Shown piece after piece: positions 1 through 57,206 of a stretch of 57,206 bases of DNA (its first letter is position 1; each line of letters begins with the position of its first letter). The notes under the pieces were generated by a model. It worked only from the letters and a program-made list of their open reading frames with translations, searched no databases and was not told where the DNA came from. This stretch comes from Candidatus Yonathbacteria bacterium RIFCSPLOWO2_01_FULL_43_27. Lineage in GTDB: Bacteria; Patescibacteriota; Minisyncoccia; Phycocordibacterales; UBA1550. The stretch is from positions 1 through 57,206 of the forward strand of contig MHUV01000002.1 of NCBI GenBank assembly GCA_001823545.1, given 5' to 3'. The position numbers were made by a program, and so were the translations under genes.

Positions 1-317
1 CTGCACAAGGTACTGTAGGCCCTCTTACGAAAACCAAACTCAACCAACTCTACGGTTCCACTACCATCTCTACCACTTTCTATCGTAACCTCACCATTGG
101 TTCTAAAGGTGAAGATGTGAAGAAACTCCAACAGTTACTCAACACCGATATTGCTACCCGTATCTCTGCAACCGGTGCTGGTTCTCCAGGGAACGAAACG
201 ACGTACTTTGGTGCTGCTACCAGGGCTGCGGTAATCAAGTACCAAAAGAAGTACAACATCTCTCCTGCTTCTGGGTATGTGGGTCCATTGACGAGAGGGA
301 AGTTGGAAGGGAGGTAG
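1..317 (+). CDS. C-terminal part of a protein ending in a peptidoglycan-binding (PG_binding_1-like) domain; the 5' end lies outside the window
   Basis: The frame is open from position 3 to the stop at 317. The tail [18 protein letters not shown]...[35 protein letters not shown] matches the PG-binding repeat pattern (LQxxL...G.FG..T..AV..FQ....L..DG.VG..T). Confidence 0.55.
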
Positions 318-617
318 GGGAGGGAGAAAAGAGAAACGCATGAATTTCCCAGCTTATATGTCTCAATATTGTCATCCTGTAGGACAATGCATGTTGTCTG
401 TGTGTTGACTTTATTCTCCTATATGCTAGGATGCTCGTACTGGTTGAATAGATCAGTGATTCTGTTTCAATCCGTGTTTCTCCTTTTTGGTTCAATGATA
501 TTTGGTCTAAAAAGAATTAACGCGCGATATTAGACGGAACTATTCGTTAGGTGGTGAGCTGGTAAGGCTCGATGTAAGATTTTTTTGAACATTCCTTACC
601 GCAAACACTGTTTACTT

Positions 618-803
618 ATGGCAAAAACATCAACAATTGCACGCTCAGAGCGTAAACCAAAATTTAGTACACGTATCGTACGTCGTTGCTTTAAATGTGG
701 CCGCCGTCACGGCTATATGCGTGATTTCGATCTTTGTCGCATTTGTTTCCGTGAACTTGCTAATGAAGGTAAAGTTCCTGGAATTAAGAAGTCGTCATGG
801 TAA
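618..803 (+). CDS. rpsZ: 30S ribosomal protein S14 type Z (zinc-binding)
   Basis: MAKTSTIARSERKPKFSTRIVRRCFKCGRRHGYMRDFDLCRICFRELANEGKVPGIKKSSW has the CxxC...CxxC arrangement and the length of S14z. The track ORF at 585 is an upstream in-frame extension. Confidence 0.9.
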   Translation: MAKTSTIARSERKPKFSTRIVRRCFKCGRRHGYMRDFDLCRICFRELANEGKVPGIKKSSW

Positions 804-887
804 AGCTTATGAGCGATAAATAGAGAAGAATATAGTTTAAAAATATTTCATCGCGCATTGCTCCTAGAATTACCGTAGTAAAAAAAT

Positions 888-1274
888 ATGGATCATATCT
901 CAAACATGCTTATTGGTATCAAAAATGCAGGAAACGCCGGCAAGAGTTTTTCTTCAGTACCTTTTTCGAAGATGAAGGAGGAAATCGCATCAGTGCTTTT
1001 TAAACAGGGTTACATAGCTTCATATGCAAAGAAGGGAAAAAAGATTGCAAAGACGCTCGAGATTGGCATTGCGTATGATGGCAAGAAGCCACGTGTCGTC
1101 GAGGTTGCTCGTATGTCAAAGCCATCACTTCGTTCATACATAAAGGCGTCAGAGATTAAGCCAGTTAAACATAGTTTTGGTTTGATGGTGCTCTCAACCT
1201 CAAAAGGAATTATGACAGGAGAGGAGGCAAGAAAGGCACAGGTCGGCGGTGAGGCTTTATTTAAAATCTGGTAA
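888..1274 (+). CDS. rpsH: 30S ribosomal protein S8
   Basis: DHISNMLIGIKNA...FGLMVLSTSKGIMTGEEARKAQVGGEALFKIW is the S8 family signature. The gene sits in canonical S14-S8-L6 order. Confidence 0.95.
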   Translation: MDHISNMLIGIKNAGNAGKSFSSVPFSKMKEEIASVLFKQGYIASYAKKGKKIAKTLEIGIAYDGKKPRVVEVARMSKPSLRSYIKASEIKPVKHSFGLMVLSTSKGIMTGEEARKAQVGGEALFKIW

Positions 1275-1278
1275 TATT

Positions 1279-1812
1279 ATGTCACGACTTGGAAAAAAAG
1301 GAGTAAATATCCCGACGGGAGCTAACGTCACACAGGATGGAACAACCGTTACGGTAAAAGGCCCTTTGGGCGAGCTTACGCGAGATTTCCCTGGTTCAGT
1401 AGAGATCAAAATTGATGGTTCTGAGGTATCGTTTGTCCCTAAGAATAATTCAAAAGAATCACGTGCACTCTGGGGTACCTACGCATCACACGTTCTTAAT
1501 ATGGTGAATGGTGTAACCAAAGCATTCGAGAAGAAACTTCTTATTGAAGGTGTTGGATACAAGGTTGAAATGCAGGGTAGTACCTTGGTGTTCAGTTTGG
1601 GTTTTTCACACAAAGTTCCTCTTGAGATTCCTAAGGATGTGAAGGCGGTGGTAGAAAAGAACACCATCACGCTCTCGTCTCCAAACAAGGAGTCTGTAGG
1701 ACATTTTGCTGCAGTAATTCGTTCACACAAAAAGCCAGAACCATACAAAGGTAAAGGTATTCGTTACTCTGACGAAGTCGTTCGTCGCAAGCAGGGTAAG
1801 AAGTCCGCGTAA
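1279..1812 (+). CDS. rplF: 50S ribosomal protein L6
   Basis: MSRLGKKGVNIPTGANVTQDGTTVTVKGPLGEL is a typical L6 N-terminus. The in-frame start is downstream of the track ORF start at 1249. Confidence 0.95.
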   Translation: MSRLGKKGVNIPTGANVTQDGTTVTVKGPLGELTRDFPGSVEIKIDGSEVSFVPKNNSKESRALWGTYASHVLNMVNGVTKAFEKKLLIEGVGYKVEMQGSTLVFSLGFSHKVPLEIPKDVKAVVEKNTITLSSPNKESVGHFAAVIRSHKKPEPYKGKGIRYSDEVVRRKQGKKSA

Positions 1813-1829
1813 TAATACATTTATAAACC

Positions 1830-2180
1830 ATGACTATTAAACTTTCAAAAAACGAACAACGCCTCCGCCGTCATCGCCGTATTCGCGCAAAGGTCTCCGG
1901 TACCGCAGAGCGTCCTCGCCTCGCTATTTTCAAGTCACTCAACTACGTCTACGCGCAGATTATTGATGATACGAAGGGCGCAACACTTGTCGCAAGTTCT
2001 GATATGAGCGTAAAGGGTAAGACCAAGACCGAGCGCGCACGCCTCGCTGGTGAAGCACTTGCAAAAAGTGCAAAGGCAAAAGGAATCGCGAGTGTTGTCT
2101 TTGATCGTGGCGGATTTATTTACACAGGACGCGTTCGCTCCTTTGCTGAAGGCGCACGTGAAGGCGGTCTCGAGTTCTAA
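1830..2180 (+). CDS. rplR: 50S ribosomal protein L18
   Basis: RRHRRIRAKVSGTAERPRLAIFKSLNYVYAQIIDD...FDRGGFIYTGRVRSFAEGAREGGLEF matches L18. Confidence 0.9.
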   Translation: MTIKLSKNEQRLRRHRRIRAKVSGTAERPRLAIFKSLNYVYAQIIDDTKGATLVASSDMSVKGKTKTERARLAGEALAKSAKAKGIASVVFDRGGFIYTGRVRSFAEGAREGGLEF

Positions 2181-2196
2181 CTTTATATAATTTTTT

Positions 2197-2865
2197 ATGA
2201 CAGAAACTACGACACAACAGAATACACCAAACCAAACAGCTGCTCCTTCACCTGTGCGTGGAACATCGAGTCCTCGTTCTTTTGGTGGCCCTCGTGGTGG
2301 TGCACCTCGTGGAGGCGCACGTTCTGGCGGACCTGCAGGACGCGGAGGTGGCGCACGCGGTGGCGCTCCTCGCAAAGGTGGCCCACGTGGTGGCGGTTCT
2401 TTCGAACGTGTTCGTCCCGAGTACGATAGTAAACTCATTCAGATCCGTCGCGTAACACGTGTGGTCTCTGGTGGTCGTCGTTTCTCATTTTCTGTAGCGC
2501 TCGTTGCAGGGAATCGCAAGGGTTCTGTTGGTGTTGGTATCGGCAAGGCTGCAGATACTTCACTCGCTGTTGAAAAGGCAACAAAAAATGCAAAGAAAAA
2601 TATGATTAAGGTGCGCCTTACGAACGAGATGTCCATCCCTCACCGTGTTGAGGCAAAAGAAGCAAGTGCATGCGTAATGATTATGCCAGCACCAGGCCGT
2701 GGGATGGTGGCAGGAAGCTCGGTACGTAATGTCCTCGAACTCGCGGGTATTAAAAATGTAAGCGCAAAGATTCTTTCTGGTTCAAAAAATAAATTGAATA
2801 ATGCTCGCGCAGCGGTTAAGGCACTTGATCAGATTCAGACAAAGAAACCAGCTAAGACTGCATAA
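2197..2865 (+). CDS. rpsE: 30S ribosomal protein S5 with a roughly 70-aa N-terminal Arg/Gly/Pro-rich extension
   Basis: The core RFSFSVALVAGNRKGSVGVGIGKAADTSLAVEKATKNAKKNMIKV...GIKNVSAKILSGSKNKLNNARA is S5. The N-terminus (GGPRGGAPRGGARSGGPAGRGGGARGG) is an RGG-like low-complexity tail. Confidence 0.9.
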   Translation: MTETTTQQNTPNQTAAPSPVRGTSSPRSFGGPRGGAPRGGARSGGPAGRGGGARGGAPRKGGPRGGGSFERVRPEYDSKLIQIRRVTRVVSGGRRFSFSVALVAGNRKGSVGVGIGKAADTSLAVEKATKNAKKNMIKVRLTNEMSIPHRVEAKEASACVMIMPAPGRGMVAGSSVRNVLELAGIKNVSAKILSGSKNKLNNARAAVKALDQIQTKKPAKTA

Positions 2866-2882
2866 TATTCTTAGAGATTTTA

Positions 2883-3353
2883 TTGACGCTCAACTTATAC
2901 ACTACTATGCAAATTCATGAAGTAACATCAAAGACACAGTTTAAGACCAAGAAGGTTGTTGGTCGTGGCGGAAAACGCGGTAAAACTGCTGGTCGTGGAA
3001 CCAAAGGACAGAAGGCACGCGCAGGTCATCGCATCCGTCCTGCTATTCGTGACATCATTAAAAAGCTTCCTAAGCGCCGTGGTGAAGGTGTATCGGTTAA
3101 TCGTTTCAGTACACCGTACGCTCATACAGCAACAATCTACCTTGATGTACTCAGTGCTTCATTTGGTGCAGGTGAACGCGTAACTCCTAAGGCGCTTCTC
3201 GAAAAAGAACTTATTAAGAAGAGTGGTAATAAAATTCCTGCAGTAAAAATCCTCGTACGTGGTACGATTGATAAGAAGCTCATCGTGCGCGGATGTGCAG
3301 TTTCAGAAGGGGCAAAGACAGCAATCGAAAAGTTGGGTGGTACTGTTAAGTAG
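2883..3353 (+). CDS. rplO: 50S ribosomal protein L15. L30 is not encoded between S5 and L15.
   Basis: GRGGKRGKTAGRGTKGQKARAGHRIRPA is the L15 glycine-rich motif. The start may be the internal Met at 2907. Confidence 0.9.
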   Translation: MTLNLYTTMQIHEVTSKTQFKTKKVVGRGGKRGKTAGRGTKGQKARAGHRIRPAIRDIIKKLPKRRGEGVSVNRFSTPYAHTATIYLDVLSASFGAGERVTPKALLEKELIKKSGNKIPAVKILVRGTIDKKLIVRGCAVSEGAKTAIEKLGGTVK

Positions 3354-3359
3354 TCAATT

Positions 3360-4631
3360 ATGACAACTATCGTTCAAAAATTAAAACTTATTATCGGAGA
3401 CGCAACGCTCAGAAACCGAGTACTTTTTGTTCTTGGTGCGCTTGTTATTTTCCGCTTTTTTGCGAACATCCCAATTCCAGCTGCGCTCGGACAAAATCTC
3501 ACTGCACTCATTTCTCAGAATCAGGCACTTGGCTTCCTTAATCTTTTGACAGGAGGTGGCCTTTCTGCTGTTTCTCTCGTAATGCTTGGTGTTGGCCCCT
3601 ACATTACCGCATCGATTATTATGCAACTTCTTACGATGATGTCGCCAAAATTTAAGGCGATGCACAGTGAGGAAGGGGAATTGGGTCGTCGTAAGTTTAC
3701 TCAATATTCACGTTTACTTTCCGTTCCGCTTGCTATTACCCAAGGGTATGGACTTCTTGCGTACTTGAGCAGTCAGGGTATCCTTCCTGCACTCACACCA
3801 CTTGATTACTTAATCAATGTCTCGATCGTTGTAGGAGGTTCACTTTTCCTTATGTGGATAGGCGAGCTTATATCAGAGTTCGGTATTGGAAACGGTGTTT
3901 CACTGATTATCTTTGCAGGTATCATTGCACAACTCCCTACCACATTAGGACAACTTGTTTTTACGTTTGATGTGTCACAGATTCCTTTATACTTCGGCGC
4001 TCTTGTCGCTATTCTTTTAATTGTGCTCGCGGTGGTGTATATAACCGAAGCAGAGCGTCCGGTTCCTGTTACCTATGCAAAACAGTCGCGTGGGGGAAGA
4101 ACCACTGCTGGTGGAACAACATATCTTCCACTTCGTGTTAATCAGGCAGGCGTTATCCCTATCATCTTTGCGCTTTCAATACTCATTTTCCCTAACGTTA
4201 TTGCAAATGCGCTTGCTTCACTCGGAAATGAATCAGTGCAAGTTATTGCAACGTTTATTAAAGATGCACTCGCAAATATTTGGGTAAATGGCATTTTGTA
4301 CTTTGTCCTTGTTTTCATCTTTACGTATTTCTATACCGCTATCACCTTTGACCCTGACGCAATCGCTACCAACCTTCAAAAGAATGGCGCGTTTGTACCG
4401 GGTATTCGTCCTGGAACACATACTTCAGAATACCTTGCAAGGATTTTGACACGCCTCACACTCGTAGGTGCTGTATTCCTTGGTATCATTGCGGTGTTGC
4501 CACTCATTATGCAGGAGGTTACTAACGTGCAATCGCTTGCAGTTGGTGGTACAGGACTTCTCATCGTGGTGTCGGTAATCCTCGAACTCGTAAAGAAAGT
4601 GGATGCTCAGGTTTCAATGAGAGAATACTAA
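3360..4631 (+). CDS. secY: Preprotein translocase subunit SecY
   Basis: A 423-aa polytopic membrane protein with SecY motifs (LGQNLTALISQNQALGFLNLLTGGGLS...GVGPYITASIIMQLL), sited after L15. Confidence 0.95.
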   Translation: MTTIVQKLKLIIGDATLRNRVLFVLGALVIFRFFANIPIPAALGQNLTALISQNQALGFLNLLTGGGLSAVSLVMLGVGPYITASIIMQLLTMMSPKFKAMHSEEGELGRRKFTQYSRLLSVPLAITQGYGLLAYLSSQGILPALTPLDYLINVSIVVGGSLFLMWIGELISEFGIGNGVSLIIFAGIIAQLPTTLGQLVFTFDVSQIPLYFGALVAILLIVLAVVYITEAERPVPVTYAKQSRGGRTTAGGTTYLPLRVNQAGVIPIIFALSILIFPNVIANALASLGNESVQVIATFIKDALANIWVNGILYFVLVFIFTYFYTAITFDPDAIATNLQKNGAFVPGIRPGTHTSEYLARILTRLTLVGAVFLGIIAVLPLIMQEVTNVQSLAVGGTGLLIVVSVILELVKKVDAQVSMREY

Positions 4632-4648
4632 TTTAATATATTGTTTAC

Positions 4649-4690
4649 GGGGACGAAAAAAGGGAGCTATGGCTCCCTTTTTTCGTCCTC
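4649..4690. terminator. Rho-independent, probably bidirectional, terminator after secY
   Basis: GGGGACGAAAAAAGGGAGC-tat-GCTCCCTTTTTTCGTCCTC is an approximately 18-bp stem with one mismatch. An A-run and a T-run are built into the stem. Confidence 0.7.
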
Positions 4691-4926
4691 TCGGTTAATC
4701 TTCAAGGTAAAATGGGGATAGATACCATTATCATAACTTTTCTGGGTTTCAATATTACCTCATCTAATCATTTTTTGACGTCTCGGAGATTTCAGTGTTG
4801 ATTCAAGATGATTCCTTGATACTCATCTTTTCAACCCATGAGTTGCTGTCATGGGGGACATCCTTGTTTATTAAAACAAAGATCGCGTTGAGATCATCAG
4901 GTTTTTCACAATAATAACCCATTTTA

Positions 4927-4980
4927 TATATAACCCTAACGTATAAAATGCTATAGCATTTTATACGTTAGGGTTATATA
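4927..4980. repeat. 54-bp perfect palindrome in the secY-adk spacer
   Basis: TATATAACCCTAACGTATAAAATGC TATA GCATTTTATACGTTAGGGTTATATA was checked base by base and equals its own reverse complement. Confidence 0.9.
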
Positions 4981-5043
4981 GTTGAAGAATATGTGTGCGG
5001 GGACCACTTGCTCTAAAGGTTAAAAGCTAGTAAGCTGAGCATT

Positions 5044-5643
5044 ATGGACTTACAAACAATCATCTTTATTGGACGCTCTGGTGCGGGCAAAGGGGTTCAG
5101 TCGGCGCTCCTTCAAAAATTTCTCAATGAAAAAACTCCCGACGTTCCCATAATCTATTTTGAGACTGGTCAATATTTTAGAAAGTATATGCAGAGTGGTG
5201 GATACACATGGGATCGCGCGCGGGGTACTATTGTGAAAGGAGAGCGTCAACCTGATTTTCTCGCGGTGTGGATATGGGTAAATAATTTTATAGAAAAAGT
5301 TAAAGGGGGAGAACACCTGATTTTTGATGGTACACCTCGTTCGCTCTGGGAGGCAAAAATGCTTCATACGGCACTTCCTTTTTACGAGAGGATGCGTCCT
5401 ATGGTGATTCACCTAGAAATTTCGCGTGAAGAAGCTGAGAAACGTTTGCGAAATCGAGGGAGAGCTGATGATGTTGACGCTGATGCAATAGAGCGACGAT
5501 TTGCGTGGTATGAGCGTGATGTAGTCCCCGCAGTTGATTTTTACCGCGAGGACACAGCGTACCGTTTTCTTGAAATTAATGGTGAACAATCACCCGAAGA
5601 TGTTCATCAGGAAATCGTAGCGCGTTTGATGAGCGAGAAATAG
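5044..5643 (+). CDS. adk: Adenylate kinase (short type, no LID insertion)
   Basis: P-loop GRSGAGKG. ETGQYFRKYMQSG aligns with the STGDMLR NMP-binding motif. DGTPRS corresponds to DGFPRT. The gene sits after secY, as in the canonical operon. Confidence 0.8.
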   Translation: MDLQTIIFIGRSGAGKGVQSALLQKFLNEKTPDVPIIYFETGQYFRKYMQSGGYTWDRARGTIVKGERQPDFLAVWIWVNNFIEKVKGGEHLIFDGTPRSLWEAKMLHTALPFYERMRPMVIHLEISREEAEKRLRNRGRADDVDADAIERRFAWYERDVVPAVDFYREDTAYRFLEINGEQSPEDVHQEIVARLMSEK

Positions 5644-5656
5644 GGAACAGGGTGAT

Positions 5657-6466
5657 GTGTTTATGTTTGTGTCGGACTTTTCTATATTTATGAAACACGG
5701 AATGATAAAAACTCCAGAAGAGATTGCGATTTTGCGTGAGGGAGGTAAACACCTCGCGCGTATTTTGTATGCCGTAAAAGACAAGGTCGTGCCGGGTGTT
5801 TCTACGGGTTCGCTCGATGCTCTTGCAGAAAAACTTATTGAAGAATGTGGTGGTGTTCCCGCGTTTAAAAACTATACGCCTGAGGGTGCGCGCCATGCAT
5901 ACCCTGGGACGCTCTGTGTGTCGGTGAATGATGAGGTGGTGCATGGTATTGCTGGCGAGAAGGTTCTTAATGAGGGTGATATTATCGGTATCGATCTTGG
6001 TATGAGCTACAAAGGACTTTATGTGGATATGGCGATTACGGTTCCTGTGGGAAATGTTGATGCGCCAGCAAAAAAGCTTATGCAAGTTACCGAGAGCGCC
6101 CTCATGGTGGGTATTAATGAGGCACGTGAAGGGAAAACAGTTGGCGATATCGGATATGCTATTGAAGCGCACGTGAAGAAAAATAATTTTGTCGTCGTAG
6201 AGGAGCTTGGGGGACATGGGGTAGGGTATTCTCCACACGAAGATCCACATATTGCGAACTATGGCGAACGGGGGGAAGGGGTGAAGCTTCGTGCAGGGAT
6301 GGTGCTCGCCCTTGAGCCTATCGTGAATGAAGGAACGCGGTTTGTAAAAATTCTTTCTGATGGGTACACGTTTGTGACGCGCGACCACAAACGTTCCGCA
6401 CATTTTGAGCATACGATTCTTGTGACCGACGGAAATCCTGAAATTCTTACCAACGTTTCTTTTTAA
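5657..6466 (+). CDS. map: Type I methionine aminopeptidase
   Basis: ...GHGVGYSPHEDPHIANYG...MVLALEPIVNEGT... is the MetAP metal-ligand pattern. The true start is possibly at 5690 or 5702. Confidence 0.9.
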   Translation: MFMFVSDFSIFMKHGMIKTPEEIAILREGGKHLARILYAVKDKVVPGVSTGSLDALAEKLIEECGGVPAFKNYTPEGARHAYPGTLCVSVNDEVVHGIAGEKVLNEGDIIGIDLGMSYKGLYVDMAITVPVGNVDAPAKKLMQVTESALMVGINEAREGKTVGDIGYAIEAHVKKNNFVVVEELGGHGVGYSPHEDPHIANYGERGEGVKLRAGMVLALEPIVNEGTRFVKILSDGYTFVTRDHKRSAHFEHTILVTDGNPEILTNVSF

Positions 6467-6488
6467 TATTGTAATAATAAATTTATTT

Positions 6489-7760
6489 ATGAAATTTCAG
6501 AAAAAAGTGTTACCCAATGGGCTCAAGATGATTGTTGCTCCTATGGCAGACAACCCGACCGTAACGGTACTCGTGTTGGTGTCTGCTGGTTCGGACTATG
6601 AAGTAAAAGAAAAGAACGGCATTTCACATTTTCTTGAGCATATGTGTTTTAAAGGTACTACTACGCGCCCTAATACGAGCGATCTGTCGATAGAACTCGA
6701 TGCGCTTGGGTGTCAATATAATGCGTTTACCGGCAATGAATATACGGGATACTATGCGAAAGGGAAGAGTACCGACTTTGAGCATCTTCTTGATATTGTT
6801 TCCGATCTCTATCTCAACCCATTGTTAAAAAAAGAAGAAATTGAAAAAGAAAAAGGGGTAATTGTAGACGAAATCAATATGTATGAAGACCTTCCGATGC
6901 GCAAAGTACACGATGTATGGGCAGAGCTTCTTTATGGTAATACACCTGCGGGACGTTCTATTGCGGGAACTCGTGAGATCGTACGTGGGCTTAGTCGTGA
7001 GGATATCCTTAAGTATCGTACCGCGCACTATGTCGCACGCGCAACGACGGTGATTGTAGCGGGGAATGTAACGCCGAAAAACGCATTCAAGAGTATTACA
7101 AAGCAATTCAAGGGGATTCACGCAGGAAAGAAAAGTAGTAAAGAAAAAACAAAAGAGGTGCAGAGTTCACCAAATGTCGCAACACTCTATAAAGAAACCG
7201 ACCAAACTCACCTCGTTCTTGGGGTACGTTCGTTCTCGGTAAAAGATAAGAGAAATTTTGTGATGGCGGTACTTTCGGGTGTTTTGGGAAGTGGTATGTC
7301 GTCGCGTCTTTTTAGGAAACTCCGTGACGAGATGGGGGTAGGGTATTATGTGCGTGCCGAAAATTCATTGTTTACGGATCACGGACACCTTTCTGTTTCA
7401 GCAGGCGTTGCGAATGACCGCACGGAAGAAGTGGTACGCGCTATTCTCGCAGAGTTTGCGCTTTTAAAGAGTACACTCGTCGATGAATCCGAGCTCAATA
7501 AAGTAAAAGAACATCTCGTTGGACTGATGTATCTCGGGCTTGAGTCTTCTGATAGTATTGCAGAGTTCTGTGGCATCCAGGAGCTCCTTCTTGGGGAGAT
7601 TAAAACACCAAAAGAAAAAGAGCGCCTTATACGCGCGGTGACCGCCGTGGATGTAAGAACGATGGCGCGTAAAATTTTCACCGACAAGAACCTCAACCTT
7701 GCGCTTATCGGACCATTTAAAGACACTACTCAGTTTAAGAAAATGTTAACGTTGGCATAG
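6489..7760 (+). CDS. M16 family (insulinase/pitrilysin-like) zinc peptidase
   Basis: HFLEHMCFKGT is the inverted zincin motif HxxEH. There is a downstream E in NAFTGNEYTGYY. Confidence 0.85.
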   Translation: MKFQKKVLPNGLKMIVAPMADNPTVTVLVLVSAGSDYEVKEKNGISHFLEHMCFKGTTTRPNTSDLSIELDALGCQYNAFTGNEYTGYYAKGKSTDFEHLLDIVSDLYLNPLLKKEEIEKEKGVIVDEINMYEDLPMRKVHDVWAELLYGNTPAGRSIAGTREIVRGLSREDILKYRTAHYVARATTVIVAGNVTPKNAFKSITKQFKGIHAGKKSSKEKTKEVQSSPNVATLYKETDQTHLVLGVRSFSVKDKRNFVMAVLSGVLGSGMSSRLFRKLRDEMGVGYYVRAENSLFTDHGHLSVSAGVANDRTEEVVRAILAEFALLKSTLVDESELNKVKEHLVGLMYLGLESSDSIAEFCGIQELLLGEIKTPKEKERLIRAVTAVDVRTMARKIFTDKNLNLALIGPFKDTTQFKKMLTLA

Positions 7761-7772
7761 TATATTGAAATA

Positions 7773-7805
7773 AAAAAGCCCCGCGCAATCTCTGCGCGGG
7801 GCTTG
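7773..7805. terminator. Hairpin terminator between convergent genes
   Basis: AAAAAAGCCCCGCGCA-atctc-TGCGCGGGGCTTGTGTG. An A-run precedes the stem, so a T-run results on the minus strand. Confidence 0.7.
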
Positions 7806-7823
7806 TGTGACATTGCACATCAT

Positions 7824-8579
7824 TTACGTTGCCTCGAGGTAGGTAATTTCTACGGTGACAGGAACTCCTTCTAATTTATCTTCCGACGAAAAACCAACCC
7901 TCCTTACCCTTAAGAGCCCACGTACAGGACTTTCGCAGGGAAACACTTCTCCATCAGGACGAGCTTCGTGCACAATGACAGCGAGGCACCGTCCATTATA
8001 CCTGCTTGGAAAATCCCATCTGATATTGATGAGCTTTTCTGTTGGGGGAAGCGAAACTTCCTTGAAGGCGCCATACTCTGCGAGAATGGTCTCCTTCCTT
8101 GTTTTTTGTACCTCGACAGGTGCGTTCTGTGGAGCACGAGGCGCTGATACTTTCTTTGCAGGTTTGTTTTTGTCACCGCCTCCCTTAAACAAGTCTTTTG
8201 TCGCCGGTGTCGCCGCCAGAAGCGAAAAAATGATCATTGCGCTGATCGTGAAGATAAGCACCCTATCGATCTTTTTTCGCCATTTAGCGTCAACGAAGAG
8301 GATTACCCCGATGACAGCAAGAAGGGAGGGGAGGAATATTTTTGAATTCCACCACCACCTAAGTGCGTCCATCCAGTCCTCTCTTTTGCCGATGGCGTAG
8401 GAGAGGGTGAGGAGAAAGAGAATGAAGAGGAAGGTTGTATTCACCTGCCCGCTTCTCTTAAGAGATGAAAGAAGTTTTGGTCCCACTCCTCCAAACCCTG
8501 GTGTTGGTATTTTCCCCCCGTGCTTGATATAGAGAACGATCCCCAGCACAATAAGGAAAACGATAATTTGTATCAACAT
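7824..8579 (-). CDS. Membrane protein downstream of the SPFH protein; possibly an NfeD-like partner (speculative)
   Basis: Several N-terminal hydrophobic helices. A lysine-rich linker. A C-terminal beta-rich soluble domain. It is co-directional with, and 5 bp downstream of, the band-7 gene. Confidence 0.4.
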   Translation of the reverse strand: MLIQIIVFLIVLGIVLYIKHGGKIPTPGFGGVGPKLLSSLKRSGQVNTTFLFILFLLTLSYAIGKREDWMDALRWWWNSKIFLPSLLAVIGVILFVDAKWRKKIDRVLIFTISAMIIFSLLAATPATKDLFKGGGDKNKPAKKVSAPRAPQNAPVEVQKTRKETILAEYGAFKEVSLPPTEKLINIRWDFPSRYNGRCLAVIVHEARPDGEVFPCESPVRGLLRVRRVGFSSEDKLEGVPVTVEITYLEAT

Positions 8580-8584
8580 TTTCG

Positions 8585-9652
8585 TTACTCCTTTTTGTTT
8601 TTAAGTGCTTCTCCGAGGGCTGTTCCCATCGCCATGAGATCCTTGAATCCTTCTGATCCTACGATGATCGTTTTCTGTCCAGGGTTATTGGTGATTGCAC
8701 GCGCTGTTTCGGTGGAAAGGATCACCTCGGAGGGGAGATTAAGGTCTTCTTGCATTTTCTTTAGACCTAACGTCCTTCCGTCGAGTTCAGCTTTTATCGC
8801 GAATCCCTTACCTTCACCTTCGAGAATAGCTGCTTTCTTTCCAGCCTCTGCTTTGATCACACTCGCTTTGCCAAGTGCCGTTTCCTCAGCGATCTTTTGA
8901 ACGGTCTTATTAAGCTCATGTGAAAAGGAGATGTTTTTAATACGCACACTTTCGAGGACTATTCCCCATGTTGCAACGTTTGTTTGGATCTCCTCTGTTA
9001 GTTTTTTGTTGTAACTTTCGAAGTCTGCAATGACTTGAGCGGGGGTAACCTTGCCGAATTCTTCGCTCAAAACCGAAACACAGAGATCTTGAAGCTGGTT
9101 CAGTGCTTCGTCTACAGTCTTGATTACCGTAAGAAACGCGATGTAATCTGAAATACGGAACCTTACGATAGGGACTACCTCTTCAATCAGTCGCATATCA
9201 AGAGGGTCCTTTTCGAGAACGTCTTTAGGTGATCCTGTTGCAGTATCTTTTTTCTCTGGTTTTCCAAAGGGGATTCTGATCGGATGATATTTCCCCGCCG
9301 GAGGAAGACCTTCTCCTCGGTATATGTTCTCTGGATTATCGGGGAATTCCTTTTGTATGATCAGACGTGTTTCTTTGATAAGCTTGAAGAACCCAAACGG
9401 AACAAGTATGAACCCCGATGAGACTTGGTCAATGGGTCGACCAAGAAAGATCCGAGCTCCGAGTTCGGTTGGACCAACTTGATGGAGACTTACTGCAGTA
9501 TAGATTACCGCAGTAAGAGCAACCGCAAGTCCCCAGTTCCATTCAAGCTCCCCTCCAATAGTACTCGTGTAAAAGGCAAAAAAAACAGAAACAACAAGAA
9601 ATACAATGTAGATTATTGCGGTAATGCCCCAAAACTTTTTATTTATCTTCAT
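8585..9652 (-). CDS. SPFH/band-7 (stomatin/flotillin-like) membrane protein
   Basis: An N-terminal TM helix is followed by an SPFH-like domain. The C-terminal coiled region AEAGKKAAILEGEGKGFAIKAELDGRT resembles YqiK/flotillin. A GGGAGG Shine-Dalgarno precedes MKINKK, so the start is placed at 9652. Confidence 0.8.
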   Translation of the reverse strand: MKINKKFWGITAIIYIVFLVVSVFFAFYTSTIGGELEWNWGLAVALTAVIYTAVSLHQVGPTELGARIFLGRPIDQVSSGFILVPFGFFKLIKETRLIIQKEFPDNPENIYRGEGLPPAGKYHPIRIPFGKPEKKDTATGSPKDVLEKDPLDMRLIEEVVPIVRFRISDYIAFLTVIKTVDEALNQLQDLCVSVLSEEFGKVTPAQVIADFESYNKKLTEEIQTNVATWGIVLESVRIKNISFSHELNKTVQKIAEETALGKASVIKAEAGKKAAILEGEGKGFAIKAELDGRTLGLKKMQEDLNLPSEVILSTETARAITNNPGQKTIIVGSEGFKDLMAMGTALGEALKNKKE

Positions 9653-9807
9653 CTCCCTGCCTCCCTTAGAGTTTTTATATGATGTGCAATTGTCAAAGAA
9701 CGACAATTTATCCTATATATATTATAGCAAATTTATGTAAAATGTCAATAGTTCAATAAAGGTTAATGGATATTTCTTTCTTTAAGGATTTCATCAGATT
9801 ATTTGTG

Positions 9808-9887
9808 GGCACGGGGAGATTTGAACTCCCAACCCTTGCGGGATGCGCTTCTGAGACGCACGCGTATACCAATTCCGCCACGTGCCC
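9808..9887 (-). tRNA. tRNA-Leu (anticodon CAG), type II with a long variable arm
   Basis: The reverse complement reads GGGCACG-TG-GCGGAATTGGTATACGC-G-TGCGT[CTCAGAA]GCGCA-TCCCGCAAGGGTT-GGGAGTTCAAATCTCCC-CGTGCCC-A. The acceptor pairs fully. The D-arm matches bacterial tRNA-Leu. Confidence 0.8.
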
Positions 9888-10193
9888 ATATTGTATTTGT
9901 ATTGAAGAGGGAAGCGTGTCTATTTTTGTGCCGAGGAGAGGACTCGGTCAAGCGCTCGCTCGTCGTCACCACGTTTTTCGCTCTCTCCCTACAGGAGCAG
10001 TACACCTTTTGGCTCTTTTGTTTCGCCTGCTCACAAAACAGCTTAAAAGGTCTTGCGGAAGCTCCACGTATTCGCTTCCTTACCTGCTTGTGCGACCCAT
10101 CGAGCACGACGGGTACCCGCACTCGCTTTCGAGTCCTCTCCTCCGCCTACAAAATTTAGTTACGAAAAGCTACCACTTTTCGTTTCCAATTTT

Positions 10194-10236
10194 GTGCCGA
10201 GGAGAGGACTCGAACCTCCACAGGTTACCCCTTCCT
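10194..10236 (-). pseudogene. Orphan 3' portion of a Leu-type tRNA (variable arm, T-arm and acceptor 3' strand) with no contiguous 5' half
   Basis: The reverse complement reads ...GGGGTAACCTGTG-GAGGTTCGAGTCCTCT-CCTCGGC-A. It is nearly identical to the 3' part of tRNA-Leu(UAG). No matching GCCGAGG acceptor strand or valid anticodon stem lies in the adjoining 5' sequence. Confidence 0.5.
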
Positions 10237-10343
10237 AATGCCTGTTTCGCGTACGCTCAACAACGGCATTTGCGCATACGCGCACCGGATGAAAATCAAA
10301 GCAGTTTGATTTTCATTCCCGCGTCAGTTCGTCACGCGCAAAG

Positions 10344-10425
10344 TGCTGGGGAGAGGACTCGAACCTCCACAGGTTACCCCGACTGCTCCTAAGGCAGTTG
10401 CGTCTACCAATTTCGCCACCCCAGC
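10344..10425 (-). tRNA. tRNA-Leu (anticodon UAG)
   Basis: The reverse complement reads GCTGGGG-TG-GCGAAATTGGTAGACGC-A-ACTGC[CTTAGGA]GCAGT-CGGGGTAACCTGTG-GGAGGTTCGAGTCCTCT-CCCCAGC-A. Confidence 0.8.
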
Positions 10426-10437
10426 ACTTTAGGCGCG

Positions 10438-10467
10438 ACTTGCGTCTACCAATTTCGCCACCTCGGC
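10438..10467 (-). pseudogene. Orphan 5' portion of a Leu-type tRNA (acceptor 5' strand and D-arm only)
   Basis: The reverse complement reads GCCGAGG-TG-GCGAAATTGGTAGACGCAAG. The D-arm is identical over 21 nt to tRNA-Leu(UAG), then the sequences diverge. Its acceptor GCCGAGG is exactly complementary to the CCTCGGC of the 3' fragment at 10194-10236. Confidence 0.5.
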
Positions 10468-10957
10468 TTCTTCATAACAACTTACACTAAATAACAAGAA
10501 AAAGCGAGTTTTGAGATTGATCTGAATCTCGTTTAGTGACGTTTGTGGTCACAGATAATTTCCTCGCCGTCGCTCGGAAATTTCGCAGTCACAACTTTTT
10601 GCTCGACCGCCGTCTCGCAAAAGTCGCGACCCCTCCTCACTCGTTTTTCTTGCTAGAAAAACGAGTTCCGGCCTTGCGAAGCTCCATGTATTCGCTTCTC
10701 ACCTGGCTCGCTGTTTTGTTTTGCTAAACAAAACATGCTTCGCCTTGCACAAACTAAAAATCTGCCGCAGGCGCTGTTTTTCTTTACGTTTGAATTGCTA
10801 TTTTTGTGGTCACAAGTCACTAAGTCTACTCGTGCGAGTACGCACTGCGTGGACGTAAGTGCTCGCGACCCCGGCTCGTGGTTTTGTGTGCTCACAAAAC
10901 ATCACTGCGCCTTGCACAATGAGAAAATGGTGCGCAGGCACCATTTTCTTTTCATTG

Positions 10958-11030
10958 TGCACCCACCTGGACTCGAACCAGGGACCATCTCCTTAAGAGG
11001 GAGTTGCTCTACCAACTGAGCTATGGATGC
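10958..11030 (-). tRNA. tRNA-Lys (anticodon CUU)
   Basis: The reverse complement reads GCATCCA-TA-GCTCAGTTGGTAGAGC-A-ACTCC[CTCTTAA]GGAGA-TGGTC-CCTGGTTCGAGTCCAGG-TGGGTGC-A. The acceptor has one G-U pair. The anticodon stem has an A-A mismatch at 27-43. Confidence 0.7.
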
Positions 11031-11142
11031 AGACCTATATTCAAAGAGTATACACAAAAATAAAGATTTTGGAAGAGTTTGTGCTTTGAGTTTAATAATT
11101 AGAGGCAAGTAAGATTAACCTAAGTTTTTAAAATACACGAAA

Positions 11143-11205
11143 TCCGTATTAGCTCCTCGGCTCGGAAGTGAGAAAGATTACTTTCTCACTTCACTCGCTC
11201 TACGT
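11143..11205 (+). repeat. Dispersed roughly 60-nt repeat (family A), copy 1; it contains the hairpin GTGAGAAAG-atta-CTTTCTCAC
   Basis: GTATTAGCTCCTCGGCTCGGAAGTGAGAAAGATTACTTTCTCACTTCACTCGCTCTACGT. A near-identical inverted copy lies at 20281-20340. Confidence 0.8.
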
Positions 11206-11243
11206 CGCTAATAATATTGCTCGTAGTTCCTGATTTGTTTAGT

Positions 11244-11324
11244 GGGTCAGGAGGGAATCGAACCCTCAATCCTTTCGGCGGGAAATTTTAAGTTTCCTGT
11301 GTATACCATTCCACCACTGACCCT
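11244..11324 (-). tRNA. tRNA-Leu (anticodon UAA)
   Basis: The reverse complement reads GGGTCAG-TG-GTGGAATGGTATACAC-A-GGAAA[CTTAAAA]TTTCC-CGCCGAAAGGATT-GAGGGTTCGATTCCCTC-CTGACCC-A. Confidence 0.8.
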
Positions 11325-11326
11325 TT

Positions 11327-11803
11327 TTAGGATTTTTTCTTTCGATTAAGTCCTCGATGCGTTGGTTTTAAACTGTGGCAATTTGGACAAAGAATCCGAA
11401 GATTCTCTATTCTGTTGTCTGTTCTGTCCCCATTTATATGGTCAAGCTCAACTGGGATTCTACCATCAATCGACTTTTTCGCCCAGCCACATTCTTCGCA
11501 TTGTGAATTTTTTAAATTATCTTTGAAGAGTCGTCGTTTCAGCTTGTAGCTTTGGAAACGGCTATCTCTCGTAAGGATCTTATTGAGAGGTATGAGTGGC
11601 TTACCGATTCCCTTTAGTCCTTTACTCCATCCAATGCCAGTAAAGTGTTTAATATCCAGACCGTAATCTTTGACGGCATTGTTAATTTGCGCATAATTTC
11701 CTCCTGCCTCTTTTAGATTGAGTTTTTTGAGAACTTGCCGTACGCTTGTAGAGTTTTTAACAGCGACCCTCAATTGTTCTTCTGTCCAACTTCGTTTCCT
11801 CAT
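11327..11803 (-). CDS. HNH endonuclease (homing-endonuclease-like), free-standing within the tRNA island
   Basis: C-terminal ELDHINGDRTDNRIENLRILCPNCH is the classic HNH core, with an additional CEECGW zinc-finger pair. The N-terminal region (WTEEQLRVAVKNSTSVRQVLKKLNL...GGNY) looks like a small DNA-binding module. The start is placed at MRKRSW. The stop lies 3 nt from the tRNA-Leu(UAA) 3' end. Confidence 0.85.
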   Translation of the reverse strand: MRKRSWTEEQLRVAVKNSTSVRQVLKKLNLKEAGGNYAQINNAVKDYGLDIKHFTGIGWSKGLKGIGKPLIPLNKILTRDSRFQSYKLKRRLFKDNLKNSQCEECGWAKKSIDGRIPVELDHINGDRTDNRIENLRILCPNCHSLKPTHRGLNRKKKS

Positions 11804-11914
11804 GCATAAAAGTATACCATAATGGAAGGCATAGAGGAATACATGTACATAGTTGCCTACCTTTTTAATTAAGAAACTCAATTATATTGCAATTCTTTCT
11901 TGAGGCGTGGGCTC

Positions 11915-11980
11915 CTCTCGGTCACGAGTTACTAAGTGTGCTCGGGCGACTACGCCCTGTGCGCACTAAGTACTCTCGAC
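11915..11980 (+). repeat. Dispersed roughly 65-nt repeat (family R), copy 2
   Basis: GTCACGAGTTACTAAGTGTGCTCGGGCGACTACGCCCTGTGCGCACTAAGTACTCTCGACCCGGGCTCG. Its reverse complement recurs at 20641-20705 with a few substitutions. A diverged copy lies at 10806-10877. Confidence 0.8.
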
Positions 11981-12085
11981 CCGGGCTCGCTGTCGCTTTG
12001 CGACATGCTCCGCCTTTCGATTCTCGACGCAGGCAAAGCAGTTTGCCTGCTCCCACGCCAAGAAAATTCTCTAAGAATTTTCTTG

Positions 12086-12157
12086 AGGCGTGGGCGAGAA
12101 TCGAACTCGCGCATAGGGGATTTGCAGTCCCCCGCCTTACCACTTGGCCACCACGCC
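12086..12157 (-). tRNA. tRNA-Cys (anticodon GCA)
   Basis: The reverse complement reads GGCGTGG-TG-GCCAAGTGGTAAGGC-G-GGGGA[CTGCAAA]TCCCC-TATGC-GCGAGTTCGATTCTCGC-CCACGCC-T. The discriminator U73 is the Cys identity element. Confidence 0.85.
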
Positions 12158-12225
12158 GAACATTAATTTTTATAACCTAGAACCATTCTTCGCAATCAAG
12201 TTTGTATCAAAACCTAGCACTCATC

Positions 12226-12552
12226 TTATCCTTGATTGAGGAGCTCGTCAATTTTTTGACGATTGCGCTCACCTTCGTCAATTTTGATTTCAAGAACGGG
12301 GAGTGCGCGTAACTTTGCGTGCGTACCGATATACTCACGGAGCTCGGTACGCTTTCTTTTTGCAAATTCAAGCGCGTTTGCTTCTTCGCTGGTAGGGAAG
12401 GTAGTGATATAGATCGTTGCGCGCTTGAAGTCAGGCGAAATAGTTGCGTCGGTGATCGTGATGAGAGAACGTGGTCCTGCCTCGCGGGTAAAAAAGGTTG
12501 CCGCAAGTTCACGCAGAACCCCTCGCATTTTATCTTGTCGTTGAGAAGTCAT
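12226..12552 (-). CDS. rbfA: Ribosome-binding factor A
   Basis: RGVLRELAATFFTREAGPRSLITITDATISPDFKRATIYITTF matches the RbfA KH-like pattern. The gene lies downstream of infB. Confidence 0.85.
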   Translation of the reverse strand: MTSQRQDKMRGVLRELAATFFTREAGPRSLITITDATISPDFKRATIYITTFPTSEEANALEFAKRKRTELREYIGTHAKLRALPVLEIKIDEGERNRQKIDELLNQG

Positions 12553-12563
12553 ATAGATTGATC

Positions 12564-14087
12564 TTATTTTTCTATCATCATAAACGCCTCGAGGGTATCG
12601 CCCGGCGCAATTTCAATCTTTGATTCAACCATGAGCCCACACTCCATGCCTTCGCTTACTTTTTTGGCAGACACTTTTGATTGTTGAAGTTCGAGCACTT
12701 TGCCACGACCGACCTCGGTATCGCGACGAAGAATTTTAACCTGCGCATCAAGCACAAGTTCTCCCTTGGTAACCTTGCCTCCGATAACCTGCTTGTGTTT
12801 CATCGCACTAAAGGTCTTGAGGACTTTCAGCGCACCAACAGTTTCTTCACTCGTGAATTTTGGTGTACGACGAACAAGCTCTTCCTCAACCCATTCAAGA
12901 AGTTCGTAAATGATCGTGAATGTTTTAATTGTAGCGCCAAAACGAAGGGCGATATCTTGTGCGCTGCGCGAAACCTGTGTATTGAAGCCGATAATGATAG
13001 CACCGGGTGCACCCGACGCAAGTTTTGCATCATTTTCACCAACAGCTCCAATTCCTGAACTGATAATTTTGAGTGCTACACGTTCTTTTTTAATCTTGCT
13101 TAACTCCTTTTCTACTGCTTCGAGGGTTCCCGCAACATCTGTTTTGATAATTATCGGTACAACAAACACTCCGCTAGGGACAGAAGATGATGCCATTTCT
13201 TTTTTTGAAGACGGGGAAGCAACATCTGTTTGATTTTCTAAACGTGCTTTCTCCATTTCTTTTTTTGTTGCATACGCACGGAATGTTGCGCCTACACGAG
13301 GAAGAATGTCAAAACCTGTAATTTGGACAGGAGAAGAAAATGTTGCTTCAGGAATTTGTTTACCAAGGAAGTTTTCAATTGCGCGTACAGGAGCGGTACT
13401 ATCTTCGGCGACAATGAACATACCTTTTTTGAGGGTGCCGTTGGTGATAATGAGTGTTGCCGAGGTTCCACGAGCTGGTGCAACGTGTGATTCTACTACC
13501 ACACCTTCTGCCAGTAATTTGCTATCACCGAGGAGGTTGCTCATTTCGGCAACAAGGAGAACCATGTCGAGGAGTTCAGGAATGCCGGTGCCTGCTTTTG
13601 CGGAAACAGGAACAAACGGCACATCGCCACCAAATCCTTCGAGGTAAATTTCATTTTCAGCGAGATTTTGTTTCGTGCGCTCGATATTTGCGTTTGGCTT
13701 GTCGATTTTATTAATGGCGACAATGTAAGGTATGTTCGCCTCTTTGATAGCCGAGAGTGCTTCTTTTGTCTGCTCCTTAACGCCATCTTCTGCAGAAACA
13801 ACAAGAATAGCAATATCGGCAATACGAGCACCTCGTGCACGCATCTTTGAGAATGCGTGATGTCCGGGAGTATCGAGAAACGTAATACTGTCCGATTCGG
13901 CAGGAGTTTTTCCTTTGCGATAAACCTCATATGCAGAAAGATGTTGCGTGATACCGCCTGCTTCTCCTCCCACCACATTTGTTTTGCGAATGTAGTCCAA
14001 GAGTGTTGATTTTCCATGGTCAATATGCCCCATCACAACGACGATAGGAGGGCGGGGGATCAATGTTTGAGAAGTGGATTTTGTCAT
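12564..14087 (-). CDS. infB: Translation initiation factor IF-2 (short form lacking the long N-terminal domain)
   Basis: GHIDHGKSTLLD (G1), DTPGH (G3) and NKIDK (G4) are present. The C-terminal domains are typical of IF-2. Confidence 0.95.
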   Translation of the reverse strand: MTKSTSQTLIPRPPIVVVMGHIDHGKSTLLDYIRKTNVVGGEAGGITQHLSAYEVYRKGKTPAESDSITFLDTPGHHAFSKMRARGARIADIAILVVSAEDGVKEQTKEALSAIKEANIPYIVAINKIDKPNANIERTKQNLAENEIYLEGFGGDVPFVPVSAKAGTGIPELLDMVLLVAEMSNLLGDSKLLAEGVVVESHVAPARGTSATLIITNGTLKKGMFIVAEDSTAPVRAIENFLGKQIPEATFSSPVQITGFDILPRVGATFRAYATKKEMEKARLENQTDVASPSSKKEMASSSVPSGVFVVPIIIKTDVAGTLEAVEKELSKIKKERVALKIISSGIGAVGENDAKLASGAPGAIIIGFNTQVSRSAQDIALRFGATIKTFTIIYELLEWVEEELVRRTPKFTSEETVGALKVLKTFSAMKHKQVIGGKVTKGELVLDAQVKILRRDTEVGRGKVLELQQSKVSAKKVSEGMECGLMVESKIEIAPGDTLEAFMMIEK

Positions 14088-14166
14088 AATAGAAAAATTT
14101 CAAATACACACATAACATCTCGCGTGCGGCCTAAGATATTATTGGTGCTCGTTAACAACAGGATAG

Positions 14167-14631
14167 TTATTTCTTTGAAGCGCGCGTTACGGCTTCCTTT
14201 TCTTCTTCTGTCATTTCAAATTCAGAAGAAAAGTTTTTTACCGGTTTTGCAAAGACGCTGATGCGGTCACGTGCGTAAATGCTTGAAAGAACGGTACCGT
14301 CACCATTTTCAGAAAGAAGTGCGACGGCAAAGCTTTGATTGCCACCTTCGCCATTACCCTTGAATGCGTTGAAGCGAATTGTCTCGACACCCTGAATGCT
14401 TCGATGAAGGCGCTTTTCAATCGAGGCGATTTCTGTGTTTATAGAATCACGAAAAGTTTCAAGGGCGCGTACGTCCTTGCCGAGGGTACCAATAACATTT
14501 TCGAGACTCTCTGCGGTCTTGCCCGCAAGAAGCTTTTTTATGCGTTTTTCAAGTATATAGAGGCGCACACCCAACACAATGATAAAAAGGGTGAAAATAC
14601 CAATAACAACAAGACTGTTGAGAAACGTCAT
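14167..14631 (-). CDS. Membrane-anchored hypothetical protein (DUF4446-like)
   Basis: An N-terminal TM helix is followed by a coiled segment and the conserved RFNAFKGNGEGGNQSFAVALLSENGDGTVLSSIYARDRISVF block. The family name is from memory and not verified. Confidence 0.55.
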   Translation of the reverse strand: MTFLNSLVVIGIFTLFIIVLGVRLYILEKRIKKLLAGKTAESLENVIGTLGKDVRALETFRDSINTEIASIEKRLHRSIQGVETIRFNAFKGNGEGGNQSFAVALLSENGDGTVLSSIYARDRISVFAKPVKNFSSEFEMTEEEKEAVTRASKK

Positions 14632-14698
14632 ATACGCACCACAATACCTTATTTTCAAGCATTTTGCAAAGTTATCGGGGTGGGCTATGATAGGAACT

Positions 14699-15889
14699 AT
14701 GAAGAGAATATATATGGATTATGCGGCAGCAACCCCCGTTGACGAAAGGGTGGCACGGACGGTTTCTGTACTCAACAAGAAGCACTATGCCAACCCGAGT
14801 GGTCTTCACAAAGAAGGGCAGGAGACGCGCCGTGTTTTCGAGGAGGCGCGAGGTGCGGTTGCGCAGAATATGGGGGCGCACGCCGATGAAATCGTTTTTA
14901 CGAGTGGCGCGACTGAGGCAAATAATATCGCGATTCAGGGGGTCGTGCGCGCTGCGCGTGCGCGCGGTATTACACGCCCTCATATCATTGTTTCAGCGAT
15001 AGAGCACGCGTCTGTTCTCGAAACCGCGCGAATGCTTTCTGGAGAAGACGTGCGTGTTGAACTATTGCGCGTAGATCGTAAGGGAGTCGTGGATGTGCGT
15101 GAACTTCGTAAGATTATCACTCCTGAAACCGTGCTTGTTTCCGTGATGTATGCGAACAACGAGATCGGCACCATCCAACCTCTTCGTGAAATTGCAAAAG
15201 AAGTTCGTCATACACGGAAAATGCATGCTTCTCTTTATCCATATTTTCATACCGATGCTGCACAAGCATCCAACTATCTCGATACCAACGTTTTGCGATT
15301 GGGTGTTGACCTGATGACACTTTCGTCAGGCAAATCCTATGGTCCACGAGGTGTCGGTGTTCTTTTTGTAAAGCGTGGGGTGAACCTCGTGGCGCTTTCG
15401 TACGGCGGTGAGCATGAGCGGGGACGACGTCCAGGAACAGAGGTGGTGGCGCTTGCGTGCGGGTTTGCCGAAGCGCTCGTTCTTGCAGAGAACATAAAAC
15501 CCAAAGAAGTGCTACGAATAAAAAAACTCCGTGACACGCTTGCAGAAAAAATTCTCAAAAAAGTTTCAGGCGTAGTGGTTAATGGTGATCTCGCACATTC
15601 ACTTCCTAATCTTTTAAGCATTTCTCTCGAGGGGGTTGAGAGTGAAGCACTTATTATTTACCTCGACGCACAAGGGTTTGCAGTTTCAGGGGGAAGTGCG
15701 TGCAAGAGTGCTTCTGGTAAGATGTCGCACGTTTTGACGGCTATAGGATATACGAATGAAAAAAATATGGGGGCTATCCGTTTTTCACTCGGACGATTTA
15801 CCAAAAGTGAAGATATTACGCGTCTCGTGAAAGAACTTCCTGCGATGGTGAAGGTACTTCGTGACGCGCGAAAGAACAGTGATTTTTAA
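14699..15889 (+). CDS. Cysteine desulfurase (class V aminotransferase, IscS/NifS-like)
   Basis: MDYAAATPVDERV start. SGATEANNIAIQG. PLP-lysine region SSGKSYGPRGVG. Active-site cysteine region SGGSACKSAS. The start was moved to 14699 (MKRIYMDYAA). Confidence 0.9.
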   Translation: MKRIYMDYAAATPVDERVARTVSVLNKKHYANPSGLHKEGQETRRVFEEARGAVAQNMGAHADEIVFTSGATEANNIAIQGVVRAARARGITRPHIIVSAIEHASVLETARMLSGEDVRVELLRVDRKGVVDVRELRKIITPETVLVSVMYANNEIGTIQPLREIAKEVRHTRKMHASLYPYFHTDAAQASNYLDTNVLRLGVDLMTLSSGKSYGPRGVGVLFVKRGVNLVALSYGGEHERGRRPGTEVVALACGFAEALVLAENIKPKEVLRIKKLRDTLAEKILKKVSGVVVNGDLAHSLPNLLSISLEGVESEALIIYLDAQGFAVSGGSACKSASGKMSHVLTAIGYTNEKNMGAIRFSLGRFTKSEDITRLVKELPAMVKVLRDARKNSDF

Positions 15890-15946
15890 TAGAGAGAAAT
15901 TTTTAATTTCCTTTACAAACCACCGTGGCTTGTTACTATATTTAAT

Positions 15947-16519
15947 ATGTACGAAGCAAAAAATTACGAACAACTATTGGGTATCGAGGGGTTTTCTGAT
16001 TCATTACTCCGCAATCATTTCGTTCTTTACGAAGGGTATGTTTCCAATGTGAACAAGATTCTTGAATTTTTAAAAACTGCCGAGACAGGGACACCTCCAT
16101 TTAGTGAGATTAAACGCCGTTTTGGGTGGGAGTGGGATGGTATGCGTCTGCACGAACTTTATTTCGGCAATATGGGGAAGAATGGTAGTGAGCTTGATAA
16201 AAAGAGTGCATTCGTTAAAAAAATAACTGAAGATTTCGGTTCGTTTGAAGTATGGGAAAAAGATTTCAAAGCGATCGGTATGATGCGGGGAATTGGATGG
16301 GTTGCCCTTGTGCGAGATAATGAAACAAATCGTCTTTTTAATGTGTGGATTACCGAACACGATGGAGGTCACCTTACGGGAAGCACTATACTTCTCGTGA
16401 TGGATGTTTTTGAACACGCGTATGTTTCTGATTATGGTATCAAACGCCTTGATTATATTAATGTTTTTTGGAATGCGATACTATGGAGTGCGGTTGTTAG
16501 CCGGTTTTCTGGGAAGTAA
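15947..16519 (+). CDS. Fe/Mn superoxide dismutase family protein, with an apparently incomplete metal-ligand set
   Basis: C-terminal DVFEHAYVSDYGIKRLDYINVFWNAILW aligns with DVWEHAYYLxYQNRRPDYIxxFWNVVNW. The N-terminal HHxKHH region is replaced by LLRNHFVLYEGYV. The GGHxNH motif is absent. Confidence 0.7.
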   Translation: MYEAKNYEQLLGIEGFSDSLLRNHFVLYEGYVSNVNKILEFLKTAETGTPPFSEIKRRFGWEWDGMRLHELYFGNMGKNGSELDKKSAFVKKITEDFGSFEVWEKDFKAIGMMRGIGWVALVRDNETNRLFNVWITEHDGGHLTGSTILLVMDVFEHAYVSDYGIKRLDYINVFWNAILWSAVVSRFSGK

Positions 16520-16573
16520 ATTTGTGATATTATAAATGATAACAGTATTGTTTCTTGGCCAATGAACTAATAT

Positions 16574-17422
16574 ATGGAATACCTTACACGATCACAAATA
16601 ATACTCCTCGCACTCTTTGTGAGCTTCGTTTCCTCTATGGCAACGGGGGTGGTTGTGGTTACCCTGATGCAACAGTCACCCGAGCCTGTACGACAAATTA
16701 TTACGAACGTTGTAGAAAAGACCATTGAAAAAGTTGTTCCTACTATTGTAGAAAAACCCGGCAAAACGGTGGTGGTAAAAGATGAAGACTTGATGGTTTT
16801 AGCGATAGAGCGCAATGCAAAGAGTGTTGTTGCGTTTACTACTACGGGAGCAGAAGGGGAGATCTTTTCTGCTGGTGTGGGTGTCATTATTTCAAAGGAG
16901 GGGCTGATCATTACTGATAAAGCAAACTTCAATAGTGGACTTCTTGCGACAACGATCAATGATACGAAATACACTCTTGAGGTTGTACAAAATGCAAAAG
17001 AGGGTTCTTTGGTGCTCGGAAAGCTTGTACCGGCGACATCGCTCGCAAGTACGACTCCAGCACAGGTGTTCACTCCTGTTACCTTTGGTAATCCTGGGGT
17101 GCTCAAGGTAGGACAGACAGCAATCGTTATTGGTGGACGTGATGGCAAAACAGTTGCGACAGGGTTCATTAACCGCCTCGATACACACACCACCACCAAC
17201 AAGGAAACAAAAGAAGAAATTACTATTCTTGACAACATAGGACTTTCTCAGCGCTTCGCGGGAACTTCAAATGGTGCACCTATTATCACTCTTGCGGGGG
17301 AAGTAGTTGGTTTTGTAAGTCTTGACGAAGGTGCAGGAACACAGTCAGGCGTACTGGTTGTTGAGGCACAGAATTTACTTGACGAAGCGTCAAAATCAAG
17401 CGCACTTACCCCAAAACTATAG
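16574..17422 (+). CDS. Membrane-anchored trypsin-like (HtrA/S1C-like) domain protein, probably catalytically inactive
   Basis: GVGVIISKEGLIITDKANF aligns with GSGFIIS.DGYIVTNNHVV (the His is replaced). GTSNGAPIITLAGEVVGFVS aligns with GNSGGPLVNLNGEVIGIN. Confidence 0.55.
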   Translation: MEYLTRSQIILLALFVSFVSSMATGVVVVTLMQQSPEPVRQIITNVVEKTIEKVVPTIVEKPGKTVVVKDEDLMVLAIERNAKSVVAFTTTGAEGEIFSAGVGVIISKEGLIITDKANFNSGLLATTINDTKYTLEVVQNAKEGSLVLGKLVPATSLASTTPAQVFTPVTFGNPGVLKVGQTAIVIGGRDGKTVATGFINRLDTHTTTNKETKEEITILDNIGLSQRFAGTSNGAPIITLAGEVVGFVSLDEGAGTQSGVLVVEAQNLLDEASKSSALTPKL

Positions 17423-17525
17423 ATTGACAACTTTTTGTTTGAGTGCTACAGTTCATTTGTTAGCTCTATCGTTTTAAAGATATTTTGTGCGTTTTATTAG
17501 CGTTATCATAACACTCAATAATCTT

Positions 17526-20210
17526 ATGCCTCCAATAAACAATTTCACCACAAAGGCCCGCGATGTTATTCGCCGAGCGCATGAGCTTGCGGTAGAGCGG
17601 GGACAGAATCATGTGACGCCACTACATCTTTTGGCGGCTCTTTCGCTTGATGACGAAAGTGTTGTTATTTCACTTCTCGATAAACTTGGCGTGGATGGTA
17701 TCGCCCTTGCAGAAGAGCTTTTGGATACGATTGAGCCTTCTAAAGCACAAAATGTTATTTCACCTTCATATCAACTTTACCTTACTCAAGAACTCGGACA
17801 GATTTTGGGTGAGATTGCCCCTCGTCTTGCGAAAGAGATGAAAGATAGTCATATTTCATGCGAGCATCTGTTTCTCGCAATCTTCGACGTGCACGGACAA
17901 GCACGCGAGATTCTCATGAAGTATCGCGTCGAACGTGAGACAGTCGTAAAGGTTCTCGAAGAATTTCGTGAGCAAAATATTACCGACAGCACGCCACCAA
18001 AAAGAACAAAATCAATTTACAAATATACACGAAATCTCACCGAGCTTGCGTCTCAGGACAAACTCGACCCTGTTATTGGACGTGATAATGAAGTAGGACG
18101 TATTATTCAGATCCTCTCACGTCGTACAAAAAATAATCCAATTTTGATCGGTGAAGCGGGTGTGGGTAAAACCGCTGTAGCTGAGGGACTTGCTATTCGC
18201 ATGGCAAAAGGAGACGTGCCAGAGTCCCTTAAGGGTAAGGAGCTTGTTTCGTTGGATATTGGAGCACTTATTGCCGGCACAAAATACCGCGGTGAGTTTG
18301 AGGAACGCCTCAAGAAAATAATGAAGGAGGTTGAACAAGCTGAAGGGAAGATTATCCTTTTTATTGATGAGATTCATACGATTGTGGGTGCTGGTGCAGC
18401 TGAGGGTTCGATGGATGTATCTAATATGCTCAAACCAGCACTTGCGCGTGGTGAACTTCGTGCGATTGGCGCAACAACCTTGCGTGAATACCAAAAACAC
18501 ATAGAAAAAGATCCTGCGCTTACGCGTCGTTTCCAGCCGGTGTACGTGAATGAGCCATCTATTGAGGATGCCGTTGCTATCCTACGTGGACTTAAAGAAA
18601 AATACGAACTCTTTCATGGGGTTCATATTACGGATGATGCAATCATTTCTGCGGTCAGCTTGAGTAGCCGTTATATTTCAGACCGCTTTCTTCCTGACAA
18701 GGCAGTTGACCTCATTGATGAGGCAGCGTCTTCATTACGTATTTCATTGGAAAATAAACCACCGGTTCTTGAAGATGCACACCGTCGTATTATGCGCTTG
18801 GAGATAGAAAAAGAAGCGCTTAAGAAAGAATCAGAAAATACTGGCGAAACAGGAAAAAATGCAAAAGCACGCATTAAGAAAATTGATAATGAGATAAGTG
18901 ATCTTCGTGAAAAGACACAGGAAATAGAATTGAAATGGACGAACGAGAAAGAACTTGTGGTGGATATTCGCGCGATTAAGAAAAATCTCGAGACGGCACG
19001 TCTCGAAGCAGAGAATGCTGAAATGAAGGCCGACCTCGCGCTCGCCGCAGAGATTCGCTATGGACGTATCCCAGGATTTGAAAAAGAATTAGAACAAAAA
19101 ACATTGCGACTCAAGAAATTGCAATCATCTCGTCGTATTTTGAAAGAAGAAGTAACTGAGCAAGATATTGCGGAGGTGGTTGCGCGTTGGACAGGTATTC
19201 CCGTTACCAAGATGCTTGAAGAAGAAGCAGGTAAACTTGCTCAGATGGAGGAAGAAATAGGGAAGCGTGTGGTGGGGCAGAAAGATGCTATTCAAAGGGT
19301 TGCAGATGCGGTGAAGCGTTCGCGTGCTGGTATTGCCGACCCGAACCGCCCTATTGGCTCATTCCTCTTTTTGGGACCAACAGGTGTGGGTAAGACAGAA
19401 CTCTCAAAGGCGCTTGCGGAGTTTATGTTTAACGACGATAAGGCGCTCATTCGTATTGATATGTCAGAATATATGGAAAAGCATTCAGTTTCTAAAATGA
19501 TCGGCTCGCCTCCTGGATATGTTGGGCACGAAGAGAGTGGCAATCTAACTGAAATAGTGCGTCACCGCCCATACTCGGTACTTCTCTTTGATGAGGTTGA
19601 AAAGGCACACCCAGAAGTATTTAATATGTTGCTTCAAGTTCTCGATAACGGTCGCCTCACTGATTCGAAGGGTCGCGTGGTGAACTTTAAAAACACGGTC
19701 ATCATCCTCACGTCAAATATCGGCTCAGAGCACATTGATAAAATGCAATCAATAGGGTTTGGTGCACACAAGAGTGACACCGCTGATTATGCAGAAGCAA
19801 AAGAGCGCGTGAAAGAGTCCTTGAAAGATTTTTTTCGTCCCGAGTTCTTGAATCGCCTTGATGAGATTATCATTTTTGATATCTTGTCACCAGAGATCAT
19901 TCAGAAAATCGTTACACTTCAGATTGATATTGTAAAGAAGCGTCTCGTTGAAAAGGAAATCGTTATGAATGTTTCTCCCGAGGTGCTTGCGTATCTTTCA
20001 GAGAAGGGGTATGACCCACATTATGGTGCGCGCCCTCTCAAGCGTTTGATACAGAATAAAATTCTTACCCCGGTAGCGTCATTTATGATTTCTCAAGGTG
20101 TTCTTAAGGGAGGAAAAGTTTCTGTGACGATGGAAAAAGGGGAGATTGTTATCCGTGTCGAGAAAAAATCTGCCGTTAAGCCTCGCGGTCGCACAAAAGC
20201 AACCATGTAG
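17526..20210 (+). CDS. clpB: ATP-dependent chaperone ClpB
   Basis: Two AAA+ modules ([10 protein letters not shown] and [10 protein letters not shown]) are separated by a long coiled-coil M-domain, with a Clp N-domain upstream. The start was moved to [11 protein letters not shown]. Confidence 0.95.
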
Positions 20211-20247
20211 GGTACGGTTGAAAATCGAAGAAAAGTGTGATAAATTA

Positions 20248-20273
20248 AACAAGCGCTCTCGAGCGCTTGTTTA
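20248..20273. terminator. Perfect palindromic hairpin after clpB
   Basis: AAACAAGCGCTCTCGAGCGCTTGTTT. Confidence 0.7.
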
Positions 20274-20280
20274 ATTAGCG

Positions 20281-20340
20281 ACGTAGGACGAGTGGAGTGA
20301 GAAAGTAATCTTTCTCACTCCTGAGTCGAGGAGCTAATAC
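20281..20340 (-). repeat. Family A repeat, copy 2 (inverted), about 95 nt upstream of tRNA-Tyr
   Basis: The reverse complement of 20281-20340 matches 11143-11205 at roughly 90% identity, including the GTGAGAAAG/CTTTCTCAC hairpin. Confidence 0.8.
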
Positions 20341-20435
20341 AAGAGTGGATACCCAGCCCTCTGGGGCGGTAAATGTATGAGCGAAGCAAATACCTTTTGA
20401 AAGGGACTTATTCCCGGGTACACACTGCTTTTATT

Positions 20436-20519
20436 GCGTAGGTGGTAGAGCGGTCAATTACAACAGACTGTAAATCTGTCGCCCATTGGGCTACGCAGGT
20501 TCAAATCCTGCCCTACGCA
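20436..20519 (+). tRNA. tRNA-Tyr (anticodon GUA), type II
   Basis: GCGTAGG-TG-GTAGAGCGGTCAATTAC-A-ACAGA[CTGTAAA]TCTGT-CGCCCATTGGGCT-ACGCAGGTTCAAATCCTGC-CCTACGC-A. Confidence 0.85.
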
Positions 20520-20567
20520 CAATACAAAAAACGCCCCTCAAGGGGCGTTTTTTGTATTGTGCGTAGG
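20512..20567. terminator. Terminator hairpin embedded in a 56-nt perfect palindrome that includes the tRNA-Tyr 3' acceptor strand
   Basis: CCTACGCACAATACAAAAAACGCCCC-tcaa-GGGGCGTTTTTTGTATTGTGCGTAGG. The core hairpin plus T-run is at 20526-20553. Confidence 0.75.
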
Positions 20568-20640
20568 AGCGACTGAACTGCTTCAGTCGCGTGCAGGATT
20601 TGAAAGGCGGAACATGTTTTTGTAATCAAAAACAGTGAGC

Positions 20641-20705
20641 CGGGGTCGCGAGTACTTAGTGCGCGCAGGGCGTACCCGCCCGAGCACACTTAGTAACTCG
20701 TGACA
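20641..20705 (-). repeat. Family R repeat, copy 3 (inverted relative to copy 2)
   Basis: CCGGGGTCGCGAGTACTTAGTGCGCGCAGGGCGTACCCGCCCGAGCACACTTAGTAACTCGTGAC equals the reverse complement of 11915-11980 with a few substitutions. Confidence 0.8.
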
Positions 20706-20770
20706 AAATCCTACGCACAAAATCTTACCCCACAAAGCGAATGCTTTGCGGGGTAAGATTTTTGTAGCGT

Positions 20771-20801
20771 AACAAAAAACGCCCCTTAAAGGGGCGTTTT
20801 T
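20771..20801. terminator. Bidirectional rho-independent terminator (RNase J and the tRNA-Tyr-side element)
   Basis: AAAAAACGCCCC-ttaaa-GGGGCGTTTTT. It is a near copy of the hairpin at 20526-20553. Confidence 0.75.
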
Positions 20802-20818
20802 ATATACACGAGAATCTT

Positions 20819-22957
20819 TTACAATCCCAAAATCACAGGAATCACAATCGGGCGCTTTGCGGTTTCTTGGAAAAGGAAGCGTGCGACGGCGTCGGTGGTG
20901 TGGTCCTTGATGTAGTCAAAGTCAATCTGTTTTGAACCCGTAGAAAGCTCTTCGATAGAATTTTTTGCGATAACGCGTGCTTGGCGAAGAAGGTCTTGTG
21001 ATTCGCGAAGATAGACAAAACCACGTGAGATAATATCAGGGGACTTCGTAATTTTACCTGTAGTACGATCAATGGTGGCAATGATAACAAAGATACCGTC
21101 TTGTGAGAGCATTTGGCGATCGCGAAGCACCACCTCCTGAATACTGCCCACTGAGAATCCATCGACAAGCACCAGACCGCGTGGAGCAGTTTCTTTCAGT
21201 GCAACAATATTCTTTCCTTCGTTCTGAATCTCAATAACCATACTGTTGTCAGGAATAATGATGCGATCATCGGTCATTCCTGCCTCTTTCGCGATGTTGC
21301 CGTGTACGCGAAGGAGATAGTGGTATCCGTGAATAGGGATGAAGAAACGAGGTTTTACTTTCTGATGAATCCAGAGTGTTTCGTCGTGACATGCATGACC
21401 AGATGAGTGTACGTCAGCATTCTGGTAATGAATGATGGTTGCACCCTGTCGTGAGAGATTATCCTTGAGTTTCTGGACGCTCCTCTCGTTTCCAGGGATA
21501 ACGGAAGAAGAGAGGAGAATGGTATCACGTTTGTTAACTTTCAAGTATTTGTGGGTTTTGTTTGCTGCGCGCATGAGGGATGCAAACTCGTCTCCCTGTG
21601 CTCCTGTTACGAGCATAATAATGCGATCAGGTGGATAATTGTCCATTTCTTCGATAGGAATGAACGTCTCTTTCTTTGCGGTAAGGAACCCACTTTCACG
21701 CGCGATATCCACATTATTTTTCATACTGCGTCCATCAAGAACGATCTTTTTTCCGAGCACCTCTGCGGTGTCGATGATCTTGATAAGGCGCTCAAGAAGG
21801 GAAGCGAAGGTTGCTATAACGAGGCGTCCTTCAGTGTTGCGGATGATCGTTTCAATATTTTGAAGTACAATTCGTTCAGGGAATGAAAAGCCTGGGCGCT
21901 CTACGTTGGTTGAATCTGCCATAAGGAGAAGGTTTTGCGTATTCTCAATCCTTGCCCAATGATCTTCTTCGTCAAGTGTAGGCACACCATTATTGTGATC
22001 AAGCTTGAGGTCGCCTGTATGAATGATGTTACCGTACGGCGTTTCGATGATAGCCCCCATAGCATCAGGAATCGTGTGGGTCACCCCAAAGAACTCAACT
22101 TTGAAATCGCCAATCGTCGCACGCTCGTTTTTTTCTACCACGCGGATATCAAGTGCGGGAAGGTGAGGGAATTCATCTTGGCGCTTTTTGATGAGCAAGG
22201 TGCTGAGATTGCGTGAGTAAATAGGCGGGTTGCCGATTTTCTCCATAATGTAAGGGATGCTACCGATATGATCGAGGTGTCCGTGAGTAACGATAATCGC
22301 TTTTACTTTATGTTTGCGTTCCTCAAGATATTTGGTATTAGGAAGAATGTAGTCGACACCTGGGGTATTGTCCTCGCGGAACTGGAGGCCAGCGTCAATA
22401 ATAAGAATCGTATCTTTGTACTCAATACAGGTCATGTTGCGTCCGATTTCTTCAACGCCACCGAGTGGCACGATACGAATATCGCCGTCCTTAAGAGGGG
22501 GGATAATACTTTCGGTGTTTTGTGCAGGAAGTGGGATGCTCATACGTCGTGCATCAGCTTTCTCTCTTCCGGTAGTGTGCTTAACGCGTGAAGTGCTGCG
22601 AGGTATATTTTCTCCGTGGGAACCACGTGAACCGGGACGACTTCGAGAAGACATCCCTCCCTGAGGGCCCCTGCGCATGTCGCGCGGTTGACCGAGTGAT
22701 GCTCCACCACTTGGCGCCCTGTTGTCGTGTCGAGGGAACGAGCGATTATCCTGTGATGCAGGGAATGATGATCTCAATCCATGAGGTGCACTTGAAGACG
22801 CAGGTCGGTGACCTTCGTTTGTTGTTCCATATTGTGCCCTCTTTGATACCGCGCTTCGTGGTCCGCGCAGTGAGCGGTCTCGGCGGGGGAATCGACGTAC
22901 GTCATACCCGTCACCTTTAGGTCTCTGATTGTTTTGTCCTTCGTTGTTCGTCTCCAT
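20819..22957 (-). CDS. rnj: Ribonuclease J (metallo-beta-lactamase/beta-CASP) with a roughly 160-aa basic, RG/S-rich N-terminal extension
   Basis: IVPLGGVEEIGRNMTCIEYKDTILIIDAGLQF. HGHLDHIGSIPY. A beta-CASP region and a C-terminal domain. The N-terminus (NQRPKGDGYDVRRFPRRDRSLRGPRS...) is low complexity. Confidence 0.9.
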   Translation of the reverse strand: METNNEGQNNQRPKGDGYDVRRFPRRDRSLRGPRSAVSKRAQYGTTNEGHRPASSSAPHGLRSSFPASQDNRSFPRHDNRAPSGGASLGQPRDMRRGPQGGMSSRSRPGSRGSHGENIPRSTSRVKHTTGREKADARRMSIPLPAQNTESIIPPLKDGDIRIVPLGGVEEIGRNMTCIEYKDTILIIDAGLQFREDNTPGVDYILPNTKYLEERKHKVKAIIVTHGHLDHIGSIPYIMEKIGNPPIYSRNLSTLLIKKRQDEFPHLPALDIRVVEKNERATIGDFKVEFFGVTHTIPDAMGAIIETPYGNIIHTGDLKLDHNNGVPTLDEEDHWARIENTQNLLLMADSTNVERPGFSFPERIVLQNIETIIRNTEGRLVIATFASLLERLIKIIDTAEVLGKKIVLDGRSMKNNVDIARESGFLTAKKETFIPIEEMDNYPPDRIIMLVTGAQGDEFASLMRAANKTHKYLKVNKRDTILLSSSVIPGNERSVQKLKDNLSRQGATIIHYQNADVHSSGHACHDETLWIHQKVKPRFFIPIHGYHYLLRVHGNIAKEAGMTDDRIIIPDNSMVIEIQNEGKNIVALKETAPRGLVLVDGFSVGSIQEVVLRDRQMLSQDGIFVIIATIDRTTGKITKSPDIISRGFVYLRESQDLLRQARVIAKNSIEELSTGSKQIDFDYIKDHTTDAVARFLFQETAKRPIVIPVILGL

Positions 22958-23033
22958 TTTGTTCTTGTTATTTGATAATTTGATTTGTGTAATAATAATT
23001 TTCTATGACGTTTTGCAGATATTCATACGTACG

Positions 23034-24815
23034 TTATCTTGTAAATATGCTCCATACACTATCTGTCTCAATGTACCACCGATACACATTAAGGAAGCGT
23101 TCCGAGGGGATGGTGACAGATTCGAGGGAAACGCCGTTAATTTTTTGTGGTAGTAAATAGATAAATTCTGGTGCGTATAGCGGTATTGCGGGATTGTCGG
23201 TTGATGTCTCTTTAATAAAGCTTTTATAAAGTTTTAAGCGATCTTCCTCATCTTCTTCTCCGCGTGCATCCGTCAAGATGGTGTCCACACGCGTGTTGGC
23301 GTACAAGGCAATATTGAGACCAGGGTCACTTCGTTGACTTGAATGCCAGAACGGATAAGGGTCACTGTCGCGTCCGAGTACTTGTCCAAAGAAGAGCGCA
23401 TCAAACTTGCGGGGACGTACGATTGTTTCTTTAAAATCTCCGGTAGCAAATACCCGTATGTCGACAGGAACGCCTAGTTTTGCCCATGATGTTTTGAGTT
23501 CCTCAACTACTGCTCTTAGTTCAGGTGCTTCAGAAGTTGCGAGGGTAAAGCGGAGTACCAAGGTTTCTTTACTGGTTTTCTTTTGCCATACACCTTGTTG
23601 CTCGCTGAATGACCAACCTGCTTTCTGAAGAATCGTACGTGCTGTCGTGAGACGCTCTTCGAGAGGTTTTTGTTCCTTGGTTTTTTCATACCCAAGTGCA
23701 CCAGGGGGGAGGAGGGTGTCGAGAAGGACTCCGTACCCAGCAAGCGCTTTGTTAATGATTTCTTGTTTATCAATACTAAGGCCAAGTGCTTCGCGTACGG
23801 CGCTTTCCGCAAAGATAGGTGCTTCGTTTTGGTTAAAGAATACTGCAAGCACACGGGGGAGTGGAGTATGTTCTACACGGTAACCACTTTCTGAAAGTAT
23901 TTTTCCCTGCTCATGAGAAATTGAATTTATTGCATCAACGGTTCCATCTTTGAGCATTTTTACAAGGTCGTCCTCACTTTTTGCAAAAACAAATTTAATG
24001 GTGTTGACATAGGGTCTACCAAGGGCAAATTTTTTGAAAGAATTAAGCGTGTAGGAGACTGGAATTTCGTCACCGTCTTGGTTGGTTGTTTTAATAGCGT
24101 CAATCTTGTAGGGTCCCGAACCAATAGGTTCGCGGTTATATTTATTGGTATCAAAGCGATTAAAGTCAACATTTTCCCAAATGTGTTTTGGGAGTATTCC
24201 CATCGTAGTGTTTTCAAGGAAAGGGACGTAGGGTTTCTTGAGGGTAAAGAGCACAGTGAGGTCGTTTATTTTCTCAACTCCTACGCCATCCCAACTTGCA
24301 CGTTTGGGGCTTTTCATACGGCTGTCTTGTGCCGTTTTGATGGTAAAGACGATGTCGTCTGCGGTAATTTTTTCGCCATCGTGCCATTCAAGGTCTTCTT
24401 TGAGCCAAAATGTATAAGAAAGACCATCGTCTGATATTTCATAGCGCTCTGCAAGGTCAGGTACAAAATTTCCGTTTGCACCTGCGCGAAGGAGCCCTGA
24501 GTACACCAGCGCTGAAATATCGCGGTCTGCCTCTGAGCCGATTTCACCTCCTGCGAGAAGAGGATTTATGTGTGCAGGAGTGTTGAGTACTCCTTCAATA
24601 AGTGTTCCACCGTATGTTGGTACAGGAACAATGTATGATTTATTAACCCAGAGCATGAGTACAATGGTCGTCCCTACCAACACACCCATAGCGCCAAAGA
24701 AAATTTGTTTCTCTCTGTTTGAAAATGCAGCAAGCGCAAGTGTAAAACGTCCTTCGAATGGAAGAATGAATCGTTTACTGAATATTCTATTGAGTGATGA
24801 GAGAAGATTTTTCAC
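23034..24815 (-). CDS. ABC transporter substrate-binding protein, family 5 (oligopeptide/nickel type), with an N-terminal membrane anchor
   Basis: GTLIEGVLNTPAHINPLLAGGEIGSEADRDISALVYSGLL and the overall 590-aa architecture match SBP_bac_5. Confidence 0.8.
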   Translation of the reverse strand: MKNLLSSLNRIFSKRFILPFEGRFTLALAAFSNREKQIFFGAMGVLVGTTIVLMLWVNKSYIVPVPTYGGTLIEGVLNTPAHINPLLAGGEIGSEADRDISALVYSGLLRAGANGNFVPDLAERYEISDDGLSYTFWLKEDLEWHDGEKITADDIVFTIKTAQDSRMKSPKRASWDGVGVEKINDLTVLFTLKKPYVPFLENTTMGILPKHIWENVDFNRFDTNKYNREPIGSGPYKIDAIKTTNQDGDEIPVSYTLNSFKKFALGRPYVNTIKFVFAKSEDDLVKMLKDGTVDAINSISHEQGKILSESGYRVEHTPLPRVLAVFFNQNEAPIFAESAVREALGLSIDKQEIINKALAGYGVLLDTLLPPGALGYEKTKEQKPLEERLTTARTILQKAGWSFSEQQGVWQKKTSKETLVLRFTLATSEAPELRAVVEELKTSWAKLGVPVDIRVFATGDFKETIVRPRKFDALFFGQVLGRDSDPYPFWHSSQRSDPGLNIALYANTRVDTILTDARGEEDEEDRLKLYKSFIKETSTDNPAIPLYAPEFIYLLPQKINGVSLESVTIPSERFLNVYRWYIETDSVWSIFTR

Positions 24816-24945
24816 GAGAGTAATTATATAAAATCATTCTCTTTTTTCTAGGAGCTCACTAATATGAGCGCATAAAAAAACCTAGGATTTTATAATGATG
24901 GTTGGTGAGATAAAATACTAAACCTCCAGTTGTAGCTAAAAAGAG

Positions 24946-25179
24946 CTAACGGGAGATGTAAAGCATTACCAAAGCTGAACACGCAAAAAGTGTTGCGGTA
25001 ATGATGGTGAGGTAGAATAATACCTTCTCTGTCCCTCGACGAGTATAGTGAATACTGTCGTCGCTTCCTCCCATTGCGCCACCTACACCTGCTCCTGTTT
25101 GTTGGAGAAGGATTGATGCGATAAGTATAATTGAGAGAATGATCTGCGTCCATGGCAGAATCTTAACCAGAAATTCCAT
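24946..25179 (-). CDS. secG: Preprotein translocase subunit SecG
   Basis: ILSIILIASILLQQTGAGVGGAMGGS matches the SecG core (LLQ..KG.G.G..FGGG) between two TM helices. The track ORF extends to 25215. Confidence 0.75.
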   Translation of the reverse strand: MEFLVKILPWTQIILSIILIASILLQQTGAGVGGAMGGSDDSIHYTRRGTEKVLFYLTIITATLFACSALVMLYISR

Positions 25180-25232
25180 AAACCAAAGTATAGCAGAGAG
25201 TTGGGTAATGTGCAAGTCTTCTGTGTGTCTTC

Positions 25233-25709
25233 ATGAAAAGTTTTCCACACATTTTTATTCATCATACAAGAAAATTTGTTACACTATCTTGTATGGAAGG
25301 AGAACTTTATCAAACGATACAAAAACAAGAGCTACAAGGAATGCCCGTTACTGCCGTTGCGCCAGCGTTTCCAGATATTTCTTTCACGCCTCCTATGGAG
25401 GGAAAAGGAGCTTCCCATCGTCGTGAGGTTTGCGCCAAGATTGGTATCGCCGTGGGTGGCATTGCAATTATTTCATGGTTTGTTATCGCACTTGGAATTG
25501 TGTTCGCCATTTTAGGGACACTGTTTTCGTATTTTGGGTTACAGTCATCGCGTACAAAATATGCACGCATTGGTTTGTACTTGTCTTTAGTTGGAGGATT
25601 GCTCTCTCTCGTTTATGTGTTCGTGGTGTATGCAGGGTTCATAAATTATAATTTTTTTACGAACGAGCTCTGGGGAATTCCCTCAGGTGGGGTACAAAAG
25701 TTTGAATAA
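25233..25709 (+). CDS. Small membrane protein with two TM helices, hypothetical
   Basis: Hydrophobic helices (IGIAVGGIAIISWFVIALGIVFAILGTLFSYF and IGLYLSLVGGLLSLVYVFVVYAGF). The start is uncertain: internal Met residues lie at 25293 and 25341. Confidence 0.45.
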   Translation: MKSFPHIFIHHTRKFVTLSCMEGELYQTIQKQELQGMPVTAVAPAFPDISFTPPMEGKGASHRREVCAKIGIAVGGIAIISWFVIALGIVFAILGTLFSYFGLQSSRTKYARIGLYLSLVGGLLSLVYVFVVYAGFINYNFFTNELWGIPSGGVQKFE

Positions 25710-25728
25710 TTGATTAAAGAAAAGGGTA

Positions 25729-25773
25729 GGGGTAAAAACAAGGTCCGCGTTATGCGGACCTTGTTTTTACCCC
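25729..25773. terminator. Perfect 20-bp-stem hairpin terminator upstream of gyrA
   Basis: GGGGTAAAAACAAGGTCCGC-gttat-GCGGACCTTGTTTTTACCCC. Confidence 0.75.
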
Positions 25774-25840
25774 ATTTCACCTTATTTTCTAAACTTTAGA
25801 TCGTTTTAATTTTTACTTTTTTGTGATATAATAGTCATAT

Positions 25841-28315
25841 ATGGCACGAAAAGAAGGACAATCAAAATCCGCAGGAGAGGCTCCTCTCGATGCGGAACGG
25901 GTTTCTATTGTACCCATGGACATTAGTAAAGAGATGCGAGATTCGTATCTTGACTATGCTATGTCCGTTATTACCTCACGCGCCCTCCCTGATGCACGTG
26001 ATGGATTAAAGCCAGTACATCGTCGCATTCTTTTTTCTATGCACGAGATGGGGCTCACGGCTTCGGCAAAGTTTCGTAAATCAGCTGCTGTCGTTGGAGA
26101 TGTGTTGGGAAAGTATCACCCGCACGGCGATTCTTCGGTGTACGATGCTATGGTTAAACTCGCACAGGAGTTTGCCACACGCTACCCATTGGTTATTGGG
26201 CAAGGAAACTTTGGCAGTATCGACGGAGATTCTCCCGCAGCAATGCGTTACACCGAGGCAAAAATGTCGCGCGTCTCAGCAGAACTGTTGCGTGACCTTG
26301 AAAAAGAAACCGTAGACTTTCGTCCAAACTATGACGGTACCCGCAAAGAACCCGTAGTATTTCCTTCTTCGGTGCCAAACCTTCTCTTGAACGGTACCCT
26401 TGGTATTGCTGTTGGTATGGCGACCAACATTCCGCCTCATAATTTGGGTGAGCTTGTGGATGCAACTATTCACCTCATTGATGAACCTCAAGCAACCTCA
26501 GAAGATCTCCTTGCGTATGTAAAAGGTCCAGACTTTCCTACGGGTGGTATTGTGTTTGGGGAAAAAGATATGCATCATGCGTATACGACGGGTCGTGGTG
26601 GCGTGGTGGTCCGTGGAGAAGCAGAGATTATTGACGAAAAGAACACAAGTCAGATTATCATTACGTCACTCCCATATCGCGTTAACAAAGCAGAGCTCAT
26701 TGTTAAGATTGCGGATCTTGTTCGTGAAAAAAAGCTCGAGGGTATCAGAGGGTTGCGTGATGAATCCACCAGAGACATCCGCGTTGTCATCGATCTGAAA
26801 AACGGAGCATACCCGCAGGCGGTGTTAAATTTCCTCTATAAGCACACCGATCTTGAAAATTCGTTTCACTATAATATGGTGGCGCTCGTGGATGGTGTTC
26901 CTCAGACACTTTCACTCAAAGGACTTCTCTCAACCTTTATTGGGCATCGTCAGGTGGTGGTGCGTCGACGCACGGAGTATGATCTTCGTAAAGCAGAAGA
27001 GCGCGAGCATATTTTGCTTGGTCTTAAGAAGGCACTCGACCATATCGATCGCGTTATTACCATCATTCGTGGTTCAAAAGATACCGTTACCGCAAAAGTA
27101 AATTTGATAAAAGAATTCAAATTCTCTGATATTCAGGCAGTCGCCATTTTGGAGATGAGACTTCAGAAGCTCGCAGGACTTGAACGCAAAAATGTAGAAC
27201 TTGAGCTCAAGGAAAAACAAGAATTCATCAAGGAATGCAAAGAACTTCTTGCAAGTCCTAAGAAAATTTTGACTATTGTTAAAAAGGAGCTCGGGGAAGT
27301 GAAGGAAAAATATGGTGATGCACGCAAAAGTCGCGTAGTGAAGCATGGCGCGCAATCTATTTCCTTAGAAGATATGATTCCTGACGAGGAGTCGATGCTC
27401 GTGTATACAAAGGGCGGATACGTCAAACGAACGAATCCTTCTGAATACCGCAAACAAAATCGTGGTGGGGTAGGTGTCGTCGATCTCAATACCAAAGACG
27501 AGGATTTCATCACGCTCTTTATGTCAGCAACGACACATAGCGATATGCTCTTTTTCTCGGATCGTGGCAAGGCATACCAAATCAAGATGTACGATATTCC
27601 CGAAGGTAAGCGTGCTACCCGTGGCAAGTCTATTATGAACTTCATTGCGCTTTCTGGCGAAGAGAAAGTAACTTCAATTCTTGCAATGCCAAAGAGTGTA
27701 AAAGAAGGCAAACTTGCACTGTTTATGGTAACCAAGCAGGGAACTATCAAGAAAAGTTCCGCGGAAAGTTTCAAGGACGTACGCAGAAGCGGTATTATTT
27801 CAATCAAACTCGATCAGGGAGACGAACTTCTTGCTGCGCTCTTTACGGAAAAGGGTGATGATATTATTTTGACGACCGCAAAAGGTCAGGCTATTCGTTT
27901 TAAAGAATCTGATGTTCGCGAAATGGGACGCACGGCAGGTGGCGTACGCGGTATGAAGCTTGGTAAGAATGATTTCATTATCGGTGCTGATGTGGTAAAG
28001 AAAGACGCGGAAAAACCAGAACTTTTGGTTATGAGTGAAAATGGTTACGGCAAGAAAACCGCCATTAAGGAATATAAAATACAGAAACGTGGTGGTTCAG
28101 GTATTAAAACAGCAAAGATTACGGCAAAAATTGGTGCGCTTATGACGGCAAAGGTAGTAACCCCCGCATACGAAGAACTCGTTGCTATCTCTAAAAAAGC
28201 ACAGGTGATTCGCATTGATATTAAGGATGTGCCGACACTCGGTCGTGACACACAGGGTGTACGTATTATGAAATTATACGAAGGAGACGGTATTGCATCG
28301 CTCACGTGTTTGTAG
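25841..28315 (+). CDS. gyrA: DNA gyrase subunit A
   Basis: [26 protein letters not shown] has the active-site Tyr region. The QRDR-like segment and C-terminal beta-pinwheel repeats are present. Confidence 0.97.
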
Positions 28316-28333
28316 GGTCCCCACTTTGATATT

Positions 28334-29203
28334 ATGAAGAATCCTAATTTTAACAATGAAGGTTATGAGTCACTCAAAGTATCTGAAGTAGAGAATATTA
28401 CAAAAGTCGAATGGGAGAACATTAAGATTTTTCGAGTTCGTCATGGCGATACTCTATACAAGGAGCAATTGGGCGGTCTCAGTGAAGGTGTAATTGATCT
28501 TACAGAAAAAGGGATTCAGCAATTAGAAGATGCAGCTGATAAGATCGCTGAAAGGCTGGATAAGAAGACGGATGTTATTTCCATTATTTCAAGTCCTCGG
28601 CAAAGAACTAAAGACTCTGCTGGTATTATTAAGCGCGTTCTGACAGAGAGAGGATTTAGTGTTTGGGAGGATCCGAAAGCACGAGTAGAGCAAGATAGAA
28701 TTAGGAGCACTGATCTGTTTAATTCTGATGATGAAGTAATCCATGTTAGCGATCCTGAGTATGTTGAAGGCTGGTCAAAAATAGCCACAGATATGTCTCA
28801 GAAATTACAGCCAGGAGAGACAGGCGTTCAACTCTGGAAGCGAGGAGCCATTCCTTCTACTGAGAAAGCTGAAGATGTTAGTAATCGTTCCCGAGATCAG
28901 TTGACTTTTTTGACTCGAATAGCGCGACAGATACAACCTAAACTTGATAAGCATATTATTATTGTTCAAGTGGAGCACGAGGAGACTATGGATGATTTGT
29001 TAGAGTTTGCAAGTGAGGGGAAGTTGGGAATTGCGGCTGGTAATGGAGTGGAGAAAGGTGAAGTTATTGAACTTGATATACCTGTAAAAGGTAATGACAT
29101 CGTGGTCACCCCCATTTCAAGAGGTCTAGAGCCAACTACTGTTACGGTGGAGTTTGATCATTTAAAGCGCAAATTTAGAAGTAAAAAACATGAAATTGAA
29201 TGA
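28334..29203 (+). CDS. Histidine phosphatase superfamily (PGAM-like) N-terminal domain protein with a long C-terminal extension
   Basis: FRVRHGDT (the RHG catalytic motif) and SSPRQRTKDSA (equivalent to SSPLxRAxxTA). The remainder is unassigned. Confidence 0.5.
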   Translation: MKNPNFNNEGYESLKVSEVENITKVEWENIKIFRVRHGDTLYKEQLGGLSEGVIDLTEKGIQQLEDAADKIAERLDKKTDVISIISSPRQRTKDSAGIIKRVLTERGFSVWEDPKARVEQDRIRSTDLFNSDDEVIHVSDPEYVEGWSKIATDMSQKLQPGETGVQLWKRGAIPSTEKAEDVSNRSRDQLTFLTRIARQIQPKLDKHIIIVQVEHEETMDDLLEFASEGKLGIAAGNGVEKGEVIELDIPVKGNDIVVTPISRGLEPTTVTVEFDHLKRKFRSKKHEIE

Positions 29204-30206
29204 ACAAATCTATAGTTATTTCTCTGTAAAAAAGGAATCAGATGACGATTTCTTTATTAGTCTCCCTCCACTTCAAGAAGTTAAGGAAATCGGGAAAGGA
29301 TTGCAAAACGTAAATTACGAGCTACTCTTTGAGGGTAACTTAAAATATATTCTTCGCTTCAATACATGGAAAGGAGAAGATGTATACGGAGAAGTAGTTA
29401 GTATAAGAGATGAATTTGAAATATTAAAAGCATTAGAGTCATACTGCATAGCCCCAAAAGTTTTTTACTGTGATACTACGCGAAAAGCTTTGCCGTTCGA
29501 CTTTCTCATAGAGGAGTATTTATATAATGACGGAGAAAAAACTATTGAAGATTTTGAGAACTCTGTGAAGGTCGTTAAAAAAATACATAGTCTTACGCTG
29601 GATGATAAGGCACGGAAATTATTCAAAAGGAGTCCAGATGCCCCCCATAAAATTAATCGATATAAAAGATGGCAAGAAATAATTTTAAACGAGAGTGGTG
29701 ATCCTTTGGCTTTGTTGCTTGAGACGAATAAAGAGGTTTATTTTAAGTATGTTAATGAGCACGCATCTCTCTTAGAGGGGGACACCCCACTTCATTGCGA
29801 CTTATTTCCAGAGAACTTTCTTCATTATAATAATTCTTGGTTCTTAATTGACTGGCAAACCCCAGGGTTGGGTAATAAATATTGGGACATAGCTTTTCTT
29901 TTATGGAATTTTTCCTATCAATTTAGCTTGGGACGAGAATTGACGAACGAGGAAGAAAAGAAAATCATTAGCGCTTATTTTGAAGATGAAGGTGATCAAA
30001 AAGTCGCGCTACAAGAAATTAAAAAGTTATTACCAATTTTATATATTGACCTTTTTCAATTTTTACTTTACAAAAGTGTAGTCTTCAAGAGAGAGAAGCT
30101 CCCACTCTGGCTAAGGGATTTCCTTCAAAAACGACTCGAGGTGGCAAAAGACTTAATTTTAAAAGAAAAAACAGTTTCATACTGGTTTTTGCAGATGAAA
30201 CGCTGA
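29190..30206 (+). CDS. APH/choline-kinase-like phosphotransferase family protein
   Basis: The Brenner motif HCDLFPENFL (HxDxxxxN) and IDWQ (the D[FW]E metal-binding motif). It overlaps the upstream gene by 14 nt. Confidence 0.6.
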   Translation: MKLNEQIYSYFSVKKESDDDFFISLPPLQEVKEIGKGLQNVNYELLFEGNLKYILRFNTWKGEDVYGEVVSIRDEFEILKALESYCIAPKVFYCDTTRKALPFDFLIEEYLYNDGEKTIEDFENSVKVVKKIHSLTLDDKARKLFKRSPDAPHKINRYKRWQEIILNESGDPLALLLETNKEVYFKYVNEHASLLEGDTPLHCDLFPENFLHYNNSWFLIDWQTPGLGNKYWDIAFLLWNFSYQFSLGRELTNEEEKKIISAYFEDEGDQKVALQEIKKLLPILYIDLFQFLLYKSVVFKREKLPLWLRDFLQKRLEVAKDLILKEKTVSYWFLQMKR

Positions 30207-30329
30207 TTCGTAAGAAATTGATAGATCTTTTTCTTAAAAACAACTTACAAAACAAGAGTATCCTTATATAGGGTCATCTTTTTTTGATTGCGATGACATG
30301 AGTACTACGGTATACTGTAGTTACATAAT

Positions 30330-30869
30330 ATGAACGTAGAAAATTTTGCTAACCCGGAAGTAAACATTCGAGAGCTTGGTGTGTACGAAGGACAGGTTGC
30401 TGTCGATTTTGGCGCAGGGACTGGTACGTACACAATGTTGCTTGCTGAACGTGTAGGGGAGGGTGGTCGTGTGATAGCGGTTGAAGTGCAAAAAGAATTT
30501 CTTACAAATATCAAAAATGACGCTACGGCGCGCGGGTTCAAAAATATCGAAGTTATTTGGGGCGACATTGAACGTTCTCAAGGAACAAAAATTAAGGACG
30601 CTATTGCAGATGTAGCCGTTGTTTCTAACGTGCTTTTTCAAGCAGAGGATAAGGAGGGGCTTGTTCGTGAGGTAAAGCGTGTTTTAAAAACTCAAGGGAA
30701 GCTATTATTGATAGATTGGAAGGAATCTTTTGGTAACCTTGGTCCCACAGCAGACGCTGTTGTTTCAGAACGCACCGCCCTTGAGTTGTGTGAGCGCGAA
30801 GGATTTGTGGTGAAAAAAACATTTGCTGCCGGCGAGCATCATTATGGGATAGTGCTATATAAATCATAA
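30330..30869 (+). CDS. Class I SAM-dependent methyltransferase
   Basis: VAVDFGAGTGTYTMLLAERVGEGGRVIAVEV (motif I and post-I) and VVSNVLFQAE. Confidence 0.75.
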   Translation: MNVENFANPEVNIRELGVYEGQVAVDFGAGTGTYTMLLAERVGEGGRVIAVEVQKEFLTNIKNDATARGFKNIEVIWGDIERSQGTKIKDAIADVAVVSNVLFQAEDKEGLVREVKRVLKTQGKLLLIDWKESFGNLGPTADAVVSERTALELCEREGFVVKKTFAAGEHHYGIVLYKS

Positions 30870-30878
30870 GTTTAAGAT

Positions 30879-32192
30879 ATGAAATCTCCTAAATTATTTC
30901 AAATCGTGCTCATTGGTATTTTTGTAGTGTTCCTCGGTATTGGCATGCTTGCGTTTTCAGGTTATTTACCTACCCCAAGCGACCCGAAGGATGTTAACTA
31001 TGGTGAGGTGACCATGTGGGGCGTTTTACCATCGAGTGTCATGGATCCGCTCCTTTCATCGACGGGTCCAATTCGTAATGAAAAAATTATTATCAAATAT
31101 GTAGAAAAGAAAAAAGAAACGCTTGATCAGGAATTCATCGAAGCGCTTGCAAGAGGAGAGGGTCCTGACCTTATAGTACTTCCGCATTATAGTGTTGCGA
31201 AAAATCTCGACAAACTTACTATTATTCCGTTTGAGTCAGTGACGGAAAATTATTTTAAAAATACTTTTCTTGAGGAAGGAGAATTGTTCCTTCAGTCCAA
31301 GGGTACCGTAGCGCTTCCTTTTGTCATTGATCCAATTGTGATGTATTGGAATCGAGATATCTTTACGAACCTCTCTATCGTTACCCCTCCTACGAAATGG
31401 AAAGAATTTTATACCCTCGCGCCACGCGTTACCGTGCGTGATACCTCAGGAAACATTAAACAGAGTTTCGTGTCGTTTGGTGAGTACACTAATGTAAACA
31501 ATGCAAAAGATATTTTATCAATGCTCGTTTTACAATCGGGGAGCAAGATTGTTGAAGGTAATGAAGATTATATTTATTCTACGATTGGAAGATCGTCGAG
31601 CTCTGATGTTCCTCCTCCTGCGATGGGGGCAGTGCGCTTCTTTATGGAATTTTCTAAGCCAGATAAGGATTCATACTCTTGGAACCGTTCACTTCCAAAT
31701 TCACGCCGAATGTTTGAGGCGGGTAATCTTGCACTCTATTTTGGATATGCGAGTGAGTATGTGCCTATCGCACAAAAAAATCCCCACCTCAATTTCAGTG
31801 TAGCGGTGGTGCCTCAAGCAGAACAAACGACAGTAAAGAGTACTTTTGGAAAAATGGATGGCCTTGCGGTAGTGAAGGCGGGGAAGAACCAAAGTGGTGC
31901 ACTGTATGCTGCGCTCCTTCTTTCGCGCGCTGATGTACAGCAGGCTCTTGCGGAGAACATAAAACTTCCCCCTGTGCGCCGTGATCTTGTTTCTGTTCGT
32001 CCAAATGACGCCGTATCAGTTGCGTTTTATGATTCTGCGATCATTGCGCGAGGTTGGCGTGACCCATCACCAAAAGAAACTGACCAGATTTTCCGTGCGA
32101 TGGTCGAGGGTATTAGCTCAGGGAAGGTGCAAATTACCGAGGCACTCACCCTTGCACAGGGCGGTATCGATAAACTTTTACAGGGTAGGTAG
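30879..32192 (+). CDS. Extracellular solute-binding protein, family-1-like (orphan; no permease or ATPase adjacent), N-terminally anchored
   Basis: PFVIDPIVMYWNRDIFTNLSIVTPPTKWKEF aligns with the P....LyYNkDlf...G...PPkTWdEl region of SBP family 1. It has an N-terminal TM helix. Confidence 0.55.
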   Translation: MKSPKLFQIVLIGIFVVFLGIGMLAFSGYLPTPSDPKDVNYGEVTMWGVLPSSVMDPLLSSTGPIRNEKIIIKYVEKKKETLDQEFIEALARGEGPDLIVLPHYSVAKNLDKLTIIPFESVTENYFKNTFLEEGELFLQSKGTVALPFVIDPIVMYWNRDIFTNLSIVTPPTKWKEFYTLAPRVTVRDTSGNIKQSFVSFGEYTNVNNAKDILSMLVLQSGSKIVEGNEDYIYSTIGRSSSSDVPPPAMGAVRFFMEFSKPDKDSYSWNRSLPNSRRMFEAGNLALYFGYASEYVPIAQKNPHLNFSVAVVPQAEQTTVKSTFGKMDGLAVVKAGKNQSGALYAALLLSRADVQQALAENIKLPPVRRDLVSVRPNDAVSVAFYDSAIIARGWRDPSPKETDQIFRAMVEGISSGKVQITEALTLAQGGIDKLLQGR

Positions 32193-32209
32193 TACAGATC
32201 ATCATTGAT

Positions 32210-32590
32210 ATGAATAATATTTTACGAAAAACAGGAGGGGTAGTGCTTGCGAGTGGGATACTTGCTCTACCGTTGTTATCAATAGGTGCGAGTGATTTGA
32301 TTGTTTGTGGGGGTCTCGATTGTGGTTTTTATGATTTAATTAAATTGGCAAACGCTATCGTTAAGTTTCTTTTTATTGACATAGCAATTCCTCTCGTGGC
32401 GTTGGGGATTATGTATGCGGGTGCACGACTCATTATTTTTCAAAATAAAGAAAAGGAAAAAACAGCAGCAAAAGAAATGCTCACGAATATTGGATATGGT
32501 TTCGCGCTTATGCTCGGGGTATTTGTACTCGTAAAGTTTGTCCTCGCTCAGTTCCTTTCAGAGGGATTCACTACATTCCTCCTTGAATAG
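32210..32590 (+). CDS. Putative VirB2/TrbC-like pilin paralog 1
   Basis: Signal-peptide-like N-terminus, a hydrophobic helix, a charged loop (QNKEKEKTAAKEM) and a second hydrophobic helix. It is paralogous to the next four genes. Confidence 0.45.
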   Translation: MNNILRKTGGVVLASGILALPLLSIGASDLIVCGGLDCGFYDLIKLANAIVKFLFIDIAIPLVALGIMYAGARLIIFQNKEKEKTAAKEMLTNIGYGFALMLGVFVLVKFVLAQFLSEGFTTFLLE

Positions 32591-32623
32591 GAGTAGGGGC
32601 AGGGTGTATACTATTTATATTAT

Positions 32624-32959
32624 ATGAAAAAAATATTAGTGTCGCTAATTACCTTTTGTGCCGTGAGCGTTCCTGGTTCATTCGTTTTTGCTGAGGTGCT
32701 CAAAAATCCTATTAAGTACAACACATTTTCAGCGTTTGTTGCAGCAGTAACCAAGACGGCAGTTCAGGTTCTCATGCCGTTTGTTGTACTCGCATTTATT
32801 TATGCTGGGTTTTTGTTTGTGAAAGCGCAAGGAAATGATAAGACGTTAGGCGAAGCCAAGAAAGCGATGACATGGAGCGTGGTCGGAGCCCTCATTCTTT
32901 TTGGTGCATGGGGTTTTGCAGAGATGATTGGCAAAACTGTTGAGACATTTACTAAGTAA
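32624..32959 (+). CDS. Putative VirB2/TrbC-like pilin paralog 2
   Basis: MKKILVSLITFCAVSVPGSFVFA signal peptide. Helix, then loop KAQGNDKTLGEAKKAM, then helix WSVVGALILFGAWGFAEMIGKTV. Confidence 0.45.
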   Translation: MKKILVSLITFCAVSVPGSFVFAEVLKNPIKYNTFSAFVAAVTKTAVQVLMPFVVLAFIYAGFLFVKAQGNDKTLGEAKKAMTWSVVGALILFGAWGFAEMIGKTVETFTK

Positions 32960-32973
32960 CCTCATTATACTTT

Positions 32974-33396
32974 ATGAACATTGCTAAAAAAGTTTTTTCG
33001 ATAAGTTTAGTTGGGGTTCCTTCCGTTACTCTTGCGGCAGTGAATATTGGTACGCTTGATTTTAAAGGTCTTGTTGCGTATGTTCTTGAGGATTTTATTA
33101 AACCGATAACGGTAGTTATTCTTTCTTTGGCGGTAGTATATTTTCTTTGGAATATTTTTAATATAATTCGTGCGAGTAAAAAAGGGGAGGAACTTGCTGA
33201 CCTTAAAAGTAAAGCGTTGTGGGGGGTTATCGCTATTTTTGTAATGGTATCAATGTGGGGGCTCGTGAGTATTTTGGTAAACACACTTGCGCCAGGGGCA
33301 GGTATCCCTGTGGGGGGTGGTCCGGCAAACATTAACTTTAGTGGTTTTGATAATGAGGGTACGAGTACAGGAGGGGTTAAAAATTTTTTGAAGTAA
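32974..33396 (+). CDS. Putative VirB2/TrbC-like pilin paralog 3 (Gly-rich C-terminal tail)
   Basis: Signal peptide. Helix, then loop RASKKGEELADLKSKA, then helix LWGVIAIFVMVSMWGLVSILVNTLAPG. Confidence 0.45.
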   Translation: MNIAKKVFSISLVGVPSVTLAAVNIGTLDFKGLVAYVLEDFIKPITVVILSLAVVYFLWNIFNIIRASKKGEELADLKSKALWGVIAIFVMVSMWGLVSILVNTLAPGAGIPVGGGPANINFSGFDNEGTSTGGVKNFLK

Positions 33397-33493
33397 CTAT
33401 ACGGAGTCCTTGCCCTTTCGGGGTGGGTTTTATATAATTACCTAAAGACAAAATTAACGTCTGAATAATTATTAGTTAATAGTTTATACATAT

Positions 33494-33838
33494 ATGAAAA
33501 AAGTTATTGCACTTGGTTTAGCGCTTGCTCCTTCGTTTGCTTTTGCGGCAATTACAGACGTAAATAGCATTCTTAGTTTTGCTATGTCGCTCTTGAACTC
33601 AGCTACGGTGCTTATTATGGCGGCAGCGGTAGTATGGTTTCTTATTGGCGTGTTCCAGTTTATCAAAGCTGCGGGTGACGCAGCAGGAAAATCTGAGGGA
33701 CGTAACAAAATAATCTACGGTATCGTTGGTCTTGCTGTGATGGCTTCGGTATATGGTCTCGTAAATATTTTGGTTAACACCGTAGGTCCTGACAATAGAC
33801 CGATTACCCCACCTTCACTCCCCATACTTCCTCGATAA
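33494..33838 (+). CDS. Putative VirB2/TrbC-like pilin paralog 4
   Basis: MKKVIALGLALAPSFAFA signal peptide. Helix, then loop KAAGDAAGKSEGRNK, then helix IIYGIVGLAVMASVYGLVNILVNTVGPD. Confidence 0.45.
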   Translation: MKKVIALGLALAPSFAFAAITDVNSILSFAMSLLNSATVLIMAAAVVWFLIGVFQFIKAAGDAAGKSEGRNKIIYGIVGLAVMASVYGLVNILVNTVGPDNRPITPPSLPILPR

Positions 33839-33867
33839 TAGGTATTCTAAATAAATAATTTTTTACT

Positions 33868-34113
33868 GTGGACATTATTGAAAAAATCCAATCTGAAATC
33901 CTTGATCCCATCATCGTACTCCTTTTTGGTGTTGCTGTTGTTTATTTCCTGTATGGACTTTTAAAGTTTATACAGAATGCAGACAACGAAACTGCACAAA
34001 AGGAGGGTAGACAACATATGTTGTGGGGGGTAATCGGTATTTTCTTTATGATTGCGGTGTATGGAATATTGAATTTTGCTGCTAACGTTGTTGGCGCGCC
34101 ACGACCGTACTAG
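33868..34113 (+). CDS. Putative VirB2/TrbC-like pilin paralog 5 (no signal peptide, shortest)
   Basis: Helix, then loop QNADNETAQKEGRQH, then helix MLWGVIGIFFMIAVYGILNFAANVVGAP. Confidence 0.4.
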   Translation: MDIIEKIQSEILDPIIVLLFGVAVVYFLYGLLKFIQNADNETAQKEGRQHMLWGVIGIFFMIAVYGILNFAANVVGAPRPY

Positions 34114-34127
34114 AGAACGTTAGTGAG

Positions 34128-34179
34128 CTACAAACATAAAAGCGAGAATTCGTTAGAATTCTCGCTTTTATGTTTGTAG
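34128..34179. terminator. Long perfect-palindrome bidirectional terminator between the pilin array and tmk
   Basis: CTACAAACATAAAAGCGAGAATTC-gtta-GAATTCTCGCTTTTATGTTTGTAG (24-bp arms). Confidence 0.8.
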
Positions 34180-34184
34180 CGTCA

Positions 34185-34823
34185 TTATTTCCATCCACAA
34201 AGTTCACTTATAGCCTGGTACACTTCTTCATGAATTTCTTTAGGGTCACGATCTCCGCTAATGAGTAGAGTTTCATTCGGTAATTTTTCGGCGAAGGTTC
34301 TAAACCCCGCACGTGCGCGTTCGAAAAATTCAATAGGTTCTACGTCAAACAATGAGCGGGTACGCACCGCATCAGTGTTTACACGACGCTTTGCTTCAAC
34401 TGCAGATACGTCAAAGATGAGGTACAGAACGGGGTGATATTCCCCAAAAATATTATTGCGAATTTCCCAAAATAAATTTTCAAGTTCAAATCGTTGTTTC
34501 GTATGAATCTGGTATGCAAACAATGAAGAGTCTCCGCGTTCAGAAATTACGGGTGTTCCTTCTTTGAGGTTGGGAAGCGCGACTTCTTCGAGCCAGTGTG
34601 AGTGCGCCGCGGACAAGAGGAGAAACTGTGTACGTGCACTTGCTTGAACACCTTCGGGGGTAGAAAAAATCTGCCTAATTTTTTCTGAAAGGGGAGATCC
34701 GCCGGGTTCGCGGGTAAAGCAAATTTTATGCTCATCTTTCAAGCGTTCTTTAAGAAGTGCAGCTTGGGTGCTTTTCCCTGAACCATCAATGCCGTCAAAA
34801 ATAATAAGTGGTGTTTTTTTCAT
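34185..34823 (-). CDS. tmk: Thymidylate kinase
   Basis: IIFDGIDGSGKSTQAALLKERL P-loop and dTMP kinase family layout. Confidence 0.9.
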   Translation of the reverse strand: MKKTPLIIFDGIDGSGKSTQAALLKERLKDEHKICFTREPGGSPLSEKIRQIFSTPEGVQASARTQFLLLSAAHSHWLEEVALPNLKEGTPVISERGDSSLFAYQIHTKQRFELENLFWEIRNNIFGEYHPVLYLIFDVSAVEAKRRVNTDAVRTRSLFDVEPIEFFERARAGFRTFAEKLPNETLLISGDRDPKEIHEEVYQAISELCGWK

Positions 34824-34839
34824 AATGGTTATTATAACA

Positions 34840-36423
34840 TTACATTTTTCCTGGCGCAGAGATACCTAGTGTTGAAAGAACCTCCTCTAATGTTTTCTTT
34901 GCGGAACGCGCAAGGAGGAGTGCACCTTCGTCGTATTGTTCGTTTTCTATGATACGTACATCGCGATAAAATGCATTCGTAGCGCTCGCAAGTTCGGTTG
35001 CATATACGGTAAGTGTGTTTACGTTATACGTGAGCGCAATATCGGTAATCACTTCTTGAAATTCAATAATACGGGAGGCGAGTGTGTGTGCAGAAGGAAT
35101 GTTCATAAGTTCCAGAAACGTTGTTCTTGTATGTGGCGTCAGAAGACGAGTTTTTTCTTCAATCGATGCAATGCGTGCGTGTGCGTATTGCACGTAGTAT
35201 ACAGGGTTTTTCTCTGATTTTTCGCGTGCAAGTGCCATATCGAACGTCATTTGTGTCGAGAGAGCTTTTTCGTTAAAGAACCATCTCACAATATCTATAC
35301 CAAATTCTTCTACGAGATCGCGTAGTAATATTACGTTACCGGCGCGTTTAGACATTTTTTTTGAGACCCCATCTTCCTTGAGGGACACCATTTGAGCACA
35401 GAACACTATTGGCTGGAGCGTATCTCCATGAGGAGCCTTTGGCCAACCAAGGATTTGTCCTGCGGCTTGCATGCGCTTGATGTGACCGTGGTGGTCTGAA
35501 CCCCATACGTCAATAACAGTCGTGAATCCTCGTTCAAATTTCTTTTGATGGTAGGAGATATCGGCGACAAAATAAGTCATTGTGCCATCGGAGCGTACGA
35601 CGACACGATCCTCGTCATCGCCATACGCACTCGTCTTGAGCCAGAGCGCCCCTTCTTTTTCGTAGGTAACACCATGTTCTTTAAGGAGTGCGAGCATCTT
35701 TTCGTTAACTCCTGCACCGCGAAGTTCTGCATCCTCTGAATACCATACGTCAAAGTGCACACCGAGATTGTTCTCTATAAATGCGCGGTTGCTTGCTTGT
35801 ACTAACCCTGCGAGTTTCACCCCTGCTTCTTTAGGGGATAATCCTTCTACGTTAAGAGTACGCATTTTTTCTTCAAGTTCAGGAGTTTTATATTGCTCGC
35901 CAAGCCCGAGTGCTGTTTTACCGAGTTCATTGATTTGATTGCTGTCGCGCGAATCGTTGATATAAAATTCACGCGTTACGTTTGCGCCGGCGAGGGTAAG
36001 TACGCGTGCAAGTGTGTCACCATAAAAAGCACTTCGCGCGTGGCCAATATGGAGTTCGCCTGTGGGATTGGTCGAGATGAATTCAATATTAATGTTCTCA
36101 TTTTTACGAACCAACTCCTTTTCTTGTTCTTGCATGACCTCTTGCTCTAGGGTAGTGGGGGTGAGAAAAAAGTTCAAGAACCCAGGTCCTGCAACTTCTA
36201 TTTTTTCTATTTCTGGAGCAGGAATACGCATAAGATTTTCAGTGAGGCTTCCCGCAAGATCGCGCGGAGAAATACCCATCTTTTTACCATAGACGAGCGC
36301 TACGTTGGTGGTGTAGTCACCGTGAGAAGATGTCGTAGGACGTTCGATTTTTACCTTATGTACCTCGATACCTTGAGATTCTAGTGCTTCTGTGACGAGT
36401 GTTTCTATTCGTTTTCGTATCAT
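34840..36423 (-). CDS. argS: Arginine--tRNA ligase
   Basis: A class I HIGH region (NPTGELHIGHARSAFYGD). The N-terminal Arg_tRNA_synt_N-like domain and C-terminal DALR-type anticodon-binding region are consistent with ArgRS. Confidence 0.9.
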   Translation of the reverse strand: MIRKRIETLVTEALESQGIEVHKVKIERPTTSSHGDYTTNVALVYGKKMGISPRDLAGSLTENLMRIPAPEIEKIEVAGPGFLNFFLTPTTLEQEVMQEQEKELVRKNENINIEFISTNPTGELHIGHARSAFYGDTLARVLTLAGANVTREFYINDSRDSNQINELGKTALGLGEQYKTPELEEKMRTLNVEGLSPKEAGVKLAGLVQASNRAFIENNLGVHFDVWYSEDAELRGAGVNEKMLALLKEHGVTYEKEGALWLKTSAYGDDEDRVVVRSDGTMTYFVADISYHQKKFERGFTTVIDVWGSDHHGHIKRMQAAGQILGWPKAPHGDTLQPIVFCAQMVSLKEDGVSKKMSKRAGNVILLRDLVEEFGIDIVRWFFNEKALSTQMTFDMALAREKSEKNPVYYVQYAHARIASIEEKTRLLTPHTRTTFLELMNIPSAHTLASRIIEFQEVITDIALTYNVNTLTVYATELASATNAFYRDVRIIENEQYDEGALLLARSAKKTLEEVLSTLGISAPGKM

Positions 36424-36538
36424 AAAAACATCATAGCATAGGGCATACTAAAATTAAAAACCAATAAATAAAGATCTTTTGCCAGTCTTGCCGTAGATTT
36501 TTTGTGTTATTGCATATCGCGTGGTAGAATAATATATT

Positions 36539-37600
36539 ATGCAAGACAGTAAAAAAAATACCGTCATCTCTATTACTACCGGCACCCTCATTAAGGGGCT
36601 TGCGGTCATTGCTGGTTTTTGGGTGCTATACATTCTTCGTGATCTTATTCTTGTGGTGCTTACTGCGGTGATACTTGCATCTTCTATTGAGCCTGCCGTA
36701 AAGTTTTTTAAACGATATCGTATTCCTCGAATCCCGGCAGTGCTTACTATTTATCTCACCTTGGTGGGGTTTGTGGTGGGAATTGCGTATATCTTTATTC
36801 CTCCACTCTTCGGTGATTTTGCTGATTTTGCTCAAAAGCTTCCTGCTATTGCGTCTGAAGTTAATAGCAGTATTTTTGGCGAAAATCCAGAAGTGTACAA
36901 GAAGAGCCAGACGCTCATTACGCAAGTCTCTCAAGAAATTACGCCAAATGACCTTATCTCATCCTTGGGAGATATTTCTGATGCATCAAAAAGTATTACC
37001 GGTACTATTCGTGTTGTGTTTGGGGGAATCTTTAGTTTTATTTTAATTGTCATCCTTTCGTTTTATTTTGCAATGCAGGAGCGTGGAATTGAGAATTTTT
37101 TAAGAATTATTATTCCTTTTAGTAAGGAAGCGTACGCGATCGATCTCTGGGAGCGCTCAAGAAATAAGATTGGCAAGTGGATGCAGGGACAACTTCTTCT
37201 GGGTGTACTCATCTTTGTGCTGGTATATCTCGGGCTTACCATATTCGGGGTACCGTATGCACTTACCTTAGCGCTCCTTGCGGGGGTTCTCGAATTGATT
37301 CCTATTTTTGGCCCTATTATTGCGGCAATTCCTGCAGTTGCTATCGCATATACTTCAGGAGGAGCGGGCCTCTCGCTTATTATCGTCGGTTTTTATGTCT
37401 TAGTTCAGCAATTTGAAAGTCATTTGATTTATCCGCTCGTTGTGCGTAAAGTGGTAGGTGTGCCGTCTATCCTTGTTATTCTCGCGCTTATCATCGGGTC
37501 TAAACTTGCAGGTTTCCTCGGCATCCTAATTGCTATTCCTGTTGCTGCGGCGCTCATGGAAATAGTTGAAGATATTGAGAGAAAGAAGGGAATGAAATAG
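36539..37600 (+). CDS. AI-2E family transporter (UPF0118/PerM-like)
   Basis: Eight predicted TM helices and the conserved LELIPIFGPIIAAIPAVAIA segment. Confidence 0.8.
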   Translation: MQDSKKNTVISITTGTLIKGLAVIAGFWVLYILRDLILVVLTAVILASSIEPAVKFFKRYRIPRIPAVLTIYLTLVGFVVGIAYIFIPPLFGDFADFAQKLPAIASEVNSSIFGENPEVYKKSQTLITQVSQEITPNDLISSLGDISDASKSITGTIRVVFGGIFSFILIVILSFYFAMQERGIENFLRIIIPFSKEAYAIDLWERSRNKIGKWMQGQLLLGVLIFVLVYLGLTIFGVPYALTLALLAGVLELIPIFGPIIAAIPAVAIAYTSGGAGLSLIIVGFYVLVQQFESHLIYPLVVRKVVGVPSILVILALIIGSKLAGFLGILIAIPVAAALMEIVEDIERKKGMK

Positions 37601-37684
37601 GGTTTCTAAACGTTCGATATTTTGTAGTAGTAACATTTTGTCCGTCATCGTACGGCAGTATAGTAATGTGCGGTTAATTATTTT

Positions 37685-39226
37685 ATGAAATTTTATATTA
37701 CGACACCAATTTTTTATGCAAATGCGCGCCTCCATATGGGGCACACGTACACACTTGTTCTTGCGGATATTTTAGCGCGTTACCATCGCACCATTGGCGA
37801 TCAAACTTTTTTCTTAACAGGTTCTGATGAGCACGGCGAGAAGATTGCACGCGCAGCACAAAAGGAAGGTCTCGGACCTCAAGTTTTTGTAAACGGTAAA
37901 GCTGAATTGTTTCAAGAATTATTAAAAGAGCTTCATATTTCCAACGATACGTTTATTCGTACATCCGATCAGAAAAGACACTGGCCTGGCGCGGTGAAGC
38001 TCTGGCGTGCACTGGAAGCGTCGGGTGATATCTATCAGGGAATCTATCATGGTCTCTATTGTGTTGGATGTGAAGCATTCGTTACAGAAAAAGAACTCGT
38101 ACACGGAAAATGTGTACTCCATGATATGGTTCCAGAAAAAATCGAAGAGGAAAATCTGTTCTTTAAACTTTCTCGTTATTCGACAGAACTCAAACGACTT
38201 ATTGAAAGCGGGGAATTAAAAATTACGCCAGAAAGTCGAGGGCGTGAAATGCTCGCGCTTATTGGTGAAGGTCTTGCCGATGTGAGCATTTCACGTTTGA
38301 TGGGTGGGGTACCATGGGGTGTACCATTACCCTCTGACCCAAGTAAGGTTATGTATGTGTGGTGTGATGCGCTTTCGAGTTATCTCTCGGCGCTTGGATA
38401 CGGAAGTGATGACGAGACAAACGTGAACCTTTATTGGCCAGCAGATGTGCAAATTCTCGGCAAAGATATTTTGCGATTTCATGCACTTCTCTGGCCAGCA
38501 CTTCTTCTCTCGGCGCACCTTGCCCCACCTAAAGAGCTCCTGGTACACGGATTTATTACCTCTGGGGGTGCCAAGATGTCAAAGACACTCGGTAATGTTC
38601 TCGACCCAGAAGAATTCATCAAAGAGTACGGCATCGATGCACTCAGGTACTATCTTGCCCGTGAAGTATCTACTACGGAAGACGGTGATCTTACGCGAGA
38701 GAAATTTAAAGAAACCTATAATGCGAATCTTGCGAATGGGTTAGGGAATCTCGTTTCGCGTACGCTGAAAATGGCAACGCAGTATTTTAATGGCACCATA
38801 ACGAGCGAGCCATCGCGTGTGCCGCCACTTCGTGTGGACAATGCCACTCTGTCGGTTATTGGTGATCTCGAGGGGGTAAATATTCCCTATGTGATTATGA
38901 ATGATATTTTGCCACGCTACCATGCGCTGTTGCGTGCACATGAAATACCTAAAGCGATGGATGTCGTGTGGGAGTTGATAGGATACCTTGATGGATATAT
39001 TACGAGCTATGAACCATTCAAGCTTATTAAAACTGACCCGGAAATGACCGAGCGTGTTATTTGGGGTCTTGTGTACGGGCTCCACGAAATTGCAGAAATG
39101 CTTTTCCCAATGATGCCACTCACCGCAGGGAAAATCAAAGAACTCATTACCGTAAAAGAGGAGGAAGGTATTGTTACGTTTACTACTGCTTCGTTGTCCG
39201 CGCCGTTATTTATGAGAAAAGAATAA
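37685..39226 (+). CDS. metG: Methionine--tRNA ligase
   Basis: PIFYANARLHMGHTY (HIGH region), the zinc knuckle CVGCEAFV...HGKC and KMSKTLGN (the KMSKS motif). Confidence 0.95.
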   Translation: MKFYITTPIFYANARLHMGHTYTLVLADILARYHRTIGDQTFFLTGSDEHGEKIARAAQKEGLGPQVFVNGKAELFQELLKELHISNDTFIRTSDQKRHWPGAVKLWRALEASGDIYQGIYHGLYCVGCEAFVTEKELVHGKCVLHDMVPEKIEEENLFFKLSRYSTELKRLIESGELKITPESRGREMLALIGEGLADVSISRLMGGVPWGVPLPSDPSKVMYVWCDALSSYLSALGYGSDDETNVNLYWPADVQILGKDILRFHALLWPALLLSAHLAPPKELLVHGFITSGGAKMSKTLGNVLDPEEFIKEYGIDALRYYLAREVSTTEDGDLTREKFKETYNANLANGLGNLVSRTLKMATQYFNGTITSEPSRVPPLRVDNATLSVIGDLEGVNIPYVIMNDILPRYHALLRAHEIPKAMDVVWELIGYLDGYITSYEPFKLIKTDPEMTERVIWGLVYGLHEIAEMLFPMMPLTAGKIKELITVKEEEGIVTFTTASLSAPLFMRKE

Positions 39227-39236
39227 TATTTATTCT

Positions 39237-40055
39237 ATGGCACCTCGTTTTTTTGATATTCATACCCACCTTAACGATAAGACTTTTCACAATGACCGTG
39301 AGGCGGTTCTTTCAAGGATGCACGCACGCGATGTATGGGGAATTGTTGTTGGCACTGACTACAAGAGTTCTCAGGATGCGGTTATGATTGCATCGTTCTC
39401 TGGAGAGGGGATATTTGCAACCATCGGTGTGCATCCTATCGATACGCATACAGAAAATTTTAGAGAGCATTTTTTTGAGGAGCTTATCCAAAAGAAAAAC
39501 GTCATTGCGATAGGGGAGTGCGGGCTGGATTATTCTCATATCAGCAATGTTCCCGATATTGAAAAAGAAAAAGCGCGTCAGAAAAAACTTTTTGAAGATC
39601 AGATAGATTTTGCCATCACGCACGATCTTCCGTTGATGATTCATTGTCGCGATAGTGACAAGAGTCTTCAAGATGCCCACCATGACACCTTGGCACTTTT
39701 CCAAGAGAAGAAAAAAACTGCTGGCGAGCGCTTGCGGGGGAATGTTCACTTTTTTTCACAAACAATAGACATTGCGCGTGAGTATTTTGCGCTTGGTTTT
39801 ACTATTTCATTTACGGGCGTGATTACATTTTCTCGCGAATATGATGAAGTTGTTCGTGAGTCACCTCGTGATTTTCTTATGGTAGAGACAGATTGTCCCT
39901 ACGTTACGCCGGTGCCCCATCGTGGTACCCGTAATGAGCCGATATATGTAGAAGAGGTTGTTAAGAAAATTGCTGAAATTCGCGGGGAGGACTATGAGCT
40001 CGTCCGTGAATCTTTGGTCAAAAATGCGCTCAGAGTTTTTAATATTAACGAATAA
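39237..40055 (+). CDS. tatD: TatD family metal-dependent hydrolase
   Basis: FDIHTHLN, GECGLDY, HCRD, and the VETDCPY metal ligands. Confidence 0.9.
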   Translation: MAPRFFDIHTHLNDKTFHNDREAVLSRMHARDVWGIVVGTDYKSSQDAVMIASFSGEGIFATIGVHPIDTHTENFREHFFEELIQKKNVIAIGECGLDYSHISNVPDIEKEKARQKKLFEDQIDFAITHDLPLMIHCRDSDKSLQDAHHDTLALFQEKKKTAGERLRGNVHFFSQTIDIAREYFALGFTISFTGVITFSREYDEVVRESPRDFLMVETDCPYVTPVPHRGTRNEPIYVEEVVKKIAEIRGEDYELVRESLVKNALRVFNINE

Positions 40056-40097
40056 ATTGTGCACCTTTGCGTGAAAGAACGCAGGCCCCTTCGAACG

Positions 40098-40126
40098 TTG
40101 ACTTAGCAGACTTCTTCTGGTAGTAT
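40098..40126 (+). promoter_or_regulatory. Sigma-70-like promoter for the rpsF-ssb-rpsR operon
   Basis: TTGACT, a 17-nt spacer, then TAGTAT, about 60 nt upstream of the rpsF start. Confidence 0.45.
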
Positions 40127-40183
40127 GTGCGGGTTATTAGCGGATTATCAGGTAGTGGGGCATACCCCCAAATAAAGTAATAT

Positions 40184-40696
40184 ATGAATCATAACGAACA
40201 CACGGAGCCACGCATTTATGAGCTTGGCTACCACCTTGTACCGACGATTGCAGAGGAGCAGATCCCGCAGGTGTCGGGCGCCGTGCGTGGGATGATTGAG
40301 GCGATTTCCGGCAACATTATTGCCGAAGAAACACCTATATTCATTGATCTCGCGTACCAGATTGTTAAAACGGTAGAGCATAAGCACTATCGTTTCGACG
40401 ATGCGTATTTTGGTTTCATCAAGTTTGAGGCAAGTCCCGAGGGAATTGCGACACTTGAAGAGGCACTCAAGAAAGACGATAACGTTCTACGTTATTTAGT
40501 TGTTAAAACACTCAAGGAAAACACATTCCTTTCTAAAAAGTTTCCTTCAGCAAAAGTAAAAGAGCGTGAAGAAGAGGCAGTACCTCCCGTTGCGGAAGAG
40601 CAAATTCTTGTTTCAGAAGAAGCTTCGCTTGAGGTAGAGGCTCCTGCTGTTGCTTCTGATGAGCTCGACAAGGCTATTGATGAATTGGTTGCATAG
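40184..40696 (+). CDS. rpsF: 30S ribosomal protein S6 with an acidic C-terminal extension
   Basis: YELGYHLVP...LAYQIVKTVEHKHYRFDDAYFGFIKFEA follows the S6 pattern. It is the first gene of the rpsF-ssb-rpsR operon. Confidence 0.8.
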   Translation: MNHNEHTEPRIYELGYHLVPTIAEEQIPQVSGAVRGMIEAISGNIIAEETPIFIDLAYQIVKTVEHKHYRFDDAYFGFIKFEASPEGIATLEEALKKDDNVLRYLVVKTLKENTFLSKKFPSAKVKEREEEAVPPVAEEQILVSEEASLEVEAPAVASDELDKAIDELVA

Positions 40697-40758
40697 GAGA
40701 GAAGCATAGTGGTATCATGAAGAATAAAGGAAATTATTAACTATTAACTCATCTCATT

Positions 40759-41223
40759 ATGTACCTCAACAAAGCAATCGTGTACGGCAACCTTACGCGC
40801 GACCCAGAGCTTAAGGCGCTTCCTACGGGAAATAAGGTTACCAGTTTTTCTGTCGCGACAAATCGTGTTTGGAAGGACAAGAATGGTGCAAAGCAGGAAA
40901 GTGTTGATTATCACAATGTTGTTCTTTACGGAAAAATTGCAGAGCTTGCTGCACAGTATCTCAAGAAAGGTAATTCAGTATTGATTGAAGGACGTATGCA
41001 GACAAGAAGTTGGGATGACGCTTCCGGCAAAAAATACCGCACCGAGATCATTGCAGACAATATGCAGTTTGGCCCACGTGGTGGCGGAACGAGTACAGGA
41101 GGAAGCGGTCCATCAACAGGTTCTCCTTCCAGCGCTAAAGCAAATACTCCTTCAGTTCCCGAGCCACTTGAAACGATTGAATATCCCGAAGAGGATATCA
41201 ACCCAGATGACATTCCATTCTAA
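40759..41223 (+). CDS. ssb: Single-stranded DNA-binding protein
   Basis: An OB-fold N-terminus (MYLNKAIVYGNLTRDPELK...), a Gly-rich linker and the C-terminal DDIPF tip. Confidence 0.9.
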   Translation: MYLNKAIVYGNLTRDPELKALPTGNKVTSFSVATNRVWKDKNGAKQESVDYHNVVLYGKIAELAAQYLKKGNSVLIEGRMQTRSWDDASGKKYRTEIIADNMQFGPRGGGTSTGGSGPSTGSPSSAKANTPSVPEPLETIEYPEEDINPDDIPF

Positions 41224-41269
41224 GTAAAGAAAGAAATTATTTATTAGGTATTATTACATCATTAAAATT

Positions 41270-41470
41270 ATGACCCAATGTTACTTTTCAGCAAACAATG
41301 TAAAGCTTATTGATTACAAAGATGCTGAGATCTTGAAGAAATACATCAACCCCCACGGACGTATGATTGCAAGCAAGCATACTGGTGTGTGTGCAAAGCA
41401 CCAGCGCCAGTTGGCAAATGCAGTCAAGCGTGCGCGTTTTATGGCATTGCTTCCGTTTGTCGCAAAATAA
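41270..41470 (+). CDS. rpsR: 30S ribosomal protein S18
   Basis: IDYKDAEILKKYINPHGRMIASKHTGVCAKHQRQLANAVKRARFMALLPF. Confidence 0.9.
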   Translation: MTQCYFSANNVKLIDYKDAEILKKYINPHGRMIASKHTGVCAKHQRQLANAVKRARFMALLPFVAK

Positions 41471-41482
41471 AGATTGTTTACT

Positions 41483-41520
41483 AGCGGTGCGCCAATTACT
41501 ATAGTAATTGGCGCACCGCT
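41483..41520. terminator. Perfect 38-bp palindrome hairpin after rpsR
   Basis: AGCGGTGCGCCAATTACTA/TAGTAATTGGCGCACCGCT. Confidence 0.7.
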
Positions 41521-41555
41521 ATTTATTGAAACAGGACGAATTAATACAAAATATT

Positions 41556-42032
41556 ATGGCACATCCAAAAGAAGAAAAAACACTTATTATTATTAAGCCT
41601 GACGCTATCCACCGCGGGCTTCTTGGTGAGATCGTTACTCGTTTTGAGCGCAAGGGATTGAAAATTGTGGGGATGAAGATGCTTCAGCTTGAAGATGCCC
41701 TTCTTGAGGCGCACTACGCACATATTAAAGACAAGCCATTCTTTGTAGGAATAAAAAACTACATGAAATCTTCTCCTGTTGTGGTGATGGTACTCTCGGG
41801 TATCAATGCGGTATCCGCAACTCGCATCATTGTAGGTCCAACCAAGGCATATGAGGCAGATGCAGGTAGTATTCGTGGCGACCTCTCACTCTCAATGCAA
41901 TCAAACGTAGTGCATTCTTCAGATTCTGTGGAGTCTGGCGTAGCAGAAGTAACTAGATTTTTCTCTGAAGAAGAACTTTTTGATTACAAGAAAACAGATT
42001 TTGATTACATTTATGCAGACGAAGTATTTTAA
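41556..42032 (+). CDS. ndk: Nucleoside diphosphate kinase
   Basis: LIIIKPDAIHRGLLGEIVTRFERKGLKIVGMKM and the NVVHSSDS active-site region (NxxHxSD). The start was moved to MAHPKEEK. The track ORF start overlaps the terminator. Confidence 0.9.
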   Translation: MAHPKEEKTLIIIKPDAIHRGLLGEIVTRFERKGLKIVGMKMLQLEDALLEAHYAHIKDKPFFVGIKNYMKSSPVVVMVLSGINAVSATRIIVGPTKAYEADAGSIRGDLSLSMQSNVVHSSDSVESGVAEVTRFFSEEELFDYKKTDFDYIYADEVF

Positions 42033-42057
42033 ATTTATATTATAAATATTTTTTCTA

Positions 42058-42086
42058 CAAAATCCTTGCACATCGCAAGGATTTTG
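42058..42086 (+). terminator. Terminator after ndk
   Basis: CAAAATCCTTGC-acat-CGCAAGGATTTTG followed by a T-run. Confidence 0.7.
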
Positions 42087-42375
42087 TTTTCTAGTTACAT
42101 TTTCTTATTGCAAAAAATGTAATAGTGCGTATAGTTAGAGTAGGGTTATTTGATATATTGACTCCATAGTTATTGGCAAGGGATCCTGTATTTGTGTGCG
42201 CCGTGGTGCATACGTGAGGGAACCCACCTAGATTTTACTAGGGCCAGTATCCCTCAAATAGCCCCAAGAAAAACCCCTGCGCCTCTGCGAAGGGGTTTTT
42301 CTAATATAAGGGGTGCGCGGGGAATTATCAGCTATTTTGCTAGCTCCTTTTTATTCCTTTGTGTATACTGCTCAT

Positions 42376-42783
42376 ATGACACAAAGAAAATTTCCTTGGT
42401 TTCTTGCGGTAGCTCTTTTTATTATTACAGGAGTTAATAGTGTGGCGAATTATTATTCATGGTATTGGACCATTCGGTGGTTTGATATGCCTATGCATTT
42501 TGCGGGTGGTGCGTGGCTTGCGGGTGTTACCATATGGTGGAAGTTTTTTTCAGGTAGGCAGGATATGTCTTCGGTGGCGCCCACCATTACACGTTTGATC
42601 GTGTGGGGCGTGGGAGGAGCTTTTGTTATAGGATTAGGTTGGGAAGTATACGAATCTGTTGTTTCTTTTTTAACACAGGGACATATTAATAATATACAAG
42701 ACACCATCAGCGACCTATTCTTGGATATGGCGGGAGGAACGCTCGTGGCAATCTTGTATAATATAAGAAAACGTTATGCTTAA
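42376..42783 (+). CDS. Hypothetical integral membrane protein (Trp-rich, four TM helices)
   Basis: MTQRKFPWFLAVALFIITGV... then WLAGVTIWW... then LIVWGVGGAFVIGLGW... The track ORF starts at 42313, but an upstream hairpin suggests a start at 42376. Confidence 0.45.
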   Translation: MTQRKFPWFLAVALFIITGVNSVANYYSWYWTIRWFDMPMHFAGGAWLAGVTIWWKFFSGRQDMSSVAPTITRLIVWGVGGAFVIGLGWEVYESVVSFLTQGHINNIQDTISDLFLDMAGGTLVAILYNIRKRYA

Positions 42784-44131
42784 ACTTGGCTTTTACGGTG
42801 CTGCAGGGGAGGTGACTGGTTCAAATCATCTTTTAGAAGGTGCGGGTGCAAAAATTTTGATTGATTGTGGATTTTTTCAAGGGGTGAAGGTGTGTGATGA
42901 TAAAAATAGTGATCCTTTCCCCTACGACCCAAAAACAATTGATGCACTCTTTGTTACCCATGCGCACCTCGATCACATTGGGCGTATCCCTAAGCTCGTC
43001 TTGGATGGATTCAAAGGTAAAATATATTCTACGCCACCAACGAAACAAATTGCGCAGCTTATGCTCGAAGATACGTTGCGGGTTATTGCGCGTGAGGCAA
43101 AAGCGGACAACCACGAGCCACTCTATCTCGAAGAATCCGTACGGCAAACAATGTCCCGCTGGGAGACCGTGCCGTATGATCAAGAAGTTGTTATCGGGGA
43201 ACTCCATATACGATTTCGTGATGCAGGGCATATCCTCGGATCAGCGATGCTTGAGATAGAACATAATGGTAAAAAACTCGCATACTCAGGCGACCTCGGT
43301 AATTCTCCTGCGCCACTTCTTATGGATACAAAGTTACTTTCTGGTATTGATTATCTTGTCATGGAGGCGGTGTACGGTGATCGTACACACGAAGATCGCG
43401 AAAAACGCGTACATTTATTGGAAGAAATCATCAAAGAAACAATTGCTCGCGGAGGTACACTGATGATCCCTGCGTTTTCCATAGAGCGCACGCAGGATCT
43501 ACTATACGAATTGAATGAGCTTGTGGAAGGTCAAAAAATTCCAGAAATTCCTGTTTTTGTGGATTCACCACTCGCGATTAGAGTAACAGAGGTGTATCGA
43601 AAAAATGGTTCGTACTTTAATAAAGAAACCAAGGACGATATTAAAGGAGGGGATGATATTTTCAAGTTTCCCCGACTTCGTTTTACGGAACGCACTGAGG
43701 ATTCTATTGCAATCAAAGATGTCCCTGCTCCTAAAATAGTTATTGCGGGGTCCGGTATGTCAAACGGAGGCCGTATTCTCCATCATGAGCGTAATTATTT
43801 GGGTGACCCCAAAAGCATCTTGCTCCTTATTGGCTATCAGGCAGTCGGCACGATGGGACGTGCACTCCAAGAAGGGGTAACCTCAGTGCGAATTTTTGAT
43901 GAAGATGTTTCTGTACGCGCAAAAATAGCGGTAATTAACGGATATTCTGCGCACAAGGATACGAATGCACTCCTTGAATTTGTGGGAACAATGCAGGACA
44001 CGGTGAAAAAAGTGTTTGTGGTGCACGCTGAACCTGGCGCTGCGTTGTTTTTTGCCCAGCGTGTTCGCGACTACCTTGCAATCGATACGCGTATTCCAAA
44101 AGCAGGTGAGGTGGTGGAGATTGATATGTAA
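42776..44131 (+). CDS. MBL-fold metallo-hydrolase with a beta-CASP RNA-metabolising domain (CPSF73/RNase J-like)
   Basis: ILIDCGFFQG, THAHLDHIGRIPKL (HxHxDH), a beta-CASP region and an RMMBL-like C-terminus. Confidence 0.85.
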   Translation: MLKLGFYGAAGEVTGSNHLLEGAGAKILIDCGFFQGVKVCDDKNSDPFPYDPKTIDALFVTHAHLDHIGRIPKLVLDGFKGKIYSTPPTKQIAQLMLEDTLRVIAREAKADNHEPLYLEESVRQTMSRWETVPYDQEVVIGELHIRFRDAGHILGSAMLEIEHNGKKLAYSGDLGNSPAPLLMDTKLLSGIDYLVMEAVYGDRTHEDREKRVHLLEEIIKETIARGGTLMIPAFSIERTQDLLYELNELVEGQKIPEIPVFVDSPLAIRVTEVYRKNGSYFNKETKDDIKGGDDIFKFPRLRFTERTEDSIAIKDVPAPKIVIAGSGMSNGGRILHHERNYLGDPKSILLLIGYQAVGTMGRALQEGVTSVRIFDEDVSVRAKIAVINGYSAHKDTNALLEFVGTMQDTVKKVFVVHAEPGAALFFAQRVRDYLAIDTRIPKAGEVVEIDM

Positions 44132-44157
44132 TTAATAAGTAAATTAATTTTAAAAAT

Positions 44158-44547
44158 ATGGACACAAACAATAAAATCAAATGGATATTGCGCGTTGCCA
44201 TTTTTGGTGTGTTTTTTGGGCATGCAATGTTTGCACTCGATGGAAATCCAAAGTGGGTACAGTGGATAATGGATTTTGGCGGATGGGAAAAAGAGCTCGC
44301 AACGCAACTTCTTTTTATGGTTGGATTACTCGACACCTTTGTTGCCTTTGCTGTGTTAATAAAACCAATTCGTATTATCTTACTGTGGGCGGTGATATGG
44401 ACGACATGGACAGCTTTTATGCGGGTGTTGCCATTTATTGGTGATCCTATTTGGGATTTTGTGGAACGTTGGGCAAATATTGGCGCTCCACTTGCACTCC
44501 TTCTTCTTATTGGATGGCCAAGAAATTGGAAAGAATGGTTCAAGTAG
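44158..44547 (+). CDS. Hypothetical membrane protein (four TM helices, Trp-rich)
   Basis: Hydrophobic helices throughout. No recognisable catalytic motif. Confidence 0.45.
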   Translation: MDTNNKIKWILRVAIFGVFFGHAMFALDGNPKWVQWIMDFGGWEKELATQLLFMVGLLDTFVAFAVLIKPIRIILLWAVIWTTWTAFMRVLPFIGDPIWDFVERWANIGAPLALLLLIGWPRNWKEWFK

Positions 44548-44574
44548 GTTATAAATTTGTAAGAGTCATCTTTC

Positions 44575-45243
44575 TTGCTATACTGCACACATATGGGAAA
44601 CGAAAAACATCAGCATTTTAAATTGAAAATTTGTATATCAGGTGCAGCAGATACTACCTATTGTGGTGAGTCTGCAATGGAGGCAGCAAAAGAGCTCGGA
44701 CGAGAGATCGTACGACAAGGAGCAATTTTGGTAACAGGGGCGACAACAGGATTTCCTCTTTGGGCGGCAATGGGCGCAAAGGAAGCAGGAGGTATCTCAA
44801 TCGGGCTTTCACCTGCATCAACGGAAAAGGAACACGTCGAGGTGTATGGCTTACCGCTAGATTATTTGGATATTATTGTGTATACCGGTTTTGGATATTC
44901 AGGACGCAATTTACTCCTTACACGTGCCTCGGATGCCGTCGTGGTGGGTTGTGGACGTATTGGTACGGTGAATGAGTTTACGATCGCATTCGAAGATCAC
45001 AAGCCTCTCGGTGTCCTTCGCGGTCCATGGGATATGGATGAAGTACTAGAAGATATGCTTGAGAAAAGTCATCGTCGCGAAGAGGGAACGGTGGTCTTTG
45101 AAGAAACCCCTAAAGAACTTATTTCTAAAGTAATTGAGGTGGTTCAGACCACAAAAACGTGCGACTTGGGTGGGAAATGCCCCGTCTATGTATATGAAAA
45201 TAATGACGGCGTAGGAGGAAAGACAGGGGAGCGCATAATGTAA
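44575..45243 (+). CDS. TIGR00725/LOG-like (SLOG) Rossmann-fold protein
   Basis: ICISGAADT...GREIVRQGAILVTGATTGFPLWAAMGAKEAGGISIGLSP...VVVGCGRIGTVNEF matches the conserved core of the LOG/DprA-like Rossmann family. The start is uncertain. Confidence 0.55.
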   Translation: MLYCTHMGNEKHQHFKLKICISGAADTTYCGESAMEAAKELGREIVRQGAILVTGATTGFPLWAAMGAKEAGGISIGLSPASTEKEHVEVYGLPLDYLDIIVYTGFGYSGRNLLLTRASDAVVVGCGRIGTVNEFTIAFEDHKPLGVLRGPWDMDEVLEDMLEKSHRREEGTVVFEETPKELISKVIEVVQTTKTCDLGGKCPVYVYENNDGVGGKTGERIM

Positions 45244-45415
45244 AATAAATGCGGGTTTTGGCGATTGCGTGTGTTTTATCACTCTTGTATACTTTAACAA
45301 GTAAGAAGTTGCATAGTTCAGCGTCTTATGTAGTACGTATATTGTGCGTAATTTAATTACATTAAGGGATTAGATATGAGGTCATTATGACCATATATCT
45401 TGTCTGGTATATATT

Positions 45416-46378
45416 ATGAAAAAAGAACATATGGTATTGGTTGCAACGCTTGGTTTGGCACTGGTGGCAATCCCTGCTTTTGCAGATGATAGAATCAATT
45501 CGCTTCCTACGACAACGATAGGAACTTCAACAAACCACGTACAGGCTCCCGTTGTTAAACAAAAGAAATTGCAAGAGGTAAAACGTGAAATCGAAGAAGC
45601 GCGCAAAGAAACACGAAGCGAGGTGAAGGATATTCGTGAAAAAGCGCTCAAAGAGACCCACGAGGCACGCGAAGGGCTCCATGATGAAGTAAAAACACTT
45701 CGTCAGGGTGTGGCAAGTTCTACGGCAACGGGGACTGCTCCAATGTTCAAAAAACTCATCGAAGAGCGTCGAGAGCATTTTAAAAATCAACTCGAAGAAA
45801 GAAAGGATGAAGTAAAGAAAAAGATTGAAATTGAAAAACTCCGCCTTAACGAAAAACTTAAAACAATAAAGGACGAGCGAAAGAAACAAACGGTGCAGAA
45901 AGTTAATGCTGAGATTCAGGTAATCAACACACGAAAGCTCGAGCATTATTCAAATGTTCTCAATCAGATCGAGGAAGTATTGAAGAAGGTGGGAACTCGT
46001 GTGGATAATGCAGCAGTACGTGGGCTTAACGTAAGTAACGTACGAACAAATATCACTGCGGTAGAAACTGCAATTGCTACAGCACGTGCATCTATCGTAA
46101 CTCAGTCTTCAAAGGTCTACACGGTTACCGTTACCACCGAAGGAAACCTCAAGAATGATACAGGGGTAACTCGCAAAGCACTCCAGAAAGATCTCTCTGT
46201 GGTACAGGATTTGGTAAAGGCTGCCCATGATGCACTTCGCAAAACTGCGGTAAGTTTGGCGCAGGTACCTCGTATTAATGATACGAACGGCTCAGCAACA
46301 TCAACAGCTACCTCGATAGGACAGACCGAAACTACTACTACCGCAACATCAACAGCGACCTCGACTGCAACTAATTAA
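45416..46378 (+). CDS. Secreted coiled-coil protein with a C-terminal (T-A-T-S)n repeat tail
   Basis: Signal peptide MKKEHMVLVATLGLALVAIPAFA. A long K/E-rich heptad-like region. The tail is TSTATSIGQTETTTTATSTATSTATN. Confidence 0.6.
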   Translation: MKKEHMVLVATLGLALVAIPAFADDRINSLPTTTIGTSTNHVQAPVVKQKKLQEVKREIEEARKETRSEVKDIREKALKETHEAREGLHDEVKTLRQGVASSTATGTAPMFKKLIEERREHFKNQLEERKDEVKKKIEIEKLRLNEKLKTIKDERKKQTVQKVNAEIQVINTRKLEHYSNVLNQIEEVLKKVGTRVDNAAVRGLNVSNVRTNITAVETAIATARASIVTQSSKVYTVTVTTEGNLKNDTGVTRKALQKDLSVVQDLVKAAHDALRKTAVSLAQVPRINDTNGSATSTATSIGQTETTTTATSTATSTATN

Positions 46379-46401
46379 TAACTAACGAAGATACTTCTTA
46401 T

Positions 46402-46623
46402 ATGAACAACAAGATAATTTTTCTCATCGTAATCATCGCGCTCGCCGTGTTAGGGTATGTGTATCAGGATAAACTAGGAACCTATTTTACCCCTACGACA
46501 AAGGTTGAAATTACTATTCCAGCGGATACGACCGAAGTAATTAACACCGAGGTTCAGAATATCAATATTGGTGATCTTAATAGTGATTTCCAGTCAATCG
46601 ACAAGGACATTAGCACGCTCTAA
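46402..46623 (+). CDS. Small single-TM hypothetical protein
   Basis: A 73-aa ORF with an N-terminal TM helix (IIFLIVIIALAVLGYVY) immediately after the coiled-coil gene. Only the terminator at 46646-46681 follows. Confidence 0.4.
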   Translation: MNNKIIFLIVIIALAVLGYVYQDKLGTYFTPTTKVEITIPADTTEVINTEVQNINIGDLNSDFQSIDKDISTL

Positions 46624-46645
46624 TAATACGTCATTGTCTTATACC

Positions 46646-46681
46646 ACAGAAAAAGCGCATCATTTGATGCGCTTTTTCTGT
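46646..46681. terminator. Bidirectional perfect hairpin terminator
   Basis: ACAGAAAAAGCGCATCA-tt-TGATGCGCTTTTTCTGT. Confidence 0.8.
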
Positions 46682-46698
46682 ATCGAACGTGCTTTGTG

Positions 46699-47043
46699 TT
46701 ATTTTACCTCGTTTACAATGTTTGCAAATGTTTCTGGATTCTTCTCTGCAAGGAGTGCCATGATCTTTCGGTCAAGAATGATATTTTTTTTCTTGAGCGC
46801 GTCAATGAATTTTGAGTAGGAAAAACCAAGTGGGCGAAGTGCGGCATTCATCTTTACCGTCCATAAGCGACGAAAATCTGCTTTCTTGTCACGGCGGTGT
46901 GCAAATGCATATGCTCCAGCGTGTGAAATAGCATCCTGTGCCTGCACTTCTTTCTTGCTACGTCCAAAACGGTATCCCTTTACCTGTGAAAGGATGTTAC
47001 GTCGTGATTTTGCGGTGGTTGTTCCTCGTTTTACTCTTGTCAT
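46699..47043 (-). CDS. rplT: 50S ribosomal protein L20
   Basis: MTRVKRGTTTAKSRRNILSQVKGYRFGRSK. Confidence 0.95.
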   Translation of the reverse strand: MTRVKRGTTTAKSRRNILSQVKGYRFGRSKKEVQAQDAISHAGAYAFAHRRDKKADFRRLWTVKMNAALRPLGFSYSKFIDALKKKNIILDRKIMALLAEKNPETFANIVNEVK

Positions 47044-47064
47044 AGTAGTAGTGTTAAAAAATTA

Positions 47065-47253
47065 TTATACAAGTCCCGGTAAAAAGCGCGCCTGTTCCTT
47101 GTGGGTCATCTTGAGACTTGCAAGACGTTTCCCCGCGAGCTGGCTTGAGCGACTTGCTTTTGCGTTAAAGTGGTTCTGTCCTGGTACACGGCTAAGAATT
47201 TTGCCGGTTTTTGTTACCTTGAGACGGCTGGTGAATGATTTATTTGTTTTCAT
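47065..47253 (-). CDS. rpmI: 50S ribosomal protein L35
   Basis: MKTNKSFTSRLKVTKTGKILSRVPGQNHFNAKASR. Confidence 0.9.
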   Translation of the reverse strand: MKTNKSFTSRLKVTKTGKILSRVPGQNHFNAKASRSSQLAGKRLASLKMTHKEQARFLPGLV

Positions 47254-47283
47254 AAGCTTATGTAAGTAAAAACGTTAGTGTAC

Positions 47284-47823
47284 CTATTTTTTTGACGCTC
47301 GTTCCAGAATTACGGTAAGGCCTTTAGGACTTTTAAGAGGCTCTCCAGCGACTTTGTAGTCTTCGCTAATAAGATTCAAGATTCTTTCGAGACGCTCTTT
47401 TTTGAAATCCATATCCGTAAACTTTGAACGTCCAGTAAGGAAAAGGTCTACTTTAACCCGATGTCCTTCCTTAAGCCATTTTGAAGCATTTTTTGCTTTT
47501 AGCTCAAGGTCGTGCTCGGAAGTGCCAATCTTAACCTGAAGGGACTTTGTTTCGGTGGTATGAGTTCGCGCTTTTGCCTCCTTTTGTTTCTTATTCTGCT
47601 GATACTGAAACTTACCATAATCCATTATTTTTGCAATAGGGGGCACAGCCGCAGGGGAGATCTCGATAAGATCAAGTCCTAATGCTTGCGCTTTTGCTAG
47701 TGCTTCTGAGAGAGAGATAATTCCAAGGTTATCACCGGTTTCGGTAATAACGCGGAGCTCTTTCGCTCTAATGTGATGATTGATTTTTATTGAAGGAGTC
47801 AACGTGAATTGTTCAAACCGCAA
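47284..47823 (-). CDS. infC: Translation initiation factor IF-3
   Basis: INHHIRAKELRVITETGDNLGIISLSEALAKAQALGLDLIEISPAAVPPIAKIMDYGKFQYQ. IF-3 genes commonly use an AUU/AUA start, so the exact 5' end is uncertain. Confidence 0.9.
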   Translation of the reverse strand: MRFEQFTLTPSIKINHHIRAKELRVITETGDNLGIISLSEALAKAQALGLDLIEISPAAVPPIAKIMDYGKFQYQQNKKQKEAKARTHTTETKSLQVKIGTSEHDLELKAKNASKWLKEGHRVKVDLFLTGRSKFTDMDFKKERLERILNLISEDYKVAGEPLKSPKGLTVILERASKK

Positions 47824-47990
47824 GGAACCTGCGGAATGCTATATAATATATGGCATTTTGAATTAAAAGTCAATGGTAGCGTTTGTCGTTGATGGAAGGA
47901 GGAAGGGAGTAGAAAAATGTGTTTGAGGCGAGTTTTTTGATTGTTTTAGGATGGTGAATGAAAATAGAATAAATATTATGCTTTAAAAAC

Positions 47991-48102
47991 TTGACTTTTT
48001 CGTAATATTTGTTATATTGTATGTATGTGAGTGCGCGAGGGCAACCTCGGGCGATTCAACAAACGAATGTCTGCAAAAACCTCCGCGCAAGCGGAGTTTT
48101 TT
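47991..48102 (+). ncRNA. Candidate small RNA: a sigma-70-like promoter followed about 75 nt later by an intrinsic terminator, divergent from infC
   Basis: TTGACT (47991-47996), a 16-nt spacer, then TATATT (48013-48018). Then GUGAGUGCGCGAGGGCAACCUCGGGCG... ends in CTCCGC-gcaa-GCGGAG plus T6 (48081-48102). No ORF follows. Confidence 0.4.
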
Positions 48103-48254
48103 GTTTCTGTTTTTTCTTGGTATGTTTTGCTATACTCTTAATAAAGTTCCTGTGTTCTTTTGACTAGCGACTGCACTCACATATTTAGACATTTGTTGGA
48201 GTTCGCACTCGCTAGTCAAAAGAGTACGGGAAAAATATTTACATAAAGAATTAT

Positions 48255-48293
48255 AAAAAATTGCGCACAGATATCTGTGCGCAATTATTTTTT
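48255..48293. terminator. Perfect 28-bp palindrome flanked by an A-run and a T-run (bidirectional terminator)
   Basis: AAAAAATTGCGCACAGAT/ATCTGTGCGCAATTATTTTTT. Confidence 0.75.
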
Positions 48294-48414
48294 AATACGT
48301 GTACATTAAAATTATTTTTTAATTAATAAAAAATATTGAGAAATAAAATTAATTAATTTTTTATTTTTTTATTTTGTAAAAATATTTTAATAAATTTTTT
48401 TTACAAAAAAAAGT

Positions 48415-48423
48415 TATCCACAG
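48415..48423 (+). promoter_or_regulatory. Single consensus DnaA box inside a tract of about 90% AT
   Basis: TTATCCACA is an exact match to the DnaA-box consensus. The surrounding tract at 48300-48480 is almost entirely A/T. Confidence 0.3.
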
Positions 48424-48643
48424 TTTTTTTACAAAAAAGTATTGTAAATGATTTTCATATGCGTGATAATAATAGTAGATCAGTACACAGAGTATGAAAA
48501 ATATTTTCATACACGAATGATCCAATGATCAAACATGACAACACATTTTATTTTAATATATGTTGTCGGTCGAAGATTATTGTAAAAAATAATTTGCATA
48601 CAAATGTACATACATACGTGTATGTACATACGTACATAAAACA

Positions 48644-48715
48644 ATGGCAGCAAAAAAGAAGGCAAAGAAGGCAGCAAAGAAAGTAGCAAAGAAAGCAGCT
48701 AAGAAGCGCAAATAG
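48644..48715 (+). CDS. 23-codon micro-ORF encoding a Lys/Ala-only peptide (MAAKKKAKKAAKKVAKKAAKKRK), followed by a terminator
   Basis: Read directly from the sequence. A hairpin (AACCGCCC-cag-GGCGGTT plus T-run) lies at 48743-48765. There is no obvious Shine-Dalgarno. It could instead be the 5' region of an RNA. Confidence 0.3.
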   Translation: MAAKKKAKKAAKKVAKKAAKKRK

Positions 48716-48786
48716 TTTTTCAAGCACATAGTGTGCAGCAATAACCGCCCCAGGGCGGTTTTTGTTTTTTCCAGAGAAGCCTTACG

Positions 48787-51594
48787 TTGCTTGTGAAATA
48801 TGGTATACTTTATACATATATGGCACTATGGGGAGCACAACATCATGAAAGAGGGGAGCAAGGTAACTCTTTAGGGAATACAAAAAAATTTGAAACTCCC
48901 CACGAGGAGATTGCATATTTACGCGCACGTATCGAAGAACAGGAACAGGTGATGACACAAAATGGTCATACTATTGAACGACCGCATGTCGCGAAAGAAA
49001 AGATTTTAGAATATCGCGAGGAGGTTCCTGAAAAAATATTAAAGGAAACATATCAGATTAAGGCACAGGAAATAGAAGAGCGTGTACTTGGATTAGATAA
49101 AGAGCGTTCAGAAATGATTGATGAACTCGTGCGCATTATGATGGAACGTGGTATTAAAAATACACTCACCATACTTGAAAAGTTGCACAACCCTCGCCTC
49201 GAAGACGACTTCCATCGTTTTCTCGTGCAGTTTCTTTCAGACACATCGTTCACTTCAATAGTAAAAGAACGCGTACTCTTTCGTGCGCTTCGTATGCGTT
49301 TGTACGAGATCACCTTACCGCCGATTAATCAAAAAGGTGAAGCAAGAAGTTTTGCAGACCTCGTAACAGGAATGGAACAGTTTTATGCAGGAATGCTTTC
49401 CGTAGAGGCGACATCTTCTGTGTGGGGCGAAGTAAAAAATTACTTTACTCTTGAGCTCGCACTTTCAAATATTTCAAGCGAAGTGGTGTTTTATGCGGCA
49501 GTGCCTTTTGAATACAGCGACTTATTTGAAAAGCAAATACTTTCTGCATATCCAGATGCAAAAATTCGTGAGCATAAAGAAGACTACAATCCATTTAATG
49601 AAGCGGGAGTAACGCTTGCTTCTGTTGCTGAACCAGTAGGAAATCAGGTTTTTGCCATGAAGACGTTTGAAAAGTTTTCCCAGGATCCGTTAAATACACT
49701 TCTTGGTGCCTTTAGTAAGATAGAGCACGCAGGAGAGGGTGTTGCGATACAGTTTGTTATTGAGCCACAAGGAAAGGCGTTTAATGATGTCTATAAAAAT
49801 GCGAGAGAGGAAATTAAAAAAGGTATACCGGTAAAAAAAGCGCTTGAGAGTACCACGATGCGTTTTGCTACGGGTTTTGCCTCGGTAGCCAAAGAACTCA
49901 TGTTTGGTATTAAGAAGAATGAAGAACATATTGACCAAGAAGCGGTTGAGAGTATTACAGAAAAAATCTCTTCACCGGTAGTGGATACCAATATTCGCAT
50001 TGTGGTGTCGGCGGGGGATGAAGCACGCGCGACAGCACTTTTGAATGAACTTGAATCCACGTTTAATCAATTCAATAAACCACACGCTAACGGTATTAAA
50101 TGGCGTCGCCTTACGACGGGTGCAGAACTTGCAAAAACTATTTCTCAGTACTCGTTCCGTATATTTGAGAAGAATCAAAGTTTTCCGTTGAATCTTAAAG
50201 AGCTTACAACGATATTCCATTTCCCCGTAACAGAAGTATCCTCTCCTGAGCTCAAAGAATCCCGCGCGGGAGTTGCGCCAGCACCGCTCACACTTTCTTC
50301 TGAGGGTGTCGTACTTGGTGTAAATCGTTATCATAATAAAGAAACACAGGTGCATATGGGGCGCGAGGATCGCATGCGTCATTTATATGTCATTGGACAG
50401 ACGGGAACTGGGAAGACGAGCATTTTGAAAAATATGATTGTGCAGGATATCCGCAATGGTGACGGCGTCTGTTTCATTGATCCGCATGGTTCTGACATAC
50501 AGGATATTCTTGCCCTTGTGCCACCTGAACGTGCAGATGACGTCATTTATTTTGATCCTGCTGATACAGCGCGTCCTATGGGGCTCAATATGCTTGAGTA
50601 TGATAGAGAGAAGCCCGAACAAAAAACGTTTGTGGTGAACGAGATGATGAATATCTTCAATCAACTCTTTGATATGAAGGTTGGTGGTGGGCCAATGTTT
50701 GATCAGTATTTTAGAAATGCAGCAGCGCTCGTGATGGAGCATCCAGAATCTGGCTCTACGCTTCTCGAGATTACCCGTGTACTTGCGGATAAGGATTTTC
50801 GTGCAATGAAGCTTGCGCACTGTAAAAATCCTATCATCGCACAGTTTTGGACAAGCGCAGAAAAAACTACCGGAGATCAAGGGCTCGCAAATTTTGTGCC
50901 CTACATCTCGAGTAAGTTTGATAACTTTATTTCCAACGATATTATGCGTCCGATTGTGCTCCAGCAGAACTCGACGCTTAATTTTAGAAAGATTATGGAC
51001 GAGAAAAAGATTCTCCTCGTCAATCTTTCAAAAGGACGCTTGGGTGATATCAACGCCAATTTCATCGGGCTTTTGCTCGTAGGGAAAATAATGATGGCAG
51101 CTCTTTCGCGGGTAGATATGTTTGGTACGGGTACCACGCCAAAGGATTTTTATTTGTATATCGACGAATTCCAAAATGTGACGACGCCTTCTATCGCAAC
51201 TATTCTTTCCGAAGCGCGCAAGTATCGTCTCTCGCTCACCGTAGCGCACCAATTTATTGCACAACTTACCGATGAAATAAAAAATGCGGTATTTGGTAAC
51301 GTGGGTTCGATGGCGGTGTTCCGTGTTGGTCCCGATGATGCAAAATATCTCGAGAGTAAGTTTGCACCTACCTTTAGCGCTGAGGATATAACACGCCTCG
51401 ATAACTATCAAGCGTATCTGAGTCTTTTAATTAACGGTCAGCCAGGGAAGTCGTTCAATATTGCTACGTTGTCACCAGAAAAGGGTGACGCGTCTTCCGC
51501 AGAGCACATAAAAGAACTCTCTCGTTCGAAGTATGGACTTTCTCGAGAGATAGTTGAAGCGGAAATTTTTTCGCGTTTTGAGGCAGGGAAGTGA
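48787..51594 (+). CDS. VirD4/TraG-like (type IV coupling protein family) ATPase. It is soluble, with a roughly 500-aa N-terminal extension and no TM anchor.
   Basis: Walker A GQTGTGKT, then FIDPHGSD (compare the v.DPKGE motif). DVIYFDPADTARPMGLNMLE (compare the NPL motif). Walker B LYIDEFQNV. C-terminal EARKYRLSLTVAHQFIAQL resembles the TraG-D_C pattern RKyg..l....Q...QL. The start could be 48820 or 48952 (AGGTG before MTQNGH). Confidence 0.65.
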   Translation: MLVKYGILYTYMALWGAQHHERGEQGNSLGNTKKFETPHEEIAYLRARIEEQEQVMTQNGHTIERPHVAKEKILEYREEVPEKILKETYQIKAQEIEERVLGLDKERSEMIDELVRIMMERGIKNTLTILEKLHNPRLEDDFHRFLVQFLSDTSFTSIVKERVLFRALRMRLYEITLPPINQKGEARSFADLVTGMEQFYAGMLSVEATSSVWGEVKNYFTLELALSNISSEVVFYAAVPFEYSDLFEKQILSAYPDAKIREHKEDYNPFNEAGVTLASVAEPVGNQVFAMKTFEKFSQDPLNTLLGAFSKIEHAGEGVAIQFVIEPQGKAFNDVYKNAREEIKKGIPVKKALESTTMRFATGFASVAKELMFGIKKNEEHIDQEAVESITEKISSPVVDTNIRIVVSAGDEARATALLNELESTFNQFNKPHANGIKWRRLTTGAELAKTISQYSFRIFEKNQSFPLNLKELTTIFHFPVTEVSSPELKESRAGVAPAPLTLSSEGVVLGVNRYHNKETQVHMGREDRMRHLYVIGQTGTGKTSILKNMIVQDIRNGDGVCFIDPHGSDIQDILALVPPERADDVIYFDPADTARPMGLNMLEYDREKPEQKTFVVNEMMNIFNQLFDMKVGGGPMFDQYFRNAAALVMEHPESGSTLLEITRVLADKDFRAMKLAHCKNPIIAQFWTSAEKTTGDQGLANFVPYISSKFDNFISNDIMRPIVLQQNSTLNFRKIMDEKKILLVNLSKGRLGDINANFIGLLLVGKIMMAALSRVDMFGTGTTPKDFYLYIDEFQNVTTPSIATILSEARKYRLSLTVAHQFIAQLTDEIKNAVFGNVGSMAVFRVGPDDAKYLESKFAPTFSAEDITRLDNYQAYLSLLINGQPGKSFNIATLSPEKGDASSAEHIKELSRSKYGLSREIVEAEIFSRFEAGK

Positions 51595-51605
51595 CTCTCG
51601 GTTCC

Positions 51606-52181
51606 TTAGAAATTATTTTTTCCAACACGTTCTGTATATTCTCCTGAATCGGTATTGATACGAAGCACGTCGCCTTCATTGATAAAGAGAGGCACTAATA
51701 CTGTTGCGCCTGTTTCTAGCACAACTTGCTTCGAAGCACCTGTTGCGGTGTTGCCACGAACTGCAGGAGCAGCTTCTTTCACGAGAAGGTCTACTTTAAT
51801 AGGAAGGCGGACGCCGATAATTTTTTCATCAAAGATGACGGCAGTCACGATGGAGTTTGCTTTCAAAAATCCTTCCTTGCCTTCAAGAAGTTCTGTGTTA
51901 AGTGCAAAACGGTCTGATGGTTTTTCTGGGTCGCAGAACCAGGACTCGTTTTTGCTCGTATAGAGATATTTTACTTCGCGCGTTTCGATGTCAGCCTCTG
52001 GTACTTTGTCTGATGCATGAAAGGTTGCGGGAATAATTTTCCCCGAGAGGAGATTGCGAATCTTTGCTTGGTTCTGTGGTTTGCGCTGTTGCGTGCGTGC
52101 AATGTGAGCCTCGATCACTTCGTAAGGTTCATTTTCGAGGACAATATATTTTTTAGGTAGTATTTCATTGTAATTTAGCAT
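51606..52181 (-). CDS. efp: Elongation factor P
   Basis: Three-domain EF-P pattern (...VRGNTATGASKQVVLETGATVLVPLFINEGDVLRINTDSGEYTERV). Confidence 0.95.
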   Translation of the reverse strand: MLNYNEILPKKYIVLENEPYEVIEAHIARTQQRKPQNQAKIRNLLSGKIIPATFHASDKVPEADIETREVKYLYTSKNESWFCDPEKPSDRFALNTELLEGKEGFLKANSIVTAVIFDEKIIGVRLPIKVDLLVKEAAPAVRGNTATGASKQVVLETGATVLVPLFINEGDVLRINTDSGEYTERVGKNNF

Positions 52182-52289
52182 AATGGGGATATTTTATAGT
52201 TATAAAGGGAAAAAGTAAAGGATTGACTTTTGGTTTAATATATGCTACAATTGAATAAGATAAAAACTTATAATCAAAGGGGGTCGAAA

Positions 52290-52511
52290 ATGCAGCGTAC
52301 AGTACTTATCCCTGAAAAGGGAGGTAATGGGTCAGCAGTAGCACGAGAAAATATAGAGGAGGTGAAAGAGGTAACCTCAGAACATGAGTGCAACGAACGT
52401 CTCATGAATGGCTGGGGCCTTCTTGGTATTGTCCCTAAGGAATATTGGGACAATGACCGCGGGATCATAGTGCGTGGCATAGTGTATGTTATGTATCATA
52501 CTGTTATGTAG
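52290..52511 (+). CDS. Small hypothetical protein (73 aa) with a strong RBS and its own terminator
   Basis: AAGGGGGTCGAAA precedes the ATG. A hairpin lies immediately after the stop. The sequence MQRTVLIPEKGGNGSAVARENIEEVKEVTSEHECNERLMNGWGLLGIVPKEYWDNDRGIIVRGIVYVMYHTVM has no recognised motif. Confidence 0.45.
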   Translation: MQRTVLIPEKGGNGSAVARENIEEVKEVTSEHECNERLMNGWGLLGIVPKEYWDNDRGIIVRGIVYVMYHTVM

Positions 52512-52526
52512 TACGTTATCCCATAC

Positions 52527-52564
52527 ACAAAAGGTCGAGCAGAACATCTGCTCGACCTTTTTTA
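52527..52564. terminator. Bidirectional terminator between the small ORF and recA
   Basis: AAAAGGTCGAGCAG-aacat-CTGCTCGACCTTTTTT. Confidence 0.8.
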
Positions 52565-53590
52565 CTATTCCGTTTCTTTTAGTTTCTCTTTAATCTGTTT
52601 CAAGAGCTCGTTGCGTACCGCTTTGTTTTCTTTGTCTGCAAGGAATTGACACGCTGAGTCATAGCCACGACCGATTTTTACCTCGCCGTAGGTGTATGAG
52701 GATCCAGATTTTTGTAGAATCTCAAACTTTTCACCGAGTCCAAGAATTTCACCCTCCTGTGAGATACCTTTGTTGTACAAGAGGTCAAACTCTGCTTGTT
52801 TGAATGGTGCAGCGACTTTGTTTTTAACAACTTTTACCTTGATGCGCCCGCCAATGACGTCCTCACCTTTTTTTATTTGTGCGGTACGACGGATATCGAG
52901 ACGAACCGAGGTGTAAAACTTGAGTGCTTTGCCACCCGGCGTTGTTTCAGGATTGCCAAACATCACGCCAATTTGCATACGAATTTGGTTGATGAAAATA
53001 ACAATCGTTTTTGATTTGTCGACGATCGCGGTGAGTTTGCGGAGTGCCTGCGACATCAAACGTGCTTGTTTACCGACGTGGTGCGCGCCCATGTCACCTT
53101 CTATTTCATCTTTTGGGGTGAGCGCGGCAACAGAGTCAACGACGATAACATCGATTTTCCCCGAACGAACAAGGGATTCGGTAATTTCGAGTGCTTGTTC
53201 ACCGGTGTCTGGCTGAGAGATGAGCAAGTTATCGATGTTCACGCCGAGCTTGCGCGCATAATCGGGGTCCATTGCGTGTTCTGCGTCAACAAACGCACAA
53301 ATACCACCCATCTTTTGTGCTTCCGCAACGACGTGGAGCGAAAGCGTGGTTTTTCCAGATGACTCTGGTCCAAAGATTTCTACGATACGACCACGAGGAA
53401 GCCCGCCGACGCCAAGTGCATAGTCGAGGCCGATCGAACCTGTAGGAATGGCGTCTACTCCAACCTTTGGTTTGTCTCCAAGCTTCATAATAGAACCTTC
53501 ACCAAACTTTGCCTGAATGGCCTTGATGGTGTCTTCGATATTCGAGCTAGTTCCTTTTGGTTCTTTAGGAGCTTTTTTTGCTAGTGCCAT
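52565..53590 (-). CDS. recA: Recombinase RecA
   Basis: [17 protein letters not shown] (Walker A), IVVDSVAAL, and the L1/L2 loop regions. Confidence 0.97.
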
Positions 53591-53608
53591 AATATGTTTG
53601 TTGTGTTA

Positions 53609-54046
53609 TTAATTTGTTCCCGTTGATGTTGTAGTCGATGTTGCCGTTCCTCCTGTCTCGATAGTTTCAGTGATTGTGCTGGTACTTGCGGATGTTGCCA
53701 CCTTGGGTATCAGTATCATTTCTATTACTTCACTACCCGTGCGTCCGTAGCGGTCCCGTGCTTCAAGGGTCATTATATTATACCCCGAGGATAGGAGCAA
53801 TTGTTCGCTAAAATTTCCATCGAGATCAATGGTTGTGGTGGCGTTGTTGATAAAAAAGAGGTTTCCTCTGAGTACCCTTCCGGCAATAGTTATCATTGGT
53901 GTAGTGGTCGCGTATCCGGTTTGCGGGGTCGTGATATCAATACGTGGTCTGCGCAAGACGTCTTTTAATGCAAAGAATGAATACCCTACTACCATAAGTA
54001 TGCCGAGTATGATAAGTATTCTAATAATAAGATTTCGGGAGAGCAT
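53609..54046 (-). CDS. Membrane-anchored hypothetical protein with a Thr/Ser-rich C-terminal tail
   Basis: An N-terminal TM helix (IIRILIILGILMVVGYSFFAL), a soluble domain, and the tail TSASTSTITETIETGGTATSTTTSTGTN. Confidence 0.5.
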   Translation of the reverse strand: MLSRNLIIRILIILGILMVVGYSFFALKDVLRRPRIDITTPQTGYATTTPMITIAGRVLRGNLFFINNATTTIDLDGNFSEQLLLSSGYNIMTLEARDRYGRTGSEVIEMILIPKVATSASTSTITETIETGGTATSTTTSTGTN

Positions 54047-54065
54047 ATGGTTAGTGTCTTATATG

Positions 54066-56330
54066 TTAGATCCCGTCCGTCTCTTCCCCTGCTTTTATGA
54101 GAACTTGGCGTGGTTTTGCGCCGTCACCTGGTCCAATGATGTTGCGTTCCTCAAGCATATCCATAAGGCGTGCAGCGCGTGCATAACCGACTTTGAGGCG
54201 CCGTTGGAGATAGGAAGTTGATGCCTTACCTGCTTCAATGACAATCATTCGTGCATCTTCATATAAATCATCGTCATCGCCACCGTTATTGTCATCAAGC
54301 GTTGCTTCAAAAAGAGGGTCGCGATCGGTACTAATAGATCCTTGCGAGAAATTAATCTCGTCAGGAAGCTTGTCAGTTTCGAGGCCGGCAAGATATTTCA
54401 CAACAGATTTCACTTCCCCTTCGGACATAAAGGCAGATTGAATACGGGTCGGCTTCGACATTTCTCCCGATATATAGAGCATATCGCCGGCACCGAGAAG
54501 TTTCTCTGCACCCGAGGCGTCGAGAATGGTGCGTGAGTCTATCTGTGAGGCAACCTGAAGGGCAACACGGGCCGGGACGTTGGCTTTGATGAGACCGGTG
54601 ATGACATTCACCGAAGGACGCTGGGTTGAGAGAATGAGGTGAATACCGACAGCGCGACTCATTTGTGCGAGACGAACAATAGCACTTTCGAGTTCGCGAG
54701 GATAGCTCTGCATAATATCAGCAAGCTCGTCCAATATGATGACGATGTAGGGCATGCGCTCGGGTATCGTGACATCCATATCTGCACCCGCACTTGTTTT
54801 GTTGTTAGTTGTTTGTTGTTGGTTGTTTGTTTTCTTGAGTGCCGGTTCGAGGACATTCTTGTGGTATGAACTAATGTCGCGCACGGACTCGGCTTCGAGA
54901 ATATTGTAGCGACGATCCATTTCCTTTGCTGCCCACTTGAGCGCAAGGATTGCTTTTTTTGCATCCGTGATGACCGGCGTGAGGAGGTGAGGAATTTTGT
55001 TGTAGAGGGTCAGCTCGACACGCTTAGGGTCGATCATAATGAAGCGAAGATTTTCAGGTGCGTTCCTGTAAAGGAGGGAGTTTACGATGGCGTGAATCGT
55101 TACCGACTTACCTGAACCCGTAGCGCCTGCGATGAGCACGTGAGGCATCTTGGCGAGGTCCGCATAGTACAGTTTCCCAGAGACACCACGACCAAGAGCA
55201 AGAAGGAGTGGCTTTGGAGAATCGCGGTATTCTTCAGACGAAAAGAGGGTCCTCAAACCGACGACTGTTTTCGTGGAATTAGGAACTTCGATACCGACGA
55301 GTGATTGACCAGGGATCGGTGCTTCAATACGAATTGGGTGTGCGGCGAGTGCGTACGAGAGCTCGCTCTGCAGTCCTACGATGCGTGAAAGTTTTACTCC
55401 CTCGGCGGGTTTGAGTGCGTATCTTGTTACCGACGGACCGATGGAAACTTCGTCCATCTCGACCGTGATCCCGTACTGTCCGAGGGTGCGTTTGATGATG
55501 TTCGCGTTTGCTTTGATGTCACCAACACCGGGCTTTCCGCGATCGCCTTCAAGAAGTGAAAGTGGGGGAGGTGTGTAGCTTGTTCCAGAGAGTTCTTTAA
55601 AAGAAATTCCACCACCAAGTCCTTCAGTTTTTTTATCACTAATTTTTTGAACTGCCTGCGCAAGTTTTGATTGTTTTGGGTCCTCTTCTTTTGTCGGAAG
55701 GGGGAGGGTTGGGGCTTCCTCAGGAATGTCGATAATAACTTCCTCGTCTTCCTCTGCTCCTTCGTCATCCGCGCGCTTTCTCCAAAAGAGAAGTGAAGAA
55801 AAATTTGGTCGCGTATTGAACATGACGATGAACGAGATAAGGAGAAATGCGAGAAGGAGGATTACCGTAATGTAGGCATCAAAGAGTGCAATGAGGGGAG
55901 TCGAGATTGCCCATCCAATGATCCCCGCAGTGTCGTTGCCGGAGAAAATGTTAATGAGTCCAAGTGAAGAAAAAAGAAATAGAAATGCACCGACGGCAGA
56001 GGTGGTGGCGATGCTGGGACGCGTGCTACGAAAGAGAGAAATACTGAGAAGAAAAAAGAGGGTAGGGAGGATAAAATATCCGACACCAAAGAGATAGTTG
56101 AGCCCACCATAGAGTGTCTGTCCAAAGATCCCTGCCTTCCCAAAAGGAGCAGAAGAAAGTGCGATACCAAGTACTAAAAAGATAATAGCGAATACGGTAT
56201 GACGAATCTCATCTGCGAGCCCATTCATAAATGAGAGTGGTTTAAATGAAGTATCTTTTTTTGCTTCCCGTGGTTCTTTAACCGTTTGTTTTTTTGAGGA
56301 GCTCCCTTTCTTTCCTTGAGTGTTTGCCAT
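54066..56330 (-). CDS. ftsK: DNA translocase FtsK/SpoIIIE
   Basis: N-terminal TM helices, a linker, Walker A GATGSGKS, Walker B IVIILDELADI, and the C-terminal gamma winged helix (LYEDARMIVIEAGKASTSYLQRRLKVGYARAARLMDMLE). Confidence 0.95.
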   Translation of the reverse strand: MANTQGKKGSSSKKQTVKEPREAKKDTSFKPLSFMNGLADEIRHTVFAIIFLVLGIALSSAPFGKAGIFGQTLYGGLNYLFGVGYFILPTLFFLLSISLFRSTRPSIATTSAVGAFLFLFSSLGLINIFSGNDTAGIIGWAISTPLIALFDAYITVILLLAFLLISFIVMFNTRPNFSSLLFWRKRADDEGAEEDEEVIIDIPEEAPTLPLPTKEEDPKQSKLAQAVQKISDKKTEGLGGGISFKELSGTSYTPPPLSLLEGDRGKPGVGDIKANANIIKRTLGQYGITVEMDEVSIGPSVTRYALKPAEGVKLSRIVGLQSELSYALAAHPIRIEAPIPGQSLVGIEVPNSTKTVVGLRTLFSSEEYRDSPKPLLLALGRGVSGKLYYADLAKMPHVLIAGATGSGKSVTIHAIVNSLLYRNAPENLRFIMIDPKRVELTLYNKIPHLLTPVITDAKKAILALKWAAKEMDRRYNILEAESVRDISSYHKNVLEPALKKTNNQQQTTNNKTSAGADMDVTIPERMPYIVIILDELADIMQSYPRELESAIVRLAQMSRAVGIHLILSTQRPSVNVITGLIKANVPARVALQVASQIDSRTILDASGAEKLLGAGDMLYISGEMSKPTRIQSAFMSEGEVKSVVKYLAGLETDKLPDEINFSQGSISTDRDPLFEATLDDNNGGDDDDLYEDARMIVIEAGKASTSYLQRRLKVGYARAARLMDMLEERNIIGPGDGAKPRQVLIKAGEETDGI

Positions 56331-56417
56331 AAGTAATATTTTTGTATTGTATCAAAAAAACACTATAAAACAAAGGCTTTTATATATAAAAGACATATGT
56401 AAAGGACAAAAAATCAC

Positions 56418-56447
56418 TTGACTTTTTACCCCACTGTCCTTTATAAT
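56418..56447 (+). promoter_or_regulatory. Sigma-70-like promoter (TTGACT, 17 nt, TATAAT) overlapped by an inverted TAAAGGACA motif
   Basis: TTGACTTTTTACCCCACTGTCCTTTATAAT. The spacer and -10 element contain TGTCCTTTAT. Confidence 0.5.
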
Positions 56448-56623
56448 AAGAAAAGAATAAATGTCCGATAAGGACATACACTCAGTATTGTAAAGGACAC
56501 ATAAAAGACACGAATTAAGCAACAAATATTCTGCTTCTAAAAACAAAAAGACATTGAATATGGGATTTCAATATAGACGTTATTTTTAATAGTAAACAAC
56601 CGTAAAGCGAGATTTTTTTAAAC

Positions 56624-57206
56624 AATTTTCCAATGCCTCCTAAAGGACATAACTTACAGAACCAAGGTCAGTCACTCACTCCACATAAGGGGTCCTTTCT
56701 GAATTCTGGAAGCATGGATTCCTTCTCTATTTCTCTCGCAAAAAAATGTGAGCGCCTCGCGACTGCTGAATATCTCGTGACAAGTTTTTTATCAGACACG
56801 GAACCACTCAAGGCACGCCTTCGTGTCCTTTCACTCGATCTTGTGCGTGACGCATCACTCCTCCGGTTTGGTACGGTTGTGAGTGAGCTCGGTGCCTTCG
56901 AAACCCTCCGTGCGAATATCAGTGAGACGCTCTCTCTCCTTGAGCTCGCCTTCATTAATGGTCTCGTTTCAGAAATGAATTTCTCAATTCTCAAGCGTGA
57001 ATATGTCCACCTTCGTGACGCTATTGAGGTCAAAAAAGTTTCTCGCGAATCACGTTCGGATACCGCACTTGGGGATAATTTTTTTGAGAGCACGCAAGCA
57101 CTGTATTCTGCACAAAGTTCCACACTTCCTCTGGCTCCGCAGAACGTTCCGTTTGCAGGGAAGGAACGTGAGAATAATACACCATCTTCTATTGGACATT
57201 CTAAAG
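56624..57206 (+). CDS. 5' part of an unterminated ORF (at least 194 codons) running off the window end. It is not in the supplied track. Hypothetical, possibly a regulator.
   Basis: In frame from ATG 56624 (MPPKGHNL...MDSFSISLAKKCERLATAEYLVTSFL...LSLLELAFINGLVSEMNFSILKREYVHLRDAIEV...) with no stop to 57206. Its composition is protein-like. The listed antisense ORF 56668-57123 is Ser/Arg-rich. An alternative start is the Met at 56705. Confidence 0.4.

Follow-up and report, generated by a model that had tools for sequence, protein, structure and literature searches.

Results

A cluster of nine-base-pair boxes at an unannotated gene

The window (the whole stretch of 57,206 bp that was analysed) ends in a region where ftsK is followed, in divergent orientation, by a gene that runs off the window end. 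This gene is referred to below as the regulator gene, after the predicted function of its product. The features of the region are listed here; PWM scores come from a matrix trained on non-coding boxes from other species only, and the close clade consists of six close relatives.

54066–56330, minus strand: ftsK (754 aa), first gene of ftsK-orf145-recA; Pfam FtsK_alpha, FtsK_SpoIIIE and FtsK_gamma
56346–56354, minus strand: probable promoter of ftsK with the extended −10 TGATACAAT, some 15 nt 5′ of the ATG of this gene
56387–56395, plus strand: box TAAAAGACA, 5′ of the regulator −35; PWM score 17.0; invariant in the six close relatives
56400–56408, plus strand: box TAAAGGACA ("−40 box"), 9 nt 5′ of the −35; invariant in the close clade
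56418–56447, plus strand: predicted sigma-70-type promoter of the regulator gene, TTGACT (56418–56423), 18 nt, TATAAT (56442–56447); 11 of 12 consensus positions match
56435–56443, minus strand: inverted box TGTCCTTTA, which extends into the first bases of the −10 hexamer
56461–56477, both strands: palindrome ATGTCC-GATAA-GGACAT, about +8 to +24 from the predicted transcription start
56491–56510, plus strand: leader boxes TAAAGGACA and TAAAAGACA (the latter at 56502), a direct pair 11 bp apart; invariant in the close clade
56545–56553, plus strand: weaker leader box AAAAAGACA; PWM score 11.8; partly conserved in the close clade
56633–57206, plus strand: regulator gene, first 191 of 296 codons
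56641–56649, plus strand: box TAAAGGACA in codons 3 to 6 (P-K-G-H) of the regulator gene
56824–56832, minus strand: weak inverted box GAAAGGACA in the region coding for the N-terminal domain; PWM score 8.6; membership uncertain
57190–57206, plus strand: start of the intragenic linker array, TATTGGACA (57190) and then TAAAG|GACA (57202), encoding I-G-H-S-K-G-Q

Both strands of the window were searched for exact copies of TAAAGGACA. Four copies were present in total, at 56400, 56491 and 56641 in direct and at 56435 in inverted orientation, and all of them lay within 250 bp. The expected number was 0.52, and none of 100 shuffles reached four. The motif cluster reported by the sequence-only reading is therefore real. 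The palindrome ATGTCCGATAAGGACAT, which it had placed at 56461, was confirmed at 56461–56477, and the inverted copy does overlap the −10 hexamer as described. Three details had to be corrected: the promoter spacer, given as 17 nt, measures 18 nt; the ATG, placed at 56624, lies at 56633 (position 56624 is in frame and is not a start codon); and the last direct copy, said to overlap the ATG, covers codons 3 to 6 and leaves the ATG itself free.

Related boxes beyond those reported earlier were found at 56387, 56502, 56545, 56824, 57190 and 57202. In total, about 15 boxes are spread over roughly 1.2 kb of promoter, leader and gene body, and the PWM returned 12.7 boxes per kb in 56380–57560 compared to 0.31 per kb in the rest of the 66 kb of source genome. 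A background frequency of the motif, which had been named as the outcome that would speak against an operator, does not agree with these densities.

The inverted box at 56435–56443 pairs with 56486–56499 to give a 14-nt inverted repeat. The palindrome joins one half-box in inverted (TGTCCGATA) and one in direct orientation (ATAAGGACA) and is conserved in the close clade; the recurrent form of the inverted box in other species is TGTCCG(A/T)TA. The canonical TGTCC-N10-GGACA bracket is rearranged in the clade of the window, where the partner box is 37 nt off and the small palindrome lies between. The box starting at 57202 is cut by the window end, beyond which the linker array continues with TGTCCGATA (read as M-S-D-R) and three more boxes. 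No tRNA, tmRNA or known RNA family was found in or near the region.

The downstream gene encodes a winged-helix protein

The ORF downstream of the boxes is a real gene that ends in a winged-helix DNA-binding domain. Its full length of 296 aa was taken from the homologue P0001 (99% identical), and the ATG at 56633 was assigned as the start because the second methionine is a threonine in the relative L007. The sequence-only reading had proposed to search the complete ORF for a DNA-binding domain. This search yielded a C-terminal match to HTH_DeoR (PF08220; residues 238 to 285 of P0001, E = 2.2e-6, 27.7 bits with a cut-off of 21). The protein comprises a helical bundle (residues 26 to 138), a disordered linker from about residue 148 and the winged helix (residues 230 to 296), which is encoded beyond the window. 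The winged helix was modelled confidently by AlphaFold (pLDDT about 86), and Foldseek matched it to the DNA-binding domains of IclR, YodB/MarR and CadC (ArsR-type). For the N-terminal domain, no PDB relative was found by sequence and no match by Foldseek, Pfam or NCBIfam; the bundle probably serves oligomerisation.

We found 164 homologues of the regulator. At 50% identity, the family falls into at least 1,441 clusters, and it does not extend beyond Parcubacteria-type genomes. Like the box, the recognition helix and wing (SEKTIQRE...LKKxGERRWSxY) show almost no variation. The recognition helix offers no co-variation signal that could be compared with the G or A at box position 5, since the helix does not vary. 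An antisense ORF (56668–57123) had been put forward as the possible real gene. It was rejected, since the conserved gene is the sense ORF, with its hundreds of homologues and its Pfam domain.

Some sources label the protein as "DeoR family", and this label is nominal. No DeoRC match was obtained with Pfam at E ≤ 0.1, the helix-turn-helix is C-terminal and not N-terminal, and the NCBIfam models for DeoR/GlpR and UlaR scored 16.5 and 14.4 bits with cut-offs of 331 and 244. Pfam and NCBIfam searches for Peptidase_S24 and LexA_DNA_bind were also negative. The literature search returned nothing relevant on the family or its boxes; the regulator appears to be previously uncharacterised, and its DNA-binding function is predicted.

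The boxes are conserved at orthologous promoters

The box T-A-A-A-(G/A)-G-A-C-A was 10- to 17-fold enriched around the orthologue start in 77 other species. There, AAAAGACA was seen 128 times (7.4 expected) in 70 loci and AAAGGACA 91 times (9.6 expected), and GGACA was present in 76 of the 77 loci. The six close relatives show no variation in the boxes and the promoter (including CTTGACTTT and TGTCCTTTATAAT) but differ in the leader sequence between the boxes. An equivalent of the regulator promoter was predicted in 72 of 78 loci. Its −10 hexamer is immediately preceded by an inverted box in 49 loci and immediately followed by a direct box in 45, and a box abuts it on at least one side in 70 of the 78. 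About three direct boxes per locus follow in the leader at +30 to +110, and most orthologues carry a further box either a few nucleotides from the ATG or in codons 3 to 7. A box at the −40 position recurs in about 12 other loci. The commonest distance from box to box is 11 bp (77 loci).

Outside −300 to +1000 of the regulator gene, AAARGACA occurred at chance level in about 580 kb, and the box was not enriched elsewhere in about 640 kb of flanking DNA. A PWM scan of 66 kb of the source genome revealed no target besides the gene itself. We also scanned metagenomes for tandem boxes. Among the matches listed, eight of the nine with at least four boxes were regulator loci, and 70 of 80 were two-box matches without a regulator nearby, a number that by our own estimate is consistent with chance, given the size of the database. 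These matches did not point to a second class of targets. Control of itself alone is biologically incomplete for a regulator.

A second array lies within the coding sequence

Virtually all orthologues carry a second array of 3 to 11 boxes about 550 to 750 bp further 3′, within the sequence coding for the linker and the winged helix. These boxes have the same flanks as the non-coding ones and are read in differing frames, either as KGH/KGQ or as IKD. Codon usage points to the DNA as the conserved entity. KG[HQ] occurred 86 times, 81 of them as AAA GGA, compared to 3 occurrences in 4.5 times more control codons. Aspartate after lysine was encoded by GAC in 247 of 324 cases (controls, 110 of 287; p = 1e-21), and isoleucine in I-K-D was ATA in 72% compared to 30% (p = 2e-14). 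In addition, the box at the start codon is coding in the window and non-coding in the relative L206, where it lies 5 nt before the ATG. Judged by these patterns, the intragenic array is selected at the nucleotide level and kept by synonymous-codon choice. In view of the frame switching, the codon bias and the comparison with L206, we rejected the idea that the KGH and IKD repeats of the linker constitute a protein-level motif. We also considered an internal promoter for a product consisting of the winged helix only. This candidate was dropped: a −35-like element is lacking, and in L093 the coding sequence of the winged helix contains the TGTCCGTTATAAGG element.

Neighbouring genes and promoters

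In 76 of 77 loci, the regulator gene and the ftsK-recA operon are divergent neighbours, and the intergenic region that they share has a median length of about 237 bp. A TGnTAnnAT element 10 to 20 nt 5′ of the ftsK ATG recurs across loci, and the extended −10 block of ftsK is invariant in the close clade. On the other side, the regulator gene is followed by a non-coding leader and a gene for a secreted protein that weakly resembles PG_binding_1 (a peptidoglycan-binding domain). About 120 nt past the regulator stop codon lies a perfect DnaA box, which 66 of 74 loci share. It looks like a promoter element, because it is a single site (with one imperfect neighbour) whose distance to the −35 of another conserved promoter is fixed at 5 to 9 nt. 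A replication origin or terminus at this position was rejected: GC skew remains positive along the whole window and does not switch lastingly in the adjoining 9 kb, and DnaA boxes do not form a cluster in the motif region.

Discussion

Proposed autoregulation by multiple operators

The sequence-only reading had suggested an operator array for an autoregulated regulator. The winged-helix domain of the encoded protein and the fact that the box clusters at the promoters of orthologues in about 70 of the 77 other species support this suggestion. We consider it likely that the boxes jointly form a multi-site operator to which the product of the downstream gene binds; this protein would act by cooperative negative autoregulation with the help of intragenic auxiliary operators. 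Here, we infer from sequence that the regulator is the binder, that its binding is repressive and that the intragenic array takes part in control. In this model, the winged helix would read the 9-bp box T-A-A-A-(G/A)-G-A-C-A. The −10 of the predicted sigma-70 promoter that drives the regulator gene is flanked by one inverted and one direct box, whose occupancy would exclude RNA polymerase. Cooperative head-to-tail binding, leading to steep negative autoregulation, could involve the boxes just 5′ of the −35, those of the leader (commonly 11 bp apart and thereby on one helix face) and that at the start codon. The intragenic array may be an auxiliary operator, acting either as a roadblock or through a loop with the promoter array.

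A bolder version of this model seems rather unlikely to us. In it, the roughly 15 boxes would let the protein coat its own 1.2-kb gene or fold it into loops. Because part of the boxes is embedded in the sequence coding for the linker and the winged helix, the linker peptide (KGH, IKD, MSDR) would owe its composition largely to selection on the DNA. Instead of forming a plain feedback loop, the complex would serve the whole lineage as a cell-cycle or chromosome landmark, coupled with ftsK-recA and the DnaA-box promoter.

Alternative explanations

The boxes could also constitute a centromere-like or landmark site, comparable to parS-ParB or tubC-TubR, which nucleates a higher-order nucleoprotein complex; it would mainly serve to organise or segregate the chromosome next to ftsK and recA, with autoregulation as a by-product. 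Arrays are found on both sides of and within the gene of the presumed binder, and parS is known to be located inside spo0J. The 11-bp phasing of the direct repeats resembles parC and the tubC iterons, which are direct repeats phased by about one helical turn. The nearly invariant synteny with recA and the DNA translocase gene ftsK and the lack of other targets in 66 kb of genome and in the flanking DNA also fit such a site. However, the operon does not contain a gene for a partner NTPase (ParA, ParM or TubZ), and the next gene encodes the secreted peptidoglycan-binding-like protein. Neither a GC-skew switch nor another sign of a special chromosomal position was observed, and the exact bracketing of the −10 hexamer is needed by a repressor but not required of a centromere. 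We regard a centromere-like role as unlikely.

Control at the RNA level was considered as well. The sense-strand UAAAGGACA repeats of the leader, the start codon and the ORF would then be bound as RNA, by the regulator or by another factor, and would affect translation or mRNA stability. More than 90% of the AAARGACA copies near the gene are indeed on the sense strand, and most leader boxes are in sense orientation 3′ of the predicted start, with about three per locus in the leader that is predicted to be transcribed. In most cases, the last copy borders directly on the ribosome-binding region or the start codon. Nevertheless, boxes 5′ of the transcription start cannot act as RNA, since they are not transcribed from the predicted promoter; this holds for three conserved positions, namely the −40 box and the boxes on either side of the −10 (inverted on its 5′ side, direct between it and the start). 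Properly flanked inverted boxes also occur in the gene body (64 in the linkers across loci and four in the gene of the window). The sense bias within the ORF may be explained by coding: in sense, the boxes give K, G, H, D and Q, which suit a disordered linker, whereas antisense boxes would encode C, P, L, V, F or stop codons. The minimum free energy of the leader (−26 kcal/mol) hardly differs from that of shuffled sequences (mean, −26.2; z = 0.06). Rfam gave no match at the gathering threshold, nor at E ≤ 1 for 56300–57206, and the sole recognisable nucleic-acid-binding domain of the regulator is a winged helix of the double-stranded-DNA type. Taken together, an RNA-level mechanism appears very unlikely.

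To a control region for the divergent ftsK-orf145-recA operon, which the sequence-only reading had offered as its other option, we attach still less weight. The regulator would then be an SOS-like or cell-cycle regulator that functionally replaces LexA, and the boxes would chiefly regulate ftsK and recA. The linkage to ftsK that this option presumes stood up in the divergent order of 76 of 77 loci and in the shortness of the shared intergenic region, and the boxes at 56387 and 56400, about 45 to 70 nt 5′ of the putative ftsK start, are invariant in the close clade. The control part found less support: boxes are almost never near the extended −10 of ftsK and take no consistent position relative to it across species, and long intergenic regions are free of boxes on the ftsK side. 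No convincing box precedes orf145 or recA (one moderate match lies at 54053), and the regulator lacks the LexA-type S24 peptidase domain.

An iteron-type replication origin with its initiator gene, in which the direct repeats would be iterons and the promoter inverted repeat the autorepression site (as in pSC101 or pPS10), is hardly credible: direct repeats plus an inverted pair over the own promoter mirror the logic of iteron plasmids, and the perfect DnaA box past the stop codon is conserved, but this box is a single site that looks like an element of a separate promoter, there is neither a DnaA-box cluster in the TAAAGGACA region nor any DnaA box in 56300–56700, GC skew stays positive through the locus, gene orientation shows no large-scale divergence, one winged helix with a helical bundle is not the WH1-WH2 Rep fold, and a mobile replicon fits poorly with the core chromosomal synteny of 76 of 77 species.

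Comparison with known systems

Under cooperative autoregulation, the closest parallels are MarR-marO, ArsR/SmtB and IclR, whose operators overlap their own promoters. The regulator shares with them a winged-helix DNA-binding domain, inverted repeats that bracket its own −10 and start, and a site near the ribosome-binding site or start codon. In contrast to these repressors, its domain order is reversed, with the helix-turn-helix at the C terminus after a long disordered linker, and its N-terminal helical bundle is without a detectable relative. It also has at least six boxes per promoter, mostly direct repeats instead of one or two palindromes, and a second array inside its ORF. E. coli DeoR represses through multiple distant operators via DNA looping. 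The regulator has a weak HTH_DeoR match in common with DeoR/GlpR (E = 2e-6), and looping is what we propose for its promoter and intragenic arrays; however, it lacks the DeoRC sugar-phosphate sensor domain, and its helix-turn-helix is at the opposite end of the protein.

Intragenic auxiliary operators are known from lacO2 in lacZ and galOI in galE, which are thought to act by looping and, like the boxes described here, lie in coding DNA a few hundred base pairs 3′ of the promoter operator. In contrast, the sites of the regulator are in the repressor's own gene, form an array of 3 to 11 boxes that dictates the peptide (KGH, KGQ, IKD, MSDR), and are conserved across a class-level lineage. With pPS10/pSC101 RepA, ParB-parS, ParR-parC and TubR-tubC, the regulator shares direct repeats of about one helical turn, an inverted pair at its own promoter and sites inside or flanking the binder's gene; TubR is likewise a winged-helix protein. 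Unlike in these systems, a partner ATPase or GTPase gene and an origin signature are absent from the locus, the protein architecture is unrelated, and the locus is core chromosomal and not part of a plasmid or phage.

Parcubacteria and other members of the CPR have few recognisable transcription factors and cannot be cultivated on their own, and to our knowledge essentially no experimentally defined regulatory sites exist for them. The analysis supplies a large unannotated regulator family, together with a likely 9-bp recognition box and a conserved promoter architecture, which is amenable to direct testing in vitro or in E. coli. It offers a candidate pair of regulator and site across about 80 Parcubacteria species. 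The locus also provides an unusually clear natural case of overlapping codes, in which a binding-site array in a coding region with shifting frames shapes the peptide of a disordered linker. If the protein does govern ftsK and recA, or if it works jointly with the adjacent DnaA-box promoter, it would be an entry point to cell-cycle control in these organisms.

A box cluster at the start of a gene divergent from ftsK

The box, a 9-bp motif T-A-A-A-(G/A)-G-A-C-A that we propose as an operator unit, is present as four exact TAAAGGACA copies and no further exact ones in the 57,206-bp window (0.52 expected, both strands), a number reached in 0 of 100 shuffles. The cluster is real and nonrandom. Further boxes were retrieved by a one-mismatch search with TAAAGGACA and by a position-weight matrix (PWM) trained only on noncoding boxes of other species.

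Features of the window
54066-56330, minus strand: ftsK
56387 and 56502: TAAAAGACA, one-mismatch search
56400, plus strand: TAAAGGACA, exact match
56418: TTGACT
56435, minus strand: TAAAGGACA, exact match
56442: TATAAT
56461-56477: palindrome ATGTCCGATAAGGACAT
56491, plus strand: TAAAGGACA, exact match
56545: AAAAAGACA, PWM
56633, plus strand: regulator ATG
56641, plus strand: TAAAGGACA, exact match
57190: TATTGGACA, PWM
57202: start of a box cut by the window end, PWM

An earlier sequence-only reading had suggested an operator array of an autoregulated regulator or an ftsK-linked control region here, and all of its elements were recovered on reading positions 55800 to 57206. Three details required correction: the TTGACT/TATAAT spacer is 18 nt rather than 17 nt, the open reading frame (ORF) starts at 56633 and not at 56624, and the last box covers codons 3 to 6 instead of overlapping the ATG. 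A lone box-like site of moderate score, ATATAAGACACT (54053-54064, minus strand; PWM score of 12.8), sits within the 19 nt that separate ftsK from the following gene, orf145, and may well be a chance match.

The regulator belongs to an unannotated winged-helix family

The unterminated plus-strand ORF running off the window is a real gene. Along its entire length it shares 99% identity with P0001, a full-length homologue of 296 amino acids (aa) with a C-terminal helix-turn-helix, and 164 homologues were found, all in Parcubacteria or Patescibacteria assemblies. The antisense ORF at 56668-57123 was rejected as a shadow of this gene. In the NCBI record the regulator is a 269-aa protein from the second ATG (56714; positions 8808-9617 of locus L001), and other assemblies give 296 aa. 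A close relative (L007) carries Thr at the position of the second Met, which favors the 56633 start and the 296-aa form.

Pfam matches the regulator only at its C terminus, to a DeoR-type helix-turn-helix (E = 2e-6). Membership of the DeoR/GlpR family was rejected, since the helix-turn-helix lies at the wrong end, the DeoRC domain is absent, and NCBIfam scores are far under the cutoffs. An AlphaFold model, for which 31 homologues served as input, predicts an N-terminal three-helix bundle (residues 26 to 138; pLDDT of about 80), a disordered linker (residues 148 to 230; pLDDT of <50), and a confident winged helix (residues 230 to 296). Foldseek matched the model only to generic winged-helix DNA-binding domains (e.g., IclR, YodB/MarR, CadC, and Z-alpha), and a sequence search for relatives in the PDB found none. 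The family is large, architecturally uniform, and unannotated, because the N-terminal domain as a query matched 1,441 cluster representatives (E ≤ 1e-3), all about 230 to 350 aa long with this domain at the N terminus. Across the family, recognition helix and wing hardly vary, in keeping with the invariant box. A search for literature on the regulator family or the box motif found nothing.

The box layout is conserved across species

Loci from 78 different species were fetched, with protein identity ranging from 81% down to about 30%. Word counts from -300 to +60 around the orthologue start codon were compared with the remainder of each locus.

Word enrichment around the regulator start codon
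AAAAGACA: 128 observed, 7.4 expected, 70 of 77 loci
AAAGGACA: 91 observed, 9.6 expected, 54 of 77 loci
TAATGGAC: 48 observed, 0.3 expected, 41 of 77 loci
GGACA: 283 observed, 52 expected, 76 of 77 loci

The boxes are specific to the regulator gene. Beyond about -300 to +1000, AAARGACA showed no excess over base composition (about 50 matches in about 580 kb).

When 72 loci were aligned on the best -10 hexamer, an inverted box (TGTCC/T, usually TGTCCG(A/T)TA) was found directly 5′ of the -10 element in 49 loci and a direct (A/G)GACA directly 3′ of it in 45. The full bracket, TGTCCGTTATATAATGGACA, comprises two boxes in inverted orientation with the -10 element between them. About 12 loci have a direct box about 10 nt 5′ of the -35 element, and the interval from +30 to +110 contains about three direct boxes per locus; farther upstream toward ftsK there are almost none. 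The layout relative to the -10 element is fixed across loci. The most frequent box-to-box distance is 11 bp. The last leader box falls mostly 2 to 6 nt 5′ of the ATG or in codons 3 to 7, which accounts for the conserved N terminus MDxKKDI. Medians per locus are 6 boxes for the promoter-leader-start region and 7 for the remaining gene. The clade of the window has a rearranged form of the canonical bracket, in which the -10 element is overlapped by the inverted box, the direct partner of that box lies 37 nt off at 56491 (14-nt inverted repeat I1), and the small palindrome sits between the two. In an alignment of six close relatives (73 to 84% protein identity), boxes and promoter do not vary between about 56385 and 56510, but the leader between boxes has diverged.

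Intragenic boxes are selected at the nucleotide level

A position histogram revealed a second sense-strand peak at +400 to +900, which corresponds to the coding sequence of the variable linker and winged helix.

Boxes in the regulator gene of the window, extended with L001
56641, 57190, 57202, and 57393: plus strand
57234, 57453, and 57530: minus strand
56824: weak box

In the Yonathbacteria-like clade, the linker contains TCTAAAGGACATTCTATCGGACAA-N14-ATGTCCGATAGAAA...AAAGGACAT, encoding the conserved peptide (S)KGHSIGQ...MSDRNTKGH, and in high-GC relatives (52 to 58% GC) a short linker consists almost wholly of five or six TAAAGGACA boxes translated alternately as K-G-H and I-K-D. Multiple independent lines of evidence place the selection on these boxes at the nucleotide level. 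The flanks of (A/G)GACA are alike in noncoding and linker copies (T at -4 in 83% and 72%, respectively; A at -3 to -1 in about 80%), whereas background copies do not have such flanks. Upstream regions contain 13.3 boxes per kb and linkers 11.8 per kb, compared to 1.1 per kb in the background, and gene-internal boxes occur in all three reading frames. K-G-(H/Q) was counted 86 times in regulators (81 as AAA GGA) versus 3 times among control codons of the same loci, a set 4.5-fold larger. Asp after Lys is encoded by GAC in 247 of 324 cases versus 110 of 287 controls (p = 1e-21), and no GAC bias was seen for Asp without a preceding Lys. The Ile of the winged-helix I-K-D is ATA in 72% of cases, compared with 30% at the remaining Ile positions of these genes (p = 2e-14). 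Finally, the start-codon box, which is coding in the window, lies 5 nt 5′ of the ATG in the relative L206.

Negative autoregulation as the likely role of the array

The array is likely to be an operator for steep negative autoregulation, and the earlier reading was right in outline. The analysis establishes the boxes with their conserved layout, their specificity for the regulator gene, the selection on their nucleotides, and a DNA-binding domain in the protein; which protein binds, whether binding represses, and how the intragenic array acts are inferences. The regulator, probably oligomerizing through its helical bundle, would occupy the two inverted boxes flanking the -10 element and block RNA polymerase. 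From there, binding would spread cooperatively along the leader over the phased direct boxes as far as the start codon, and the intragenic array may serve as an auxiliary operator via looping or a roadblock. Such a locus would be comparable in function to autoregulated winged-helix repressors of the MarR, ArsR, or IclR type and to DeoR, lac, and gal, which employ multioperator looping. It differs from these systems in its novel N-terminal domain, in its numerous boxes, mainly direct repeats, and in a lineage-wide array within the regulator's own coding sequence. CPR biology thereby gains a defined, putative regulator-and-site pair and a clean case of overlapping codes.

Gene order was compared between window positions 52565-56330 (minus strand) and loci L007-L083. 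It is kept as recA, a 145-aa Glucodextran_B-like gene (orf145), and ftsK, followed divergently by the regulator, a leader, and the gene of a large secreted protein carrying a PG_binding-like domain; in the window, the 145-aa gene and then recA lie 3′ of ftsK on the same strand. Among 77 loci, ftsK was found in 76, recA in 67, orf145 in 66, and the large secreted protein in 54. This ftsK-recA synteny, together with phased repeats and sites inside the binder's own gene, would suit a centromere-like or landmark complex; however, a partner NTPase and any positional signal are absent, making this reading unlikely. Control through the leader boxes at the RNA level was considered because most of them are sense strand and downstream of the predicted transcription start. 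It is very unlikely, given that three conserved box positions fall outside the DNA transcribed from the predicted promoter, that gene bodies hold inverted boxes with correct flanks, that the leader fold is not unusual (z = 0.06) and has no Rfam family match, and that the sole nucleic acid-binding module is a double-stranded-DNA-type winged helix. Coding probably offers the simplest explanation for the sense-strand bias within the ORF, since sense boxes give K, G, H, D, and Q, which would suit a disordered linker, and antisense boxes give hydrophobic residues or stop codons. Control of ftsK-recA is suggested by the divergent arrangement of ftsK in 76 of 77 loci and, in the window, by the boxes at 56387 and 56400, about 45 to 70 nt upstream of the ftsK promoter. 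This promoter has its own extended -10 element (TGnTAnnAT) 10 to 20 nt 5′ of the ftsK ATG, and no box lies at a consistent position relative to it; general control is highly improbable, and a local effect of these two boxes is possible. An iteron origin is scarcely credible in view of skew, protein fold, and synteny.

A putative DnaA-box promoter and leader lie 3′ of the regulator gene

A perfect DnaA box lies 5 to 9 nt 5′ of a sigma-70-like promoter downstream of the regulator gene.

Features of the downstream region
L001:8600-8690, minus strand: DnaA-box promoter, about 435 to 525 nt past the window end
L001:8682-8690: DnaA box TTATCCACA, inverted as TGTGGATAA
L001:8676-8647: TTTGCA, 18 nt, TATAAT
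L007-L083: DnaA-box promoter, 50 to 700 nt past the regulator stop

Of 74 loci, 66 have a perfect DnaA box in this gap; altogether 68 were counted over 55 kb versus about 0.4 expected. The predicted transcript starts with a hairpin, AAGTTCAGTG...CACTGGATTT, of 13 pairs, 5 with compensatory changes; the promoter region and leader had no Rfam match. The ORF-free gap of roughly 500 to 750 bp is conserved despite compact genomes. The element resembles a promoter under DnaA control, with a structured leader ahead of the gene for the secreted protein downstream, rather than oriC. An Arg-rich 111-aa ORF (L003:8067-8402, minus strand; approximately 57929-58264 in coordinates extended past the window), which several assemblies annotate between the regulator and its downstream neighbor, overlies the conserved noncoding leader; its protein is not conserved in other species, and the annotation is probably spurious. 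Some distant loci (e.g., L055, L056, L060, L069, and L072) share a conserved leader element, CATTGAAAAC..CATAGCGAT, 3′ of the DnaA-box promoter, which may resemble the boxA antitermination sequences of Gram-positive rRNA leaders. A Y1_Tnp (IS200/IS605-type) transposase gene (L001:3982-4506, minus strand, outside the window) is found 3′ of the large secreted-protein gene and is called with lengths of 155 to 174 aa in different strains.

Elsewhere in the window, a gene adjoining efp (48787-51594, plus strand) encodes a 924- to 935-aa protein that contains DUF8128 and faintly matches T4SS-DNA_transf. Five tRNA genes (Leu-CAG, Leu-TAG, Lys-CTT, Leu-TAA, and Cys-GCA) extend over 2.4 kb (9805-12157, minus strand), and a separate tRNA-Tyr gene lies at 20436-20520 on the plus strand.
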